A stretch of DNA of 64,000 nt, taken from Ignavibacteriota bacterium. Its GTDB lineage: Bacteria > Bacteroidota > Ignavibacteria > UBA10030. The position numbers and the translations under genes were made by a program. Under the pieces are notes generated by a model. It was not told the origin of the DNA. It did no database searches and worked only from the letters and a program-made list of their open reading frames with translations. Below are positions 1-64,000 of the stretch, in pieces; positions within the stretch are counted from its first letter, which is position 1; each line of letters begins with the position of its first letter. The stretch spans positions 1,248,001 to 1,312,000 of the forward strand of contig OY969585.1 of the NCBI GenBank assembly GCA_963701295.1, given 5' to 3'.

Positions 1-1217
1 TGTTTGATTATCCCAAGACTATTGAGCTTCGCACCTATAATCCGACTATGGAAGGAAACGTCAAACAAATCAAAAAAGCGGCGGAACTTCTCAATGAAGC
101 GAAGCGGCCGCTCTTATATGTTGGCGGCGGTGTTATAAGTTCCAATGCGTCTGCTGAAGTTCGTGCGCTTGCAGATAAGCTGCGTGCTCCGATCACTACA
201 ACATTACATGGATTGGGTGTGTATCCTGAGCAGAGTAAGCTGGCTCTTGGCATGCTTGGCATGCATGGCACATGGTATTCCAATATGGCGGTTGATCAAT
301 GCGATGTACTTGTTGCTATCGGTGCGCGGTTTGATGACCGTGTGACCGGAAGCGTAGAAAAATTTGCGAAGAACGCAAAAAAAATCCATATCGATATTGA
401 TCCGTCTGCCATTAGTAAAAATGTACCAGTGGATGTTCCCATTGTCGGAGATGTGAAGTGCGTTCTCAAACATTTAAACGAACTTGTGAAACCGCTGGAC
501 ACGAAAGAGTGGTTGAAGACTATTGATGGATGGAAAGTCGAACATCCGCTGCGGTATAAGCATGACGAATCGCTTCGTGCTCAACATGTTATTCATAAGC
601 TTGGCGAAATCACAGATGGTAATGCCATCGTTGTGTCCGATGTCGGCCAGTCGCAAATGTGGACGGCGCAGTTCTTCAAATGGAAACACCCACGCACGTG
701 CATAACGTCGGGCGGGTTGGGAACAATGGGTTTTTCGCTCCCGGCAGCCATGGGCGCGGCTTTTGGCAGGAACGACCTGCCGGTTATTTGTATCAGTGGT
801 GACGGCGGTTTTCAAATGAACATTCAAGAATTGGCAACCATTAAACAAAATAACCTGCCCATGAAAATATTTGTTATGAATAACGGGTTTCTCGGTATGG
901 TACGTCAATGGCAGGAATTCTTCTGGAAGAAACGGTATTCGCACACACACATTACCAGTCCGGATTTTGTAAAGGTGGCTGAGGCATACGGTATCCGCGG
1001 TATGCGAGTAACGTCGCCTACAGAAGTGGAAAGCAGTATTAAAACAGCATTGAATTATACAGAAGGCCCCATTTTGATAGAGTTTGTCGTTGCGCCGGAA
1101 GAAAATGTGTATCCAATGATCCCTGCTGGACAAACGGTAAACGAAATTATGGATAGTCCGGAGCCGCTGGAACAAACACATGCGACACATAAAACGATGA
1201 TTCATGCAAAAGGATAA
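1..1217 (+). CDS. ilvB: Acetolactate synthase large subunit (5' end outside window)
   Basis: Frame open from the window start; GMLGMHG, GARFDDRVTG and TPP-binding GDGGFQMN...NNGFLGMVRQWQ motifs; followed by ilvN. Confidence 0.95.
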   Translation, partial: FDYPKTIELRTYNPTMEGNVKQIKKAAELLNEAKRPLLYVGGGVISSNASAEVRALADKLRAPITTTLHGLGVYPEQSKLALGMLGMHGTWYSNMAVDQCDVLVAIGARFDDRVTGSVEKFAKNAKKIHIDIDPSAISKNVPVDVPIVGDVKCVLKHLNELVKPLDTKEWLKTIDGWKVEHPLRYKHDESLRAQHVIHKLGEITDGNAIVVSDVGQSQMWTAQFFKWKHPRTCITSGGLGTMGFSLPAAMGAAFGRNDLPVICISGDGGFQMNIQELATIKQNNLPMKIFVMNNGFLGMVRQWQEFFWKKRYSHTHITSPDFVKVAEAYGIRGMRVTSPTEVESSIKTALNYTEGPILIEFVVAPEENVYPMIPAGQTVNEIMDSPEPLEQTHATHKTMIHAKG

Positions 1218-1243
1218 TGTTACTGAAAACAGGAGAAGAGACC

Positions 1244-1762
1244 ATGGCATCATCAACAACTCATGAACAAATGAAACAGCATACAATTTCGATGACGGTG
1301 GAGAACCATTTCGGTACATTAAATAGAATAGCCGGATTGTTTGCAGCCAAAGGATACAACATCGATAGTCTCACTGTCGGTCCGACTGAAGATGAAGCTG
1401 TCTCGCGTATGACCATTGTAACACGTGGTGACGATCAGATCGTCGAACAAATTATGAAGCAACTTCATAAGCTGATCGATACCATTAAAGTGGTAGATTT
1501 AACAGACGACACGTTTGTCGACAGAGAACTGGCTTTGGTGAAAGTACAATCTACCCCAACAACGCGAATGGAGATCATGCAGATCTCGGAAATTTTCCGT
1601 ACGAAAGTAGTGGATGTCAGTCCAAAAACGCTTACAATAGAAGCGACCGGTTCGCAGCTCAAAGTAGATGCAATTATAAATATGCTGAAACCATTCGGGA
1701 TTAAAGAACTGGCACGCACAGGCCGCGTTGCAATCAAACGAGAGTTTCAAGGCGAAGCATAA
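1244..1762 (+). CDS. ilvN: Acetolactate synthase small regulatory subunit
   Basis: ACT domain VENHFGTLNRIAGLFAAKGYNIDSL and C-terminal ELARTGRVA; start placed at ATG 1244 after AGGAG (1231-1235). Confidence 0.95.
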   Translation: MASSTTHEQMKQHTISMTVENHFGTLNRIAGLFAAKGYNIDSLTVGPTEDEAVSRMTIVTRGDDQIVEQIMKQLHKLIDTIKVVDLTDDTFVDRELALVKVQSTPTTRMEIMQISEIFRTKVVDVSPKTLTIEATGSQLKVDAIINMLKPFGIKELARTGRVAIKREFQGEA

Positions 1763-1797
1763 ATGGATAAAGTGAGAAAGACAGGATTAAGGCAAGA

Positions 1798-4700
1798 GTG
1801 ATGACTTCAGATGTATTTAAAGATTTTCCGCTGTACGACCCGCGTAACGAGCATGATGCATGTGGAATCGGTTTTATCGTTAATGTCAATGCTGAGCGTT
1901 CGCACGATGTTATTTTGAAGGGAATCCAAATCCTGGTGAATCTCGCACATCGAGGTGCGAGCGGCTCCGATCCGAAAACAGGAGATGGTGCCGGTATTAC
2001 CATCCAAATACCGCATATTTTTTTTGCGAGAGAGTGTAATAAGCTTGGTTTTACACTGCCGCCCGAAGGCGAGTACGGTGTTGGAATGTTGTTTCTGCCG
2101 GTCGAACCACAACCGCGGTTTGAATGTGAAGCCATCATCGAGAGAATCGTTCAAGAAGAGGGATTGAGCATGCTTGGATGGCGCGATACTCCGGTGGATG
2201 CTGATGCCATTGGTCGTGTTGCACGAGTGTCGCAGCCGTACATCGAACAAGTTTTCATTCGATGTGCTCTCGGTATGACAACTGATGAGCTTGAGCGTAA
2301 ACTGTATGTTGTTCGGAAACGAGCCGAATCGGAAATTGCTGAATCGACTATTCTGAATAAAAATTTCTTTTATGTCCCGTCGCTGTCTGCGCGGACAATT
2401 ATTTATAAAGGATTACTGATTGCGACGCAAATTGCACGCTTCTATAAAGAGCTGTCGGATCCCGATACGATGAGCGCGCTGTGTCTCGTGCATCAGCGGT
2501 TTTCTACGAACACATTTCCAAGTTGGCAGCTTGCGCATCCGTTCCGATATATTTGTCATAACGGAGAGATCAACACGCTGCGCGGCAACGTCAACTGGAT
2601 GCACGCACGTCAATCAGTCCTTACATCAGATGTATTTGGCAGCAACATCAACAAATTGTTCCCAATCATCCAGCCGGGAGTGAGCGACTCTGCGGCGTTG
2701 GATAATGCAGTCGAACTCATCACAATGAGTGGACGCAGCTTGCCTCATGCGATGACGATTCTTATTCCTGAAGCATGGGGAACTGATACCGATATGTCTC
2801 CTGAGAAACGGGCGTACTATGAATTCCACGCATCGTTGATGGAACCATGGGATGGCCCAGCCGCTGTCGCATTTACCGACGGCCGTGTGATCGGTGCTAC
2901 AATTGATCGCAATGGACTCCGTCCTGCACGTTATTTGGTGACGAATGATAACTTTCTGATCATGGCATCTGAAACAGGAGTGCTGGATGTTGAACCGGAG
3001 AACGTGAAGCACAAAGGTTGTCTTGAACCGGGCAATATGCTGCTTGCCGATCTTACGGAAAAGCGAATCATTCCGGATGAGGAAATTAAAACACGGCTTG
3101 CGAACCGGCAGCCCTATGCTCAATGGATTCAAGACAATCAAATTCGACTAGATCAGCTTCCAGAACCGCCTCGCGAAATTGGTTTCAGTCCGGAGGATTT
3201 GCTCAAACGCCAGCGCGCGTTTGGATATACAGACGAAGATATCCGGATGCTCATAATTCCGATGGCAACTGATGCACAGGAACCTGTGGGTTCGATGGGT
3301 GCGGATACACCGCTGGCATGTCTTTCGGATAAACCGCAGTCATTATTCAATTACTTTAAACAAAATTTTGCACAGGTTACCAATCCGCCGATCGATTCGA
3401 TCCGTGAAGAATTGGTGATGTCGCTGACAAGTTACATCGGCACGGAAAGCAACCTGCTGGACGAGACACCGAAGCATTGCCATACATTGAAATTGCCAGA
3501 ACCGATTCTCACAAACCGTGATCTGGAAAAAATGAGGCGCGTCTCGCAAGGTGATTTTCTTGCCACAATGCTGCCAATGCTTTTCCGGGTTGATGGCGGC
3601 GAAAAAGAACTCGAACGGGCTTTAGATGGCCTCTGCCGCCGTGCGTCGTTGTCGATAAAATCCGGGTACACAATTATCATTCTTTCCGACCGTGGTGTCG
3701 ATGAAGAATATGCAGCGATCCCGAGTTTGCTTGCTCTTACAGCAGTGCACAATCATCTCATCCGCGAAAAAACTCGTACACAAGTAGCACTGGTAGTTGA
3801 ATCTGGCGAGCCGCGTGAAGTCATGCATTATTGCCTGCTCGTTGGATTCGGTGCAAGTGCGGTCAATCCATATCTCGCTATCGAAACATTGGAAGAACTT
3901 GCAAATCGGGGGTATTTTCCAGAGGAGATCACATTTGATAAAGCGGTTTACAATTATAAGAAAGCAATAAACAAAGGAATACTCAAAACAATGTCCAAAA
4001 TGGGTATTTCCACATTGCAAAGTTATCAGGGCGCTCAAGTGTTTGAAGCGCTCGGATTAGGAAAAGGACTTATCGCAAAATATTTTACAGGTATCGCGTC
4101 ACGTATAGGCGGCATTGGACTGAATGAAATAGCGATGGAAGCAAAAATGAAACATGACTTTGCATTCCGGAAACTCACCAGCGCCGATACAGAGCTTGAT
4201 CTCGGCGGGAATTATTATTTCCGCATCAACGGTGAACGGCATACAGTGAATCCTACAACCATCACGAAACTTCAACAGGCGGTTCGGTTATCGGATGAGA
4301 AAAGTTATAAAGAATACGCTCAGCATCTGAACAATCAAAACGGCGGATTGTATAACTTACGCGGACTGATGGAATTTAAAAAAGGAACGCGTACTATTCC
4401 GATCGAAGAAGTGGAAACGGCGAAGGAAATCGTTAAGCGATTTGTTACGGGAGCAATGTCGTACGGCTCCATTAGTAAAGAAGCGCATGAAACACTCGCT
4501 GTTGCAATGAACCGCATGGGTGGCAGGTCGAATACCGGTGAAGGCGGCGAGGATGAAGAACGATTCAAACCGGATGCCGACGGAAATCTTCGCCGGAGCG
4601 CCATTAAACAAATTGCCTCGGCTCGTTTTGGTGTCTCGGCAAATTATTTAGTCAATGCAGATGAAATTCAAATTAAGATTGCACAAGGTGCAAAACCCGG

Positions 4701-6360
4701 CGAGGGCGGGCAGCTCCCCGGTCATAAAGTGGATGCCATCATTGCGAGAACACGGCATTCTATTCAGGGCGTCCAGCTTATTTCACCGCCGCCGCATCAC
4801 GATATTTATTCTATCGAAGATCTGGCGCAATTGATTTTCGATATGAAAAATGTTAATCCGCGCGCACGCATTTCGGTGAAACTTGTTGCAGAAAATGGTG
4901 TCGGCACTGTGGCTGCAGGTGTTGCGAAAGCGCATGCAGATTCGATTCTCATCAGCGGTGACTCAGGCGGAACAGGAGCATCGCCGTTGTCATCCATCAA
5001 GCATGCCGGTATCCCATGGGAGATCGGACTTGCAGAAGCACAACAGGTGCTAGTATTAAACGACCTGCGCAGCCGTGTCCGGTTGCAAACGGATGGAAAA
5101 CTGCAAACCGGCCGCGATGTGGCTATTGCGGCATTATTGGGTGCCGAAGAGTATGGTTTTTCGACCATGCCGTTGATTTCGATGGGATGTATCATGATGC
5201 GAAAATGTCATCTGAATACATGCCCGGTCGGTATTGCAACACAAGATCCAGGTTTGCGTGCGAAGTTCGAAGGAACACCGGATCATATTATTAATTTCTT
5301 TTTTTTCGTTGCTGAAGAATTGCGCGAGATCATGGCACAGCTTGGATTCAGAAAAGTTGACGAAATGATTGGGCGCGTCGATATGCTGGAAGCACGTAAG
5401 GGGGTCGAACACTGGAAGGCAAAACATATCGACCTTTCGTTTCTCCTGCATAATCCTCCGGCACCATCGCGTTTTGGACGCCGTAGTCAAATTTTGCAAG
5501 AGCACGGATTGAATAATGTGCTTGATCATCAGTTAATCGAATATGCAAAAGATGCAATTGAAAAGGCAGCCCCGATTGAATTTGATCTTCCGATTCGGAA
5601 CGTCCATCGGACTGTCGGTGCGATGCTTAGCGGAGAAATTGCTAGAAAATACGGTTCCGCTGGATTGCCGGAGAATACAATCAAAATACATTTTTCTGGT
5701 TCCGCGGGTCAAAGCTTTGGTGCATTTCTGGCGCGGGGAATTACGCTCATGCTTGAAGGAGACGCTAATGACTACACAGGAAAAGGATTATCAGGTGGCA
5801 GACTTATTATTTATCCTTCGCGAAGATCGAAATGTATACCCGAGGAAAATACAGTAGTCGGCAATGTCATTTTGTATGGAGCGACGACCGGCGAAGCGTA
5901 CTTCAATGGAAAAGCAGGCGAACGTTTTGCCATCCGCAACTCTGGTGCGACGGCTGTTGTGGAAGCGGTTGGTGCTCACGGGTGCGAATATATGACGAAT
6001 GGCACAGTAGTGGTTCTCGGACCGACAGGGAAAAATTTTGCAGCAGGTATGTCGGGTGGTTTTGCATACGTGCTGGATGAAACCGGCGCATTTTCTGCAA
6101 CACTTTGTAACCGATCCATGGTTGATGTCGATCCGCTTGATGCGAAAGACGAAGAAACAGTGTTAAAACTAGTGGAAAAACATTTCGAATACACTGCAAG
6201 TCCTCGTGCGCGATTTATTCTCGACCGATGGCAGCAGCTGGTAAAGAAATTTGTCAAAGTATTTCCGCATGACTATAAGAGAATATTAGGCGCAGCAGCA
6301 AATGCGCCTTTGAAGAAAACGACATCGGCAGTAGTTATCGAAGAGGTGTCCCATGGGTAA
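1798..6360 (+). CDS. gltB: Glutamate synthase large subunit
   Basis: 1520 aa; [10 protein letters not shown]-terminus, [27 protein letters not shown], 3Fe-4S motif [15 protein letters not shown]. Confidence 0.98.
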
Positions 6361-7774
6361 GCCGACCGGATTTTTGGAATATAAGCGCGAAACACCTGCA
6401 CACCGGTCGGTAGCCGAACGTATTAATGATTGGCAAGATGTTTATCAGGAGTTTACTGATCAAAAGGTTCGGACACAGGGAGCGCGCTGTATGGATTGCG
6501 GAATTCCATTCTGTCATCTTGGATGTCCGTTGAACAATGTTATTCCGCATTGGAACGATCTTGTGTACCGGAATCGATGGAAAGAAGCGATCCGAATTTT
6601 ACATTCAACCAATAATTTTCCGGAATTCACAGGACGTATTTGTCCGGCGCCGTGCGAAACGGCATGCGTGTTAGACATCAATGAACCGGCCGTTGCGATC
6701 AAAGCGATCGAGTGCTCAATCATCGATGTTGCATTCCGCGAAGGATGGATCAAACCCGAACGTCCAGCTGTACGAACAGGAAAAACGATTGCAGTGATTG
6801 GATCGGGACCGGCTGGACTTGCAGCGGCACAACAATTGAATCGTGCCGGACATCATGTTACGGTATACGAGAAGAGCGACCGCATCGGTGGATTGTTACG
6901 TTATGGAATTCCCGATTTCAAATTGGAAAAATTTCAGATTGACCGGCGCATCGAAATAATGCAGGCAGAAGGGATCGTTTTCGCAACAAAAGCCCATGTT
7001 GGAGTGAATATTGCTTCCGATGAATTGCAAAGGTCGTACAGTGCGTTACTTCTAACCGGCGGATCTGAATCTCCCCGCGATCTGAAAGTTCCTGGCCGTG
7101 ATTTGAAAGGAATTCACTTTGCGATGGATTTTCTGACACAGCAAAATAAGCGAGTTGGCGGGATTATTGTTGATCCAACAAAATCAATTCTCGCAGCAGG
7201 TAAGCGGGTTATTATTCTTGGCGGCGGCGATACTGGCGCTGACTGTCTTGGCACCTGCCATAGGCAGAAGGCAGCATCAGTCCAGCAGTTTGAGATTATG
7301 CCGAAGCCTCCAATTGACAGATCTCCCAGCACACCGTGGCCGTTGTGGCCGCTGCAGTTGCGCACAGAGAGTGCTCATGAAGAAGGCGGAATACGAAATT
7401 GGTCTATCGCGACAACCCGTTTTGAAGGCGATACAGAAGGCAATGTAAAGAAATTACATGCCGTACGTGTCGATCCAGCACCGGATTTCAAACCGGTTCC
7501 TGGATCAGAATTTTCCATCGACACCGATATGGTATTAATTGCCATGGGATTCACTGGTCCGACAAAAAGCGGATTGCTTGATGAATTAGGCGTTGCGCTC
7601 GATTCCCGTGGGAATGTATCTACGGACGAAAATTATTTGACTTCCATTCCCGGAGTATATGCAGCGGGAGATATGCGGCGCGGCCAGTCATTGGTCGTTT
7701 GGGCAATTGCAGAAGGAAGGAAAGCTGCCCGTGCAATGGATCTTCATTTAATGGGATTTTCGAATTTACCATAG
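6353..7774 (+). CDS. gltD: Glutamate synthase small subunit
   Basis: MGKPTGF start, [38 protein letters not shown]; overlaps the gltB stop. Confidence 0.97.
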
Positions 7775-7893
7775 GATTTTGTTTGCGAAGATCACAAAGA
7801 AATGTTGAGTGACGCTGTGTCCTTGTTGATTAAGATCGGTTTAAGAATTGTGAAAATAGGAAAATAATCATTTTAAATAAGGAGAAAAAAAAC

Positions 7894-8994
7894 ATGGCAA
7901 TTATCGATTTTGGCGGTGAGAAAGAAGAAGTTGTTACCCGTAAAGAATTTACACTTGCAAAAGCGCGCAAAGTTCTAAAGAAAGAAGTTGTAGCTGTCAT
8001 TGGCTATGGCGTACAAGGACCTGCCCAAGCTCTGAACATGAAAGATAACGGCATTCATGTGATCATCGGCCAGTCGAAAGAATATAAAAAGGACTGGGAT
8101 CGCGCAGTGAAAGATGGTTGGGTTCCCGGCAAAACTCTTTTTCCGATTGAAGAAGCTGTTCGGCGTGGAACAATTATTCAAATGCTTGTATCTGATGCAG
8201 CTCAGCGAATTATTTGGCCTGTGGTCAAACAAAATCTCAAATCCGGTGATGCGTTGTACTTTTCGCATGGATTCTCTATTACCTATAAAGAAGAGACAGG
8301 TGTAATCCCGCCGAAAGACGTCGATGTGATCTTGGTTGCTCCAAAAGGTTCCGGTTTGAATGTTCGCCGTAACTTTCTGTCCGGTGCCGGTATCAATTCA
8401 AGCTATGGAGTGTTTCAGGATGCTACTGGCCGAGCAGAAGAACGTTGCTTGGCTATCGGTATTGCCATTGGTTCCGGGTATTTGTTCCCGACAACATTTT
8501 TGAAAGAGGTCTATAGTGACCTTACGGGCGAACGTGGTGTGTTGATGGGCGCGCTTGCAGGTCTTATGCAGGCACAGTATGACGTCCTCCGCAAGAACGG
8601 CCATTCACCGTCGGAAGCGTTCAATGAAACAGTTGAGGAATTAACACAGAGTCTTATCCGGCTTGTTGATGAAAACGGAATGGACTGGATGTATTCAAAC
8701 TGTTCCGTCACTGCACAACACGGTGCGCTGAAGTGGAGACCGATTTTCCATCAGGCAAACCTGCCAGTGTTCGAAAAGTTGTATGAATCCGTGAGGAGCG
8801 GTCAGGAAACTCGCGAAGTGATTCAAGATTGCGGCGGCAAGGATTATCAAGAGTATTTAGCGAAAAAACTTGGAGAAATTCATAATTCTGAAATGTGGGA
8901 AGCCGGTGCCGCCGTCCGTGCGCTTCGCCCCAAAGAAAAAGCGAAAGCTATTTCCAAGAAGATTAAAGGAGTCAGCGGCCGAGGACAGAATTAA
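7894..8994 (+). CDS. ilvC: Ketol-acid reductoisomerase
   Basis: GYGVQG, FSHGF, VAPKGSG, SDLTGERGVLMG, AFNETVEE motifs; AAGGAG RBS. Confidence 0.96.
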   Translation: MAIIDFGGEKEEVVTRKEFTLAKARKVLKKEVVAVIGYGVQGPAQALNMKDNGIHVIIGQSKEYKKDWDRAVKDGWVPGKTLFPIEEAVRRGTIIQMLVSDAAQRIIWPVVKQNLKSGDALYFSHGFSITYKEETGVIPPKDVDVILVAPKGSGLNVRRNFLSGAGINSSYGVFQDATGRAEERCLAIGIAIGSGYLFPTTFLKEVYSDLTGERGVLMGALAGLMQAQYDVLRKNGHSPSEAFNETVEELTQSLIRLVDENGMDWMYSNCSVTAQHGALKWRPIFHQANLPVFEKLYESVRSGQETREVIQDCGGKDYQEYLAKKLGEIHNSEMWEAGAAVRALRPKEKAKAISKKIKGVSGRGQN

Positions 8995-9015
8995 TTCGAT
9001 TTGATGTATTACAAA

Positions 9016-9048
9016 GTGTCGGGGCGTTCTCTCAAACGCCTCTGCACA
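9016..9048 (+). terminator. Stem-loop downstream of ilvC (terminator or mRNA-stabilising hairpin)
   Basis: GGGGCGTT-ctctca-AACGCCTC stem extended by GTG/CAC; no strong U-tract. Confidence 0.35.
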
Positions 9049-9090
9049 TTAATAAAATATTTTCACTCATAGATCATGCAAAGGCTATTT

Positions 9091-10671
9091 ATGCAACAAA
9101 TTTCATTGTATGACACGACGCTGCGCGACGGCACACAAGGAGAAGATGTTTCCTTTTCTGCCGAAGATAAAATAAAGATCGCAAAACGGCTCGATTCTTT
9201 TGGTATAGCGTACATCGAAGGCGGATGGCCCGGTTCGAATCCCAAGGATATGGAATTCTTCGAGCGCGCTCGTGACACCAAATTCACGCATGCAAAGATT
9301 GCGGCGTTCGGATCCACACGCCGGGCGAAAAATCCTGTTGAAAAGGATGCGAATATTCGTGCATTATTAGATGCGCAGACACCAGTTGTGACCATCTTCG
9401 GAAAATCATGGCTTCTCCATGTGAAACAAGCGCTGCAAATTTCTCCTGAAGAGAATTTGATAATCATTGCCGATTCCGTTGCCTATCTCAAGAAGCATGG
9501 GAAAGAAGTGATCTACGATGCAGAACATTTCTTCGATGGGTATAAACAGGATAAAGCCTATGCTGCACAGACGCTGCAAGCTGCCGGAAAAGCTGGTGCC
9601 GAAATTCTTGTTCTCTGTGACACTAACGGCGGAACATTGCCGTGGGAAGTAGCGGAAATAGTACGCAAAGTCAAGAAAAACATCTCGACCCCTCTCGGTA
9701 TTCACACGCACAACGATTCCGAAACAGCAGTCGCAAGTTCATTACTGGCAGTACGCGAAGGATGTATCCAAGTGCAGGGGACAATCAACGGTTATGGCGA
9801 ACGTTGCGGGAATGCCAATCTATGCTCTATTATACCCGATCTCCAATTGAAGATGGGATATCGATGCGTTTCGGATGAACAGCTGCTACATCTCACCGCT
9901 GTCTCGCGCTACGTGAGTGAACTGGCAAATATGAAACATCAGAAAAATCTTCCTTTTGTGGGGGAAAGTGCGTTTGCTCATAAAGGCGGCGTTCATGTCA
10001 GTGCGGTGATGAAAACTGCGCTCACCTATGAGCATATTGTACCGGATGCAGTTGGGAGTGTTCGTCGAGTACTGATTTCTGATCTTTCTGGCCGAAGCAA
10101 TATTATTTTCAAAGCAAAAGAGTTAGGCGTACAGCTTGATGAGAAGTCTCCGGCCGTGCAGAAAATTGTTGACGAGATCAAAGAGATGGAACACTACGGC
10201 TACAGCTATGAAGATGCCGAAGGATCGTTTGAGTTGATGGTAAAGCGTCATACGGGAGAAATGAAACATTTCTTCGATTTAGAGCGATTCAAGGTTAGTA
10301 TCCAAAAAGATAGTCTTGAAAAAGATGCACGTTCTGAAGCGTTGATTAAGATACGCGTAGGCAACGAAACAGAAATCACCGCTGCCGAAGGAGACGGTCC
10401 GATAAACGCACTCGATAAAGCATTGCGTAAGGCTCTTGAAAAATTTTATCCTGAATTGAGTCAGATCCATTTGACCGATTACAAGGTACGTGTGCTCGAC
10501 ACACAAAATGCCACAGCAGCAAAGGTGCGCGTATTGATCGAAACTGAGAACGGTGAATCGTCATGGAATACGGTTGGCGTGTCTCCGGACGTGGTGGAAG
10601 CGAGCTGGAAAGCGCTGGTCGATTCGATCAGTTATCATTTGTTAAAGCATCGTACACCCGATATAGTCTAA
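9091..10671 (+). CDS. cimA: Citramalate synthase (LeuA-like, CimA type)
   Basis: [53 protein letters not shown]; distinct from the separate leuA. Alternative start 9076. Confidence 0.9.
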
Positions 10672-10703
10672 TGTAGTAAGTCATTTATAGAGGAAATTGT
10701 TCA

Positions 10704-11744
10704 ATGATTATTGTGATGAAGGCCGGTGCGAGTCAGCAGCAAATTGAACATGTTTTTGACAAAGTCAAAGAACTTGGATTCAAAGTTCACCCAATCTATG
10801 GGGAACTGCGCACGGTCATTGCATGTGTGGGTGATGAGCGCGGTAAATTTCGACTGCAGGCACTCGACTCACTTGATGGAGTAGAAAATGTCGTTCCAAT
10901 TCTTAAACCATTTAAACTTGCTAGCCGTGAGTGGCATGGTTCACGGACAACGATAACAATTCCTCCACCAAGTGGAAGCTCTATGCCGCCGGTTGTAATC
11001 GGAAGCGACCAATTTGTCGTGATGGCGGGACCGTGCTCCGTAGAAAGTCGAGAACAGATTTTACAATCGGCAGAACTAGTAAAAAAAGCCGGTGCAAAAG
11101 TACTGCGTGGCGGAGCATTTAAGCCGCGGACATCACCGTACAGTTTTCAAGGATTAGAAGAAGAAGGATTGAAACTTCTTGCCGAAGCACGCGAAAAAAC
11201 TGGATTGCTTATTGTTACAGAAGTAATCACTCCAACGGATGTAGCCCTCGTTGCCGAATATTCGGACATTCTTCAGCTTGGTGCACGTAATATGCAGAAT
11301 TTTGTTTTACTGAAAGAAGTCGGCAAGCAAAAAAAACCGGTCTTGCTCAAACGCGGACAGTCCAGCACTTTAAAAGAACTCTTAATGTCGGCTGAGTATA
11401 TTATGTCTCAAGGCAACGAACAAGTGATACTCTGCGAACGCGGTATCCGGACATTTGAAGATTATACCCGTAACACGTTCGATCTTTCCGCGGTGCCTGC
11501 GTTGAAAGAACTCAGTCATTTGCCCGTTATCGCCGATCCAAGTCATGGGACCGGTGTACGAAGTCTCGTAACGCCGATGGCAAAGGCTGCTGTTGCTGCG
11601 GGTGCTGATGGATTGATTATCGAAGTGCATCCGAATCCGGAAGAAGCGTTTTCCGATGGGGCACAATCACTTGCACCGGATCAATTTTCAGCGCTGATGG
11701 ATTGGATTCGTAAACTAGCACAAATTGAAAATAAAAAGATATAG
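10704..11744 (+). CDS. aroF: 3-deoxy-7-phosphoheptulonate (DAHP) synthase, type I-beta with N-terminal regulatory domain
   Basis: [40 protein letters not shown]. Confidence 0.93.
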
Positions 11745-11755
11745 GAGAGTTGACC

Positions 11756-13318
11756 ATGGAAGACCGCGTATTTATATTCGACACCACTCTACGTGATGGT
11801 GAACAATCACCTGGGTGCAGCATGAACTTTGAAGAGAAGATTCGCATGGCCCGTCAGATCCAACTCCTCTGCGTGGATGTGATTGAAGCAGGATTCCCTA
11901 TTTCATCTGTTGGTGACTTCGAGTCGGTAAGATTGATTGCAGAAAAGATCAAGACCTGCACAGTTGCCGCACTTGCTCGTGCAGTGAAACCGGACATCGA
12001 TCGTGCGTGGGAAGCAATTCGTGAAGCAGCAAAACCACGCATACATATATTTATCGCAACTTCGGATTTGCATCTCAAATACAAACTGAAGAAATCTCGA
12101 GAGCAAGTATTAAAGGATGCCGTATGGGCGGTGCAATTTGCGAAGTCATTGTGTGATGATATTGAATTCTCATGCGAAGACGCCTCTCGGAGCGATATCA
12201 ATTATCTTTGCGAAATCGTGGAAGCCACGATTAAGGCAGGTGCAACGATCATCAATCTGCCGGACACGGTGGGTTATGCAATTCCTGATGAGTACGGTGC
12301 CATGTTCCGCATGATTAGCGAACGCGTTCCCAATATTGGGTCAGCTGTTTTGAGTTCGCATTGTCACAATGACCTCGGATTGGCCGTTGCCAATTCCATT
12401 GCTGCCATTCAAAATGGTGCACGTCAAATAGAATGCACCATCAACGGTATCGGTGAACGTGCAGGTAATGCATCGCTGGAAGAGATCGTCATGGCGATAA
12501 AAACCCGGCACGAAAAGCTTGGTTTGAAAACAAATGTCGATGCCGAAGAAATCTATAAATCGAGTAAGTTGTTGAGCAGTCTTACCGGAATGATGGTACA
12601 GCGGAATAAAGCAATCGTGGGTGCGAATGCATTTGCGCATGAAGCTGGTATTCATCAGGATGGAATGTTGAAAAGTCCGCTAACGTACGAGATTATGACT
12701 CCGCAGTCTGTTGGGATCAAGCATAGCATGCTGGTCCTTGGAAAACATTCGGGCCGCCACGCATTGAAACAGCGGTATGCTGAACTCGGATATCAATTGA
12801 CAGATGAAGAACTTCAGCATGCGTATCAACTCTTTTGCTCGATAGCCGATCAGAAGAAGGAAGTATTTGATGAAGACTTAGAAACTATTCTTGAGTCAGG
12901 CGTCAGTTCAACAGAAGAAGTCTATCATCTGGTGAATCTCCAAATCACGAGCGGCACCAATCTGCGCCCAACGGCAACGATTGAATTGAAACAAGGGGAT
13001 CAGTTGATAGTAGATTCCGCAACGGGCGATGGCCCGGTTGATGCTGCCTATAAAGCTGTTGAGAGAATTACAGGTGTTGTAGGTAAACTGACAGAGTATT
13101 CCATTAAATCTGTGCATACTGGACATGATGCTCTTGGAGAAGTCTTTGTTCGAATTGATTTCAATGGTTTATTGTTTAATGGACGCGCAGCAAGCACGGA
13201 TATCATTACCGGGAGTGTGAGCGCTTACATTGAAGCATTGAACCGCGCTCTGGCTTCAAAAAAACGAAAAGAAGAACAACAAAAGAAAATATTTCCAAAA
13301 GATAGTGTTATTGTCTGA
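11756..13318 (+). CDS. leuA: 2-isopropylmalate synthase
   Basis: FDTTLRDGEQSPG, HCHNDLGLA, GIGERAGNA, AHEAGIHQDG, C-terminal regulatory domain; AGGAG RBS before ATG 11756. Confidence 0.96.
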   Translation: MEDRVFIFDTTLRDGEQSPGCSMNFEEKIRMARQIQLLCVDVIEAGFPISSVGDFESVRLIAEKIKTCTVAALARAVKPDIDRAWEAIREAAKPRIHIFIATSDLHLKYKLKKSREQVLKDAVWAVQFAKSLCDDIEFSCEDASRSDINYLCEIVEATIKAGATIINLPDTVGYAIPDEYGAMFRMISERVPNIGSAVLSSHCHNDLGLAVANSIAAIQNGARQIECTINGIGERAGNASLEEIVMAIKTRHEKLGLKTNVDAEEIYKSSKLLSSLTGMMVQRNKAIVGANAFAHEAGIHQDGMLKSPLTYEIMTPQSVGIKHSMLVLGKHSGRHALKQRYAELGYQLTDEELQHAYQLFCSIADQKKEVFDEDLETILESGVSSTEEVYHLVNLQITSGTNLRPTATIELKQGDQLIVDSATGDGPVDAAYKAVERITGVVGKLTEYSIKSVHTGHDALGEVFVRIDFNGLLFNGRAASTDIITGSVSAYIEALNRALASKKRKEEQQKKIFPKDSVIV

Positions 13319-13327
13319 CGAAAAGAA

Positions 13328-14032
13328 ATGCAAAGAAAAGTCATTGGAATTATCGGAGGTATAGCGCCTCCATCGACAATAGATTATTATCAAAGAATCA
13401 TTGCGGGATTTCAAGAGAAAGAGAGTACTCATTGCTATCCGTCAATATTCATTAACAGTATTGATATGACAAGAATGTTAGATCTGGTCTCCCAAAAAGA
13501 TTTTGACACATTAGTCGAATATTTGATCGGTGAGATTCAGAAACTAAAAAGTGGTGGTGTTGATTTTGCTGTTTTAGCATCAAATACACCGCATATTGTT
13601 TTTGAACAACTCAAGAAAAGGTCAAGTATTCCATTGGTTAGTATTGTGGAAGTGACTGTGAAATATGCAAAAACACTTGGTTGTAAAAAGCTTGGTTTGT
13701 TTGGTACCAAATCAACAATGCAGGGTGGATTTTATCAAGCTGGATTTTCCAAAGAAGGCATTGAAATCATAACGCCGCTCTTTGAATCGCAAAATTATAT
13801 TCATGATAAATACATGAATGAATTTGTGAGGGGAATATTTCTTGAAGGTACAAAGAAAGCATGTATTGACATTGTTCATCAGATGATAAAGCAAAACAAT
13901 ATTGAGGGTTTGATCTTAGGTGGAACAGAATTACCCTTCCTCTTGAAAGAAGAGGATTTTATCAATTTTAAATTATTCAACACGATTGAAATACATGTAA
14001 ACAGTATTCTTGAATATGCAATGCAGAACTAA
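13328..14032 (+). CDS. Aspartate/glutamate racemase-family protein (both catalytic Cys substituted)
   Basis: IGIIGGIAPPSTIDYY N-terminus; ASNTPH and GGTEL in place of the CNT and GCTE motifs. Confidence 0.85.
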   Translation: MQRKVIGIIGGIAPPSTIDYYQRIIAGFQEKESTHCYPSIFINSIDMTRMLDLVSQKDFDTLVEYLIGEIQKLKSGGVDFAVLASNTPHIVFEQLKKRSSIPLVSIVEVTVKYAKTLGCKKLGLFGTKSTMQGGFYQAGFSKEGIEIITPLFESQNYIHDKYMNEFVRGIFLEGTKKACIDIVHQMIKQNNIEGLILGGTELPFLLKEEDFINFKLFNTIEIHVNSILEYAMQN

Positions 14033-14055
14033 TTGGTGCTTGTTTATCACTTGTG

Positions 14056-14108
14056 ATTTGATATTTGAAAAATTACTAAAAGAAAACGAATAGAATCATT
14101 GAAACGGA
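14056..14108 (+). repeat. Imperfect 53-bp direct repeat, copy 1 (upstream of osmC-like gene)
   Basis: 41/53 identical without gaps to 14534-14586 by manual alignment. Confidence 0.7.
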
Positions 14109-14161
14109 CAATCCTCTGTTTCAGCCGGTCACACTTCAACTAGAATGTTTGGGATTATAAA

Positions 14162-14539
14162 ATGATACGAACAGAAAATGAAGAAATAAATTATAAGACG
14201 AAGTTTTCTAATGGCGAACATTCAGCCTTTTCAGATACGACAATGGACAAAGGGGGAAGTAATTCTGGTTTTAGGCCGCATGAACTTCTGGAGGCTGCAG
14301 TAGCAAGCTGTATGAATATGCACATAAGAATGTTTGCTAAGAACCATAACATGAATGTTTCTGAGGTAAAAACAGAAGTATCGCTTAATAGAAACGAGCC
14401 TGAATCTGCTGTATTCGAATACAAGGTAAAAGTTTATGGAAGGTTAACGGGATTGGAAAAAGAGAAGCTTATGCAGATAGTACAGAGTTGTCCAGTAAAG
14501 AAAACGTTATCAAAGAGAATAGATTTTAGGTGTATTTGA
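14162..14539 (+). CDS. OsmC/Ohr-family protein
   Basis: RPHELLEAAVASC and SCPVKKTL two-Cys signature. Confidence 0.85.
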   Translation: MIRTENEEINYKTKFSNGEHSAFSDTTMDKGGSNSGFRPHELLEAAVASCMNMHIRMFAKNHNMNVSEVKTEVSLNRNEPESAVFEYKVKVYGRLTGLEKEKLMQIVQSCPVKKTLSKRIDFRCI

Positions 14540-14586
14540 TGTTTAAAATTTTGATGAAAGAAAACGAATCGAACAATTTAAATGGA
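14534..14586 (+). repeat. Imperfect 53-bp direct repeat, copy 2 (overlaps osmC-like stop)
   Basis: Shares ATTTGAT, AAAGAAAACGAAT and the terminal GGA with copy 1. Confidence 0.7.
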
Positions 14587-14593
14587 TTATACT

Positions 14594-16006
14594 ATGGCTC
14601 AACCACGTACGCTTTTTCAAAAAGTATGGGATAATCATATTGTTGTGCAGGAACCGGATTCGCCGGCTGTTTTGTACATCGATTTACAACTCGTTCACGA
14701 AGTAACATCGCCGCAAGCATTCGATGGATTACGCCGACGTGGACTCAAGGTTCGCTGTCCGGATCGTACGGTAGGAACAATGGATCATAGTATTCCGACG
14801 CTTCCTCTATCAGTTCCGATTTCAGATGCACTTGCCGCAAAGCAAATGCGCCAGATGGAAATTAATGCAAAGGAATTTGGTTTTCGTCTCTACGGCAAAG
14901 ATCATTCACAGCGCGGAATTGTCCACATTATCGGGCCGGAACTTGGTTTTACCCAACCGGGAATGACAATAGTATGTGGCGATAGTCACACGGCAACACA
15001 TGGTGCATTCGGCGCGCTTGCATTTGGAATCGGCACAAGCGAGGTTGAACATGTTTTAGCAACTCAATGTCTGCTCCAGCATCTGCCAAAAACAATGGAA
15101 GTGTGCATTGAAGGGAAACTCAGTGCCGGTGTGACAGCGAAGGATATTATCCTTGCACTTCTGGCAAAGATTGGTGTCGGCGGCGGAACAGGACATGTTA
15201 TTGAATACACCGGAACTACAGTTTGTTCACTCACCATGGAAGAACGAATGACTGTCTGCAATATGTCAATCGAAGGCGGTGCGCGTGCTGGTATGATAGC
15301 ACCGGACGATAAGACATTTGAGTTCCTAGCAAACCGCGAATTTGCTCCCAAAGGCGAAGGATGGGAAAAAGCATTGAAGCGTTGGCGATCATTGCCAACG
15401 GATACAGGTGCAACGTATGACACAACGGTCATGCTGGATATTTCAAAACTTGAACCGATGCTGACGTTTGGTACTAATCCGGGAATGGGATTATCAGTTA
15501 CTGGACGTATTCCTAATCCATCGAGTTTGAGTAATGCAACAGACAAACAGACATTGGAAAAATCGCTACAATACATGGGTTTTCAACCGAATGAAACTCT
15601 TGCAGGAAAGAAAATCAATGTCGTGTTTATTGGCAGCTGTACCAATGGCCGAATATCTGATTTGCGCGATGCTGCACGTGTATTCCGAGGACGTAAAGTT
15701 GCTCCAAATGTACGTGCCATGGTTGTTCCTGGATCACAGGAAATAAAACGCCAGGCGGAAGCAGAAGGATTGCACAAAGTATTTACAGATGCCGGTGCAG
15801 AGTGGCGCGAGTCCGGTTGTTCTATGTGCATCGCAATGAACGGTGACGAAATTAAAGCCGGTCAATATGCTGTTTCCACAAGCAATCGGAATTTTGAAGG
15901 ACGGCAAGGCAAAGGCGGAAGAACATTGCTCGCCTCACCGTTAACAGCTGCAGCTGCTGCGGTAACAGGTAAAATTACGGATGTTCGGACATTATTAATC
16001 TCATAA
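14594..16006 (+). CDS. leuC: 3-isopropylmalate dehydratase large subunit
   Basis: [49 protein letters not shown]; alternative start 14582. Confidence 0.97.
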
Positions 16007-16012
16007 AGAAAA

Positions 16013-16807
16013 ATGCAAATGTATCAGTGGAATGCGGTTGATTATGCTAAAAGTTCGAGTATTCAACAGCAATGGGCACGTGAGCTTATCCGCAAACTAA
16101 ATTTGAAGGGCAATGAAACATTGCTCGATATCGGATCCGGCGACGGTAAAGTGACGGCGGAAATTGCTTCTTTTGTTCCCAACGGATCCGTTATAGGTAT
16201 TGACAGTTCGGAAGAGATGATCATGCTTGCACAACGAATGTACTCTCGAGATGCTTTTACAAATTTGCGATTTCGACGAGCGGATGCAAATAGCCTGCTT
16301 TTTGAGAATGAATTCGATGTTATCTTTTCGAATGCAACTTTGCATTGGATTCTCGATCACCGGCCTGTATTGCGTGGAATCTTTACAAGCCTGAAACGCG
16401 GCGGTAAAGTTCTTTTACAAATGGGGGGACGTGGAAATGCCGACGAGGTTATGGTTGCACTTAAAAGAATAATGATGAGAGAAGAATGGCGGAGGTGCTT
16501 TAATGGATTCAACTTCTCGTATGGTTTCTACGGATCTGACGAATATCGCATTTGGATTCATGAAGCAGGATTAAATGCGAAACGCGTGGAGCTGATTCCT
16601 AAGGATGCTGCGCATCAAGGGCGCTCTGGTTTCGAATCTTGGATCCGAACAACTTGGCTTCCATACACACAGCAAGTGCCTGAAAAAAAGAGAGAAATAT
16701 TTATTTCACAGCTGGCTGATGACTATCTTCGGCAACATCCTGCTGACGAAAACGGTGTGGTTCATGTAAAAATGATACGGCTTGAAGTCGAGGCCTCAAA
16801 ATTTTAA
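16013..16807 (+). CDS. Class I SAM-dependent methyltransferase, trans-aconitate methyltransferase (Tam)-like
   Basis: WNAVDY N-terminus, LLDIGSGDG motif I, FDVIFSNATLHW. Confidence 0.8.
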   Translation: MQMYQWNAVDYAKSSSIQQQWARELIRKLNLKGNETLLDIGSGDGKVTAEIASFVPNGSVIGIDSSEEMIMLAQRMYSRDAFTNLRFRRADANSLLFENEFDVIFSNATLHWILDHRPVLRGIFTSLKRGGKVLLQMGGRGNADEVMVALKRIMMREEWRRCFNGFNFSYGFYGSDEYRIWIHEAGLNAKRVELIPKDAAHQGRSGFESWIRTTWLPYTQQVPEKKREIFISQLADDYLRQHPADENGVVHVKMIRLEVEASKF

Positions 16808-16839
16808 TTAACCATTTACCATTAATAACTAAAAAACCT

Positions 16840-17433
16840 ATGGCAACATTTACATCACTAACATCGCGTATCGTTCCACTGCTTGTGGATAATGTCGATA
16901 CTGATCAAATCATTCCAGCGCGGTTTCTCAAAGTCACCGATAAGAAAGGGCTTAGAGAACAGCTTTTCTACGATTGGCGTTACGACTCTGATGGAACTCC
17001 CAAAGCGGATTTTGTTTTGAACCAGCCGCAACATCGCGGATCGCAGATATTGCTGGCGGGAGACAATTTTGGATGTGGTTCTTCGCGTGAACATGCACCG
17101 TGGGCGCTAACTGCATTCGGTTTCCGTGCGGTGATCAGTACAACAATCGCAGATATTTTTCGCAGTAATTCCATGAAGAATGGATTGCTTCCGGTGATTC
17201 TTACAGCCTTAGAGCATAAACAATTGAAAGACGAAATACAGGAGTCACCGAATGCTGAAGTAACAATCAATCTTGAGAGACAGGAAGTTGCATTTCCATC
17301 AGGTACAAAAGCAAAATTTCCTATTGATCCGTTTTCAAAATTTTGCCTTTTAAATGGAATCGATGAATTGGAATATTTGCGGCGATTTACAAAAGAAGTT
17401 GAGCAATACGAAGCAGCGCACACAATTTCATAG
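16840..17433 (+). CDS. leuD: 3-isopropylmalate dehydratase small subunit
   Basis: NVDTDQIIPARFL, NFGCGSSREHAPWAL. Confidence 0.97.
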   Translation: MATFTSLTSRIVPLLVDNVDTDQIIPARFLKVTDKKGLREQLFYDWRYDSDGTPKADFVLNQPQHRGSQILLAGDNFGCGSSREHAPWALTAFGFRAVISTTIADIFRSNSMKNGLLPVILTALEHKQLKDEIQESPNAEVTINLERQEVAFPSGTKAKFPIDPFSKFCLLNGIDELEYLRRFTKEVEQYEAAHTIS

Positions 17434-17464
17434 AGAATGGGCAGTACATCCGAAAGGAAAAGAT

Positions 17465-18316
17465 ATGACGCAGAATCATGAAGAGCACCATCATATCGAT
17501 AAACATATTGCAATTCTGGGAGCAGGCAACATGGGAGCAGCGTTGATGAAAGGTATTATCAATGCAAAGCTGACACCATCGAAAAAAATTCTGGCGTGCG
17601 ATATAAATCTCCCGAGGCTTCAAGCACTTTCGTCTGAATGGAAAATTCGTATCGCAGCGGATCTGAGCGCAGCAGTTGAAATATCGGAGATCATTCTCTT
17701 ATGCGTAAAACCGCAGACTCTTGAAAGTGTTTTGCAAACGATCAAACCGGTCATTAGGCCTAACCATCTTGTCGTTTCTATTGTTGCAGGTGTCCGGATT
17801 AAGTTTATCCAGCAAATTCTCGGAATAAAACTCGGCATTGTACGGGCAATGCCTAATATTGCAGCAACGGTTGATGAAGGCGCTGCAGCGATCGCGTTTG
17901 GAGAGCATGTCACTGCTGAGCAGCAAAAGATAGCGAGGTCTATTTTTGAAGCTGTCGGCGAAGTTGTTATTGTTGCTGAAGACCAGCTTGATGCTGTTAC
18001 CGGATTGAGCGGCAGCGGTCCCGCATACATCTATATGGTCATTGAGGCACTGATTGATGGCGGTGTTAAAATGGGACTTGCTCGCGATATTGCAACAAAG
18101 CTGGCGATTCAAACGGTACTTGGGTCAGCGAAGTTAGCAAAAACTTCCAAACTGCATCCAGCGATTTTACGCGATCAAGTTACGACTCCCGGAGGAACGA
18201 CAATCAATGCCATCCATGAACTTGAATCGCATGGATTGAGGGCAATGTTGATTAACGCTGTTGTGACAGCGACGGAAAGATCAAAGGAATTAAGCAAATT
18301 ATTGAATAACTTCTAA
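17465..18316 (+). CDS. proC: Pyrroline-5-carboxylate reductase
   Basis: GAGNMG, VKPQ, RAMPN, TGLSGSGPAY, VTTPGGTT; start at ATG 17465 after AAAGGA. Confidence 0.95.
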   Translation: MTQNHEEHHHIDKHIAILGAGNMGAALMKGIINAKLTPSKKILACDINLPRLQALSSEWKIRIAADLSAAVEISEIILLCVKPQTLESVLQTIKPVIRPNHLVVSIVAGVRIKFIQQILGIKLGIVRAMPNIAATVDEGAAAIAFGEHVTAEQQKIARSIFEAVGEVVIVAEDQLDAVTGLSGSGPAYIYMVIEALIDGGVKMGLARDIATKLAIQTVLGSAKLAKTSKLHPAILRDQVTTPGGTTINAIHELESHGLRAMLINAVVTATERSKELSKLLNNF

Positions 18317-18356
18317 AAGAATAAAAGAAATAATACCAAGGAGAGATAGAAAAACA

Positions 18357-19418
18357 ATGGCAAAGAAATATAATATTGCGGTCATCGGCGGTGACGGCAC
18401 AGGTCCGGAAGTAGTCGCTGAAGGTTTAAAAGTCCTGAAAGCTGCATCAAAGAAATTCAGCTTTTTCTATGATACAACCATGTTTGATTACGGCGGCGAA
18501 CGATACCTAAAGACCGGCAAGACGATTACTGATGAAGAGCTTGAAGGTTTAAAAAAATTTGATGCTGTCTTTCTTGGCGCAATCGGACATCCGGATGTGA
18601 AACCCGGAATTCTCGAACAGGGAATTCTCCTAAAGACGCGATTTGCCCTCGATCAATATATTAATTTACGGCCGGTTAAGTTGTACAATGAAGCGTTTTG
18701 TCCACTCAAGGGTAAGAAACCTGAAGATATTGATTTTGTTGTGGTGCGCGAGAACTCTGAAGGCCTCTATAAAGGCCTAGGAAGCTTTGAAAATAAAGGC
18801 ACGAAGAACGAGGTTGCTATCCAAATATCTCACAATACACGTAAAGGTGTCGAGCGCTGTATTCGTTATGCGTTTGAATATTGCAAAAAACGTAATAGCA
18901 AGAAGCGAAAACTTACGCTCTGCGGTAAGACGAATGTGCTGACATTTGCGTGGGATCTTTGGCAACGGACATTTGATGAAGTGAAAAAAGAATATCCGGA
19001 TATTGAAACCGACTATGCTCACGTTGATGCGACCACCATGTGGTTTGTGAAGAATCCGGAGTGGTTCGATGTGATCGTGACTGATAATATGTTCGGCGAT
19101 ATTATCACGGATCTTGGTGCTATGGTGCAGGGCGGTATGGGTATTGCAGCGGGCGGCAATATTAATCCGGAAGGTGTCTCCATGTTTGAACCTATCGGTG
19201 GCTCTGCACCGAAGTATACCGGAAAACATGTAATTAACCCGCTAGCAGGAATTTGCGCGCTCGGCATGCTCTTAGAAACAATAGGTGAAGAAAAAGCAGG
19301 AAAAGCAGTCGAGAATTCAGTCATTAATCTTGTTCAGAAAAAAATCAAAAATCTCGCAGCAGGGAAAATGGGATATACAACCGAAGAAATCGGCGACATG
19401 GTTACTGCGGGAATATAA
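18357..19418 (+). CDS. leuB: 3-isopropylmalate dehydrogenase
   Basis: GDGTGPEV, NLRP, VVRENSEG, NMFGDIITD, FEPIGGSAP; leu-cluster context. Confidence 0.9.
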   Translation: MAKKYNIAVIGGDGTGPEVVAEGLKVLKAASKKFSFFYDTTMFDYGGERYLKTGKTITDEELEGLKKFDAVFLGAIGHPDVKPGILEQGILLKTRFALDQYINLRPVKLYNEAFCPLKGKKPEDIDFVVVRENSEGLYKGLGSFENKGTKNEVAIQISHNTRKGVERCIRYAFEYCKKRNSKKRKLTLCGKTNVLTFAWDLWQRTFDEVKKEYPDIETDYAHVDATTMWFVKNPEWFDVIVTDNMFGDIITDLGAMVQGGMGIAAGGNINPEGVSMFEPIGGSAPKYTGKHVINPLAGICALGMLLETIGEEKAGKAVENSVINLVQKKIKNLAAGKMGYTTEEIGDMVTAGI

Positions 19419-19430
19419 AAGAAAAGAACG

Positions 19431-20525
19431 ATGGATATTCATGTACCATTTGTCTTGCTTGGTTTAGGCCCTGTTGGCCGTACGTTGGTTCGTCAGATTC
19501 TTGACACTCATAAAACAGTTGCCCTGCGAACGGGAATTCAATTTGTCTTTGCGGGCATTTCTGATTCATCGGGTTTGATGTGGGAGAACGAAGGCATTCC
19601 CGAAGAAATGCTGCAGAAGATTCTACGCGACACCGATGAGCATCGAAGACTTGATGGTGTTGCTAATCTGCATCCGCATACAAAGCTGAACGATATACTG
19701 CAGCCGGGAACTATCCTCGTTGACGCGACCCATTCGTTAGACACGACGCCCATAGTAAAGGATGCGCTTGAAGCAGGATGCGGCATTGTTGTAGCAAATA
19801 AAATTACGCTCGCAGATGAATGGAGTAAGGCAAAAATGTATTACGATCATCCGCTCATTCGCTATGAAGCAACGGTCGGAGCAGGGCTGCCTATTATTTC
19901 CACGTTACGGTATCTGCTTGATACTGGAGATGAAATCACAAGCATTGAAGCGTCTGTCAGTGGTACATTAGGTTTTTTATGTACTGCGCTGGAGTTAGGC
20001 GTTCCGTATTCTGTAGCTGTGGCAAATGCGAAGAACATGGGATATACAGAACCTGATCCTCGCGATGACTTGAGCGGATATGATATTGTGCGGAAAGCTT
20101 TAATTCTTGCACGCACAGCTGGTTGGCCGCTTGAAATGCATAACCTGACTTCGGAGCCGATGTATCCACCAACGTGGGTATCGCGAACGGTCGAAGAATT
20201 TATGACTGCGCTGCCGTCACTTGATGAGATGTACGCTGCACAGGTACGGCTGGCACAAAGTGAAGGAAGAAGCCTTCGCTATGTTGCACATCTTACTTCC
20301 AAGGGCGGACGAGTCGGATTGACGTCGGTTGCCAAAGACGGTCATATTGGATCAAAGAGTGGTCCGGCAAATTCTGTCGAGATCTTTACTCACCGCTACC
20401 AAGAAATGCCATTGGTTATTTCCGGGCCGGGTGCCGGTCCGGAAATCAAAGCCGCCGGCGTGATGGAAGATATGCTGCAACTTGCAAATATTTTGCAGCA
20501 TAGAGTGTTGTTGACGAATTCTTAA
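19431..20525 (+). CDS. hom: Stand-alone homoserine dehydrogenase (similar to the HSDH domain of ThrA/MetL)
   Basis: GLGPVG Rossmann motif, YEATVGAGLPII, GYTEPDPRDDLSG, RKALILAR, GPGAG. Confidence 0.85.
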   Translation: MDIHVPFVLLGLGPVGRTLVRQILDTHKTVALRTGIQFVFAGISDSSGLMWENEGIPEEMLQKILRDTDEHRRLDGVANLHPHTKLNDILQPGTILVDATHSLDTTPIVKDALEAGCGIVVANKITLADEWSKAKMYYDHPLIRYEATVGAGLPIISTLRYLLDTGDEITSIEASVSGTLGFLCTALELGVPYSVAVANAKNMGYTEPDPRDDLSGYDIVRKALILARTAGWPLEMHNLTSEPMYPPTWVSRTVEEFMTALPSLDEMYAAQVRLAQSEGRSLRYVAHLTSKGGRVGLTSVAKDGHIGSKSGPANSVEIFTHRYQEMPLVISGPGAGPEIKAAGVMEDMLQLANILQHRVLLTNS

Positions 20526-20540
20526 AAACAGGGAAATCCT

Positions 20541-23012
20541 ATGTCTACAAAAAAGGTCATCAAATTTGGCGGGTCATCTGTCGCCAATCCGGAACGTATT
20601 CGCGATGTCGCTTCTATTGTTCTTGAAGCCGCTGAGAAAGAACGTGTGATAGTTGTTGTCTCCGCTTTTCAAGGAGTGACTAATCAATTATTAGAATGCG
20701 CACAGTTAGCAGAAAGAGGCAATAAAGAATTTCAATCTATTTACAAAAAGCTTGTCGAGCGCCATACCACAACGTTGAAAGCTCTGCATAAGGGACGCCC
20801 GCCAAAGAATGTAACTGCTCATGTACAAGTGCTGCTATCCGAACTTCATGATGCACTGCAAGGAATTTATTTACTGCGTCACAGTTCTCCGCGTGCGCTT
20901 GATTTAACTGCAAGCTTCGGCGAGCGCCTCTCGGCAGTAATCATTGCATCGTTTCTTCAGAGAACTCAACCTTCTTGCTTTGTTGATTCGCGCAAAATGG
21001 TGAAGACAGACGACCAATTTACTCGCGCTATTGTTCAATTTGATAAAACCAATCGAGCGATCAAATCATATTTCAAAAAGCTCTTTAAAGGTTCTAGTGA
21101 ACGGCTCATTCCTGTTGTGACCGGATTTATCGGATCAACGGATGGCGATTTAACAACTACGATTGGCAGAAATGGCTCAGATTATTCGGCGGCAATTTTT
21201 GGCGCAGCGCTTGATACTTCTGTCATTGAAATCTGGACTGATGTGGACGGCATTCTGAGTGCTGACCCGCGTTCTGTTCCTGCGGCGTTTGTTGTGCCGC
21301 ATATGTCATACGAAGAAGCAATGGAACTTTCTTACTTTGGCGCGAAAGTGCTTCATGCATCCACCATTGCACCTGCTGTGGCAAAACATATTCCGATTGT
21401 AATAAAGAATGCATTGAATCGCACAGCGGCAGGTACACGCATTTCGCATCATATAGACCGATGGGAAGGCGTGGCAAAAGGAATTACTTCTGTTGACCAT
21501 TGCACACTGCTCACACTGCGCGGCATGAGTATGGTAGGTGTCCCGGGAATTGCAGAGCGATTGTTTCGAGCGCTCGCTTCTCACAGTGTCAATGTCATTT
21601 TAATTTCACAGGCATCGTCCGAGCATACCATTTGTTTTGCGATCAGTACTTCTGACGTTGCGGCAGCTAAAAAAGCAGTTCATCATGAATTTCACTTTGA
21701 ATTGCAGTCCAAGCTAACATCGTTGGACGAGAAACTGAATCAATCCATTATTGCCATTGTCGGCGATGGAATGAAAGGCACACCCGGTGTGTCGGGAAAA
21801 GTTTTCCAGGCATTGGGGCGGAATAATGTGAATATTTCCGCGATTGCACAAGGCGCATCGGAGCGAAATATCTCTTTTGTGATCGATGAAGTGCAAAAAA
21901 TTCTTGCTTTGAATGTCATTCACGAAGCATTCTTCGAGCCAAGAAAAAAACTTGGCGTGGTACTAATCGGTCCCGGCAATATAGGTGGTACACTTCTCAA
22001 ACAAATTTATCAACAGCAATCGTATCTTCATTCGGAAGGGTATGATGTCCGTGTATGCGGTATATACGATATTGGCAAAGCTGTCTTTTCTTCAAAAGGG
22101 ATCGATCTGAAGCGATGGAAAGAACTTATTGAGAGTTCCCCCAAGAAGATAGGATATTCAGAGTTCCTGCGGCAAATTGCATTGCTCCAGCTCACCAACG
22201 GCGTTGTTGTCGATTGTACAGCAAGTTCGGATATTGTCGATCTCTACGAAGATTTTGTCAAACTGAACATGCACATCGTCACACCGAATAAAAAAGCGAA
22301 CGTTCTTCCTTGGTCACGATATAAACAGCTGACGGAGTTGATGAAGAGTCGGCAAAAAATGTTTTTCTACGAAGCGAATGTTGGCGCAGGGCTGCCGATT
22401 ATCTCGACACTTCAAGATTTAATTGCGAGCGGGGATCAAATTAGTAAAATCGAAGGAATGTTTTCCGGAACATTAAGCCATCTCTTTAATCATTTTGATG
22501 GCTCGATACCGTTTAGCACGCTTGTTGATGATGCACTGAAGCTTGGATATACAGAACCGGATCCACGCGAAGATTTGTCAGGCAATGACGTTGCTCGAAA
22601 GCTTTTAATTCTTGCCAGACAAATCGGTTTGAAAATGGATATGCACAATATTAAAGTAGAAAGTCTTGTTCCTCAGCCATTGCGTAGCGGTGCTTTCTCG
22701 AAAGAATTTTTCAAACGTTATGCAAAATATGACGAAGCAATGAAACGACGGTTAGAAGCGGCCCAAGTACGGGGTTCAGTTCTGCGATATGTTGCCGTTC
22801 TAGAGGGTAGCAAAGCTTCTGCCGGTATTTTAGAAGTCCCCAAAAATCATATGCTTGCATCGACCAAGGGAAGCGATAATATCATTGCATTCACTACTCA
22901 GCGGTACTCAAAAACACCATTAGTAGTGCAAGGTCCCGGTGCGGGTGCTGATGTGACGGCGATGGGAGTCTTTTCTGATCTCCTGAAATTGCTTCACTAT
23001 TTGCCGCATTAA
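20541..23012 (+). CDS. thrA: Bifunctional aspartokinase/homoserine dehydrogenase
   Basis: KFGGSSV, GRNGSDYSAA, two ACT domains, YEANVGAGLPII, GYTEPDPREDLSG. Confidence 0.95.
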   Translation: MSTKKVIKFGGSSVANPERIRDVASIVLEAAEKERVIVVVSAFQGVTNQLLECAQLAERGNKEFQSIYKKLVERHTTTLKALHKGRPPKNVTAHVQVLLSELHDALQGIYLLRHSSPRALDLTASFGERLSAVIIASFLQRTQPSCFVDSRKMVKTDDQFTRAIVQFDKTNRAIKSYFKKLFKGSSERLIPVVTGFIGSTDGDLTTTIGRNGSDYSAAIFGAALDTSVIEIWTDVDGILSADPRSVPAAFVVPHMSYEEAMELSYFGAKVLHASTIAPAVAKHIPIVIKNALNRTAAGTRISHHIDRWEGVAKGITSVDHCTLLTLRGMSMVGVPGIAERLFRALASHSVNVILISQASSEHTICFAISTSDVAAAKKAVHHEFHFELQSKLTSLDEKLNQSIIAIVGDGMKGTPGVSGKVFQALGRNNVNISAIAQGASERNISFVIDEVQKILALNVIHEAFFEPRKKLGVVLIGPGNIGGTLLKQIYQQQSYLHSEGYDVRVCGIYDIGKAVFSSKGIDLKRWKELIESSPKKIGYSEFLRQIALLQLTNGVVVDCTASSDIVDLYEDFVKLNMHIVTPNKKANVLPWSRYKQLTELMKSRQKMFFYEANVGAGLPIISTLQDLIASGDQISKIEGMFSGTLSHLFNHFDGSIPFSTLVDDALKLGYTEPDPREDLSGNDVARKLLILARQIGLKMDMHNIKVESLVPQPLRSGAFSKEFFKRYAKYDEAMKRRLEAAQVRGSVLRYVAVLEGSKASAGILEVPKNHMLASTKGSDNIIAFTTQRYSKTPLVVQGPGAGADVTAMGVFSDLLKLLHYLPH

Positions 23013-23039
23013 CAGAATTTGTATAAAGGAGTATTGTAA

Positions 23040-24233
23040 TTGAGCAGGAAGTACGTCATCGTTGTGCCCGATGGAGCAGCTGATAAACCGTTACCGGTGT
23101 TCAGTGGGAAAACAATATTCGAAACTGCAGAAAAACCGAACATCGATTCCATCTCGATGACCGGCAAACAAGGGTTGTGCCGAACGGTGCCTCTCGCTCT
23201 TCAACCGGGCAGCGATGTGGCGATGATGGCAGTGCTAGGTTATGATCCGATAAAATACTATACAGGCAGAGCGCCGATTGAGGCGGTTGCACAAGGTATC
23301 AATGTTACAGAAAACGATTGGGTATTCCGATGCAACCTTGTGAAGACGATCGATGGAAACATGGATGATCACAGTTCCGGACATATTTCGAGTGAAGAAG
23401 GCAAGAAATTCATAGATGAGTTAAATAAAGAATTCAGCAGTGATCGCATCCGGTTTTATCCGGGCGTAAGTTATAGACACCTTATGATTGTCAATGGTTA
23501 TGACTTCTCAGATCTTCAGCTTCAACCGCCGCATGACCATATTGGAAAGAAAATCATCGACTTACTCCCGCGCGGGAAAAATGCGGAAGTTCTTATTGAG
23601 TTGATAAAAATGAGCGAAAAACTTTTTAATGATCACCCGATCAATCTTGCTCGTAGAAACCTCAAAAAGAGCGAAGCAAGTTCTATCTGGCTCTGGGGGC
23701 ATGGAAAAAAAGCAAGGATGGAGCCATTCAAAAAAAAGTATAACCTCAAAGGTGCAGCGATCACCGCAGTCGATCTTGTCAAAGGATTGGCATATCTCAT
23801 TGGGTTCGACTTTATCAAAGTTGAAGGAGCAACAGGATATTTCGATACGAATTATCACGCGAAAGGACTTGCGGCAATCGAAGCGCTTAAGAAATATGAT
23901 ATAGTTCTTGTTCATGTGGAAGCGACGGACGAAGCTGGGCATGCCGGAGATGCAAGCATAAAGAAAAAAGCTTTGGAAGAAATCGATAAGCATATCGTTG
24001 GGCCGGTGCTGGCAGAATTAAAGAAGTACAATAACTGGCGAATCTTAGTCTTGCCGGACCATCCGACGCCTGTATCGACCCGAGGACATACAAATGATCC
24101 GATACCATTTGCTCTAGCAGGTGAGGGAATCAGCCACAATATCCATCTTCCTTTCGGTGAGACGAACGCCGCCAAAACCGGAATACTGTTCAACAACGGT
24201 TACGAGCTGATGGAGTTTTTCCTAAGAAGTTAG
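23040..24233 (+). CDS. ApgM-type cofactor-independent phosphoglycerate mutase family protein (proposed homoserine kinase)
   Basis: VPDGAAD, PGSDVA, YYTGRAPIEA, HVEATDEAGH, PDHPTP; TTG start with AAGGAG RBS; lies between thrA and thrC. Confidence 0.85.
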   Translation: MSRKYVIVVPDGAADKPLPVFSGKTIFETAEKPNIDSISMTGKQGLCRTVPLALQPGSDVAMMAVLGYDPIKYYTGRAPIEAVAQGINVTENDWVFRCNLVKTIDGNMDDHSSGHISSEEGKKFIDELNKEFSSDRIRFYPGVSYRHLMIVNGYDFSDLQLQPPHDHIGKKIIDLLPRGKNAEVLIELIKMSEKLFNDHPINLARRNLKKSEASSIWLWGHGKKARMEPFKKKYNLKGAAITAVDLVKGLAYLIGFDFIKVEGATGYFDTNYHAKGLAAIEALKKYDIVLVHVEATDEAGHAGDASIKKKALEEIDKHIVGPVLAELKKYNNWRILVLPDHPTPVSTRGHTNDPIPFALAGEGISHNIHLPFGETNAAKTGILFNNGYELMEFFLRS

Positions 24234-24272
24234 AAACTTCCGTCGCCCGCACATACAGATCGAAATGAAATC

Positions 24273-24865
24273 ATGAGTTTTAATATCATAGGCTATCTCA
24301 TCTATGCATCTTTGATGTCGATTACTCCGGTCCGAATAACCTGATGCTCTTTTCATACGGAAAAGCATATGGCTTCAATGATTCGAGAAACGTTATGCTC
24401 GGGATTTTTCTCGGGTTCTTTCTCATGCTCTGTCTAGCCGGATATGGCATTGCGAATATCATTATGGGAAGTCCAACGGCGGGATTAGTACTGAAGATTG
24501 TCGGGTCGTTGTGGATGATCTATCTTGCATTGATATTGAGGAAACTCAATGTGGAGATAGAACCGGGCAAAAAAGCGGCTATTGGATTTGGTCAGGCATT
24601 TTCCATGCAATTTATTAATCTGAAAGCATGGATCATGGCAATCAGCGGAGCAAGTGCGTTTTTACCGCAATCCAATAACATTCATCTGAATGTCTTCGTC
24701 TATGCGATAAGTTTCGGATTGGTCGGAATTCCTTGTATGATTATATGGCTGAAGATGGGCGATGTGATTGCTGAGACTAGTAAGTCGGAGAAGGCAAGTC
24801 AAATGTTGGGATATACGATGTTCTCATTAATGATCGTCAGTATTGTAACAATTTGGATAAAATGA
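24273..24865 (+). pseudogene. LysE/RhtB-family amino-acid exporter, frameshifted
   Basis: ATG 24273 reads MSFNIIGYLIYASLMSITP, then CCG-GT-CCG-AAT-AAC-CTG: one base is missing from the conserved TPGPNNL motif at about 24330. The remainder is ORF 24344-24865 (FSMQFINLKAW). Confidence 0.8.
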
Positions 24866-24902
24866 CATCCGTGAATAGCTGGGTGTCGTAGAGGAGAAAA
24901 AC

Positions 24903-26228
24903 ATGCAGCACAGTTGGTTAGAATGTGTCCGCGAATGCGGAAAAAAATATTCTATCTATGATGTGATATACAACTGCGAGAATTGCGGCGGCTTGCTGGA
25001 TGTTGAGCACAATATCAAAGCGCTCAAACGCCGGACTGCAGCATCATGGAAAAAGTTATTCGATGACCGAACGAGGACAAACAAGTGGCCATATGCGAGC
25101 GGTGTGTGGGGAAAAAAAGAATGGGTCTGTCCGGATCTTAATAACGAAAACATTGTCTCGATGTATGAAGGGCATACCAACTGTTTCTGGGCAGAACGGT
25201 TAGGCAAGGATATCGGAGTCCCTGATTTGTGGGTAAAACTCTGTGGCAATAGTCATACCGGGTCATTTAAAGACCTTGGGATGACAGTTCTTGTGTCTGT
25301 TGTTAAACAAATGATGGCAGATGGGAAACCGATTCGTGCAGTGGCGTGTGCTTCCACTGGAGATACATCGGCAGCATTGTCTGCGTACGGTGCTGCGGCT
25401 GGAATTCCAACCATTGTGTTTCTGCCGAAAGGAAAAGTTTCCACGGCACAGCTTGTACAGCCGATTGCCAACGGTGCAACGGTGCTTTCGCTCGATACAG
25501 ATTTTGACGGATGTATGCGTATCGTGCAGGAAATTACCGCTGATAATTCGATTTACCTTGCCAACTCCATGAACTCATTGCGAATGGAAGGGCAGAAGAC
25601 GGTCGGTATTGAAATCGTTCAGCAATTCGATTGGGAAGTTCCGGATTGGATAATTATTCCTGCAGGAAACCTCGGCAATGTCAGCGCGTTGGGCAAAGGT
25701 TTGTTGATGATGCGTGACCTCGGCCTTATCAAGAAACTCCCGCGGATTGTCTGTGCGCAGGCAGCGCATGCAAATCCTTTATATTTGAGTTTCAAAAACG
25801 GTTACAAGGAATACAAACCGGTTGCTGCACAAAAGACACTTGCATCGGCAATTCAAATTGGTGCTCCTGTGAGTTACGAACGTGCAGTGAAAGTGTTAAG
25901 AGAATTCGACGGCATTGTTGAGCAGGCAACAGAGAATGAATTAGCAAATGCTGCAGCTCGAGCAGACAAAGCCGGATTATTTTCCTGCCCACAAACAGGT
26001 GTTGCTCTCGCTGCGCTTCAGAAGATGATTGAACGGAAGGTCATTAAAAAGAAAGACCGTGTGGTTGTAATTTCCACAGCGCATGGATTAAAATTTTCGC
26101 AGTTTAAAGTGGATTACCACAAGAAAACACTTCAGGAAGTTGATTCGCACTATGCTAATCCGCCTATTCTTTTACCGGCAGATGTGAATGCCGTGCGCAA
26201 TGCGATAGATGAGGTAATTGGGAGGTAA
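24903..26228 (+). CDS. thrC: Threonine synthase
   Basis: [14 protein letters not shown] lysine, [34 protein letters not shown]. Confidence 0.95.
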
Positions 26229-26262
26229 TTTCTAGACGCGATCGTTGGTCGCGGTAGAAATT
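26227..26262 (+). terminator. Hairpin at the thrC stop ending the amino-acid cluster
   Basis: AATTTCTA/TAGAAATT outer stem and CGCGATC/GGTCGCG inner stem; weak U-tract. Confidence 0.4.
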
Positions 26263-26514
26263 CGAAACGTCAGCGATGTCGGCTACAACAGTCTCTACAG
26301 AGCGTGTAAAAAGCTCTGAAACACTCCAGAAACGATATTCTTCATGTGGGCCAACATAAAAAAAATACATCTCGCTATTGATGCAGAAAGAATCTATACT
26401 CAATACATATCAAATACAGTTCAATATGCTCGAAACCTGTTCACGGCGATCCCGATAAAAAGCGCAATGATGCGCGGCATGATTCTCCCGCCCAACAACA
26501 GACACTCGTGAAAG

Positions 26515-26808
26515 ATGAAGTTTATGAAATATACCATGCGTGATACCGGATTATTTAATGCACATAACAGGAGAATCGCCTTTACAAGAGGCGACGAAAT
26601 TTACGATGGAGACAATCGGAGAGTTGCTACCATGCATGGGAAGTATCTCTTTGATTCAGAAAATAGGAAGATGATGACGGTTCGCGGTGGTTTTATTTTT
26701 GATGCCGACGGTAAGCAGGTTGCTTCGCTTATAGATGCGCAGAAATTGATTGAAGGTGTAGCAAAGGGAATGCAGGCCGGAGCACTTTGGTATTGTTTTA
26801 TCCGGTAG
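26515..26808 (+). CDS. Small beta-repeat protein (four 16-aa repeats; beta-flower-like)
   Basis: LFNAHNRRIAFTRGDE / IYDGDNRRVATMHGKY / LFDSENRKMMTVRGGF / IFDADGKQVASLIDAQ followed by a hydrophobic C-terminal segment. Confidence 0.7.
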   Translation: MKFMKYTMRDTGLFNAHNRRIAFTRGDEIYDGDNRRVATMHGKYLFDSENRKMMTVRGGFIFDADGKQVASLIDAQKLIEGVAKGMQAGALWYCFIR

Positions 26809-26851
26809 CTTAAGAAGGAAATATCATTCCCAAGTATTTCCATCGGAAATC

Positions 26852-26989
26852 TTAAAATGGACGGAGTAAAATTCCCGGTAATCTAGCCAAACAACTCAGG
26901 ATGCACAAATCATAAAACGTGATGGTTATTCCGATAAACGTGAGCATGAGCATACGGTACGGTGCGAAAGTTGTTTTTTTCATTTTCAT
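26852..26989 (-). CDS. 45-aa small ORF with signal-peptide-like start (small membrane protein or gene remnant)
   Basis: AAGGAG RBS then MKMKKTTFAPYRMLMLTFIGITITFYDLCILSCLARLPGILLRPF; below the ORF-track cutoff. Confidence 0.4.
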   Translation of the reverse strand: MKMKKTTFAPYRMLMLTFIGITITFYDLCILSCLARLPGILLRPF

Positions 26990-27054
26990 ATTATCTCCTT
27001 TTTTGAAATAATTTTTTTTCTATGATAATCGATTATATAAAAGTATCCATCCTT

Positions 27055-27660
27055 TTACTCTGCTTTTTGAGCCTTTAGATTTATTTTTCCTTTACTTGCA
27101 AGTCTTGTCAAAAAATATGTAACACTATTCTGTGATAATTTGAAATGTTCGGCAATCTTTTCAGTTTCACTGATTTTGAATTCCCGGATATAATTCATAA
27201 TCTCTTCTTCAATTTGAGCCGACCATTCTTCGAATAGTTGACGAACTTCCGGTGTTGCAAATGTCGCTAATTCGCTCGTCTTGCTCATGGATGACATCAT
27301 TTTTTTGCACATATCCCAGGGCATTTCGTTCTGACCCTCTGTGGATGTTTGATCTCCCATCATATTCATTGGACTTTTACCACCCATCATCATGCTCATC
27401 ATGTTCATCATCGGTGAACCCGAGCCACCTCCCATCATTGAACCCATCATTTTAGGCATCATGGTTTGCATCATCGATTGTTTCTCTTCAGCAGACATTG
27501 TGCCCATGAATTTCTCCATCATGTCCCCCATCATCTTTTGCTTATCTTCTGGCTTCATATCTGCGAAGAACTTGTTCATCATCTGATCCATCATTGCACT
27601 TTTTTCTTCTGATGTCATTTTTCCCATCATGAAGTCCGCCATCATATTTTTAATATTCAT
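27055..27660 (-). CDS. Methionine-rich repeat protein with C-terminal wHTH-like domain
   Basis: 41 Met in 201 aa, 40 of them in the first 125; three 20-aa repeats; AGGAGG RBS; 16 bp downstream of an ArsR gene. Confidence 0.85.
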   Translation of the reverse strand: MNIKNMMADFMMGKMTSEEKSAMMDQMMNKFFADMKPEDKQKMMGDMMEKFMGTMSAEEKQSMMQTMMPKMMGSMMGGGSGSPMMNMMSMMMGGKSPMNMMGDQTSTEGQNEMPWDMCKKMMSSMSKTSELATFATPEVRQLFEEWSAQIEEEIMNYIREFKISETEKIAEHFKLSQNSVTYFLTRLASKGKINLKAQKAE

Positions 27661-27676
27661 TTCGATTCCTCCTATG

Positions 27677-28027
27677 TTATTTTTTGTTAAAGAATTTCAT
27701 CCATTGTTCACCGCACGAAAACATATTTTCTTTTGACCGTGTTTTACTACTGATGTTGATATGAAGTTCCGAGATTATGCCTAGTGCATCAAGCAACCTT
27801 ACATCTGATAATTCATAGTAGATGAAGGGGCCTTCCCTTTTCGTTTTTAAGATATTTTGTTCTCTGAGCACACGAAGGTGGTGTGATACCAGCGGCTGTG
27901 ATAATCCGGACTTTTCGACAACTTCAGAAACGGATCGGCTTTGGTCACCGATAATACGGATAATTCTCAGCCTATTTGCGTCTCCAAGCGTTTGAAAAAG
28001 ATTCTGTAATTTTATTCCATCATCCAT
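27677..28027 (-). CDS. ArsR/SmtB-family transcriptional repressor (1)
   Basis: FQTLGDANRLRII, SQPLVSHHLRVLR, REGPFIYYEL. Confidence 0.93.
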   Translation of the reverse strand: MDDGIKLQNLFQTLGDANRLRIIRIIGDQSRSVSEVVEKSGLSQPLVSHHLRVLREQNILKTKREGPFIYYELSDVRLLDALGIISELHINISSKTRSKENMFSCGEQWMKFFNKK

Positions 28028-28088
28028 ATCAATATCTGCTTATATAAATGGTTGTTTATATGATAATAAATAAACATTGACTTGTCAA
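28026..28088 (-). promoter_or_regulatory. Sigma70 promoter and ArsR-type operator for arsR1 and the Met-rich gene
   Basis: Minus strand TTGACA (28088-28083), 17 nt, TATCAT (28065-28060); perfect inverted repeat ATATAAA-N6-TTTATAT at 28042-28061 plus a degenerate copy at 28026-28045. Confidence 0.75.
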
Positions 28089-28141
28089 GGGAATAATTCT
28101 GCTCGGTTTTGCAGTGATATCAGCAGCTACTTACAGAAGAC

Positions 28142-28188
28142 TTGACATTAAATTCTCATTTTGCTATCATGTTGATATGATTAAACAT
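28142..28188 (+). promoter_or_regulatory. Sigma70 promoter (probably leaderless transcript) and operator for arsR2
   Basis: TTGACA 28142-28147, 17 nt, TG-extended TATCAT 28165-28170, ATG at 28177; inverted repeat ATGTTGA-N6-TAAACAT at 28169-28188. Confidence 0.75.
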
Positions 28189-28494
28189 ATAAAATCATTG
28201 ACCGATTATTGCCAACACCCTGAAGAGTGTTCAGATTTATTTCAGATCCTATCGGATAAAACGCGGCAAGATATTATTATGCTCTTTTCGGCAAAAAAAG
28301 AGATCGGTGTAACAGAAATTGCCAATAATTTTAAACTTAGCCGGCCTACAATTTCGCATCATTTAAATCTAATGCGAAGAACAAGAATTTTGAATTCACG
28401 GAAAGAAGGAAAGGAGATATACTATTCATTTAATAAAGATTCTGTCATAAATATGTTGGAGTCTATTCTTAAAAGCCTTCGAAATTGTTGCTGA
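28177..28494 (+). CDS. ArsR/SmtB-family transcriptional repressor (2)
   Basis: FQILSDKTRQDII, SRPTISHHLNLM, KEGKEIYYS, C-terminal CC; start reassigned from 28114 because of the promoter position. Confidence 0.92.
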   Translation: MIKHIKSLTDYCQHPEECSDLFQILSDKTRQDIIMLFSAKKEIGVTEIANNFKLSRPTISHHLNLMRRTRILNSRKEGKEIYYSFNKDSVINMLESILKSLRNCC

Positions 28495-28510
28495 TATTTT
28501 TTTACTGTAT

Positions 28511-28530
28511 ATGTCGATGTGTGTAAACCT
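28511..28530 (+). promoter_or_regulatory. Second copy of the arsR2 operator, downstream of the gene
   Basis: ATGTCGA-N6-TAAACCT versus upstream ATGTTGA-N6-TAAACAT. Confidence 0.55.
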
Positions 28531-28549
28531 ATAATAAGGAGAATATAAA

Positions 28550-29239
28550 ATGGGTAAAGATGAGAATAAATGTATGATCGAGGTTCCGGTCAATGACACA
28601 AAGGTTATTCAGAATGCGTTCGATATGTGGAGCCGGCTTTATGGGTTTACCGCTGCTCCGGCAGAGAGAAAACCGCGGTTGCGAGGATTGGAACTGGCGG
28701 CCATCCAGCCGAAAGAAAAAGTGCTCGAGGTAGCGGTAGGAACGGGAGCAGCTTTTCTGGAGATATTGAAGCGAGTGGATAAAACTAATGTTGTCACCGG
28801 TGTGGATTTATCACACAGGATGCTGAAAAAGGCCAGACACGCAGCGGCAAAAGCAGGCTTTACAAACATCGATTTGCATCAAAGTGATGCCCGTTCACTT
28901 CCTTTTGAGGATAATTCCTTTGATGTTGTTTTCAATAATTTCATGCTGGACCTGATCCCATTGGATGATATGCCTATCATCTTAAAAGAGTTCTGGCGAG
29001 TGCTTAAAAATGGCGGGCGCCTGGTTTTAGTAAATATGAGTAAGGATAAGGATGGAATGACATTTTATGAGAAAGTCTACCAGGCAACTCCGATTCGTTT
29101 GGTTCCGTACCTTTATGGCGGATGCCGTCCAGTTTTGATGGCTGAGCATACAAGGCAAGCCGGTTTTCAGGATGTGCAACGTGAGTACGTTAAAAACATT
29201 TTTCCTGCTGAGGTTGTCGTAGGGAGAAAAAAAATATGA
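28550..29239 (+). CDS. Class I SAM-dependent methyltransferase (UbiE/Methyltransf_11-like)
   Basis: VLEVAVGTG, GVDLSHRML, LPFEDNSFDVV, RVLKNGG; AAGGAG RBS. Confidence 0.88.
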   Translation: MGKDENKCMIEVPVNDTKVIQNAFDMWSRLYGFTAAPAERKPRLRGLELAAIQPKEKVLEVAVGTGAAFLEILKRVDKTNVVTGVDLSHRMLKKARHAAAKAGFTNIDLHQSDARSLPFEDNSFDVVFNNFMLDLIPLDDMPIILKEFWRVLKNGGRLVLVNMSKDKDGMTFYEKVYQATPIRLVPYLYGGCRPVLMAEHTRQAGFQDVQREYVKNIFPAEVVVGRKKI

Positions 29240-29814
29240 AAGTCTTTCTTCCAGCACAACCGATTCTACTTCCTTCTCCGGTACTTATCATCGGAACATA
29301 TGGCTTGAATAACAGACCTAATATCATGAATGCCGCCTGGGGAGGAATCGCATCAAGCAAACCGCCATGTATCAGTGTATCTCTCAGGGAGGCAACGCTT
29401 AGTTATCACAACATCAAACAGACCGAAGCATTCACAGTGAATATTCCTTCTGAAAAATTTCTCAAGGAGGCTGACTTTGTCGGCATGGTGTCTGGAAGAA
29501 ATTGCGACAAATTCAAGGAAACCCACCTCACACCTGAAAAGAGCAAGCTGGTAAATGCCCCAATCGTAAAAGAATTTCCCTACGCTCTTGAATGCAATCT
29601 GGTCAAGCAAGTTGATCTTGGCTTGCATACAATGTTCATCGGAGAAATTGTCGGAATGGTTGCCGATAGCGAGGTTCTAGATCCAAATAATTTTCCAGAC
29701 ATTGAGAAGGTGCGACCAATGCTATGGGGTTCATTCGGCAGTATGGCATATTATAATATCGGCGATAAACTTGGTGATGCATTCTCCGTTGGGAAAGAAT
29801 TGCAACGCAGTTAA
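29236..29814 (+). CDS. Flavin reductase / flavoredoxin-family protein
   Basis: PSPVLIIGT, NIMNAAWGG, FTVNIPS, LECNL...HTMFIGEI; ATGA overlap with the methyltransferase. Confidence 0.9.
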   Translation: MKVFLPAQPILLPSPVLIIGTYGLNNRPNIMNAAWGGIASSKPPCISVSLREATLSYHNIKQTEAFTVNIPSEKFLKEADFVGMVSGRNCDKFKETHLTPEKSKLVNAPIVKEFPYALECNLVKQVDLGLHTMFIGEIVGMVADSEVLDPNNFPDIEKVRPMLWGSFGSMAYYNIGDKLGDAFSVGKELQRS

Positions 29815-29831
29815 GTTTAGAGTAGGTTTGC

Positions 29832-30881
29832 TTAACACTGTTTTACGAAGTATGTCTTTTCAATCCAAAGTGAAACATTTACCAAACTGATAAGAACGGG
29901 CACTTCTACCAACGGTCCAATGACAGCTGCAAATGCAACGCCCGAATTAATGCCGAAAACTGCGATTGAGACTGCTATCGCCAATTCAAAGTTATTGCTC
30001 GCAGCCGTAAAGGAAAGTGTTGCGGACTTTGCATAATCGGCTCCTGCCTTCTTTGCAAGATAAAATGATATAAAAAACATCAAGACAAAGTAGACAATAA
30101 GGGGGATAGCAATGCGTAGGACATCCAGAGGAATCTTTACAATGTATTCACCTTTCAGCGAAAACATAACCACGATTGTGAATAAGAGTGCTATCAATGT
30201 CATCGGTGAGATTTTAGGAATAAACTTCTGCTCGTACCATTGCTTGCTTTTCAATCGCAACATTGTGAATCGAGTAATTATTCCAGCAAAGAAAGGAATG
30301 CCGAGATAGATAAAGACCCTTTTAGCTATTTGCCCGATTGTTATATCCACCGCAAATGTATGTAAGCCTAACCAGAAAGGAATAACTGTCAAAAACACAT
30401 AGGCATAGACAGAAAAGAACAGCACTTGGAAGATTGAATTAAAGGCAACAAGTCCCGCAGCATATTCCGTATCTCCTTTTGCCAACTCGTTCCAAACAAT
30501 AACCATGGCAATGCATCGAGCGAGTCCAATGATGATCAGTCCCACCATATATTCAGGATATCCACGAAGAAAAATAATCGCAAGAACAAACATCATCACC
30601 GGTCCTACAAGCCAATTTTGGATAAGTGAAAGGGAAAGCACTTTCATATTTTTGAATACATCACCAAGTTCTTCATACTTCACTTTTGCCAGCGGTGGAT
30701 ACATCATTAGAATCAAACCGATGGCAATAGGAATGTTAGTTGTTCCGGACTGAAAAGAATTCCAGAAATGCATGATTCCCGGGAAAAAATACCCGGAAAG
30801 GATGCCTGTAAACATCGCCAGGAAAATCCAGAGCGTTATAAATCTATCAAAAAACGATAATTGTTTTGTCAAAAAAGTCAT
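29832..30881 (-). CDS. acr3: ACR3-family arsenite efflux transporter
   Basis: [52 protein letters not shown]. Confidence 0.96.
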
Positions 30882-30916
30882 TGTGTGTTCTTTTTCCTTG
30901 CCTATCTCTCATTATG

Positions 30917-31222
30917 TTAATTACAACACGTACCTTCATTGGGGCCGCCGCAGGTAGGAGCTGTTCCATTGAAAGCGCCTTGAATAATTCCCGTTGCACA
31001 ACCGCATCCGTCACCAACGTCCAGTACAATTGCTCCCTGCGGGCAGTTTCTTTTACACGCGCCGCATTCCATACAATAATCTCTACCAGTAATTCGCACT
31101 TTCTTTTCAATGATCTCGAACACCTCATGCGGGCATACCTTAACGCACATCCCGCAATTGTCACATTTTTCTTGAAGCAGTTCGAGTGTTAGAACTTCCG
31201 AAAAATATCTCAGTCTTTCCAT
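30917..31222 (-). CDS. hgcB: Mercury methylation ferredoxin HgcB
   Basis: Two CxxCxxCxxxC motifs (CDNCGMCVKVC, CMECGACKRNC), GCGC and C-terminal CC; 13 bp downstream of hgcA; start MERLRY at 31222. Confidence 0.93.
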   Translation of the reverse strand: MERLRYFSEVLTLELLQEKCDNCGMCVKVCPHEVFEIIEKKVRITGRDYCMECGACKRNCPQGAIVLDVGDGCGCATGIIQGAFNGTAPTCGGPNEGTCCN

Positions 31223-31235
31223 ATGACTATCTTCT

Positions 31236-32249
31236 TTAGATTGTGATTTCAAGAACAAACAGAATGACAGCGAGTGCAGCGAATATAATCTGAACAGGTA
31301 CTGCAATCTTCATTTCTTTCTTAACACCAGCAAGTGAAGTATAAGTTGATGCACCTGTAAAATTCATAGCGAGGAACGATGAAAAATTTGATATAAAGAA
31401 TATTTCAGCGAGGTTTGCTATTAAACTCCCATCCAGAGAATGGTTCAGGAATAATAGTACCGAGACAATTACCCCTATGATGAGTCCCTTAAATGAAAAA
31501 TTTTGCGTAGGAATATATGGGAGAAGTAATGGAGTAAGAACTAATCCTGCAAGATATCCCGCGGCAATAATTTTTGCAATCGGAATAATATTCCTCAATG
31601 CCTGTTGGATTGAATACCCATTTGTATTGATCCCTGAGAGAACAGAGATCACTACTAATAGAGAGAGGAGATAACGAAGGTTATAAATAATATCATTGGG
31701 AATCAGTTTGAGACGATCATACCAATCGAAATTCACGCGTCGCATTTCTTTCGTTGCTTTGTAGCCGGCATGGATGAATGACTGAATATCCGAAGCTCTC
31801 ACCGGACCATAGATGACCGTAAAACCGGAAGATTCTTTTAAGAGATGGGCTGCAACACCTGTTGCGCCAAGCTGCGGAAGGAGAAGCCGTTTGTGTTTAA
31901 CAATTGTACCGAGCGAAGTCGCTTCTATTCTATACACAAGCTCTCTTGTTCCAAATGTTCCTTTTCCAGCTGAACACCAAACATTGACTCCTTTGGTATC
32001 CAAGATCAATAGCCAGATATCCAATCCATTGAGATTCTTACGCAATGTATCAAAGGTGAGCTTATAATTTGCAGTGACGAGAACATCTGAAAAATCATTT
32101 GGTGTGCCAACGGCATATAATCCGGGGGCGACTCGGTAACGATCTCGGCGAATTCCCCAGCGGACTCTGAAAGCACCAAGGTAATCTCTTATGTCCAATT
32201 GTGATGAAATGCGTGGAATCATTCCTGCCGGTGTTTGAATTTCATCCAA
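31236..32249 (-). CDS. hgcA: Mercury methylation corrinoid protein HgcA (core; the native start is probably 32392 across a frameshift)
   Basis: PGLYAVG, VLVTANYKLTFD, cap helix GVNVWCSAGKGTF (NVWCSAGK at 31985-31962), LPQLGATGV, YGPVRASDI, C-terminal TM helices with NFTGASTYTS. Confidence 0.95.
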   Translation of the reverse strand: MDEIQTPAGMIPRISSQLDIRDYLGAFRVRWGIRRDRYRVAPGLYAVGTPNDFSDVLVTANYKLTFDTLRKNLNGLDIWLLILDTKGVNVWCSAGKGTFGTRELVYRIEATSLGTIVKHKRLLLPQLGATGVAAHLLKESSGFTVIYGPVRASDIQSFIHAGYKATKEMRRVNFDWYDRLKLIPNDIIYNLRYLLSLLVVISVLSGINTNGYSIQQALRNIIPIAKIIAAGYLAGLVLTPLLLPYIPTQNFSFKGLIIGVIVSVLLFLNHSLDGSLIANLAEIFFISNFSSFLAMNFTGASTYTSLAGVKKEMKIAVPVQIIFAALAVILFVLEITI

Positions 32250-32392
32250 GATATAACGCCCTTTTTTTTTAAATTGAAGATGGTTTTACTCTCTGCGATT
32301 TGGCAGCCACAATTATCAGCCGGAATTTTCAACTGGAGAGATACCAATTCCTCGGAATTCTCGCAACCGCATGGCTGATTTGAATATCCCAT
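32219..32392 (-). CDS. 57-aa Cys-rich ORF, putative N-terminal segment of HgcA (joined by a -1 shift at A9)
   Basis: ATG 3 nt after the arsC stop; MGYSNQPCGCENSEELVSLQLKIPADNCGCQIAESKTIFNLKKK; the -1 frame continues GRYILDEIQTPAG into HgcA. Confidence 0.7.
   Translation of the reverse strand: MGYSNQPCGCENSEELVSLQLKIPADNCGCQIAESKTIFNLKKKGVISWMKFKHRQE
32261..32273 (-). other. Slippery tract TTT-AAAAAAAAA-G (A9; heptamers T_TTA_AAA and A_AAA_AAG in frame)
   Basis: T9 at 32262-32270 on the plus strand, inside the overlap of the two reading frames. Confidence 0.7.
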
Positions 32393-32395
32393 ATT

Positions 32396-32830
32396 CTATC
32401 TTCGACTATCTTTCAACTTCGATTGATAAAGCTCAAAAAACTTCTCTTTGATTTCATCCCGTACACGCCGAAAAACTGCAAGCACTTCTTCTTCTGTTCC
32501 TGTTGCCTCTGACGGATCATCGAATCTGAAATGGAGACTGTGTTTCACTATTCCGTTAAATACCGGACATGTTTCTTTGGCATGATCGCAGACTGTAATG
32601 ACATAATCGAATGACTCGCTAAGAAATTCATCAACCGACTTTGGATACCCGATACTAATGTTGATTCCCACCTCTTCCATGACCTGAATTGCACGGGAAG
32701 AGACGCGCGATGCCGGATGTGTTCCAGCAGAATAGACTTCCAGGTCCGGATCGAACGATTTCAAAAATCCTTCCGCTATCTGGCTTCTGCAGGAATTACC
32801 GGTGCAGAGGATAAGAATACGCTGCGTCAT
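32396..32830 (-). CDS. arsC: Arsenate reductase, LMW-PTPase (thioredoxin-coupled) type
   Basis: LCTGNSCRSQIAEG, ITVCDHAKETCP, FDDP, FRRVRDEI. Confidence 0.93.
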   Translation of the reverse strand: MTQRILILCTGNSCRSQIAEGFLKSFDPDLEVYSAGTHPASRVSSRAIQVMEEVGINISIGYPKSVDEFLSESFDYVITVCDHAKETCPVFNGIVKHSLHFRFDDPSEATGTEEEVLAVFRRVRDEIKEKFFELYQSKLKDSRR

Positions 32831-32850
32831 AATGATTTCTTTGTTATGAA

Positions 32851-33711
32851 TTATTCATTAATCCATGAAACTGTATATTCAGTGTTTTCTGGAATTTCTA
32901 CCCGGGGGTCTTTGATTACCCATTGTCCATTCAAAGCCAACGCACGTGCAGTGAATTCAAAATGGCACATCGCAATACCCATATCAACGCGTTGTAAATC
33001 GGCAAGTCTGAGAATGTTAAATATCATTGTTCCTTTGCCGTATCCTTTCGTCCGCTGAAGATAAAAATGCCATGCATCACCGATTCGAACAATACGCCAT
33101 GGTTGTTTATTCGAAGCCGATGGAGCCCAGCGAACCATTTCCAATGGCTTAGCATATTCACCAGTAGTATCTACAGATAATGAGTTACCGAATATCTCTG
33201 AAAAGAACAATTGATCTGATGGCAAACGGCGAGCAGCACTCAGGTATTTCCTGATCTGTCCGTTTCTACCTCTTTGCTCCTCATCATATCCGATAGAAAC
33301 AACAGCAGGAATTGATTCTTTCTCACATAACGATATTTTCTTTGCAAAACTGCTCTGGGTAAATGAACCACCAAGCCAGCATGTTCCTACACCAATATTG
33401 GTTGCTGAAAGAATTGCCTGTTCCAGGAGATACCCATAGTCTTCAAGGTTTTTTGATCCTTGCTCAACTGCACCAATAATAAATCCTGTCGGGTTCTTGA
33501 TGAAACCGTATGTGCCGAGTCCTTTCAACGCTTTTCTATCGTCCTGGATAGCAGCAACCAGTTCAAATCGAGCTTTCGTTCCCAGAGGACCAACTTTCAA
33601 TGTTTCTAAAAACCCTCTCAGTTCCTGTTGTTGCGTTTCCTGTACCGGTTCATCAATATAAGAACGGCAGGAATATCGCTGTCTTATGATTTCTTGAATG
33701 GGTTGATTCAT
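32851..33711 (-). CDS. Nitroreductase-family protein (tandem-domain type)
   Basis: RYSCRSY, GTCWLGG, APSASNKQPWR, DMGIAMCHF; alternative start 33729. Confidence 0.88.
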   Translation of the reverse strand: MNQPIQEIIRQRYSCRSYIDEPVQETQQQELRGFLETLKVGPLGTKARFELVAAIQDDRKALKGLGTYGFIKNPTGFIIGAVEQGSKNLEDYGYLLEQAILSATNIGVGTCWLGGSFTQSSFAKKISLCEKESIPAVVSIGYDEEQRGRNGQIRKYLSAARRLPSDQLFFSEIFGNSLSVDTTGEYAKPLEMVRWAPSASNKQPWRIVRIGDAWHFYLQRTKGYGKGTMIFNILRLADLQRVDMGIAMCHFEFTARALALNGQWVIKDPRVEIPENTEYTVSWINE

Positions 33712-33739
33712 TCTTCTTTCCTGAAGCATACCAGCTGAA

Positions 33740-34177
33740 TTATAAATCTAGTTTCATGCATATAGCCGAACTGCAGCAGCAGCTCCCAAATTGTGATGAT
33801 TTCTTCATAGTGTCATTTTTGATAGAAGAACGATCTACAGCAATAAATCCTTTCTTGGCAAAGAACTTCGATGCGGTTTCTGTTAAAAGCACTATCCTCT
33901 TAATATTCCTCTGTTTTGCCAGTGATATCATCCAGTCTACCAATTGTGTACCGATTTGTTTCTTCTGTAAAGAGGTTGGAACAGCCACGGAACGGAGCAG
34001 CGCATCTTCGTCGTAATATTCAAATCCGGCAACTCCAACGATAGCATTATTCTCAACAGCGAGATAGAATTCAGTCATTGTTGTGCCGACTGTTTCTGTT
34101 GGGAGTTTCTGGCTTTCCAGCAGCGAGCGAATGTCTACGGTGTCTTTTTCTGCCGCTTGACGATACGAAATGTTCAT
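33740..34177 (-). CDS. arsN: GNAT acetyltransferase, ArsN2-like
   Basis: ALLRSVAV, LLTETASKFFAKKGF, C-terminal SQFGSCCCSSAICM; coupled to arsM. Confidence 0.8.
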   Translation of the reverse strand: MNISYRQAAEKDTVDIRSLLESQKLPTETVGTTMTEFYLAVENNAIVGVAGFEYYDEDALLRSVAVPTSLQKKQIGTQLVDWMISLAKQRNIKRIVLLTETASKFFAKKGFIAVDRSSIKNDTMKKSSQFGSCCCSSAICMKLDL

Positions 34178-34983
34178 GACTTCTCCGCATAGACTGTTAT
34201 ACTAAATATACCGATGTGACTTCTCTTGTAATCCTGCAATTGATCTACAGTAAGAAATCTAGAAAGAATATCGTTTGGGATATCGATCTTCCTATCCCTT
34301 TGAATGGTGATATTTATGAAACCGGCTTCTTTAATGATCCGCAGATATTCTTCTTTCTGAACAGCACCGGAAATACATCCAGCGTACAATGTCGCTTCAT
34401 TTCGAAGTTCATCTGAAAGTTCGCCTTGCAGAACGATATCCGAAATACTGAAATGTCCACCTGACTTGATAATTCGGAATGCCTCTGCAAATGCTTTTTT
34501 CTTATTAGGCACTAGATTCATAACACAATTGCTCACGACAACATCAGCGGTACCTGTTTCAATGGGCATATTGTCTATATCACCCAAACGGAATTCCACA
34601 TTCTTGAATCCGAGTTTTTCTGCATTCGTTCGTGCCTTTACAATCATCGCTTCTGTCATATCAATTCCGATAACACGTCCGGTTTCGCTGACGATGGAAC
34701 GCGCAATAAAGCAATCATTCCCTGCGCCCGAACCAAGATCGATAACTGTGTCGCCTGATTTGATTTGAGCAAACTCTGTCGGCAAGCCGCATCCTAATGC
34801 AAGATCAGCATCGGGGACATAGCCGGGAAGTTTTGTATAATCTTCAGCCATGATCGAAAAATCCACATTCGAACATCCGCAGCCGCTGCCGCAGCAAGAG
34901 GATTGGTTCTGCTCTTTGGTTTGCTGTGCAATGGCTCCGTATTTCTCTTTCACCATTTCTTTGATCTCTCGTTCGGTATTCAT
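34174..34983 (-). CDS. arsM: Arsenite S-adenosylmethionine methyltransferase
   Basis: VKEKYG, SSCCG, LGCGLP, DLGSGAGND, SNCVMNL, YAGCISGA; conserved Cys present. Confidence 0.95.
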   Translation of the reverse strand: MNTEREIKEMVKEKYGAIAQQTKEQNQSSCCGSGCGCSNVDFSIMAEDYTKLPGYVPDADLALGCGLPTEFAQIKSGDTVIDLGSGAGNDCFIARSIVSETGRVIGIDMTEAMIVKARTNAEKLGFKNVEFRLGDIDNMPIETGTADVVVSNCVMNLVPNKKKAFAEAFRIIKSGGHFSISDIVLQGELSDELRNEATLYAGCISGAVQKEEYLRIIKEAGFINITIQRDRKIDIPNDILSRFLTVDQLQDYKRSHIGIFSITVYAEKS

Positions 34984-35004
34984 ATGTCATTCTCCTATAA
35001 ATAA

Positions 35005-35024
35005 CTATCGCAATATTACGATAG
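35005..35024. promoter_or_regulatory. ArsR operator copy between arsR3 and arsM
   Basis: CTATCGCAATATTACGATAG near-perfect palindrome matching 35371-35388. Confidence 0.75.
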
Positions 35025-35041
35025 ATGAGTATAAAAAATTT

Positions 35042-35362
35042 TCAACAACACGATTTCACGTTATTCAGAAACTGAGCAAGAATCTGTTTTGCTTCCTGCC
35101 ATGCTTTTTTATTAATGCAGTAACACACCTTCGGTCCTTCAATCTCGCCTTTGATTAGACCGATACGTTTCAATTCAGCAAGATGTTGTGATACAGTCGC
35201 CTGAGACAGGGGGAGTTCTTCCACAATGTCGCCGCAAACACAAGCATTTTGTTTAGCTAGGAATTCTAGAATTGCAATTCGTGCCGGATGTGCAAAAGCT
35301 TTCCCGAGATCCGCGAGGCGATTCTGACTGTTGCTAAAAACTTCTTTCTTTGATGTTCCCAT
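35042..35362 (-). CDS. arsR: ArsR arsenic-responsive repressor (3), first gene of the ars/hgc operon
   Basis: KAFAHPARIAIL, ACVCGD, SQATVSQHL, C-terminal CC; start reassigned to MGTSK at 35362. Confidence 0.93.
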   Translation of the reverse strand: MGTSKKEVFSNSQNRLADLGKAFAHPARIAILEFLAKQNACVCGDIVEELPLSQATVSQHLAELKRIGLIKGEIEGPKVCYCINKKAWQEAKQILAQFLNNVKSCC

Positions 35363-35370
35363 AATTCTTA

Positions 35371-35388
35371 TATCGTAATAATACGATA
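35371..35388. promoter_or_regulatory. ArsR operator upstream of arsR3
   Basis: Perfect inverted repeat TATCGTA-ataa-TACGATA, 8 nt upstream of the start codon. Confidence 0.8.
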
Positions 35389-35455
35389 GAAGTTTCACAA
35401 AAACAAGAAAAAAATGAGATGATGCCTTTATACGCGGGAAAATGGGTCGTTCTGT

Positions 35456-35502
35456 AAAAAAACTTCTGGCTTTCCGAAGAAAAAACCTAAAACTGGAAAG
35501 CC
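35456..35502 (-). terminator. Putative intrinsic terminator after ftsZ
   Basis: GGCTTTCC/GGAAAGCC 8-bp stem with a 19-nt loop, followed on the minus strand by AGAAG-T7. Confidence 0.45.
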
Positions 35503-35589
35503 GCAAATGCGTGAGTCATCCCTCATTCCCACCGTGCAAGGAGAGAAGAGAAAGTACATCACTTCTATCAATATGAAATAGCCGCCCGA

Positions 35590-36765
35590 TTAGTCCATGA
35601 TCTTACGAAGGAACGCTGGACGTTCGGTATCGGACTTGTCAATCCTTTCTCTTTGCATACCGACTTCTCGAAGCGGAGCATTTGGAATTTCTACACCGCG
35701 ACGTACGAATGTCGGCACCTCAAAACGCTGCAACTCTGTTGGACCGACTGGCACATGGTCGATCAGTTTCGCTGTTGGTTTTGCAGGCCGTTGAACTGCC
35801 GCTGCTCGTTTGTTGAAACCGGTTGCGATGACGGTTACCATAATCTCTTCTGTCATGTTTTCATCAATGACAGTGCCGAGAATAACGTTTGCTTCCTCGC
35901 CTGCTGCTTCGTGAATGATTTTTGTTGCTTCATCCACTTCCATAAGGCTGAGTTCTTTACCGCCCGTGATATTGATGAGAATGCCCTGTGCTCCGGCGAT
36001 GGATACACCTTCAAGTAACGGGCTGGAAATTGCCATTTGTGCTGCTTCGGTTGCACGGTTTTCGCCTGAAGCAATACCGGTGCCCATGAGCGCGTCGCCC
36101 ATTTCTTTCATGATAGTACGCACATCGGCAAAGTCTACGTTGATGTAGCCTGGGACAGTGATGACTTCCGAGATGCCGCGCGTGGCATTATATAAAACCT
36201 GATTGGCTATTTCAAATGCTTCAAGAATAGGAGTGCGTCGATCAATAAGATCAAGAAGCCTTTGGTTGGGAATGACGATGAGCGTATCGACATTCTTCTT
36301 CATCTCTTCAATTCCTTGCTCGGCTTGTCCATTTCTTCGTTTGCCTTCGCTGTTAAAGGGCTTCGTCACGATACCTACTACAAGTGCACCGACACTTTTT
36401 GCGATGCTGGCTACTAATGGTGCACCGCCGGTACCGGTACCACCGCCCATTCCTGCAGTGATGAATACCATATCACAACCGGACAGGGCCTGCGCGATTT
36501 CTTCCCGATCCTCTTCTACAGCACGGAAACCAATACTGGGGTCAGCGCCGGCGCCGAGTCCGCGCGTGAGGTTTTTGCCAATTTGAAGTTTATGCGGAGC
36601 TTTATTGCGTTCCAGTGCTTGCAGATCTGTGTTGATGATAACGAAATCAACACCAGCAAGACCTTTATCGATCATACTATTGACGGCATTGCCTCCGCCT
36701 CCGCCAACACCAACAACACGAATTTTTGCTCCTCGACCAGTTACGGTGTCAAGTTCGATAGGCAC
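35590..36765 (-). CDS. ftsZ: Cell division protein FtsZ
   Basis: [28 protein letters not shown]-terminal PAFLRK. Confidence 0.99.
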
Positions 36766-36821
36766 GGTGGGTTCTCCTTTTATTTGTTGTGAAATTATTG
36801 TTAATAAAGTTCTTACTCGTA

Positions 36822-38060
36822 TTACAGTTCGTCAAACCACGATTTCATTTTCTGGAAGATCGTTCTACCTTTTCCGTCTTGAATGACTGCTTTTACACCG
36901 GAACGATCACGATGCTTTAATTCATGCATCACTAATCCGACGCCTGTGGCGTAAATTGGATTCTCGATTTCTCGAACGAGGCCAGAGCTGAATCCGCCTG
37001 GAATTCCAATCTTTACTGGCATTCCGAGTACCTCCTTTGCAAGATCAGCAGTTCCTTTAATAAGTGAGCCGCCACCGGTGAGCACAACACCTGCTGAAAG
37101 ATGCTTAGAATACCCGGAACGTTTGATCTCCATCGCAGCAAATTCTAAAATTTCTTCCATCCGTGGCTGAATAACTTTGCAGAGTAAATGTTTGTCGATT
37201 TCGAGCGGTGCGCGTCCGCCAATACCGGGAATTTGAATCGGCTGGTTATCCACGATTGCAGGCTCGTACGTGAAGCCATAATCCACTTTGATTTTCTCGG
37301 CTTGATCTGTGAGGATGCCAAATCCTTTACGAATATCGTCCGTTACTTTTCTGCCGGCAATACCAATGACAGCTGTATGACGAATAGTTCGTTCCTCGAA
37401 CACGGCGAGATCCGTTGTGCCACCGCCGATATCGAGAAGCGCCACGCCCACTTCTTTTTCTTCATCATCCAAAACTGCATAACTCGATGCAAGTGGTTCG
37501 AGCACCATATCGTTGACATGCAAACCGGCGCGTTGGACGCATTTGTAAATGTTTTGCGCTGCCGTAACTAGTCCGGTGATGATATGAACAATCGCTTCCA
37601 TGCGGACACCGGACATTCCGACAGGATCGTAAATGCTATCCTGTCCATCGACAATGAATTGCTGGGGAATGACATGAATAATTCTTCGGTCAAGCGGAAG
37701 TGCGACACGTTTTGTATCCTCAATAAGCCGATCAACATCTTCCTGCGTAATTTCATTTTCCGGCCTGCTGATACTGATGACTCCGCGGCTTTGAAAACTC
37801 TGAATGTGGTCGCCAGCGATACCGACTGTCACAGAACTAATTTTTACACCGGATTGCTGTTCAGCATCCTGGACAGCCGATTGAATGGAACGAACAGTTT
37901 TTTCAATGTTTGTCACCACACCACGGGTCAATCCTTCAGATGTGCTCTTGCCAATGCCAAGTATTTTCAGTTTCCCGGGATAATTGTCATCTGGTGATGC
38001 AACAATTGCACATACTTTTGTGGTACCAATATCTAATCCAACTGCTATATCCTGCTCCAT
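36822..38060 (-). CDS. ftsA: Cell division protein FtsA
   Basis: [31 protein letters not shown]. Confidence 0.98.
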
Positions 38061-38105
38061 ATCACATCCTTCTCGTCATAAATATTTTCATTAAATAATC
38101 TTTCG

Positions 38106-38867
38106 TTATAGACTCTTTGTTGCTAATGGTTCTTGACTCCAGCGTGCAACGATCTGATCTTGATACCTTAAATCCACATATTGCAAGTATTGCACTCCAC
38201 GCGTTCGTACAATATCATTCCAAAATATTTCCAATCGAATAAGTTTTCCAGGAAGTTCACCGCGTCCAAAAATAATAGGCACACCGCCTTCCGCCGAGTA
38301 GAGCACAATATCTCCACCATTTCGCACTTGTATTTCTGAAATATTATGATACAATGGACGATTCACGGTTCTTAACACTGCAAGCAATTGCAGAGCTTCG
38401 ATTTCGTCTGGCTGAGTAATGGTTGAACCTAAAACAAAGGGCTCACTTGCCGAAATTCCGCTGATCATGGGCAGATCAAAAATCTTGTACGAAACAGTTT
38501 TGGGAAGTACGACTCCATCTTCATCTAAATACACTGGTTCGGAGAGATTCACCATGGCGACAGGAACGCGCTCAATAATTTGAATATGTATTGAATTGGG
38601 TAAGTTTCGCTCAACCACAGCATCTTTGATATAATAATGGCTCATGACATTTTGTTGAATTGCGGTTAAGTCAACTTTATACAGAAGTGCACCTATTTGT
38701 ACTTGAGTAAGTTGAATAATTTCATTCGTGTTGACGATCCGGTTGCCGTCTATTTTAATTTGATTGATTTTCAAACTTGATTTCCATGCATTAGCACCGA
38801 ATGCAAGACAAACCACCAAAGCTATCAGCATCAGCACATGAAAAGTCTTCGGTTTTGATTCGTTCAT
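38106..38867 (-). CDS. ftsQ: Cell division protein FtsQ/DivIB
   Basis: N-terminal TM, POTRA-like IDGNRIV...ERVPVA, YVDLRYQDQIV; position in the cluster. Confidence 0.9.
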   Translation of the reverse strand: MNESKPKTFHVLMLIALVVCLAFGANAWKSSLKINQIKIDGNRIVNTNEIIQLTQVQIGALLYKVDLTAIQQNVMSHYYIKDAVVERNLPNSIHIQIIERVPVAMVNLSEPVYLDEDGVVLPKTVSYKIFDLPMISGISASEPFVLGSTITQPDEIEALQLLAVLRTVNRPLYHNISEIQVRNGGDIVLYSAEGGVPIIFGRGELPGKLIRLEIFWNDIVRTRGVQYLQYVDLRYQDQIVARWSQEPLATKSL

Positions 38868-39778
38868 GCTGCTTCCTTCGCAGAACTGGAGAATCCGACC
38901 ATCCTAACTTCCAACTCCAACATCACTCCTGAATTTTGATATACCGTACGCTTCACCAAATCGATGAGTTTTACTATGTCCTCTGCTTTCGCATTGCCAA
39001 GATTGATAATGAAATTTGCATGCTTCTCTGATATCTGTGCGTCGCCCACTCGTTTGCCTTTTAATCCGGCTTGTTCAATCAATTTTGCCGCAAATGTATT
39101 TGGTGGATTCTTGAACATACTACCAAGGTTTGGAAATTCCAGCGGCTGAGTCTCATTGCGGCGAAGGATCAATTCCCGACGCTTTGCACTGAGCGGTTCT
39201 TTGTCCCCTCGTTGAAGCTTAAATGCTGCACTCAGCACAACATCTTGATCAAATCCCGAATGCCGATATGAGAACTGCGCATTTTCATTCTTCACTTGCT
39301 GTGTATGTCCATTGCGGATGACTTCAACTTCAATAAGATGATCGGCAATTTCGCCGTCGTGAGCACCGGCATTCATTGCTACTGCGCCGCCGATAGTACC
39401 GGGAATTCCAGCAAGCATTTCCACACCAGCAAGTTCATTCTGAATACAGAAGTCAACAAATTTTGTCAACCATACCCCAGCTTCAGCAATGACAAAATTG
39501 CCATCGATATAAATTTTTGAAAGTGCCTGTTCAACATTTATAACAGCACCTCGAATTCCTTCGTCACTGACAAGGAGGTTGCTTCCCCGACCGAGAACCA
39601 TCCACGAATAATGATGGGTGTGAAAATAGGCGATGATTGCCTTGAGATCATCTTTATCCATCGGTTCGATGTAGAAATCTGCCGGCCCACCGACCTTCAT
39701 CCATGTATATTTTCTCATTGGTTCATCAACAGCAATGTTGCCGCGGAGTATCTTCTGTATGTCATTTAAAGAGATCAT
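38864..39778 (-). CDS. murB: UDP-N-acetylenolpyruvoylglucosamine reductase
   Basis: GGPAD, GRGSNLL, GIPGTIGGAVAMNAGA, GSMFKNP, HANFIIN; alternative start 39790. Confidence 0.96.
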   Translation of the reverse strand: MISLNDIQKILRGNIAVDEPMRKYTWMKVGGPADFYIEPMDKDDLKAIIAYFHTHHYSWMVLGRGSNLLVSDEGIRGAVINVEQALSKIYIDGNFVIAEAGVWLTKFVDFCIQNELAGVEMLAGIPGTIGGAVAMNAGAHDGEIADHLIEVEVIRNGHTQQVKNENAQFSYRHSGFDQDVVLSAAFKLQRGDKEPLSAKRRELILRRNETQPLEFPNLGSMFKNPPNTFAAKLIEQAGLKGKRVGDAQISEKHANFIINLGNAKAEDIVKLIDLVKRTVYQNSGVMLELEVRMVGFSSSAKEAA

Positions 39779-39825
39779 TGTTTCATGCAAGGGAATATTT
39801 TTAACCTGCTCGGATTTATTCCTTT

Positions 39826-41211
39826 TTACTGTTTGTTCTTTATTTGATTTAAAAACTCTTCACCGTATTTCCAGATATCACCTGCACCCATGGTTATTAC
39901 GATATCACCCGGTTTTACGATAGACTTCAGAAAAGTAGCAACCTCTTTTTTATCCGGAACATAGTGAACATCCTTGTGACCAAATTGTTTTGCTGCATTT
40001 ACAATTAACTCGCCGTTCACTCCCTGTATCGGTTCCTCGCGCGCAGGGTATACATCCGTAACAACCAGCACATCTGATAACAGGAACGACTTGCCGAAGT
40101 CTTCATAGAAATCGCGCGTACGGCTGTACAGATGCGGTTGGAAAACACATACCACCCGTCGCCGCCAACCTGACTTCACGCCGGAAAGCGTAGCCCTGCA
40201 TTCCGTTGGATGATGTGCGTAATCGTCGTACAAAGCAATATCGTTCACTTCGCCTTTCTTTTCCCAACGCCGATAGACGCCAGCAAATTTCTCGATGCCA
40301 GCTTTGATCTTTTTAAATGGTATGCCAAGTTCCAATGCGACAGTGATTGCACCCAGCGAATTCTGTACGTTATGGATGCCCGGCACCTGAAGCATGATTG
40401 TGCCTAGTTCATGATTATTACGAACAAGCGTGTACGTGGTTGAGTTATCCTTGTGTCGGATGTCCACCGCTTGAACGTCCCCTTGCGGGTTAAGACCATA
40501 GGTGACAATTTTCTTTTTGCTCAAGTGTGGCATAATATCCAACAATGCTGGTTCATCGAGGCAGAGAACAATGAATCCGTAGAATGGTACTTTTGATGCA
40601 AACTGGATAAATGCACTTTTGATATCTTCCAAATCACGATAACAATCAAGATGGTCGGTTTCGAGTGTGGTCAACACGGCAATGGTCGGTGTGATGGACA
40701 GGAATGACCGATCGTATTCATCCGCCTCTACAACAATGAATTCACCTTGCCCAAGACGCGCATTCGTACCGCCTAATCCGCTTAATTTACCGCCGACAAT
40801 AACTGTTGGATCAAGTCCGCCTTCCATCAGTACAAGACTTGTCATCGAAGTCGTCGTTGTCTTTCCGTGAGTGCCAGCGATGCCGATGCCATATTTTAGC
40901 CGCATAACTTCAGCAAGCATTTCGGCCCGACGCACGATGGGAATGGTTCGCTTCTGGGCGTCGAGAATTTCTGGGTTATCCGGTTGTACCGCAGAAGAGT
41001 ACACAACGGTGTCTACATCTTGCGCTATATTTTCTGCACGATGCCCTTCGAATATACTGGCGCCAAGTTTTTGGAGACGTTCCGTCACTTCAGAAAGCGC
41101 GCGATCGGAGCCGCTAACCTTAAATCCCTGATCGAGCAGAATTTCAGCTATGCCACTCATCCCTATACCGCCGATACCAATGAAATGTAATTTCTTGATA
41201 GAACGAAACAT
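39826..41211 (-). CDS. murC: UDP-N-acetylmuramate--L-alanine ligase
   Basis: GIGGIGMSG, GTHGKTTTT, EADEYD, DDYAHHPTE, FQPHLYSRT. Confidence 0.98.
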   Translation of the reverse strand: MFRSIKKLHFIGIGGIGMSGIAEILLDQGFKVSGSDRALSEVTERLQKLGASIFEGHRAENIAQDVDTVVYSSAVQPDNPEILDAQKRTIPIVRRAEMLAEVMRLKYGIGIAGTHGKTTTTSMTSLVLMEGGLDPTVIVGGKLSGLGGTNARLGQGEFIVVEADEYDRSFLSITPTIAVLTTLETDHLDCYRDLEDIKSAFIQFASKVPFYGFIVLCLDEPALLDIMPHLSKKKIVTYGLNPQGDVQAVDIRHKDNSTTYTLVRNNHELGTIMLQVPGIHNVQNSLGAITVALELGIPFKKIKAGIEKFAGVYRRWEKKGEVNDIALYDDYAHHPTECRATLSGVKSGWRRRVVCVFQPHLYSRTRDFYEDFGKSFLLSDVLVVTDVYPAREEPIQGVNGELIVNAAKQFGHKDVHYVPDKKEVATFLKSIVKPGDIVITMGAGDIWKYGEEFLNQIKNKQ

Positions 41212-41214
41212 CTG

Positions 41215-41739
41215 TTATGATTCCCGTTGAAAGAAAGTTGAATGCTGTCTGTACCGTCTGATGTCAAAACGACGTTGCTTTTTACCGGGCACTATTTTTG
41301 CGATTTTTTCCATCTCAACAACAAGCTCACGATTATGTTCATATCGTCCAACTCGAATTCGAATTGGAATCGCTCGGCTTTTCATCTTGATGGAAATTTG
41401 TTGAAAACGCCCGGCCGTTTGTACTAATCGTTCCTTGCCAATGTGCATCCATTCGATTTCTTTGATTTCAAAAATTCGTTCCCGATGCCGCGAATGAAAT
41501 ACCATTTGTTCTGAGGTCATGATGAATTTTCGATCGCGCCAGATATTGAGAACCAATACAATTGAGGAAATACTAAAAAAGAGCACGATGATGTATACAA
41601 TGGGATCCTTAAATACGAAACTAAACTCGTTTTCCACAAAACTCCCACGGATGCCAGCGTACAATACCATTGTTAGAAGATATATTAGTGTTTGCTGGTA
41701 ATAAAAATCGAGCTTATATTTGAATGTTTTCCCGTTCAT
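41215..41739 (-). CDS. Hypothetical two-TM membrane protein within the dcw cluster
   Basis: Two hydrophobic helices then a basic soluble domain; 2-3 bp from murG and murC. Confidence 0.75.
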   Translation of the reverse strand: MNGKTFKYKLDFYYQQTLIYLLTMVLYAGIRGSFVENEFSFVFKDPIVYIIVLFFSISSIVLVLNIWRDRKFIMTSEQMVFHSRHRERIFEIKEIEWMHIGKERLVQTAGRFQQISIKMKSRAIPIRIRVGRYEHNRELVVEMEKIAKIVPGKKQRRFDIRRYRQHSTFFQRES

Positions 41740-41741
41740 GA

Positions 41742-42836
41742 TTACTTCACTATATCAAGAATTCGATATGCAATCTCAGTGCCTGCATTAGGTTTCCCAA
41801 GCTTTCGGCAAGCTTCGTTCATCCGCTGCCGTTTCTTGTCATCGCTCAATAAAGAAATCACTTCATCTTTTAACATTGTCTTCACATTCCGATCTGTTAT
41901 CATAATTGCCGCTCCGGCATCGACCAATGATCGTGCATTAAATGTTTGATGATCCGCCGTCGCGTACGGATAGGGCACAAGGATCGCTACTTTGCCTAGA
42001 CGTGTCAATTCTGCCAGTGTTGTTGCTCCGGCACGGCAAACAACAATGTCAGCGGCGGCAAACGCGTATTCCATTTTATCGATGAATACGCCAACCCACG
42101 TATTCTTTTTTGTTTTCATTTCATCCACGAGTATCGTGTCTGATTTTCCTGTTTGCCATATAAACTGTATTCCAGCATCTGTCAATTCATGTATCATTTC
42201 TCTCACAGCCAGATTGATGGATGTTGCACCGAGACTTCCGCCAAATATGAGCACTGTTTTTTTCGATGGATCGAGATTGAAAAATCGAATTCCGTGTTCG
42301 TGTGATATTGTACCAAGTACGTTTCGTGTTGGTGTACCAATAAGTTCGACATTGTCTTTTTGCTTCAGCCATTGCTTTGTTGCATTGAATGCTGTAAATA
42401 TTCTTGTTGCCCTCGTTGAAAGTAACCGTGTTGTCACTCCCGGGTAACTGTTCGACTCGTGAATTATGGTCGGAATTCCAAGCATCGATGCAATATATAA
42501 TACCGGTCCGCATACATAGCCGCCGGTTCCGATCACCACATTCGGCTGAAACTTTCTTATGAGAAAGAACGATTGAACAAGTGAAACGACTCCTTTTATC
42601 AGAAACAGCAAAGTATCCATTCGAAAGCTACGATGGAATCCACTGATCCAGATATTTGCAAACGCATATCCTCGCTGAGGAACAATGCGCGCTTCAATTT
42701 TTCCTTTGGTGCCGATAAACAAGAATTCTGCATTTGGATTCACTTTTCTTATTTCATCTGCGATGGCGATTGCCGGAAATACATGACCGCCGGTTCCGCC
42801 TGCCGCGATGAGAATTCTCAGTTTCTCTTTCAGCAC
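41742..42836 (-). CDS. murG: Undecaprenyl-PP-MurNAc-pentapeptide GlcNAc transferase
   Basis: GGTGGHVFP, GGYV, HESN, GGSLGA, RAGATTLAE, HQTFNA. Confidence 0.98.
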   Translation of the reverse strand: MLKEKLRILIAAGGTGGHVFPAIAIADEIRKVNPNAEFLFIGTKGKIEARIVPQRGYAFANIWISGFHRSFRMDTLLFLIKGVVSLVQSFFLIRKFQPNVVIGTGGYVCGPVLYIASMLGIPTIIHESNSYPGVTTRLLSTRATRIFTAFNATKQWLKQKDNVELIGTPTRNVLGTISHEHGIRFFNLDPSKKTVLIFGGSLGATSINLAVREMIHELTDAGIQFIWQTGKSDTILVDEMKTKKNTWVGVFIDKMEYAFAAADIVVCRAGATTLAELTRLGKVAILVPYPYATADHQTFNARSLVDAGAAIMITDRNVKTMLKDEVISLLSDDKKRQRMNEACRKLGKPNAGTEIAYRILDIVK

Positions 42837-42839
42837 TCT

Positions 42840-44027
42840 TTAATACACTTTTCCGAGATCCGTCTCCGGTGTAAGTGTCGACACGTCGCTTTCTATGGAT
42901 TTAACCATCCGTGGATGCAAATCCGTGTGCGCTGAAATATTCAGTAGCACGCCGATGGAAAACGCCGACAGCATCAAAGACGAACCTCCATAACTGATAA
43001 ATGGCATCGGTAAACCTGTGGTAGGAAAAATTCCCAATGCCACACTCGCATTCACTAATGCATACAACGTAATTGTGCTTGTAATAGCAATAGCAAGAAA
43101 TCGGGCGAAGTCATCTTTTGCGTATTTCGCAATCCGAAAACCGCGCAGCATCACAAATAAAAATGCACACAGCACGACGAATGTACCGAGCAATCCATAT
43201 TCTTCTCCGACAATGGAATAAATAAAGTCATTGTATGATTCGGGCAAAAACAAATCACGTTGTCGGCTCTCGCCAGGACCGACGCCGAATAATCCGCCAT
43301 TACCGAAGCCGATAATACCTTGCCAGAGTTGATAATTATGTTTGCTGTTCGGATCTCCTTGTACGAAATGCATGATGCGCTGCAACTGATAGGGACGTTT
43401 CAATACATATGCCATAAACAGCACATAGAGAGTAAACAGACAGATGGCAACGAGAATCATTCCGAGAAGATGTGGAAGTCGGACACGGCCGACATACAGG
43501 AGCACAACCGTCAGCACAAACAGCATCAAACTCGTGCTGAGATTGGGTTGTGCAAGCACTAACCCGGTAACAGTCCCAATCCAGATGATGACAGGGAGAA
43601 ATCCTTTTTTAAAATCTCTGATAGTTTCACCTTTTGTTGCAAGCAAAAGACTTATATGGAACAGCAACGCAAATTTTGCAAATTCTGACGGCTGAAATCC
43701 TAATCCGCCGAAGCGAAGCCAACGAACGGCACCTTTCGCTTCACCTCCGAGCACGAAAGTGATAATTAAAAATAACACGGAGATCATAAGCGCAAGCTTT
43801 GTAAATTTCCTATAGAAACCATATGGAATGCTCAAACCTACAAACAATGCACTAATGCTGAGCAATACTTTGATTGCATGCAGGTCGAGATAATGACTTT
43901 GAGTCTCGAAGCGCTTCAATGACCATTCTGCAGATGCGCTATAAACGACGCCGAGACTAACAACCATCAGTCCGAGCACGACAATGAGCAACCAAATGTC
44001 AATATGATTTCGTTGAATCTTCAGCAT
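42840..44027 (-). CDS. ftsW: Peptidoglycan glycosyltransferase FtsW
   Basis: GAVRWL, QPSEFAK, LPESYNDFI, PFISYGGSS; between murD and murG. Confidence 0.95.
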   Translation of the reverse strand: MLKIQRNHIDIWLLIVVLGLMVVSLGVVYSASAEWSLKRFETQSHYLDLHAIKVLLSISALFVGLSIPYGFYRKFTKLALMISVLFLIITFVLGGEAKGAVRWLRFGGLGFQPSEFAKFALLFHISLLLATKGETIRDFKKGFLPVIIWIGTVTGLVLAQPNLSTSLMLFVLTVVLLYVGRVRLPHLLGMILVAICLFTLYVLFMAYVLKRPYQLQRIMHFVQGDPNSKHNYQLWQGIIGFGNGGLFGVGPGESRQRDLFLPESYNDFIYSIVGEEYGLLGTFVVLCAFLFVMLRGFRIAKYAKDDFARFLAIAITSTITLYALVNASVALGIFPTTGLPMPFISYGGSSLMLSAFSIGVLLNISAHTDLHPRMVKSIESDVSTLTPETDLGKVY

Positions 44028-44127
44028 TGATTATTCTGATGACGTGGTTGTTTCGCAGATAACAGATTATACAGATTTATATTCCGCGAATTTAACAATC
44101 TTTGTACAGTTAATGATATCTTTGAAA

Positions 44128-45483
44128 TCATAAATTCTTTACAAGTTCTTTGAACACTTGACCGCGGTGTTCATAATTCTTAAACCAGTCGAACGACGCG
44201 CATGCCGGCGAAAGGAGAACCACATCTCCAGATTGTGCGAGGGACCGAGCTGTCGCGACTGCTTCATCCATCGATGCTGTCTTTGTAATGGTGGACGTTC
44301 CACGAAATGCTTGTTCTACTTTATCTGCCGATTCGCCGATGGCAACAATCGCCTTCACTTGGTTCTTCACAAGTTTGGCTAATCGGGAATAGTCATTTCC
44401 TTTATCACGACCTCCAAGGAGCAGCACAATCGGTTCCTTGAATGCTTGCAGCGCGTACCATACCGAATCCACATTAGTAGCCTTCGAATCGTTATAATAG
44501 CGAACGCTGTTAAGTTCTCGAACAAACTCCAGACGATGTTCAACTCCTTCGAATGTCTTCAATGTCAATTGAAGCGAATCTGCCTCAACTCCAAGCAGTT
44601 GTCCTGCAAGCGCTGCTGCCATCGAATTATAAAGATTGTGTCTGCCTTTGATGAAAATCTGATTGATGTCGATAATTTCCGTCTTGACTCCTCCAAGAGA
44701 AATGACAAGCTTTTCGTTTTCAACGAATGCACCTTCGTTCAATTTTTGCTGTATGCTGAAAGCAACCTTACGGCTTTGTGCTTGAGAAACAACTCGGTTT
44801 GTCCATTCATCATCTACGTTGTAGATGAGCACATCATCAGACTGCTGATTCTTAAAGATTCGTGCTTTGGAAGCCGCATACTTCTCCATCGAGTGGTCGT
44901 ACCGATCCATGTGATCCGGTGTTATATTGAGCAGAATTGAAATCTTTGGCCGGAAAGCATCGATATGATCCAATTGAAAGCTGCTCACTTCCAGAACGAC
45001 AATATCTGTTTCAGCCAGCTCCAAAACGATAGATGAGAATGCCGTTCCAATGTTACCAGCAACAACATGTTTTTTCTTTGCATGGTCGAGTATCCTTCCA
45101 ATTAAAGTTGTGGTTGTCGTTTTTCCGTTGCTACCGGTAATTGCCACAATGGGTGACCGGCAAAACCAACTACTAACTTCAAGTTCACTGACAACTTGAA
45201 TACTGCGTTTCCGTGCTTCAAGAACAACAAGCGCGTTGCTTGGAACACCAGGGCTAATCACCATTAACTCGCAATCATAGACATGATTGGAATGCTTGCC
45301 GACCTCAAATTCAATTTTTTCAAAATGAAGGTCGGAAATTGAGGATTTCAATTTCTCTGCCGATGAAGAGTCGCTTATAAACACATCAGCTCCTTGCGAA
45401 TGCAGCAGTTTTGCAACTGCTACGCCGCTACGCGCTCCGCCAATGACAGATATTTTTTTTCTATGAAGACGTGTAATGTTCAT
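44128..45483 (-). CDS. murD: UDP-MurNAc-L-Ala--D-glutamate ligase
   Basis: ITGSNGKTTT, EVSSFQL, DHMDRY, NDSKATN, LSPACASFD. Confidence 0.98.
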   Translation of the reverse strand: MNITRLHRKKISVIGGARSGVAVAKLLHSQGADVFISDSSSAEKLKSSISDLHFEKIEFEVGKHSNHVYDCELMVISPGVPSNALVVLEARKRSIQVVSELEVSSWFCRSPIVAITGSNGKTTTTTLIGRILDHAKKKHVVAGNIGTAFSSIVLELAETDIVVLEVSSFQLDHIDAFRPKISILLNITPDHMDRYDHSMEKYAASKARIFKNQQSDDVLIYNVDDEWTNRVVSQAQSRKVAFSIQQKLNEGAFVENEKLVISLGGVKTEIIDINQIFIKGRHNLYNSMAAALAGQLLGVEADSLQLTLKTFEGVEHRLEFVRELNSVRYYNDSKATNVDSVWYALQAFKEPIVLLLGGRDKGNDYSRLAKLVKNQVKAIVAIGESADKVEQAFRGTSTITKTASMDEAVATARSLAQSGDVVLLSPACASFDWFKNYEHRGQVFKELVKNL

Positions 45484-45491
45484 TCTGAAAA

Positions 45492-46616
45492 TTATCGCAC
45501 TTTAAACGTTGCCAAACTTAATATCATCAGCAAAATGGCAATGATATAAAACCTTGTTACAATCTTTGGCTCTGCCCAGCCGAGCAGTTCAAAATGGTGA
45601 TGAATAGGCGCCATTTTGAAGACGCGCCTGCCTTCACCGTAGCGTCTCTTAGTATATTTAAAATAGAATCGCTGAATAATAACCGACACTGTTTCCATCA
45701 AAAATACACCGCCGAGTGTCGGCAGCAATAATTCCTTTTTAATAAGGACGCACATAGCACCAATAACACCGCCAAGTGCGAGCGACCCGGTATCGCCCAT
45801 AAATATTTCCGCCGGATGTGAATTGAACCAGAGAAATCCTAAAGCTGCGCCTGTGATTGCTGCACAATAAATTGTCAGCTCACCGTTTCCGCGAAGATAG
45901 GGAATAGTGAGATATTGGCTCCAAATTGCATGCCCTGATACATATGTTATGATGGCGAGTGTAAAGCAAACAATACCAACATTGCCGATAGCTAGTCCAT
46001 CGAGTCCATCTGTTAAATTTACAGCATTCGATGTTGCGGTAATGACGAAAACTACCATCGGTATATAAAATATCCCAAAATCGAATTCAAGATATTTAAA
46101 GAATGGAACTGTCGTGGTTGATTTTAACCGAACTAACTCCGGATCGATCCATTGCGGGAAAAAATAGATCACACTGCCGACAATCAATCCCACAAGAACT
46201 TGACCGACAATCTTGTACTTGCCGATGAGTCCTTTTGGTTTTTTTCTGACTACTTTTAAATAGTCGTCTAAAAATCCAACAGTGCCGAGTGTTACCGTAA
46301 CAAAGAGAATGAGCAAAATATACACATTCTTAAGATCTGTCCAGAGTAGCGCAGGAATCACAACCGAGAGAAGAACAATCAGTCCGCCCATGGTCGGAGT
46401 GCCGGCTTTTATGAGATGTGTTTTGGGTGCTTCAAGTTTTGCTGCCTCGCCGATCTGGAGTTCACGTAGCTTACGAATGATTTTCGGTCCCAGCCAGAAT
46501 GAAATAATTAACGCTGTCACTGCGGCGGCGCCGGCGCGAAAGGTGATGTATCGGAAAACACCAAAACCTGGAAAGGCAAATGTTCTATGCAAATATGTAA
46601 AAAAATAGAACAGCAT
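45492..46616 (-). CDS. mraY: Phospho-MurNAc-pentapeptide transferase
   Basis: GTPTMGG, NAVNLTDGLDGL, FMGDTGS, MAPIHHHFE. Confidence 0.98.
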   Translation of the reverse strand: MLFYFFTYLHRTFAFPGFGVFRYITFRAGAAAVTALIISFWLGPKIIRKLRELQIGEAAKLEAPKTHLIKAGTPTMGGLIVLLSVVIPALLWTDLKNVYILLILFVTVTLGTVGFLDDYLKVVRKKPKGLIGKYKIVGQVLVGLIVGSVIYFFPQWIDPELVRLKSTTTVPFFKYLEFDFGIFYIPMVVFVITATSNAVNLTDGLDGLAIGNVGIVCFTLAIITYVSGHAIWSQYLTIPYLRGNGELTIYCAAITGAALGFLWFNSHPAEIFMGDTGSLALGGVIGAMCVLIKKELLLPTLGGVFLMETVSVIIQRFYFKYTKRRYGEGRRVFKMAPIHHHFELLGWAEPKIVTRFYIIAILLMILSLATFKVR

Positions 46617-46619
46617 CAG

Positions 46620-48032
46620 TTATGATTCTCCCTTTTGTGAAAAATGCTCATCGAGAGCGAAAACTACTTCTTCCATTTTCATTCCGCGCGACCCTTTGAT
46701 GAGAACAATATCACCATCATCGAGTGTATGAAGCAAATGTTCGATAAGCAGGGTTTTATTTTCAAAATGTCCTTTGGTCTCCACGGACGCAGCATCATAT
46801 GTATGCTTTGAGAGTGCGCCAACGGTAAAAAGAATATCAACATTGTACTGAGCAAGGGCTTTTCCAATTTGTTGATGTAACTCTTCTGATTGATGTCCGA
46901 GTTCCAGCATATCAGACAGCACTACAATCTTCTTCCCCTTTGATACTATGGTATGCAGCGTTGCTAATGCTGCACAAGTGGAATCGGGATTTGCATTGTA
47001 TGTATCATTCAAGATGGTTATTTTTGCAATCTGATGAATTTGCATCCTTTTGCTGACTGATTGGAATGAACTAAGAGCTTTTTGAATATTTACACGCGGT
47101 ACTTTCAAAGCAAGACCCACTGCTGTTGCAGCAAGAGCATTCTGTGCATTATGTTCTCCGGGAGCACCCACAGTGATGTCGAATGCCTTCTTGGCTCGTG
47201 GTTTCACTCGCAAGAGGGCTTGAGCATTCGCGTTATATGATTCTACTGTTCCCTTGATGGATACGCCGCGAGATGAGAATCCGTAACGCACTCTTTTCTT
47301 TAACCTCTTTGTTAAATATGCAAGATTCTTGTCATCCGTATTGACGAAAGAAGTACCGTTGTGCTTTGCCAGCCAATCAAAGAGTTCACCCTCAGCATTA
47401 GCGACGCCTTCTATCGAGCTGAAGAATTCCAGATGCTCACGACCAATGTTGGTGATTAATCCGTGTGTTGGTTCTAAAACGGTGCAGAGATATTTAATTT
47501 CGCCCGGATGATTAGTGCCGATTTCGATAACTGCGATCTCATTTCTTTTCTTTAAGCGAAAGAGTGTCTGCGGCACACCTATATGATTGTTGAGATTTCC
47601 TTCTGTGCACAACACGTTATATTTTTGACTGAGGATATCCTTCAGCATTTCTTTTGTTGTTGTCTTCCCGTTAGATCCGCCCACTGCAATAAACGGAATG
47701 GCGTACTTTCGTCGATACACCCTAGCAAGATATCCAAGAGCATGGATAGTGTTTTCGACGATGAGTCTGGGGATATGGATGCTCACCATCATTGTTGCAT
47801 TCGCTTCTGCCCATCGGCGCTCAACAATAATACCGCCTGCACCCATTTCGATTGCTTTGGAAATAAAATTATGTCCGTCGAATTGATTACCTCGAATGGC
47901 GATGAAGAGTTCACCTGTCTTAATAGTCCGTGAATTAATCGAAATACCGGGGATTCTAAAATTCTTCAGTCCATCAAACCCAATCGCTTTCTGATGCGGA
48001 AGTGCGAGGATGTCGGGCTTGGTCAATTTCAT
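46620..48032 (-). CDS. murF: UDP-MurNAc-tripeptide--D-Ala-D-Ala ligase
   Basis: GSNGKTTTKE, NNHIGVP, NDTYNANP, DMLELG, KGSRG. Confidence 0.97.
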   Translation of the reverse strand: MKLTKPDILALPHQKAIGFDGLKNFRIPGISINSRTIKTGELFIAIRGNQFDGHNFISKAIEMGAGGIIVERRWAEANATMMVSIHIPRLIVENTIHALGYLARVYRRKYAIPFIAVGGSNGKTTTKEMLKDILSQKYNVLCTEGNLNNHIGVPQTLFRLKKRNEIAVIEIGTNHPGEIKYLCTVLEPTHGLITNIGREHLEFFSSIEGVANAEGELFDWLAKHNGTSFVNTDDKNLAYLTKRLKKRVRYGFSSRGVSIKGTVESYNANAQALLRVKPRAKKAFDITVGAPGEHNAQNALAATAVGLALKVPRVNIQKALSSFQSVSKRMQIHQIAKITILNDTYNANPDSTCAALATLHTIVSKGKKIVVLSDMLELGHQSEELHQQIGKALAQYNVDILFTVGALSKHTYDAASVETKGHFENKTLLIEHLLHTLDDGDIVLIKGSRGMKMEEVVFALDEHFSQKGES

Positions 48033-48135
48033 TATTGTGCGCTCAGAATATTTTTATGAAACGCAGACCATTGAATCCACAGACGACACATCTGTGAAAT
48101 TCTGGATCTGTCGAAAATCAGAGTTATCAGTGCAA

Positions 48136-49632
48136 TCATAAAAGATTTTCCAGAACTTCGCGATCACTGAAATGGATTTTCTCTTGACCAACTACCTGAT
48201 AATCCTCGTGCCCTTTTCCTGCAACGAGAATGACGTCACCGCGCTGTGCACAATTGACAGCACGTTCAATTGCTGTTCTCCTGTCTATTTCACGTAACAC
48301 ACTTGCGTGACGAATAACACCGTGCATAATGTCATCAATAATTTTTTCTGGATTTTCAGTCCTCGGATTATCAGTCGTTACGATGACAATATCGCTATAT
48401 TCGCCTGCAATACGACCCATCAATGGGCGTTTAGCTTTATCACGATCACCTCCCGCACCAAACACAGTTATAATACGGCCTCGATTTTGTGTCGGCAGAA
48501 TTTCGTGAATGGTTTTCAGGCAATTCTCAAGCGCGTCCGGTGTGTGTGCGTAATCGATGATTCCGGTCCATCCTTTAGGAGAAACAATACGTTCAAATCT
48601 CCCGCGAACATTTTTTAGATTGTTGATACCAGTTATAATTTGTTCGCGTGGAATTCCAAGTGCAATACCGGCAGAATATGCTGCGAGGACATTATAAACG
48701 TTAAACTTTCCAATAAGCGGCATGGTGAATGTGAATTCTCCGTGTCCATTGCTCAGCGTAAGCGCTGTTCCCGTGATGCTAAACTTCATATTTTTTACTT
48801 GAACATCGGCGGCAGAGGTAATACCGTAAGAAATTGCTTTTGTGGTGATAGCGTCTCGTATTTGAACTCCTCTCCGATCATCATGGTTGATGACGGCACA
48901 ACCAGATGGCTTCAAATCCATAAAAAGAGTTTTCTTTGCTTCGAAATACTTTTCCATTGTTCCATGATAATCGAGATGATCTTGTGTCAGATTTGTGAAA
49001 ATTGCAACATTGAAGTCGAGTCCGTAGACACGGGACTGATCCAGTGCATGCGAAGAGATCTCCATCGATACCGATGTGCATTTTTCCTCTACCATCGAAG
49101 CAAATAGTTCGTTGAGCTCAAGCGATTCTGGTGTTGTATGCGTAGCTGGAATGACACGGTCGCCGATTTTATATTCAATTGTCCCGACCAAGCCAACCTT
49201 CTCTCCGGCAGCTTCCAGAATCGACTTCACCAGGTGAGAGGTAGTAGTTTTTCCGTTTGTACCAGTTACACCGATAAATTTTAATTTCTTTGATGGATGA
49301 CCATAAAAATTCGACGACATCATAGCAAGTGTTTTTCGCGTATCGGGTACTACAACTTTGATAACACCAACATGCATACAGAACGAATCTGGAAGTGCAT
49401 TATCATCTTGTAGGACAACAACTTTCACGCCTTGATTGATAGCACCCTGAAGATAGGCATGTCCGTCACTTGTCGTTCCCTTGAGTGCGACAAAGCAATC
49501 ATCGCGCTGAACTTTCCGTGAGTCGTACTGGAGTTTGTTGATTTCCACTTCATGTGTAACGACCATCTGCCCGTACATCGTTTGGAACAATTTGGAAACC
49601 GTAACACCTTCGAGTAGTTGAGAGAGTTTCAT
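48136..49632 (-). CDS. murE: UDP-MurNAc-dipeptide--meso-DAP ligase
   Basis: GTNGKTT, DHLDYH, DYAHTPDAL, DNPR (DAP-specific), AGKGHE. Confidence 0.98.
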   Translation of the reverse strand: MKLSQLLEGVTVSKLFQTMYGQMVVTHEVEINKLQYDSRKVQRDDCFVALKGTTSDGHAYLQGAINQGVKVVVLQDDNALPDSFCMHVGVIKVVVPDTRKTLAMMSSNFYGHPSKKLKFIGVTGTNGKTTTSHLVKSILEAAGEKVGLVGTIEYKIGDRVIPATHTTPESLELNELFASMVEEKCTSVSMEISSHALDQSRVYGLDFNVAIFTNLTQDHLDYHGTMEKYFEAKKTLFMDLKPSGCAVINHDDRRGVQIRDAITTKAISYGITSAADVQVKNMKFSITGTALTLSNGHGEFTFTMPLIGKFNVYNVLAAYSAGIALGIPREQIITGINNLKNVRGRFERIVSPKGWTGIIDYAHTPDALENCLKTIHEILPTQNRGRIITVFGAGGDRDKAKRPLMGRIAGEYSDIVIVTTDNPRTENPEKIIDDIMHGVIRHASVLREIDRRTAIERAVNCAQRGDVILVAGKGHEDYQVVGQEKIHFSDREVLENLL

Positions 49633-49644
49633 AAGCAGATCAAT

Positions 49645-51834
49645 TCAATATAATGATGCCTGTGCCATGCTGCGCGGCATGCAGGTAAGTGTGATAGATG
49701 AGCCAAGCCGCGTTCGTTCACCCGCGTTTGGGAATTGTTGTGTCACAACACCGGATCCCTGTACTTTTACTTCAAATTCATCTGAAACAAGCCGATTCAT
49801 TGCGCGACGAATGCTCATTCCCCGTACATCCGGCACTAAAATCATTCCATCAGACGAAGCAACGGATTCTCCATTGAGGATGAGAGAGATCGTCTCGTCT
49901 TTTTCGACTTTTTTCCCCGGTTCAGGAGTTTGCCTAATGACTAAATTGCCCTTTCCAAATATCTGACAATTGAGTCCGTAGTTTGTGAGCAGTTTTTTTG
50001 CTAACGACGATTGCAGCATACGTACGTCGGGAACAACAATACCGTCGTGGGTAGCAGGATCCTTTGCAATTGCAGTTCGAGAAAATTTATACGATGTCAT
50101 AATCACGCGTTCTGCAATGGCACGAAACACCGGTCCAGTGGTGCTCCCACCGTAGTACCCTTGTGAGCGCGGATTGTCCATCATCACTAAACAAACGACT
50201 TGCGGATCTTCTACTGGATAAAAGCCTACGAATGATGCCGTATAGTTATTCTCCACGTATTTTCCGCCAAAATACTTGCGCGATGTTCCGGTTTTACCAG
50301 CGATACGCACATCATTGATTTGCACTTCTTTTCCTGTTCCGCGTTCAACAACTCCTTCAAATGCAGGTAAAAGTTGATCAAGTGTTTTCTGTGATACAAC
50401 GCGTCTGATTGCTTGCGGCTTTTGCTCAGCGATCGTTGCGCCGTTACCGTCTTCAATGTGAGCAACGACAAAGGGTTTCATGAGCATACCTTTGTTGGCG
50501 ATAGCCGCATACGTACAGACAATTTGAAGGGGTGTTGCACCGATTTCATATCCATACGACATAGTTTGAGTCGTAGTGCTTGACCAGTCTTGATCGATCG
50601 GTTTCTTCAGCACACCGCGGACTTCACCGGGAAGATCAATTCCTGTAATCATCCCAAATCCAAAGTCTCGTGCTTTGCGAAATAATTTTTCCCCGCCAAG
50701 TAATTTTCCCACTTTTGCAAGCACGATATTGGAGGATACCTCGATCGCTTCCTGAAACGTAAGATAGTCAAACTCGTGGGAATCGTTGATGAAACGAAAC
50801 TTATTACCGCCAAGCGACACTTTCATCTTTCCATGTTCAGCATTGAAACGGCTTCCTGGTGTAACGAGATTGTTCTCAAATGCAGCAGCTGCTGTAACCA
50901 CTTTAAACACAGAACCCGGTTCAAACACATCGCTGACGATACGGTTGCGTGCATCAGCTATGTTGAGCGAATTAACATCGTTTGGATTGATGCACGGATA
51001 GACGGACATTGCAAGAACTTCGCCTGTCTTTGGATTTACCATCACCGCACACCCACCATCAGCTTTGTTCACTTCAACACCGTGCTTCAATTCTTCGTCC
51101 ACAATCGCTTGATATTTGACGTCGATGGTAAGAAAAATGTCTTTCCCGTTTATTGGTTCGCGACGAGGATAATCTGCGGAAGGACGTACACGTCCCAATC
51201 CGTCTCGTTGCATGACAACAGAACCGTTGAAACCCTTCAATTCGTTATCATATTGAAGTTCGATACCTGAGATTCCTTTGTTGTCGATATTGGTAAACCC
51301 AAGCAGCGCTCCGGCAAGTTCATCGTAATGATATAACCGTTTCGGTTCGTTGATGACCACGATGCCTTCGAGTTTTGCCGCTTCGATTCGGTGAGCGATT
51401 TCAGGGGTCACTCTGCGTTCAAGCCAGACAAATCGTCGCATGTTTTGGTCTTCATTTGTCTCGCGAATTTTTTCAAGATAGAATGAAGAGGGCTTTCCAA
51501 AAACGCGCGCAAATATTTCTGCCACATGGTCTTGATGGTCACCAATAATCTTTGGGTCAGCAGCAAATGAAAGTAATATCGTGTTCGAAACAACGACATT
51601 ACCGTTCCGATCGAAGATGTTTCCGCGCGTTGCCGGCAAGATGAATGATCGTTCATACTGCTTTCGTGCTAAGTCTTTGTACGTACCGGCATCGATAATC
51701 TGGATCTTCACTAACCGGGAAAAAATAACAGTGAAGAAAATGGCAAAGATGAGTTTTAGTACCAAAAAACGGGAACGGGAGAGAGAATTGGTCTCTTTTC
51801 CCTGAACAGCTCGTTCTCTGTCCCGATAGGTCAT
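49645..51834 (-). CDS. ftsI: Septal peptidoglycan transpeptidase PBP3 with two PASTA domains
   Basis: RGNIFDRNG, SVFK, SSN, KTG; two VPDVR PASTA repeats. Confidence 0.95.
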   Translation of the reverse strand: MTYRDRERAVQGKETNSLSRSRFLVLKLIFAIFFTVIFSRLVKIQIIDAGTYKDLARKQYERSFILPATRGNIFDRNGNVVVSNTILLSFAADPKIIGDHQDHVAEIFARVFGKPSSFYLEKIRETNEDQNMRRFVWLERRVTPEIAHRIEAAKLEGIVVINEPKRLYHYDELAGALLGFTNIDNKGISGIELQYDNELKGFNGSVVMQRDGLGRVRPSADYPRREPINGKDIFLTIDVKYQAIVDEELKHGVEVNKADGGCAVMVNPKTGEVLAMSVYPCINPNDVNSLNIADARNRIVSDVFEPGSVFKVVTAAAAFENNLVTPGSRFNAEHGKMKVSLGGNKFRFINDSHEFDYLTFQEAIEVSSNIVLAKVGKLLGGEKLFRKARDFGFGMITGIDLPGEVRGVLKKPIDQDWSSTTTQTMSYGYEIGATPLQIVCTYAAIANKGMLMKPFVVAHIEDGNGATIAEQKPQAIRRVVSQKTLDQLLPAFEGVVERGTGKEVQINDVRIAGKTGTSRKYFGGKYVENNYTASFVGFYPVEDPQVVCLVMMDNPRSQGYYGGSTTGPVFRAIAERVIMTSYKFSRTAIAKDPATHDGIVVPDVRMLQSSLAKKLLTNYGLNCQIFGKGNLVIRQTPEPGKKVEKDETISLILNGESVASSDGMILVPDVRGMSIRRAMNRLVSDEFEVKVQGSGVVTQQFPNAGERTRLGSSITLTCMPRSMAQASLY

Positions 51835-52358
51835 CGCCTGTGTTCCATCTGTTGTTGCAGCATCTCTTCCACTTGGTTCACGCGTTCAGGATTGATCTCG
51901 ATCCACACCGGAAGTTGTTTCGAATTCTGCAATCCTAACTGATCGCGGGCAACCTGTTGGATTCGTTCTAGACTAGACAACCGGTTGATCTGCACCTTCA
52001 GCAGTTCCTGTCCATTAAGGATTTGCTGGTGCTTCATTTGAAGCTGATTGTTCTGTGCCAAGAGCCGGTCAACCGCTAAGATATTACCAATATAGAGAAC
52101 ACTTGCTATTGCACCGCCAAGAAGAATTAAGATAATGGTAAACGGAGATACCTTCCGCTGACTCTGCCTTTTGTTAAAGGCCAACGGAGTGTGATCAGAA
52201 GTTGTTGTCTCTCTACTCGGTGTAGTGTCTGTTCCATTGTACACCATATCCCGCGCTTCACGAATTTTTGGAATGGAAATCGTAGAAAACGATGGTTCGG
52301 ATTCTGCCATTGCACGAGCAGTATACACTTCATCAAGTTTTTGTGTTTCAGATTGCAC
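51831..52358 (-). CDS. ftsL: FtsL-like cell division protein
   Basis: Single TM, coiled coil, LSSLERIQQVARDQLGL; between rsmH and ftsI. Confidence 0.75.
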   Translation of the reverse strand: MQSETQKLDEVYTARAMAESEPSFSTISIPKIREARDMVYNGTDTTPSRETTTSDHTPLAFNKRQSQRKVSPFTIILILLGGAIASVLYIGNILAVDRLLAQNNQLQMKHQQILNGQELLKVQINRLSSLERIQQVARDQLGLQNSKQLPVWIEINPERVNQVEEMLQQQMEHRR

Positions 52359-52372
52359 GATTATTTTTCTTC

Positions 52373-53305
52373 CTATACTTTTTCGGCGGCACGGAGTTTT
52401 GCACTCCGTGAACGAGGATTTGCCGCAATTTCCTCTTCCGATGCTGTCACAGGCTTTCGCGTCAACACATTCAGAACAGGCTGCACAGGTGTATCTGGGA
52501 CAATTTTATTACCAGAAGAAATCGAGTGCGCCGATGCTGTGCGAAATGCCTCTTTTATCAAGCGATCCTCCAGTGAGTGGTAGGAGAGAACGACGATTCT
52601 CCCACCGGGGTTCAAGACATCAACGCAATCGCGAATTGCATGCCGGAGATTTTCCATCTCATTGTTCACTTCAATCCGCACCGCCTGAAAAACTCTCGCC
52701 AGAGTTTTATTTAGGAACTGACCGCTAACGGTTCGCTCTATTATAGCGGCAAGCTGGCCAGTGGATTCAATTGGATGTTGGATACGATAGTGTACCATCG
52801 CTCTTGCAATCCGTCGTGCGTGTTTCTCTTCGCCATAGTTCCAAAGAATATCCGCAAGCGATTGTTCGTCGTAGTGGTTGACAACATACTTGGCATCGAC
52901 TTGTTGATGATGATCCATCCGCATATCGAGCTGCGCATCGGTTCGAAAACTGAATCCTTTATTGGTCTCATCAATTTGAAACGATGAAACGCCGAGATCG
53001 AGCAGCACACCTTGAACCGTATTCACTCCTTGTTGAGAAAGAACAAACTTAATATTTCTGAAATTTTCTTTTACAATAATTGCGCGATCACAAAATTGTG
53101 CCAGGCGTTCACTTGATGCTGCCAATGCATCGTCATCAAGATCAATTCCAATCACTTTCCCCAAGTGGTCGAGTTGTTCAAGTACTGCTTTCGCGTGCCC
53201 CCCGCCGCCAAGTGTTCCATCAACATATAACGCATTTTTCGCAGTGAGAAGATATGTAAGAACCTCCTGTATAAGAACGGGAGTATGATATGTGTATGTC
53301 TCCAC
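52373..53305 (-). CDS. rsmH: 16S rRNA m4C1402 methyltransferase
   Basis: HTPVL, DGTLGGGGH, DLGVSS, FQAVRIEVN, HSLEDR, NPRSRSAKLR. Confidence 0.98.
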   Translation of the reverse strand: METYTYHTPVLIQEVLTYLLTAKNALYVDGTLGGGGHAKAVLEQLDHLGKVIGIDLDDDALAASSERLAQFCDRAIIVKENFRNIKFVLSQQGVNTVQGVLLDLGVSSFQIDETNKGFSFRTDAQLDMRMDHHQQVDAKYVVNHYDEQSLADILWNYGEEKHARRIARAMVHYRIQHPIESTGQLAAIIERTVSGQFLNKTLARVFQAVRIEVNNEMENLRHAIRDCVDVLNPGGRIVVLSYHSLEDRLIKEAFRTASAHSISSGNKIVPDTPVQPVLNVLTRKPVTASEEEIAANPRSRSAKLRAAEKV

Positions 53306-53319
53306 TCCGTGTCACGACG

Positions 53320-53769
53320 CTAGTGCTGGGGTTTAAAAACTTGTTCTGCAACGGTTTCATAAGTATCCGGATGATTTTTCTGATACTCTTCATACACAGA
53401 AGGATTCCAGATCTCAATCCGATCCAGCACACCGAGAATCAATACTTCATTATCAATATTCGCAAACTTCATTAACTCCGGGGGAAGTGTAATTCGAGAT
53501 TGTTGGTCGATCTTTGAATCATTTGCGCGTTCAAATAACGTTCGCGCATAGAAACGATGCTGTGCATCGAGGAATGAAAGACCCCGGACGAATTGTTCCA
53601 GCTTATTCCATTCATCCTGTGGATACACATAGAGGCAGCGCTCGAATCCGCGTGTAACGACAAAATTTCCTTTTACGCTCGTTGCAAGATTTATTCGCAG
53701 CTTTGCAGGAAGAGCCACACGCCCTTTCTCATCAACCGAATAAGAATATCTGCCTTTAAATGACGACAC
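53320..53769 (-). CDS. mraZ: Transcriptional regulator MraZ
   Basis: VDEKGRVALP, IDQQSRITLP, RIEIW; GTG 53769 fits the AGAGG spacing (alternative 53775). Confidence 0.95.
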   Translation of the reverse strand: MSSFKGRYSYSVDEKGRVALPAKLRINLATSVKGNFVVTRGFERCLYVYPQDEWNKLEQFVRGLSFLDAQHRFYARTLFERANDSKIDQQSRITLPPELMKFANIDNEVLILGVLDRIEIWNPSVYEEYQKNHPDTYETVAEQVFKPQH

Positions 53770-53812
53770 AAACACCCTCTTAAGTTTTGTTTAAAATCAT
53801 CGGGAATCTTCT

Positions 53813-53876
53813 TCCCGAATTCCCCACTTTTCCCCACACTGAAGATGAAATTTACGGAAATACACCAGAAAGTCAA
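53813..53876 (-). promoter_or_regulatory. dcw promoter with MraZ-binding GTGGG repeats
   Basis: Minus strand GTGGGGAAAA-GTGGGGAA-TTCGGGA (about 10-nt period) downstream of TTGACT-16-TAAATT. Confidence 0.7.
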
Positions 53877-54174
53877 GCGAAAATTAGGATATTTTATATT
53901 AAAAGAAGGAACGCTTGAAAAATTTTCCATGTGGGGCATTATCGGACTTCGGCTTGTATTTCAAGAATCTTTACCTCAGATGAATAATCCTCCTCTGCAA
54001 AACCGGAGGTTATTGTCTGTGAAAAAAAATCATGAACTGTTTTGTTGTGGTCGTTTGTTCAGTCCGTTCATTAAGTTGGGCATGCAGTATGAAATAAAGC
54101 ACAAAAGGGGATTTGAATTTATCCGATCAATTCAATAGCTTGGCATTGTCGCAGAGAAAACGGAACATAAAGCA

Positions 54175-55311
54175 ATGTCACAAAACAGAAGAGAGTTTCT
54201 TAAATCCACCGCACTTCTAAGCGGTGCCGCAATGATGATCAACGATCCGTATCAATCTATTGCCGGAAATATTCCAGCTCATTTTAAGATCGGTACGATG
54301 AAACTGACATATCGTCCGTACACATTGGAACTGAAACACGTATTCACCATTGCAACGAATTCTCGAATGACAACTCCTGTTGTGCTCACAGAGATTGAAT
54401 TGAATGGAGTGATCGGATATGGTGAAGCTTCTATGCCGCCGTATCTTGGTGAGTCACATGAAACTGTACAGGTGTTTCTCTCCAAAATTGATTTGAGCAA
54501 GTACGAAAATCCATTTGATCTTGAAACCATTCTGAATAACGTCGATACACTTAAACCGGGTAATACAGCCGCAAAGGCATCTGTGGATATTGCGCTTCAC
54601 GATCTTATCGGCAAGTTGATGGGACAGCCATGGTTCAATATTTGGGGATATGATAAAAACAAAACACCGAACACGTCCTTCACTATTGGTATAGACACGC
54701 CGGAGGTTGTAAGGCAGAAAACGAAGGAAGCAGAAGAGTTTAAAGTGTTGAAAGTGAAACTTGGTCGCGATACTGATAAGGAGATGATCGAAACGATTCG
54801 TTCGGTCACCGATAAACCATTAACCGGTGACGTGAATCAAGGATGGAAGGACAAAGAGAAAGCATTGGAAATGCTTCACTGGTTGAACGAGCGAAACATG
54901 GTGATGATCGAACAGCCGTTGCCGAAAGAACAGATAGACGATTTGGCATGGTTAACAGAGCGTTCACCGCTTCCGATTATCGGTGATGAAGGAGTGCAGC
55001 GTCTTACCGATATAAAAAAAGCTGTCGGTGTCTATCATGGTATTAATATTAAATTAATGAAATGCACAGGAATGCGCGAGGCGCAGAAGATGCTTACACT
55101 TGCCCGCTCGCTGGGAATGAAAGTCATGGTTGGCTGCATGACGGAAACATCGTGTGCGATATCCGCAGCATCCCATCTCTCACCGATGGTTGATTGGGCA
55201 GATCTTGATGGTGCGTTGCTCATCAAGAACGATGTCTTTGACGGCACGAAAATCATCGATGGAAAAGTGACACTCATGGACCAGCCGGGAATTGGCGTTG
55301 TGAAAGTGTAA
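54175..55311 (+). CDS. Dipeptide (L-Ala-D/L-Glu) epimerase, enolase superfamily, with Tat-like signal
   Basis: NRREFLK twin-arginine motif; KVKLG, DVNQG, EQP, DE, NIKLMK, DLDG. Confidence 0.9.
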   Translation: MSQNRREFLKSTALLSGAAMMINDPYQSIAGNIPAHFKIGTMKLTYRPYTLELKHVFTIATNSRMTTPVVLTEIELNGVIGYGEASMPPYLGESHETVQVFLSKIDLSKYENPFDLETILNNVDTLKPGNTAAKASVDIALHDLIGKLMGQPWFNIWGYDKNKTPNTSFTIGIDTPEVVRQKTKEAEEFKVLKVKLGRDTDKEMIETIRSVTDKPLTGDVNQGWKDKEKALEMLHWLNERNMVMIEQPLPKEQIDDLAWLTERSPLPIIGDEGVQRLTDIKKAVGVYHGINIKLMKCTGMREAQKMLTLARSLGMKVMVGCMTETSCAISAASHLSPMVDWADLDGALLIKNDVFDGTKIIDGKVTLMDQPGIGVVKV

Positions 55312-55357
55312 TCTCATTGATGATGTACAGTCAAAATAATTGTATACTAGGAAGGTA

Positions 55358-55960
55358 TTAGAGGATACCTAAATTTTGTAAATCTGTTTCCAACTGCCCA
55401 GTACTTTCAAACCGTATTGCCTGCATTCCTGCACTTTTTGCTGCTTTCACATTCTCAGCAATATCATCAATGAACAGCATTTTGGAAGGAAGTATTCCCT
55501 GGTCTTTGATGATGGCATCATAGAAACCGCGTGCTGGTTTCATTACTCGTAATTGGTACGAGAGATAATGCTTCTGAAGAATTTTAAGTACTTCGAATTT
55601 TGTTAAACTGAGCCTGTAATGAATTTCATTGGTGTTACTGACCAACGCCGTTTGATGCGTTCGTGAAACCTGCTGTACGATATCTTCCATTCCTTCCACA
55701 GGTTTTTGAATAATACATGCGAATGCTTGCTCGATTCGTTGTGGAGTAAATTGTTGATTAAAGACAGTGCGAAGCCCGTTGAGGTATAAATCCGTAGAAA
55801 TCTGTCCGGTTTCGTATTGCTGTGTTAATGATGTGTATCCTTCTGTATAAGGAATCATTTCTTCAGCGCGGAGAAATCCAAGGTCGCGCCAGAATGCATT
55901 GAAATCGATATATGCAATGACATTTCCAAGATCAAACAATACAGTGCTGATTTGTTTCAT
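55358..55960 (-). CDS. HAD-family phosphatase (YihX-like)
   Basis: FDLGNV, SNTN, MKP, FIDD motifs. Confidence 0.88.
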   Translation of the reverse strand: MKQISTVLFDLGNVIAYIDFNAFWRDLGFLRAEEMIPYTEGYTSLTQQYETGQISTDLYLNGLRTVFNQQFTPQRIEQAFACIIQKPVEGMEDIVQQVSRTHQTALVSNTNEIHYRLSLTKFEVLKILQKHYLSYQLRVMKPARGFYDAIIKDQGILPSKMLFIDDIAENVKAAKSAGMQAIRFESTGQLETDLQNLGIL

Positions 55961-56120
55961 TCACCAATCTCCATTCTTCTCATTTTCCTGTAAGATCGCA
56001 AGAAGTCTTGAAAGATAAAAATATAAAGAATCAACGGGAACCTAGCTCATTGTTTTTTTTGTTATTTATTTTGACAGCAAATTGTCACAAATTCAACATT
56101 AATGGAAAGAGGATTTTTAT

Positions 56121-56684
56121 ATGATAAAAATCAACACACCAGCTCCCGATTTCACTGAAGATGCGTATTTGAACAACCAAATCAAGAAAATTTCTCTGAA
56201 AGAATATCGAGGCAAATGGGTGGTTCTGTTCTTCTATCCGGCAGACTTCACATTTGTATGTCCGACGGAACTTGGAGAATTAGCAGATCATTATGCCGAG
56301 ATCAAAGCAGAAGGTGCGGAAGTTATTTCGGTCAGCGTTGATACCGGATTTGTGCACAAAGCATGGCATGACGCTTCCGAAACGATTAAGAAAATCAAAT
56401 ATCCTATGTTGGCAGATCCAGCACGCCGGGTATGCACAGAATATGGCACACTCATTGAGGAGGAAGGATTGTCGCTTCGCGGAACATTTCTGATCGATCC
56501 TCAGGGTATCTTGAAGGCCTACGAAATCAACAATAACAGCATTGGCCGCAGTGTTGATGAAATTATTCGCAAACTTCAAGCGGCAAAATTTGTTGCCGAA
56601 CATGGTGGTGAAGTATGTCCGATGAACTGGAAGCCGGGAGCAAAAACGCTGAAGCCAGGTTTGGATTTAGTGGGAAAGATATGA
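56121..56684 (+). CDS. ahpC: 2-Cys peroxiredoxin
   Basis: FFYPADFTFVCPTE, GEVCP, LDLVGKI. Confidence 0.96.
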   Translation: MIKINTPAPDFTEDAYLNNQIKKISLKEYRGKWVVLFFYPADFTFVCPTELGELADHYAEIKAEGAEVISVSVDTGFVHKAWHDASETIKKIKYPMLADPARRVCTEYGTLIEEEGLSLRGTFLIDPQGILKAYEINNNSIGRSVDEIIRKLQAAKFVAEHGGEVCPMNWKPGAKTLKPGLDLVGKI

Positions 56685-56806
56685 GGAATGGGAAGAATCT
56701 CGATGGAAGCTTTTTTGGGATTTTAGGAAATAAAGAAGGCGTTTGAGTTCTATTTTATCAAGAGTCTTGTACTCATGCGAAATCAATCTTTAGCTGAAGA
56801 GAGTGG

Positions 56807-58024
56807 TTAATACTCTTTCCGGTTCGCATAGAAATTCATCAGCAATCCGATCATCATCATATTGGCAACGAGTGCAGAACCACCATAGCTGATAAAAGGA
56901 AGTGGAATACCAACCGCCGGCAACAATCCCATCGACATACCGGTATTTATAATGATGTGGGCGCCGAAAATTCCCATAATACCAATCGCTGCCAGACTAC
57001 CAAATCTATTTTTTGAAATACTTGCAACTCGAAGTGCATGCAACAAAAGCGCTGCATACAATCCTAACATGATCGATGCCCCTAAAAATCCAAACTCTTC
57101 TCCGGTTACGCAAAAAATAAAATCTGTCCATTGTTCGGGAATATAATTCAATTGTGTCTGCGGTCCTTTGAGAAATCCTTTACCGAAGAATCCGCCTGAG
57201 CCGATTGCAATTTTTGATTGAACAACATTGTAGCCCGAACCCAAAGGGTCGGCTTCAGGATTCAAGAACACAGAAATTCTTTTTTGTTGATACACGTGCA
57301 TGCGTTCGTACACAACCTGCACGGAAAGTCCGATTGCTAATGTAATGCCAAATGCCACTGCTACCGTAAATCTATTCTCACGAAAGATGTACAGCAGTAT
57401 TGTACCGATAGCAATTGCAATGAGAAATTGTGTTGTACCTAAGAGGGCACCAAATGCTGCCAGAATAGGAACAAGAATAGCAATAAGGATAAAGTTTGAT
57501 GCGCCTGCCCAATAGAGTAATGGCAGTAAAGCTGCAAAAAAGACAATGGCGGTTCCGAGGTCAGGCTGCGCAAGGATGAGAAACATCGGTGCAGCGAATA
57601 TACAGAGGGAGATAGAAAGATGTTTAACCTGCGAGATGGAGACATCGGTTCTCGAAAGGTAAGAGGCGAATGCTATCACAGTTGCAATCTTAGCAAACTC
57701 AGACGGTTGTCCACCGAGTCCACCGATTCCAGACCATCTCTTTGAACCTTTGACGGTACTTCCAATAACTAAGACGATCACAAGGATAGCAAGTACAATA
57801 AAATAAAATGAAATCGAAAGCCGCTGCAAAGTTCGGAGGGGAATAAAGGATGTAACTATCATGATGATAAAACCAATACCTGCCCAGAGAACTTGACGGT
57901 GGAAGTTCGCTGCGTTGTTGATAACGAATGTCGCACTGAAAATGGATACTAACCCAATGACCACCAACACAACGCAGATAAGAAACGCGCGGAAGTCGAA
58001 ATATTCTTTGAAGTACGAGAACAT
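56807..58024 (-). CDS. rodA: Rod shape-determining protein RodA
   Basis: QPSEFAK, GYNVVQSKIAIGSGG, PEQWTDFIF, PFISYGGS; follows mrdA. Confidence 0.95.
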   Translation of the reverse strand: MFSYFKEYFDFRAFLICVVLVVIGLVSIFSATFVINNAANFHRQVLWAGIGFIIMIVTSFIPLRTLQRLSISFYFIVLAILVIVLVIGSTVKGSKRWSGIGGLGGQPSEFAKIATVIAFASYLSRTDVSISQVKHLSISLCIFAAPMFLILAQPDLGTAIVFFAALLPLLYWAGASNFILIAILVPILAAFGALLGTTQFLIAIAIGTILLYIFRENRFTVAVAFGITLAIGLSVQVVYERMHVYQQKRISVFLNPEADPLGSGYNVVQSKIAIGSGGFFGKGFLKGPQTQLNYIPEQWTDFIFCVTGEEFGFLGASIMLGLYAALLLHALRVASISKNRFGSLAAIGIMGIFGAHIIINTGMSMGLLPAVGIPLPFISYGGSALVANMMMIGLLMNFYANRKEY

Positions 58025-58025
58025 A

Positions 58026-59867
58026 TTAATGTTTTCCTCTTTCAGTTGTGTGCATTATTGTGTCATGCGGTGTTGTTGCAGAAACGGGCGTGCTTACTTT
58101 CCGGCGTAATTCACCGAAAAGATATTTCTCCATGACCATGCCGGCAATAGGAGCTGCTTTCGTCCCTCCGAATCCGGCATTCTCCAGCATTACGGCGATC
58201 GCAATTCTTGGATGATCAAAAGGAGCAAAACCGACGTACCATGCATGATCTGCTCCGTGCGGATTTTGTGCGGTTCCTGTTTTCCCGGCTGAGACGACAC
58301 CGGAGATACGTGCCAAGCCGCCAGTGCCTCCTGGTTCTTCAACAACCCGCCGCATACCTTCTCGGATCATTCTCATCACATCGCTATTAAGCCACACCGG
58401 AATTTCACTATGATCTATAATGTCGACCCTGTTTGTACGTTTATTGCGGATCGAATTGACTGCGTGTGGCTGAAGGAGTGTACCGTTGTTTGCTAAGGCT
58501 GCGACATACTGCGCCATCTGCAACGGCGAGACACCGATCTCACCTTGACCGATGCCGAGACTGACAAGATTTCCCTGAGTCCATTTTTCCTTTCCGTATA
58601 CTCGATCGTAGTACTCTGTGGATGGAATAAGCCCTGATGTTTCATCACCAATATCAATTCCGGTTGGCTTACCGAATCCAAACCGCTCAGCATATTCATA
58701 AAGCTTATCTAATCCAATTTTCAATATGAGTTGATAGAAAAAAACATCGCACGATTGTTGAATAGCTTCCACTACATTAACGGATCCATGTACGTGAGTA
58801 TCCTTGAACACCTTTTTCCCGAACCGGAATGAACCTCCGCATATAATGCGATAATGTTCGTCAATGATGCCTTCTTCCAGCGCAGCGGCTGCAATAAGCA
58901 TCTTGAAGGTAGAACCGGGCGGGTAGCGTGTCATCGTGGCACGATTGAAAAGAGGCTTGTCGGGATCGGTATTTAGTTTTGTCCAGACTTCAGACGAAGT
59001 GACACCGCTGAACACTGACGGATCGAAATCCGGCTTGCTCACTATCGCAAGCACACCACCGTCGTTTGGATCGATGGCAACCAACGCACCACGATAATTT
59101 GTCATGAGCGATTCTGCGAATGCTTGAAGTCCGAAATCAATGCTGAGCATAAGATCGAATCCTTCTTTCGAAGCGACATCACGTCGTCCTTCTTCCAGCG
59201 GTCCGAGAAGTTGTCCTTTGGAATTGACAGAGATGAACTCGTATCCCTTTTCGCCGCGAAGGAATGTTTCGTAACTTGCCTCTAATCCGGATGAACCGAC
59301 AAGGTCACCTTGTCGATATACAGTACTGGATCTTGCAAGTTGAGCGTCAGTAATTTCTTTGCAATAGCCGAGTAAATGCGGCGCACGTATGTTGAATGGA
59401 TACAATCGCTTGGATTCCACTTCATAGCTGACTCCAGGAAGTAAGTAGAGATTTTCTTCCACGTGGGAGAGAGTTTTGAAATCAACATCACGGAGAACAC
59501 GCACGGGAGAAAACCGTGAATATGCACGTCCGCGATTGATGCGTCCTTGAATAAGCGCAGGATCTAACTGCAATAGCGAACTCAAGAAACCGAGATTGTT
59601 TGTATCGAAAATTGCAGGTGTCACAGTAATCGAGTACGCTGGTCCCACATCCACGACAAGACGACCGGTACGATCAAACATATATCCTCGCACCGGTTCT
59701 TTGACAACCACGCGCACACTGTTTTCCTCGGATTTTTTTCCAAACTCAGTATACGACAATAATTGAAGCTGGTAGAGCCGAAGAAAAAGGACAACAAATG
59801 CTAGTATAATGATGATCTCTAAGACGCGTCTCCGCGAAGATACGTCAATTTCGCCTACAGTGATCAT
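58026..59867 (-). CDS. mrdA: Penicillin-binding protein 2
   Basis: YPPGSTFK, SCD, KTGTAQN; ATGA overlap with mreD (alternative start 59876). Confidence 0.95.
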   Translation of the reverse strand: MITVGEIDVSSRRRVLEIIIILAFVVLFLRLYQLQLLSYTEFGKKSEENSVRVVVKEPVRGYMFDRTGRLVVDVGPAYSITVTPAIFDTNNLGFLSSLLQLDPALIQGRINRGRAYSRFSPVRVLRDVDFKTLSHVEENLYLLPGVSYEVESKRLYPFNIRAPHLLGYCKEITDAQLARSSTVYRQGDLVGSSGLEASYETFLRGEKGYEFISVNSKGQLLGPLEEGRRDVASKEGFDLMLSIDFGLQAFAESLMTNYRGALVAIDPNDGGVLAIVSKPDFDPSVFSGVTSSEVWTKLNTDPDKPLFNRATMTRYPPGSTFKMLIAAAALEEGIIDEHYRIICGGSFRFGKKVFKDTHVHGSVNVVEAIQQSCDVFFYQLILKIGLDKLYEYAERFGFGKPTGIDIGDETSGLIPSTEYYDRVYGKEKWTQGNLVSLGIGQGEIGVSPLQMAQYVAALANNGTLLQPHAVNSIRNKRTNRVDIIDHSEIPVWLNSDVMRMIREGMRRVVEEPGGTGGLARISGVVSAGKTGTAQNPHGADHAWYVGFAPFDHPRIAIAVMLENAGFGGTKAAPIAGMVMEKYLFGELRRKVSTPVSATTPHDTIMHTTERGKH

Positions 59868-60361
59868 TGTGCCCACGAGACATTAAATTTGCGGGAGAAG
59901 AAAAACATCGGCAAAATGCCGATGATGCATGTGTATAGTGTCATTCCCAATGTAGACTCCAGCGTAGAGATGATAATTGAATTTTCGTTTCCTTGAAAGA
60001 AAATGGCAAAGTACACGAAATTATGAACTATGGAGCACATCCCGATGAGCAACAGATATCGGTATGATCCAAGTGTCTGCTCAGTTGTATTTTCATTGAA
60101 GAAATAGCCTGCCACGAATCCGGCAACAGTCTTCGAGAGCGCAGCAAGACCGAAAAACTTTATAGCAATTATATCTTGAAGCAAACCGACGATAAACCCC
60201 GAGATGGTTGCTTCGATTTGTCCGCGGCGTAAAGCGATATATACCAGATACAAAATAAATAAATCGGGGAGATATCCACTGAGTGAGATGAACGGGATGA
60301 AGGTGGTTTGGAGTAGTACCAAACCGATGACTATAAAAGCAGAACGTATGTAAGTTTGCAT
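59864..60361 (-). CDS. mreD: Rod shape-determining protein MreD
   Basis: PDLFIL, GFIVGLLQD, multi-TM; start MQTYIR after GGAG; upstream of mrdA. Confidence 0.88.
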   Translation of the reverse strand: MQTYIRSAFIVIGLVLLQTTFIPFISLSGYLPDLFILYLVYIALRRGQIEATISGFIVGLLQDIIAIKFFGLAALSKTVAGFVAGYFFNENTTEQTLGSYRYLLLIGMCSIVHNFVYFAIFFQGNENSIIISTLESTLGMTLYTCIIGILPMFFFSRKFNVSWAQ

Positions 60362-60458
60362 TTCTCTCCGTAGATTAGTTTCAGAAAAATAGTACCGAGA
60401 AATGGAGAGAGAAGCAAGAACGAGTATAGAAAAGAAACTGAAAAATTCTATGGATAGG

Positions 60459-60497
60459 AAAAACACAAAGAGCCAGTCGAGGAAACCTGGCTCTTTG
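60459..60497 (-). terminator. Intrinsic terminator after the periplasmic protein gene
   Basis: Perfect 11-bp stem CAAAGAGCCAG/CTGGCTCTTTG followed by TGTTTTT on the minus strand. Confidence 0.8.
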
Positions 60498-60515
60498 CGA
60501 TGCAACGGTTGTCTA

Positions 60516-60899
60516 TTATTTGCCGGTATTCATTCGTCTGCTCATCTGTGCTCGGCGATCCTTTACCATTTTGTCATAAGCCTTGGCCTGCTCTTCAGTA
60601 AGAACTTCCTTGATTTTGTTATCTGTCTTTTTCATTATCTCCTGTGCTACATCGTGTATTGCCTGGCGGTCGTCGCGATTCTCATTCATCGCTGTAGTCA
60701 TCTCTTCACGTTGATCTTCGAGTATCGTCGTGATCTTTTTGGTTTGTTCGTCACTTAATTTCAGTGTGTCTTTGAGAATCTTAATGCGCTCCTCAACAGA
60801 CATCCGTTGTCGTTGAGCTTGTGACACAGATGATAAGAGCATCAGCACTCCGAGAAGAAAAACGATTACTGCGGTCATTCGCTTGATATTTATGAACAT
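60516..60899 (-). CDS. Secreted helical protein, Spy/CpxP (LTxxQ)-like
   Basis: Signal peptide ending SQA; LKLSDEQ and VLTEEQ motifs; AAGGA RBS (alternative start 60932). Confidence 0.75.
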   Translation of the reverse strand: MFINIKRMTAVIVFLLGVLMLLSSVSQAQRQRMSVEERIKILKDTLKLSDEQTKKITTILEDQREEMTTAMNENRDDRQAIHDVAQEIMKKTDNKIKEVLTEEQAKAYDKMVKDRRAQMSRRMNTGK

Positions 60900-61038
60900 A
60901 AAGTTGTCCTTTCTTGAATGATTATTGGCCAACGTTCGTTTTTCCGCACCAAACTGCTTGGGGAAGAACGTTTCATGTAGAGTGAATCTTGTCTCATTAT
61001 ATTAATAAACGTGTACAACACAAAAATGTTTCTGTTCT

Positions 61039-64000
61039 CTATGATGTACTTTTCTTATCTAAAACCTCTCGGAGCTTTCGTAAGACCCCTTCATTCGAGT
61101 ATGGCTTCTGAATGAATCCTTTTGCCCCTAATTGATGGAGAGAGAATTTGAGATCTGGTTCAAAAAAACCACTTGCAAGAACAACTTTCACATGTGGATC
61201 AATTTCTTTGAGTTTCTTGAATACTTCAATCCCGCTCATTTTAGGTAAACCAACATCAGAGAGTACGAGAGCGATCTCATCCCGATGCCGTGTGAATACT
61301 TCAAGAGCTTCTTCACCATCTGCGGCAACATAGACACTGTATCCATAGGATTTCAGCAGCCGCCGAATCAATTTCAATATGAGATATTCATCCTCTATAA
61401 GAAGGATGGTCTCTGATCCACCAACTGGTTTTTCGTTTCCCGGGAGTACTTCCTCAATCAGTTTATCTGGAATATGTGAGACAGGGAAGTACAAGTAAAA
61501 CGTTGTTCCCTCTCCCACGTAGCTTTCCACATCTACAAATCCATGATGTGACTGCATCACCCCGTACACTACCGAAAGACCAAGGCCTGTTCCTTTGCCT
61601 TTTTCTTTGGTTGTGAAAAAAGGATCGAATACCTGGGCGTATATTGCTTCGTCCATTCCCACACCGGTATCGGCTACGCTGATACAGACGTACAATTCTT
61701 GATCGGCTGCAGGAAAACGCTTCGATACTTCTTTTTTTGTTCTCAGCTCTGCCTTAATGGTAATCGCTCCGCCATCGGGCATGGCATCGCGTGCATTGAC
61801 ACATAGATTTAAAAGTGTTTGATGAATCTGTGTACGATCAGCAAGAATGTCCGGAAGGTCCGGTGCATATGTTTGTGTGAAAGTGATCGTCTTCGAAAAA
61901 GTCTCTTTCAGCATCGAAAGAAGTTCATGGACAAGATCAGGAATATTTAATGGTTCGAAAGCAATATCAGTTTTCCGTGCAAATGTTAAAATTTGACGGA
62001 CAAGGGCTGCACCTCGATCTATTGCTTGACTAATGGCAGCAATACCCTCGGTATGTTTCCGAGCATCATTCATGTTCTTTTCTAACGTGGATGAATATCC
62101 GAGGATAATGGCAAGAATATTATTAAAGTCATGTGCTATACCACCGGCAAGCGTGCCAAGGCTTTGAATTTTTTGTGATTGAAAAAGCTGATTCTGTAAT
62201 TTCTTTTGATCTGTAATATCTCGTACAACAACTTGTGTTGCAGGTTTTCCCTGAAAAATAATCGGCAACGAAGTCACTTCTACTTCAATAATCAAACCAT
62301 CCAGCCGGATAAATTTTTCTTCAAGGGGTGGCAATGCTTTTCGTTCTGTCATTCCAAGCACTACACGTTGACGAACAATCTCAATATCGTCAGGATGGAT
62401 AATATTCATAATCGGCAATCCGATTAATTGGGACTCGTCAGTTGCACCAATAAGTTTGATTGCCGCTGGGTTGACGTATACAAATTTTCCTTCTCTGTGT
62501 ACCGCAATAGCATTGGGTGAATATTCCACGAGGCGGCGATAACGCTCTTCACTTTCTTGCAGCTGTTCTTCCGCAATCTTCCGCTGAGTGATATCGCGGA
62601 AACTCCAGACCCGTCCAACAGGCCGTCCACCTATTCGTTGAGGACGTGAATAGCGTTCAAATATTCTGCCATCCTTGAATTCCAGAACGTCAAAACTTTC
62701 GTCTTCTGGATGAGAATAGAGTATATTCACTTTTTTAACAAAATCTTTCGGAGACTTCAATTGCGCTAAAACGAAGTTAATGACTTCTCTGTCCTTGCCT
62801 TCCGCCATGATGTTTTCAGGGATATTCCACATCTTAACAAATTGAGCATTGTAATTCGTGATGACTCCGATGTTATCCACAACTAAAATCCCATCAGCGG
62901 TAGATTCCAATGTTGCCTGAAGGAGCGAAAACGATTGCTGTAATTCCTGCTCCGTTCGTTTTCGTTCAGTGATGTCTTGCACATGCGTGACATAGTATTT
63001 CGGTTTGCCTTTACTGTCTCGAATTAATGAACTCGATACAAGTCCCCAAACGAGATGTCCGTCTTTATGAATATACCGCTTCTCGAGCGTGAACTTCTTT
63101 ACCTCTCCTGACAATGTTCGTTGGATAAAGGAAGATCCAATTTCTCTATCCTCGATATGCGTAACATCGTTGAATGTGAATTGCCGCAGCTCGTCTTCTG
63201 AGTACCCAAGAAGTTCCTGCATGGCATCATTCACGGTGAGAAATTTTCCATCAACGCCAACAAGGCATGTTCCTACGGATGCATTCTCAATCACCGTACG
63301 AAAATGGTCTTCGCTTTCTTGAAGCTCCTGCTCAGCCCGTTTACGTTCAGCAATATCCGTAATGATACCCAGAATAGCTTTTCCGTTTTCGTACGGTATA
63401 AGTTTCGTGGTAATAATAGCGTTAATTTGACTTCTTTGTTTTGTCAGTAAGGTATATTCATATGCTGGAACTTCGTCACCTCTTGTATGCTTACTAAACA
63501 TCTCCTTGAGAAGTTCCACAGATTCTGGAGCAGTTATTTTCAGAAAGTTGAAATCAGGAGAATAGAACTCTTCTTTTGTATAACCCATTTGTTCTTCACA
63601 TTTTGCATTTGCATAGACAACATTCCCATTATAATTGATAAAAATCATATTCGGTGATTGTTCGGCAAACGTTCGAAATTTTTCTTCGGATTCTCTTAAA
63701 ATTTCCTCAGCTTCTTTTCGTTCAGTAATATCTCTGATAATGGCTTGGTAGAACTTTTTTTCTTCGATTTCAATGAGGCGTATACTTAATTCAATTGGAA
63801 AAGTGCTTCCATCTTTTCGCTGGTGAATTGATTCAAATGTGGTACCATTTTGCTCAATATCAACTTTTAATTGCCTGAGCAAGTTGCTGGAATTTACAAT
63901 AAGCAGATCACTTACTTTCAATGTAAGAATTTCATCGCGTGTATATCCATATGCTTCCAATGCCCGGTCATTGATTTCTACAATTTCCAAATCTTCATTT
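61039..64000 (-). CDS. Multi-PAS hybrid sensor histidine kinase / receiver (5' end outside window)
   Basis: Five PAS/PAC units ending DITERK-like; H-box IAHDFNN, N-box NARDAM, FFTTK, GTGLGL, receiver domain; frame open to the window edge. Confidence 0.95.
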   Translation of the reverse strand, partial: NEDLEIVEINDRALEAYGYTRDEILTLKVSDLLIVNSSNLLRQLKVDIEQNGTTFESIHQRKDGSTFPIELSIRLIEIEEKKFYQAIIRDITERKEAEEILRESEEKFRTFAEQSPNMIFINYNGNVVYANAKCEEQMGYTKEEFYSPDFNFLKITAPESVELLKEMFSKHTRGDEVPAYEYTLLTKQRSQINAIITTKLIPYENGKAILGIITDIAERKRAEQELQESEDHFRTVIENASVGTCLVGVDGKFLTVNDAMQELLGYSEDELRQFTFNDVTHIEDREIGSSFIQRTLSGEVKKFTLEKRYIHKDGHLVWGLVSSSLIRDSKGKPKYYVTHVQDITERKRTEQELQQSFSLLQATLESTADGILVVDNIGVITNYNAQFVKMWNIPENIMAEGKDREVINFVLAQLKSPKDFVKKVNILYSHPEDESFDVLEFKDGRIFERYSRPQRIGGRPVGRVWSFRDITQRKIAEEQLQESEERYRRLVEYSPNAIAVHREGKFVYVNPAAIKLIGATDESQLIGLPIMNIIHPDDIEIVRQRVVLGMTERKALPPLEEKFIRLDGLIIEVEVTSLPIIFQGKPATQVVVRDITDQKKLQNQLFQSQKIQSLGTLAGGIAHDFNNILAIILGYSSTLEKNMNDARKHTEGIAAISQAIDRGAALVRQILTFARKTDIAFEPLNIPDLVHELLSMLKETFSKTITFTQTYAPDLPDILADRTQIHQTLLNLCVNARDAMPDGGAITIKAELRTKKEVSKRFPAADQELYVCISVADTGVGMDEAIYAQVFDPFFTTKEKGKGTGLGLSVVYGVMQSHHGFVDVESYVGEGTTFYLYFPVSHIPDKLIEEVLPGNEKPVGGSETILLIEDEYLILKLIRRLLKSYGYSVYVAADGEEALEVFTRHRDEIALVLSDVGLPKMSGIEVFKKLKEIDPHVKVVLASGFFEPDLKFSLHQLGAKGFIQKPYSNEGVLRKLREVLDKKSTS

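What the first reader, a model, noticed from the sequence alone, without database searches (positions are those of the whole stretch)
27055..27660. ArsR-controlled protein that is 20% methionine, with 20-aa repeats fused to a wHTH-like tail
Seen: 41 of 201 residues are Met. Repeats MTSEEKSAMMDQMMNKFFAD / MKPEDKQKMMGDMMEKFMGT / MSAEEKQSMMQTMMPKMMGS are followed by an M/G/S low-complexity linker, a single Cys (PWDMCKKMM) and a C-terminus (KIAEHFKLSQNSVTYFLTRLASKGKI) that looks like a winged helix. There is no signal peptide. Established: Met clusters bind Cu(I)/Ag(I) and scavenge oxidants such as HOCl. Inference: a cytoplasmic soft-metal sponge or sensor, or a Met reserve next to SAM-consuming methylases. 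I do not recognise it as a characterised family.
Basis: partly seen in the sequence, partly recalled or inferred. Interest (0 to 1): 0.75.

Follow-up and report, generated by a model that had tools for sequence, protein, structure and literature searches.

The report
Methionine-rich, selenium-free TsoA relative
A real, conserved gene whose product is one-fifth methionine and is a selenium-free cousin of the untested selenoprotein TsoA; it always follows its own repressor gene and likely binds a sulfur-loving metal or metalloid such as arsenic or mercury for that repressor.

Summary
The 201-aa ORF has 41 Met (next-highest ORF in the genome 8%), three 20-aa helical repeats, one Cys that is invariant in 114 of 114 aligned homologs, and a winged-helix tail. 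It belongs to an uncharacterised family of anaerobes from about ten phyla. It aligns with the selenoprotein TsoA over nearly all of TsoA's length (profile probability 99.7%; the repeat part is weak), but it lacks the Sec motif and scores below the family cut-off. An ArsR gene (TsoR-like) lies directly upstream in 61 of 69 loci, behind a conserved palindromic operator that true tsoR genes share. In this genome that operator occurs only at this promoter. Ars/hgcA genes lie nearby in 18 of 69 loci, yet close kin carry the same ars-hgcAB cluster without the cassette. Best reading (45%): a soft-metal(loid)-binding sensor/sink that serves its repressor. Ligand, binding to the repressor and DNA binding are all untested. 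Neighbourhoods point to As/Hg rather than Cu/Ag, and a methionine reserve is unlikely. This scan noted the same family before on other genomes (three notes). Verdict: new variant of a named but untested system.

The parts
27055..27660 (-). Met-rich TsoA-like gene (201 aa, P0001)
27439..27618 (-). Three 20-aa amphipathic helical repeats (aa 15-74) with an MMxxMMxxF face; weakly homologous to the Leu/Ile-based N-terminal helices of TsoA
27322..27438 (-). M/G/S linker (aa 75-113, low pLDDT) with a short Met helix (aa 84-91); lies where TsoA carries its Sec-x3-Cys motif
27253..27321 (-). Conserved P-W-D-M-C helix (aa 114-136); C118 codon at 27307-27309, equivalent to the third thiol (PKDMC) of TsoA
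27076..27252 (-). Conserved acidic helix (TPEVRxLFEEWxxQIEEE) and winged-helix-like domain (aa 137-195); DNA-facing positions of the recognition helix vary
27668..27673 (-). AGGAGG ribosome-binding site of the Met-rich gene
   Evidence: read from the sequence
27677..28027 (-). TsoR-like ArsR/SmtB repressor (116 aa): SQPLVSHHL recognition helix, no alpha3 CxC site, one Cys in a C-terminal tail
28026..28061 (.). Two overlapping palindromic operator sites ATATAAA-N6-TTTATAT (28026-28045 and 28042-28061, 16-bp period) covering the -10 box, the leader and the start of the ATG
28060..28088 (-). sigma70-type promoter TTGACA (28083-28088), 17 nt, TATCAT (28060-28065)
29832..35506 (-). Context, not part of the cassette: arsR-arsM-arsN2-nitroreductase-arsC-hgcA-hgcB-acr3 cluster (hgcA 31236-32249, hgcB 30917-31306, acr3 29832-30881)
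   Evidence: HgcA, HgcB, Acr3, ArsM, ArsN2 over NCBIfam cut-offs; ArsC below its cut-off, Pfam LMWPc

Best explanation
This is the second gene of a two-gene cassette with a TsoR-like ArsR repressor; its product is a selenium-free relative of TsoA and likely acts as a cytoplasmic sensor and sink for a sulfur-loving metal or metalloid (As(III)/organoarsenic or Hg(II) most likely) that works with that repressor. Shown: the gene, the homology to TsoA, the fixed pairing with the ArsR, the conserved operator, and loss of the Sec motif. Inferred: the ArsR dimer binds the tandem palindromes and shuts off its own promoter. Inferred: ligand is captured by Cys118, helped by the Met-lined helices that replace TsoA's Sec/Cys/Cys set, possibly together with the Cys on the repressor's tail. 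Inferred: the conserved acidic helix and winged helix contact the repressor or its DNA complex rather than reading a site of their own, so ligand relieves repression and more of the sulfur-rich protein is made to hold the ion.
For: Homology to TsoA: NCBIfam hit on aa 114-190, E 3.4e-16; profile-profile probability 99.7%, 147 columns over aa 28-194. A TsoA N-terminal HMM scores >=8 bits on 31 of 121 family N-termini against 0 of 119 shuffled and 0 of 120 reversed copies that were reported. True TsoA has U-x3-C in 39 of 39 and the third Cys in 38 of 39; its operons hold an ArsM/DUF2284 selenoprotein, TsoB, TsoC and TsoX. ArsR lies directly upstream in 61 of 69 loci; 2 more have it in the same operon, 4 are at contig ends. 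The operator is present in 57 of 61 upstream regions (shuffles: mean 1.8, max 6) and scores >=17 bits before 25 of 33 true tsoR genes. It is the only tandem site in this genome, so the Met protein is the only other product found under this repressor. The repressor has no alpha3 CxC site (0 of 62). A tail Cys is present in 57 of 62 Met-family ArsRs and 0 of 32 true TsoRs, the mirror of the partner's ligand count. acr3/arsC/arsM/hgcA lie within 8 kb in 18 of 69 loci against 1.1% of same-size windows in this genome. Met holds 2206 of 2300 cells on the repeat faces, while Leu/Ile/Val hold the wHTH core. His/Met motifs bind Ag(I) in SilE (PMC5008109, passages read).
Against: No binding, induction or knockout data exist. 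51 of 69 loci show none of the four ars/hgc genes (many contigs are short; 27 of 38 loci of 14 kb or more lack them). hgcA passes its cut-off in 14 of 61 related genomes but the gene is in only 6 of them, and it is in 2 genomes without hgcA. G001 and G009 carry the same ars-hgcAB-acr3 block without the cassette. By established chemistry (my knowledge), thioethers bind As(III) and Hg(II) poorly and one Cys per chain is not a full site, and SilE-type binding needs His, which is scarce here. The Mets lie on the hydrophobic helix face and may be structural. The repeats' match to TsoA is weak for this protein itself (3.4 bits). 21 of 66 loci in the tree set have no counted repeat (crude pattern count), so the repeats are dispensable. 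The tail-Cys contrast is one split between two clades, not many independent events.
Confidence: 0.45

Rival explanations
1. Pure accessory subunit (co-repressor or anti-repressor). The Met-lined helices are a pliable hydrophobic surface that grips the repressor or another protein, as Met-rich surfaces do in SRP54 or calmodulin (recalled), and the Mets bind no metal; only Cys118 may sense.
For: Fixed pairing in 61 of 69 loci and directly after tsoR in the Tso loci. The Mets sit on one helix face and align with Leu/Ile in TsoA. The best-conserved stretch is the acidic helix before the HTH. The repeat module can be a separate gene under the same operator (L068).
Against: In this genome the repressor's only strong site is its own promoter, so a purely regulatory pair would have no output found here. 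No named look-alike was found for aa 1-95.
Confidence: 0.25
2. Oxidant or reactive-sulfur sensor and scavenger. The Mets and Cys118 absorb HOCl, peroxide or persulfide in an anaerobe, as Sec and Cys would in TsoA.
For: 41 oxidisable Met. Tso operons and some neighbours encode thioredoxin-like, DsbD-like, rhodanese, DsrC/TusE and C_GCAxxG proteins.
Against: No Msr, catalase or rubrerythrin cluster recurred among the neighbour clusters or the 113 neighbours scanned. Strict positional conservation of Met is more than scavenging would need.
Confidence: 0.15
3. A stand-alone second-tier transcription factor that reads its own DNA sites through the winged helix.
For: Confident wHTH fold, basic C-terminal end (net +4 over aa 166-201), Pfam FaeA just over its cut-off.
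Against: Positions that match the DNA-reading residues of the ArsR (100% conserved in 51 rows) are variable here: 50%, 34% and 37% conservation, with acidic residues in 61 of 114 rows at position 178. No beta wing is modelled. Related forms keep the Met repeats with a Cys cluster and no wHTH.
Confidence: 0.1
4. A methionine or sulfur store that feeds SAM-consuming methylases (ArsM, HgcAB).
For: arsM, hgcAB and another methyltransferase lie within 8 kb in the window. An ArsR that responds to arsenic and SAH controls hgcAB in P. mercurii ND132 (10.1101/2022.10.17.512643, abstract read).
Against: arsM is near in 3 of 69 loci and hgcA in 7 of 69. Met positions are fixed. TsoA does the homologous job with 4.6% Met. 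Kin methylators lack the gene.
Confidence: 0.05

Closest known systems
TsoA / TsoR of the Tso 'three selenoprotein operon' (NCBIfam NF045695, NF045707; Haft and Tolstoy 2025, seen only as cited in the review PMC13188914)
   Same: Same gene order (ArsR then partner), same SQPLVSHHL recognition helix, same operator palindrome, homologous C-terminal PxxMC helix + acidic helix + wHTH, and weakly homologous N-terminal helical repeats.
   Different: No in-frame TGA or LULAxC motif; 20% Met against 4.6%; three repeats against about two; scores below both cut-offs (59.9 of 170; 94.5 of 115); the repressor has a Cys tail that TsoR lacks; no tsoB/tsoC; separate branch in the tree (SH-aLRT 98, quick tree); genome shows no selA, selD or tRNA-Sec.
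SilE / PcoE Met-His 'molecular sponges' (PMC5008109, passages read)
   Same: Repeated helical Met-rich motifs, low-confidence fold without ligand.
   Different: Those are periplasmic and depend on His plus Met motifs; this protein is cytoplasmic, nearly His-free, carries a Cys and a wHTH, and showed no Pfam or PDB sequence match to them.
SmtB-SmtA metallothionein cassette (recalled, no call)
   Same: An ArsR/SmtB repressor whose main output is one small sulfur-rich protein.
   Different: SmtA is Cys-rich and divergently transcribed and SmtB has an alpha5 His site; here the payload is Met-rich with a wHTH, co-oriented, and no such site is seen in the repressor.
ArsR-controlled ars/hgcAB clusters (10.1101/2022.10.17.512643, abstract read)
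   Same: The window holds arsR-arsM-arsC-hgcA-hgcB-acr3 next to the cassette.
   Different: The cassette's operator is absent before the ars/hgc genes and the cassette is optional in kin.

Membership tests
TsoA (NF045695) | Whole-protein score at or above 170 bits | tested here: not met
   59.9 bits; 0 of 147 further relatives reach it; a true TsoA read with TGA=U scores 207.5
TsoA (NF045695) | LULAxC motif with in-frame TGA (Sec) | tested here: not met
   No in-frame TGA and a single Cys; no selA, no selD over cut-off, no tRNA-Sec in a 99% complete genome
TsoA (NF045695) | Homologous C-terminal PxxMC + acidic helix + wHTH region | tested here: met
   72.9 bits with an HMM of 39 TsoA sequences; hhalign 99.7%
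TsoA (NF045695) | Encoded directly after a TsoR-type ArsR with the TsoR operator | tested here: met
   the ArsR's best NCBIfam hit is TsoR but at 94.5 bits, under the 115 cut-off
Tso operon | tsoB and tsoC selenoprotein genes in the operon | tested here: not met
   None of the 14 neighbouring proteins scanned hits them; the next gene downstream is convergent
SilE/PcoE sponges | Periplasmic, with conserved His-Met motifs | tested here: not met
   One His, in the HTH; 0-4 His across 121 sequences; no signal-like N-terminus by inspection
SilE/PcoE sponges | Binds several Ag(I)/Cu(I) and folds on binding | not testable with these tools
   Needs ICP-MS, ITC and CD
FaeA/PapI-like wHTH regulators (PF04703) | Pfam gathering score | tested here: inconclusive
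   22 bits against 20.7 over aa 151-194, with several other wHTH families at similar weak scores
Winged-helix DNA-binding proteins | Sequence-specific DNA binding | not testable with these tools
   Fold present; DNA-facing residues vary

The most novel reading that the evidence does not exclude
A two-protein metalloregulator: an ArsR/SmtB repressor with no canonical sensing site that senses through a dedicated partner. The ligands are shared between the two chains and traded in evolution, either Sec+Cys+Cys all on TsoA with a tail-less TsoR, or one Cys in a methionine cage on the partner plus a Cys on the repressor's tail. Methionine would then stand in for selenocysteine in organisms without selenium machinery.
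Probability: 0.25. Interest if true: 0.8.

Novelty: new variant of a known kind. Interest (0 to 1): 0.5.

Why it matters
TsoA and TsoR are known only as database families. A selenium-free version that comes with its operator in a compact two-gene cassette can be expressed in a laboratory strain, which makes the signal and role of the whole TsoR/TsoA system testable. If the partner is the sensor, it adds a new sensing mode to the ArsR/SmtB family. The cassette often sits by arsenic and mercury-methylation genes in peat and sediment anaerobes, so it may bear on how these organisms handle As and Hg, although it is not needed to carry hgcAB.

Tried and rejected
Complex prediction of the ArsR dimer with the Met protein: the queue was full and no job ran, so binding stays untested. 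Haft and Tolstoy 2025 is not held by the library; it may already mention Met-rich non-Sec homologs. PDB sequence search: 0 hits at E<=0.01. Foldseek: none at E<=0.001. The fold searches tested only aa 137-201; the repeat region was not folded alone. ESM Atlas: only hypothetical or generic wHTH clusters for the whole protein and no usable named hit for aa 1-95. Expression: one peat metatranscriptome held 10% of the words, as contigs of relatives only, so it shows neither transcription nor start site. A weaker operator-like site (16.2 bits) over the promoter of a C_GCAxxG gene at genome position 484514 was rejected: it is within the range of column-permuted matrices (mean 10.9 sites >=14 bits) and is absent before the orthologs in G004 and G052. 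No terminator-like site was found right after the gene. A search of 401 genomes drawn from the phylum of one Desulfovibrio-titled record found no TsoA over cut-off; true TsoA came from metagenome contigs. The tree is the quick one (86 columns, careful search unfinished; L019 and L066 left out, L048 and L121 dropped for lack of the anchor motif). Three weak genome hits (E>=6.8e-5; G007, G023, G031) were not counted as homologs. Literature searches for a Met-rich ArsR partner found nothing relevant.

Full report
Observation. Window 27055-27660 (minus strand) encodes a 201-aa protein with 41 Met, one Cys and one His. It is the most Met-rich of 2499 ORFs of 150 aa or more in its genome; the next has 8.0% and the pool 2.4%. 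The three 20-aa repeats are at 27439-27618. AlphaFold on a 114-row alignment gives helices for the repeats at modest confidence (pLDDT 62-70), a disordered linker, and a confident domain at aa 141-190. That domain matches winged-helix folds (best Z 9.4, rmsd 1.0, 55 residues). The nearest relatives with named records are Ignavibacteriota/Bacteroidota (92% identity).

Family. The first search gave 212 relatives. In the 121 sequences examined the Met fraction is 13-26% and C118 is kept in all; this set was selected by a Met-rich query. In 69 genome loci from about ten phyla of mostly anaerobic lineages the conserved core is P-x-x-M-C, then TPE[VI]RxLF[ED][ED]WxxQ[IV][ED]xE, then the wHTH. The Cys pattern was found in 62 of 69; by inspection 2 of the 7 misses are pattern misses, 2 are fragments and 3 (two of them near-identical) lack it. 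The number of repeats runs from none to three. On the repeat faces Met holds 2206 of 2300 cells, whereas the wHTH core is Leu/Ile/Val in 1353 of 1477, so Met is kept on purpose there.

Link to TsoA. NCBIfam's only hit is the selenoprotein TsoA, below cut-off (59.9 of 170 bits), and the upstream ArsR's best hit is TsoR (94.5 of 115). I recovered true TsoA loci from metagenome contigs. Read with TGA as Sec they show U-[LI]-A-x-C in 39 of 39 and a further Cys in 38 of 39. One tested passes the TsoA cut-off, one tested regulator passes TsoR, and the operons hold TsoB, TsoC, TsoX, a GcvH-like protein and an ArsM/DUF2284 selenoprotein. Profile comparison aligns aa 28-194 with nearly all of TsoA (99.7%, E 3.6e-26). 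The C-terminal half is strong. The repeats align with TsoA's Leu/Ile helices more weakly (31 of 121 family N-termini reach 8 bits against none of the shuffled or reversed controls; this protein itself only 3.4 bits). The Met/Gly linker falls, at low confidence, where TsoA has its Sec-x3-Cys motif. TsoA has a median 4.6% Met. The two groups separate in a quick tree (SH-aLRT 98, 86 columns). The host genome shows no selA, no selD over cut-off and no tRNA-Sec. So this is a homolog of TsoA, not a member.

Regulation. An ArsR gene lies directly upstream in 61 of 69 loci; in L029 a methyltransferase gene intervenes, in L068 the order is operator, stand-alone Met-repeat gene, ArsR, core gene; four loci end too early to tell and two fragments show none. 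The promoter is TTGACA-17-TATCAT (28088 to 28060), followed by two palindromes ATATAAA-N6-TTTATAT at a 16-bp period that reach the start codon (28026-28061). Such sites occur in 57 of 61 upstream regions (shuffles mean 1.8, max 6). The matrix built from them scores 17 bits or more before 25 of 33 true tsoR genes, in line with the shared SQPLVSHHL helix. In this genome only these two sites reach 17 bits, and none lies before the ars or hgc genes. Autorepression is inferred from this layout, not measured. The repressor has no alpha3 CxC site (0 of 62) and no His pair is seen at alpha5. It has a Cys in a C-terminal tail in 57 of 62 cases, while 0 of 32 true TsoRs do. That mirrors the partner's ligands (one Cys here, Sec+Cys+Cys in TsoA), but it is a single contrast between two clades.

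Is the wHTH a DNA reader? The positions matching the repressor's invariant Q44, P45 and S48 are only 50%, 34% and 37% conserved, and position 178 is acidic in 61 of 114 rows. No beta wing is modelled. A protein-contact or non-specific DNA role is therefore more likely than reading its own site; this is inference.

Neighbourhood. In the window the cassette lies beside arsR-arsM-arsN2-nitroreductase-arsC-hgcA-hgcB-acr3. Across 69 loci, acr3 is within 8 kb in 15, arsC in 8, hgcA in 7 and arsM in 3; any of them in 18, against 1.1% of same-size windows in this one genome. ArsP, DGC-domain, small thioredoxin-like and SHOCT genes also recur. No copper or silver efflux genes formed a cluster of three or more loci. 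The link is loose, though: among 61 related genomes the gene is in 8, hgcA in 14 and both in 6, and G001 and G009 have the same ars-hgcAB-acr3 block without the cassette. One contig of a relative in a peat run also joins across the block.

Mechanism. The best-supported reading (0.45) is a soft-metal(loid) sensor and sink that serves its repressor: the only other product found under the operator, sulfur ligands in place of TsoA's Sec/Cys, and As/Hg-leaning neighbours. Rivals are a pure accessory subunit with a Met-lined binding surface (0.25), an oxidant or persulfide sensor/scavenger (0.15), an independent transcription factor (0.10) and a Met store (0.05). Against the best reading: thioethers are weak ligands for As(III) and Hg(II) (my knowledge), His is nearly absent, the repeats are dispensable in the family, and nothing has been measured.

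Literature. The review PMC13188914 (passages) lists TsoA and the Tso operon and gives no function. The source paper was not available, and its supplements were not seen. The hgcAB/ArsR preprint 10.1101/2022.10.17.512643 was read as abstract and section list, and SilE (PMC5008109) as passages. Searches found no description of a Met-rich ArsR partner. SmtA/SmtB, SRP54, calmodulin and the alpha3/alpha5 site names are recalled. This scan has noted the same or a related family on other genomes (e1-1450645, e1-1423785, e1-4446102). My TsoA lead came, before those notes were seen, and they are not independent support.

Verdict. A real, uncharacterised protein; a new, selenium-free and methionine-rich variant of the TsoR/TsoA module; function inferred only. 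Interest 0.5.

Noticed in passing
window 30917-32249 (-): hgcA (419 bits, motif NVWCSAGK) and hgcB inside an ars operon (arsR-arsM-arsN2-nitroreductase-arsC-hgcA-hgcB-acr3); hgcA is over cut-off in 12 of the 16 genomes of this genus searched, this one included.
   Followed up: partly
window 28142-29814 (+): A second, divergent ArsR (Cys-Cys C-terminus, likely start 28177) with its own TTGACA-17-TATCAT promoter, followed by a SAM methyltransferase and a flavin reductase-like gene; back to back with the cassette's promoter.
   Followed up: no
P0202, P0211, P0240, P0251, P0259 (protein sets; no DNA fetched): Proteins of 138-167 aa with the same Met repeats ending in PWxxCPCxxLC and no winged helix; P0233 has Met repeats alone. 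No convincing Pfam match for those tested.
   Followed up: partly
L068:975-2673: Split form: three operator sites, a stand-alone 102-aa gene with 30% Met, then the ArsR, the core gene and a small membrane-protein gene.
   Followed up: partly
L116:2251-2767 and L116:4800-5267: One contig carries both a short Met-type gene behind tandem operators and a Sec-type TsoA.
   Followed up: partly
L142:5527-6592: Tandem operator sites lie after tsoA, before a TsoX/ArsM-like selenoprotein gene, suggesting that TsoR controls it directly.
   Followed up: partly
window 26515-26808 (+): Small beta-flower domain protein convergent with the cassette, conserved next to acr3 in kin that lack the cassette.
   Followed up: no
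L063:7902-8734, L098:1089-1722: Tandem paralogs or halves of the short form behind one ArsR in spore-forming Bacillota.
   Followed up: no
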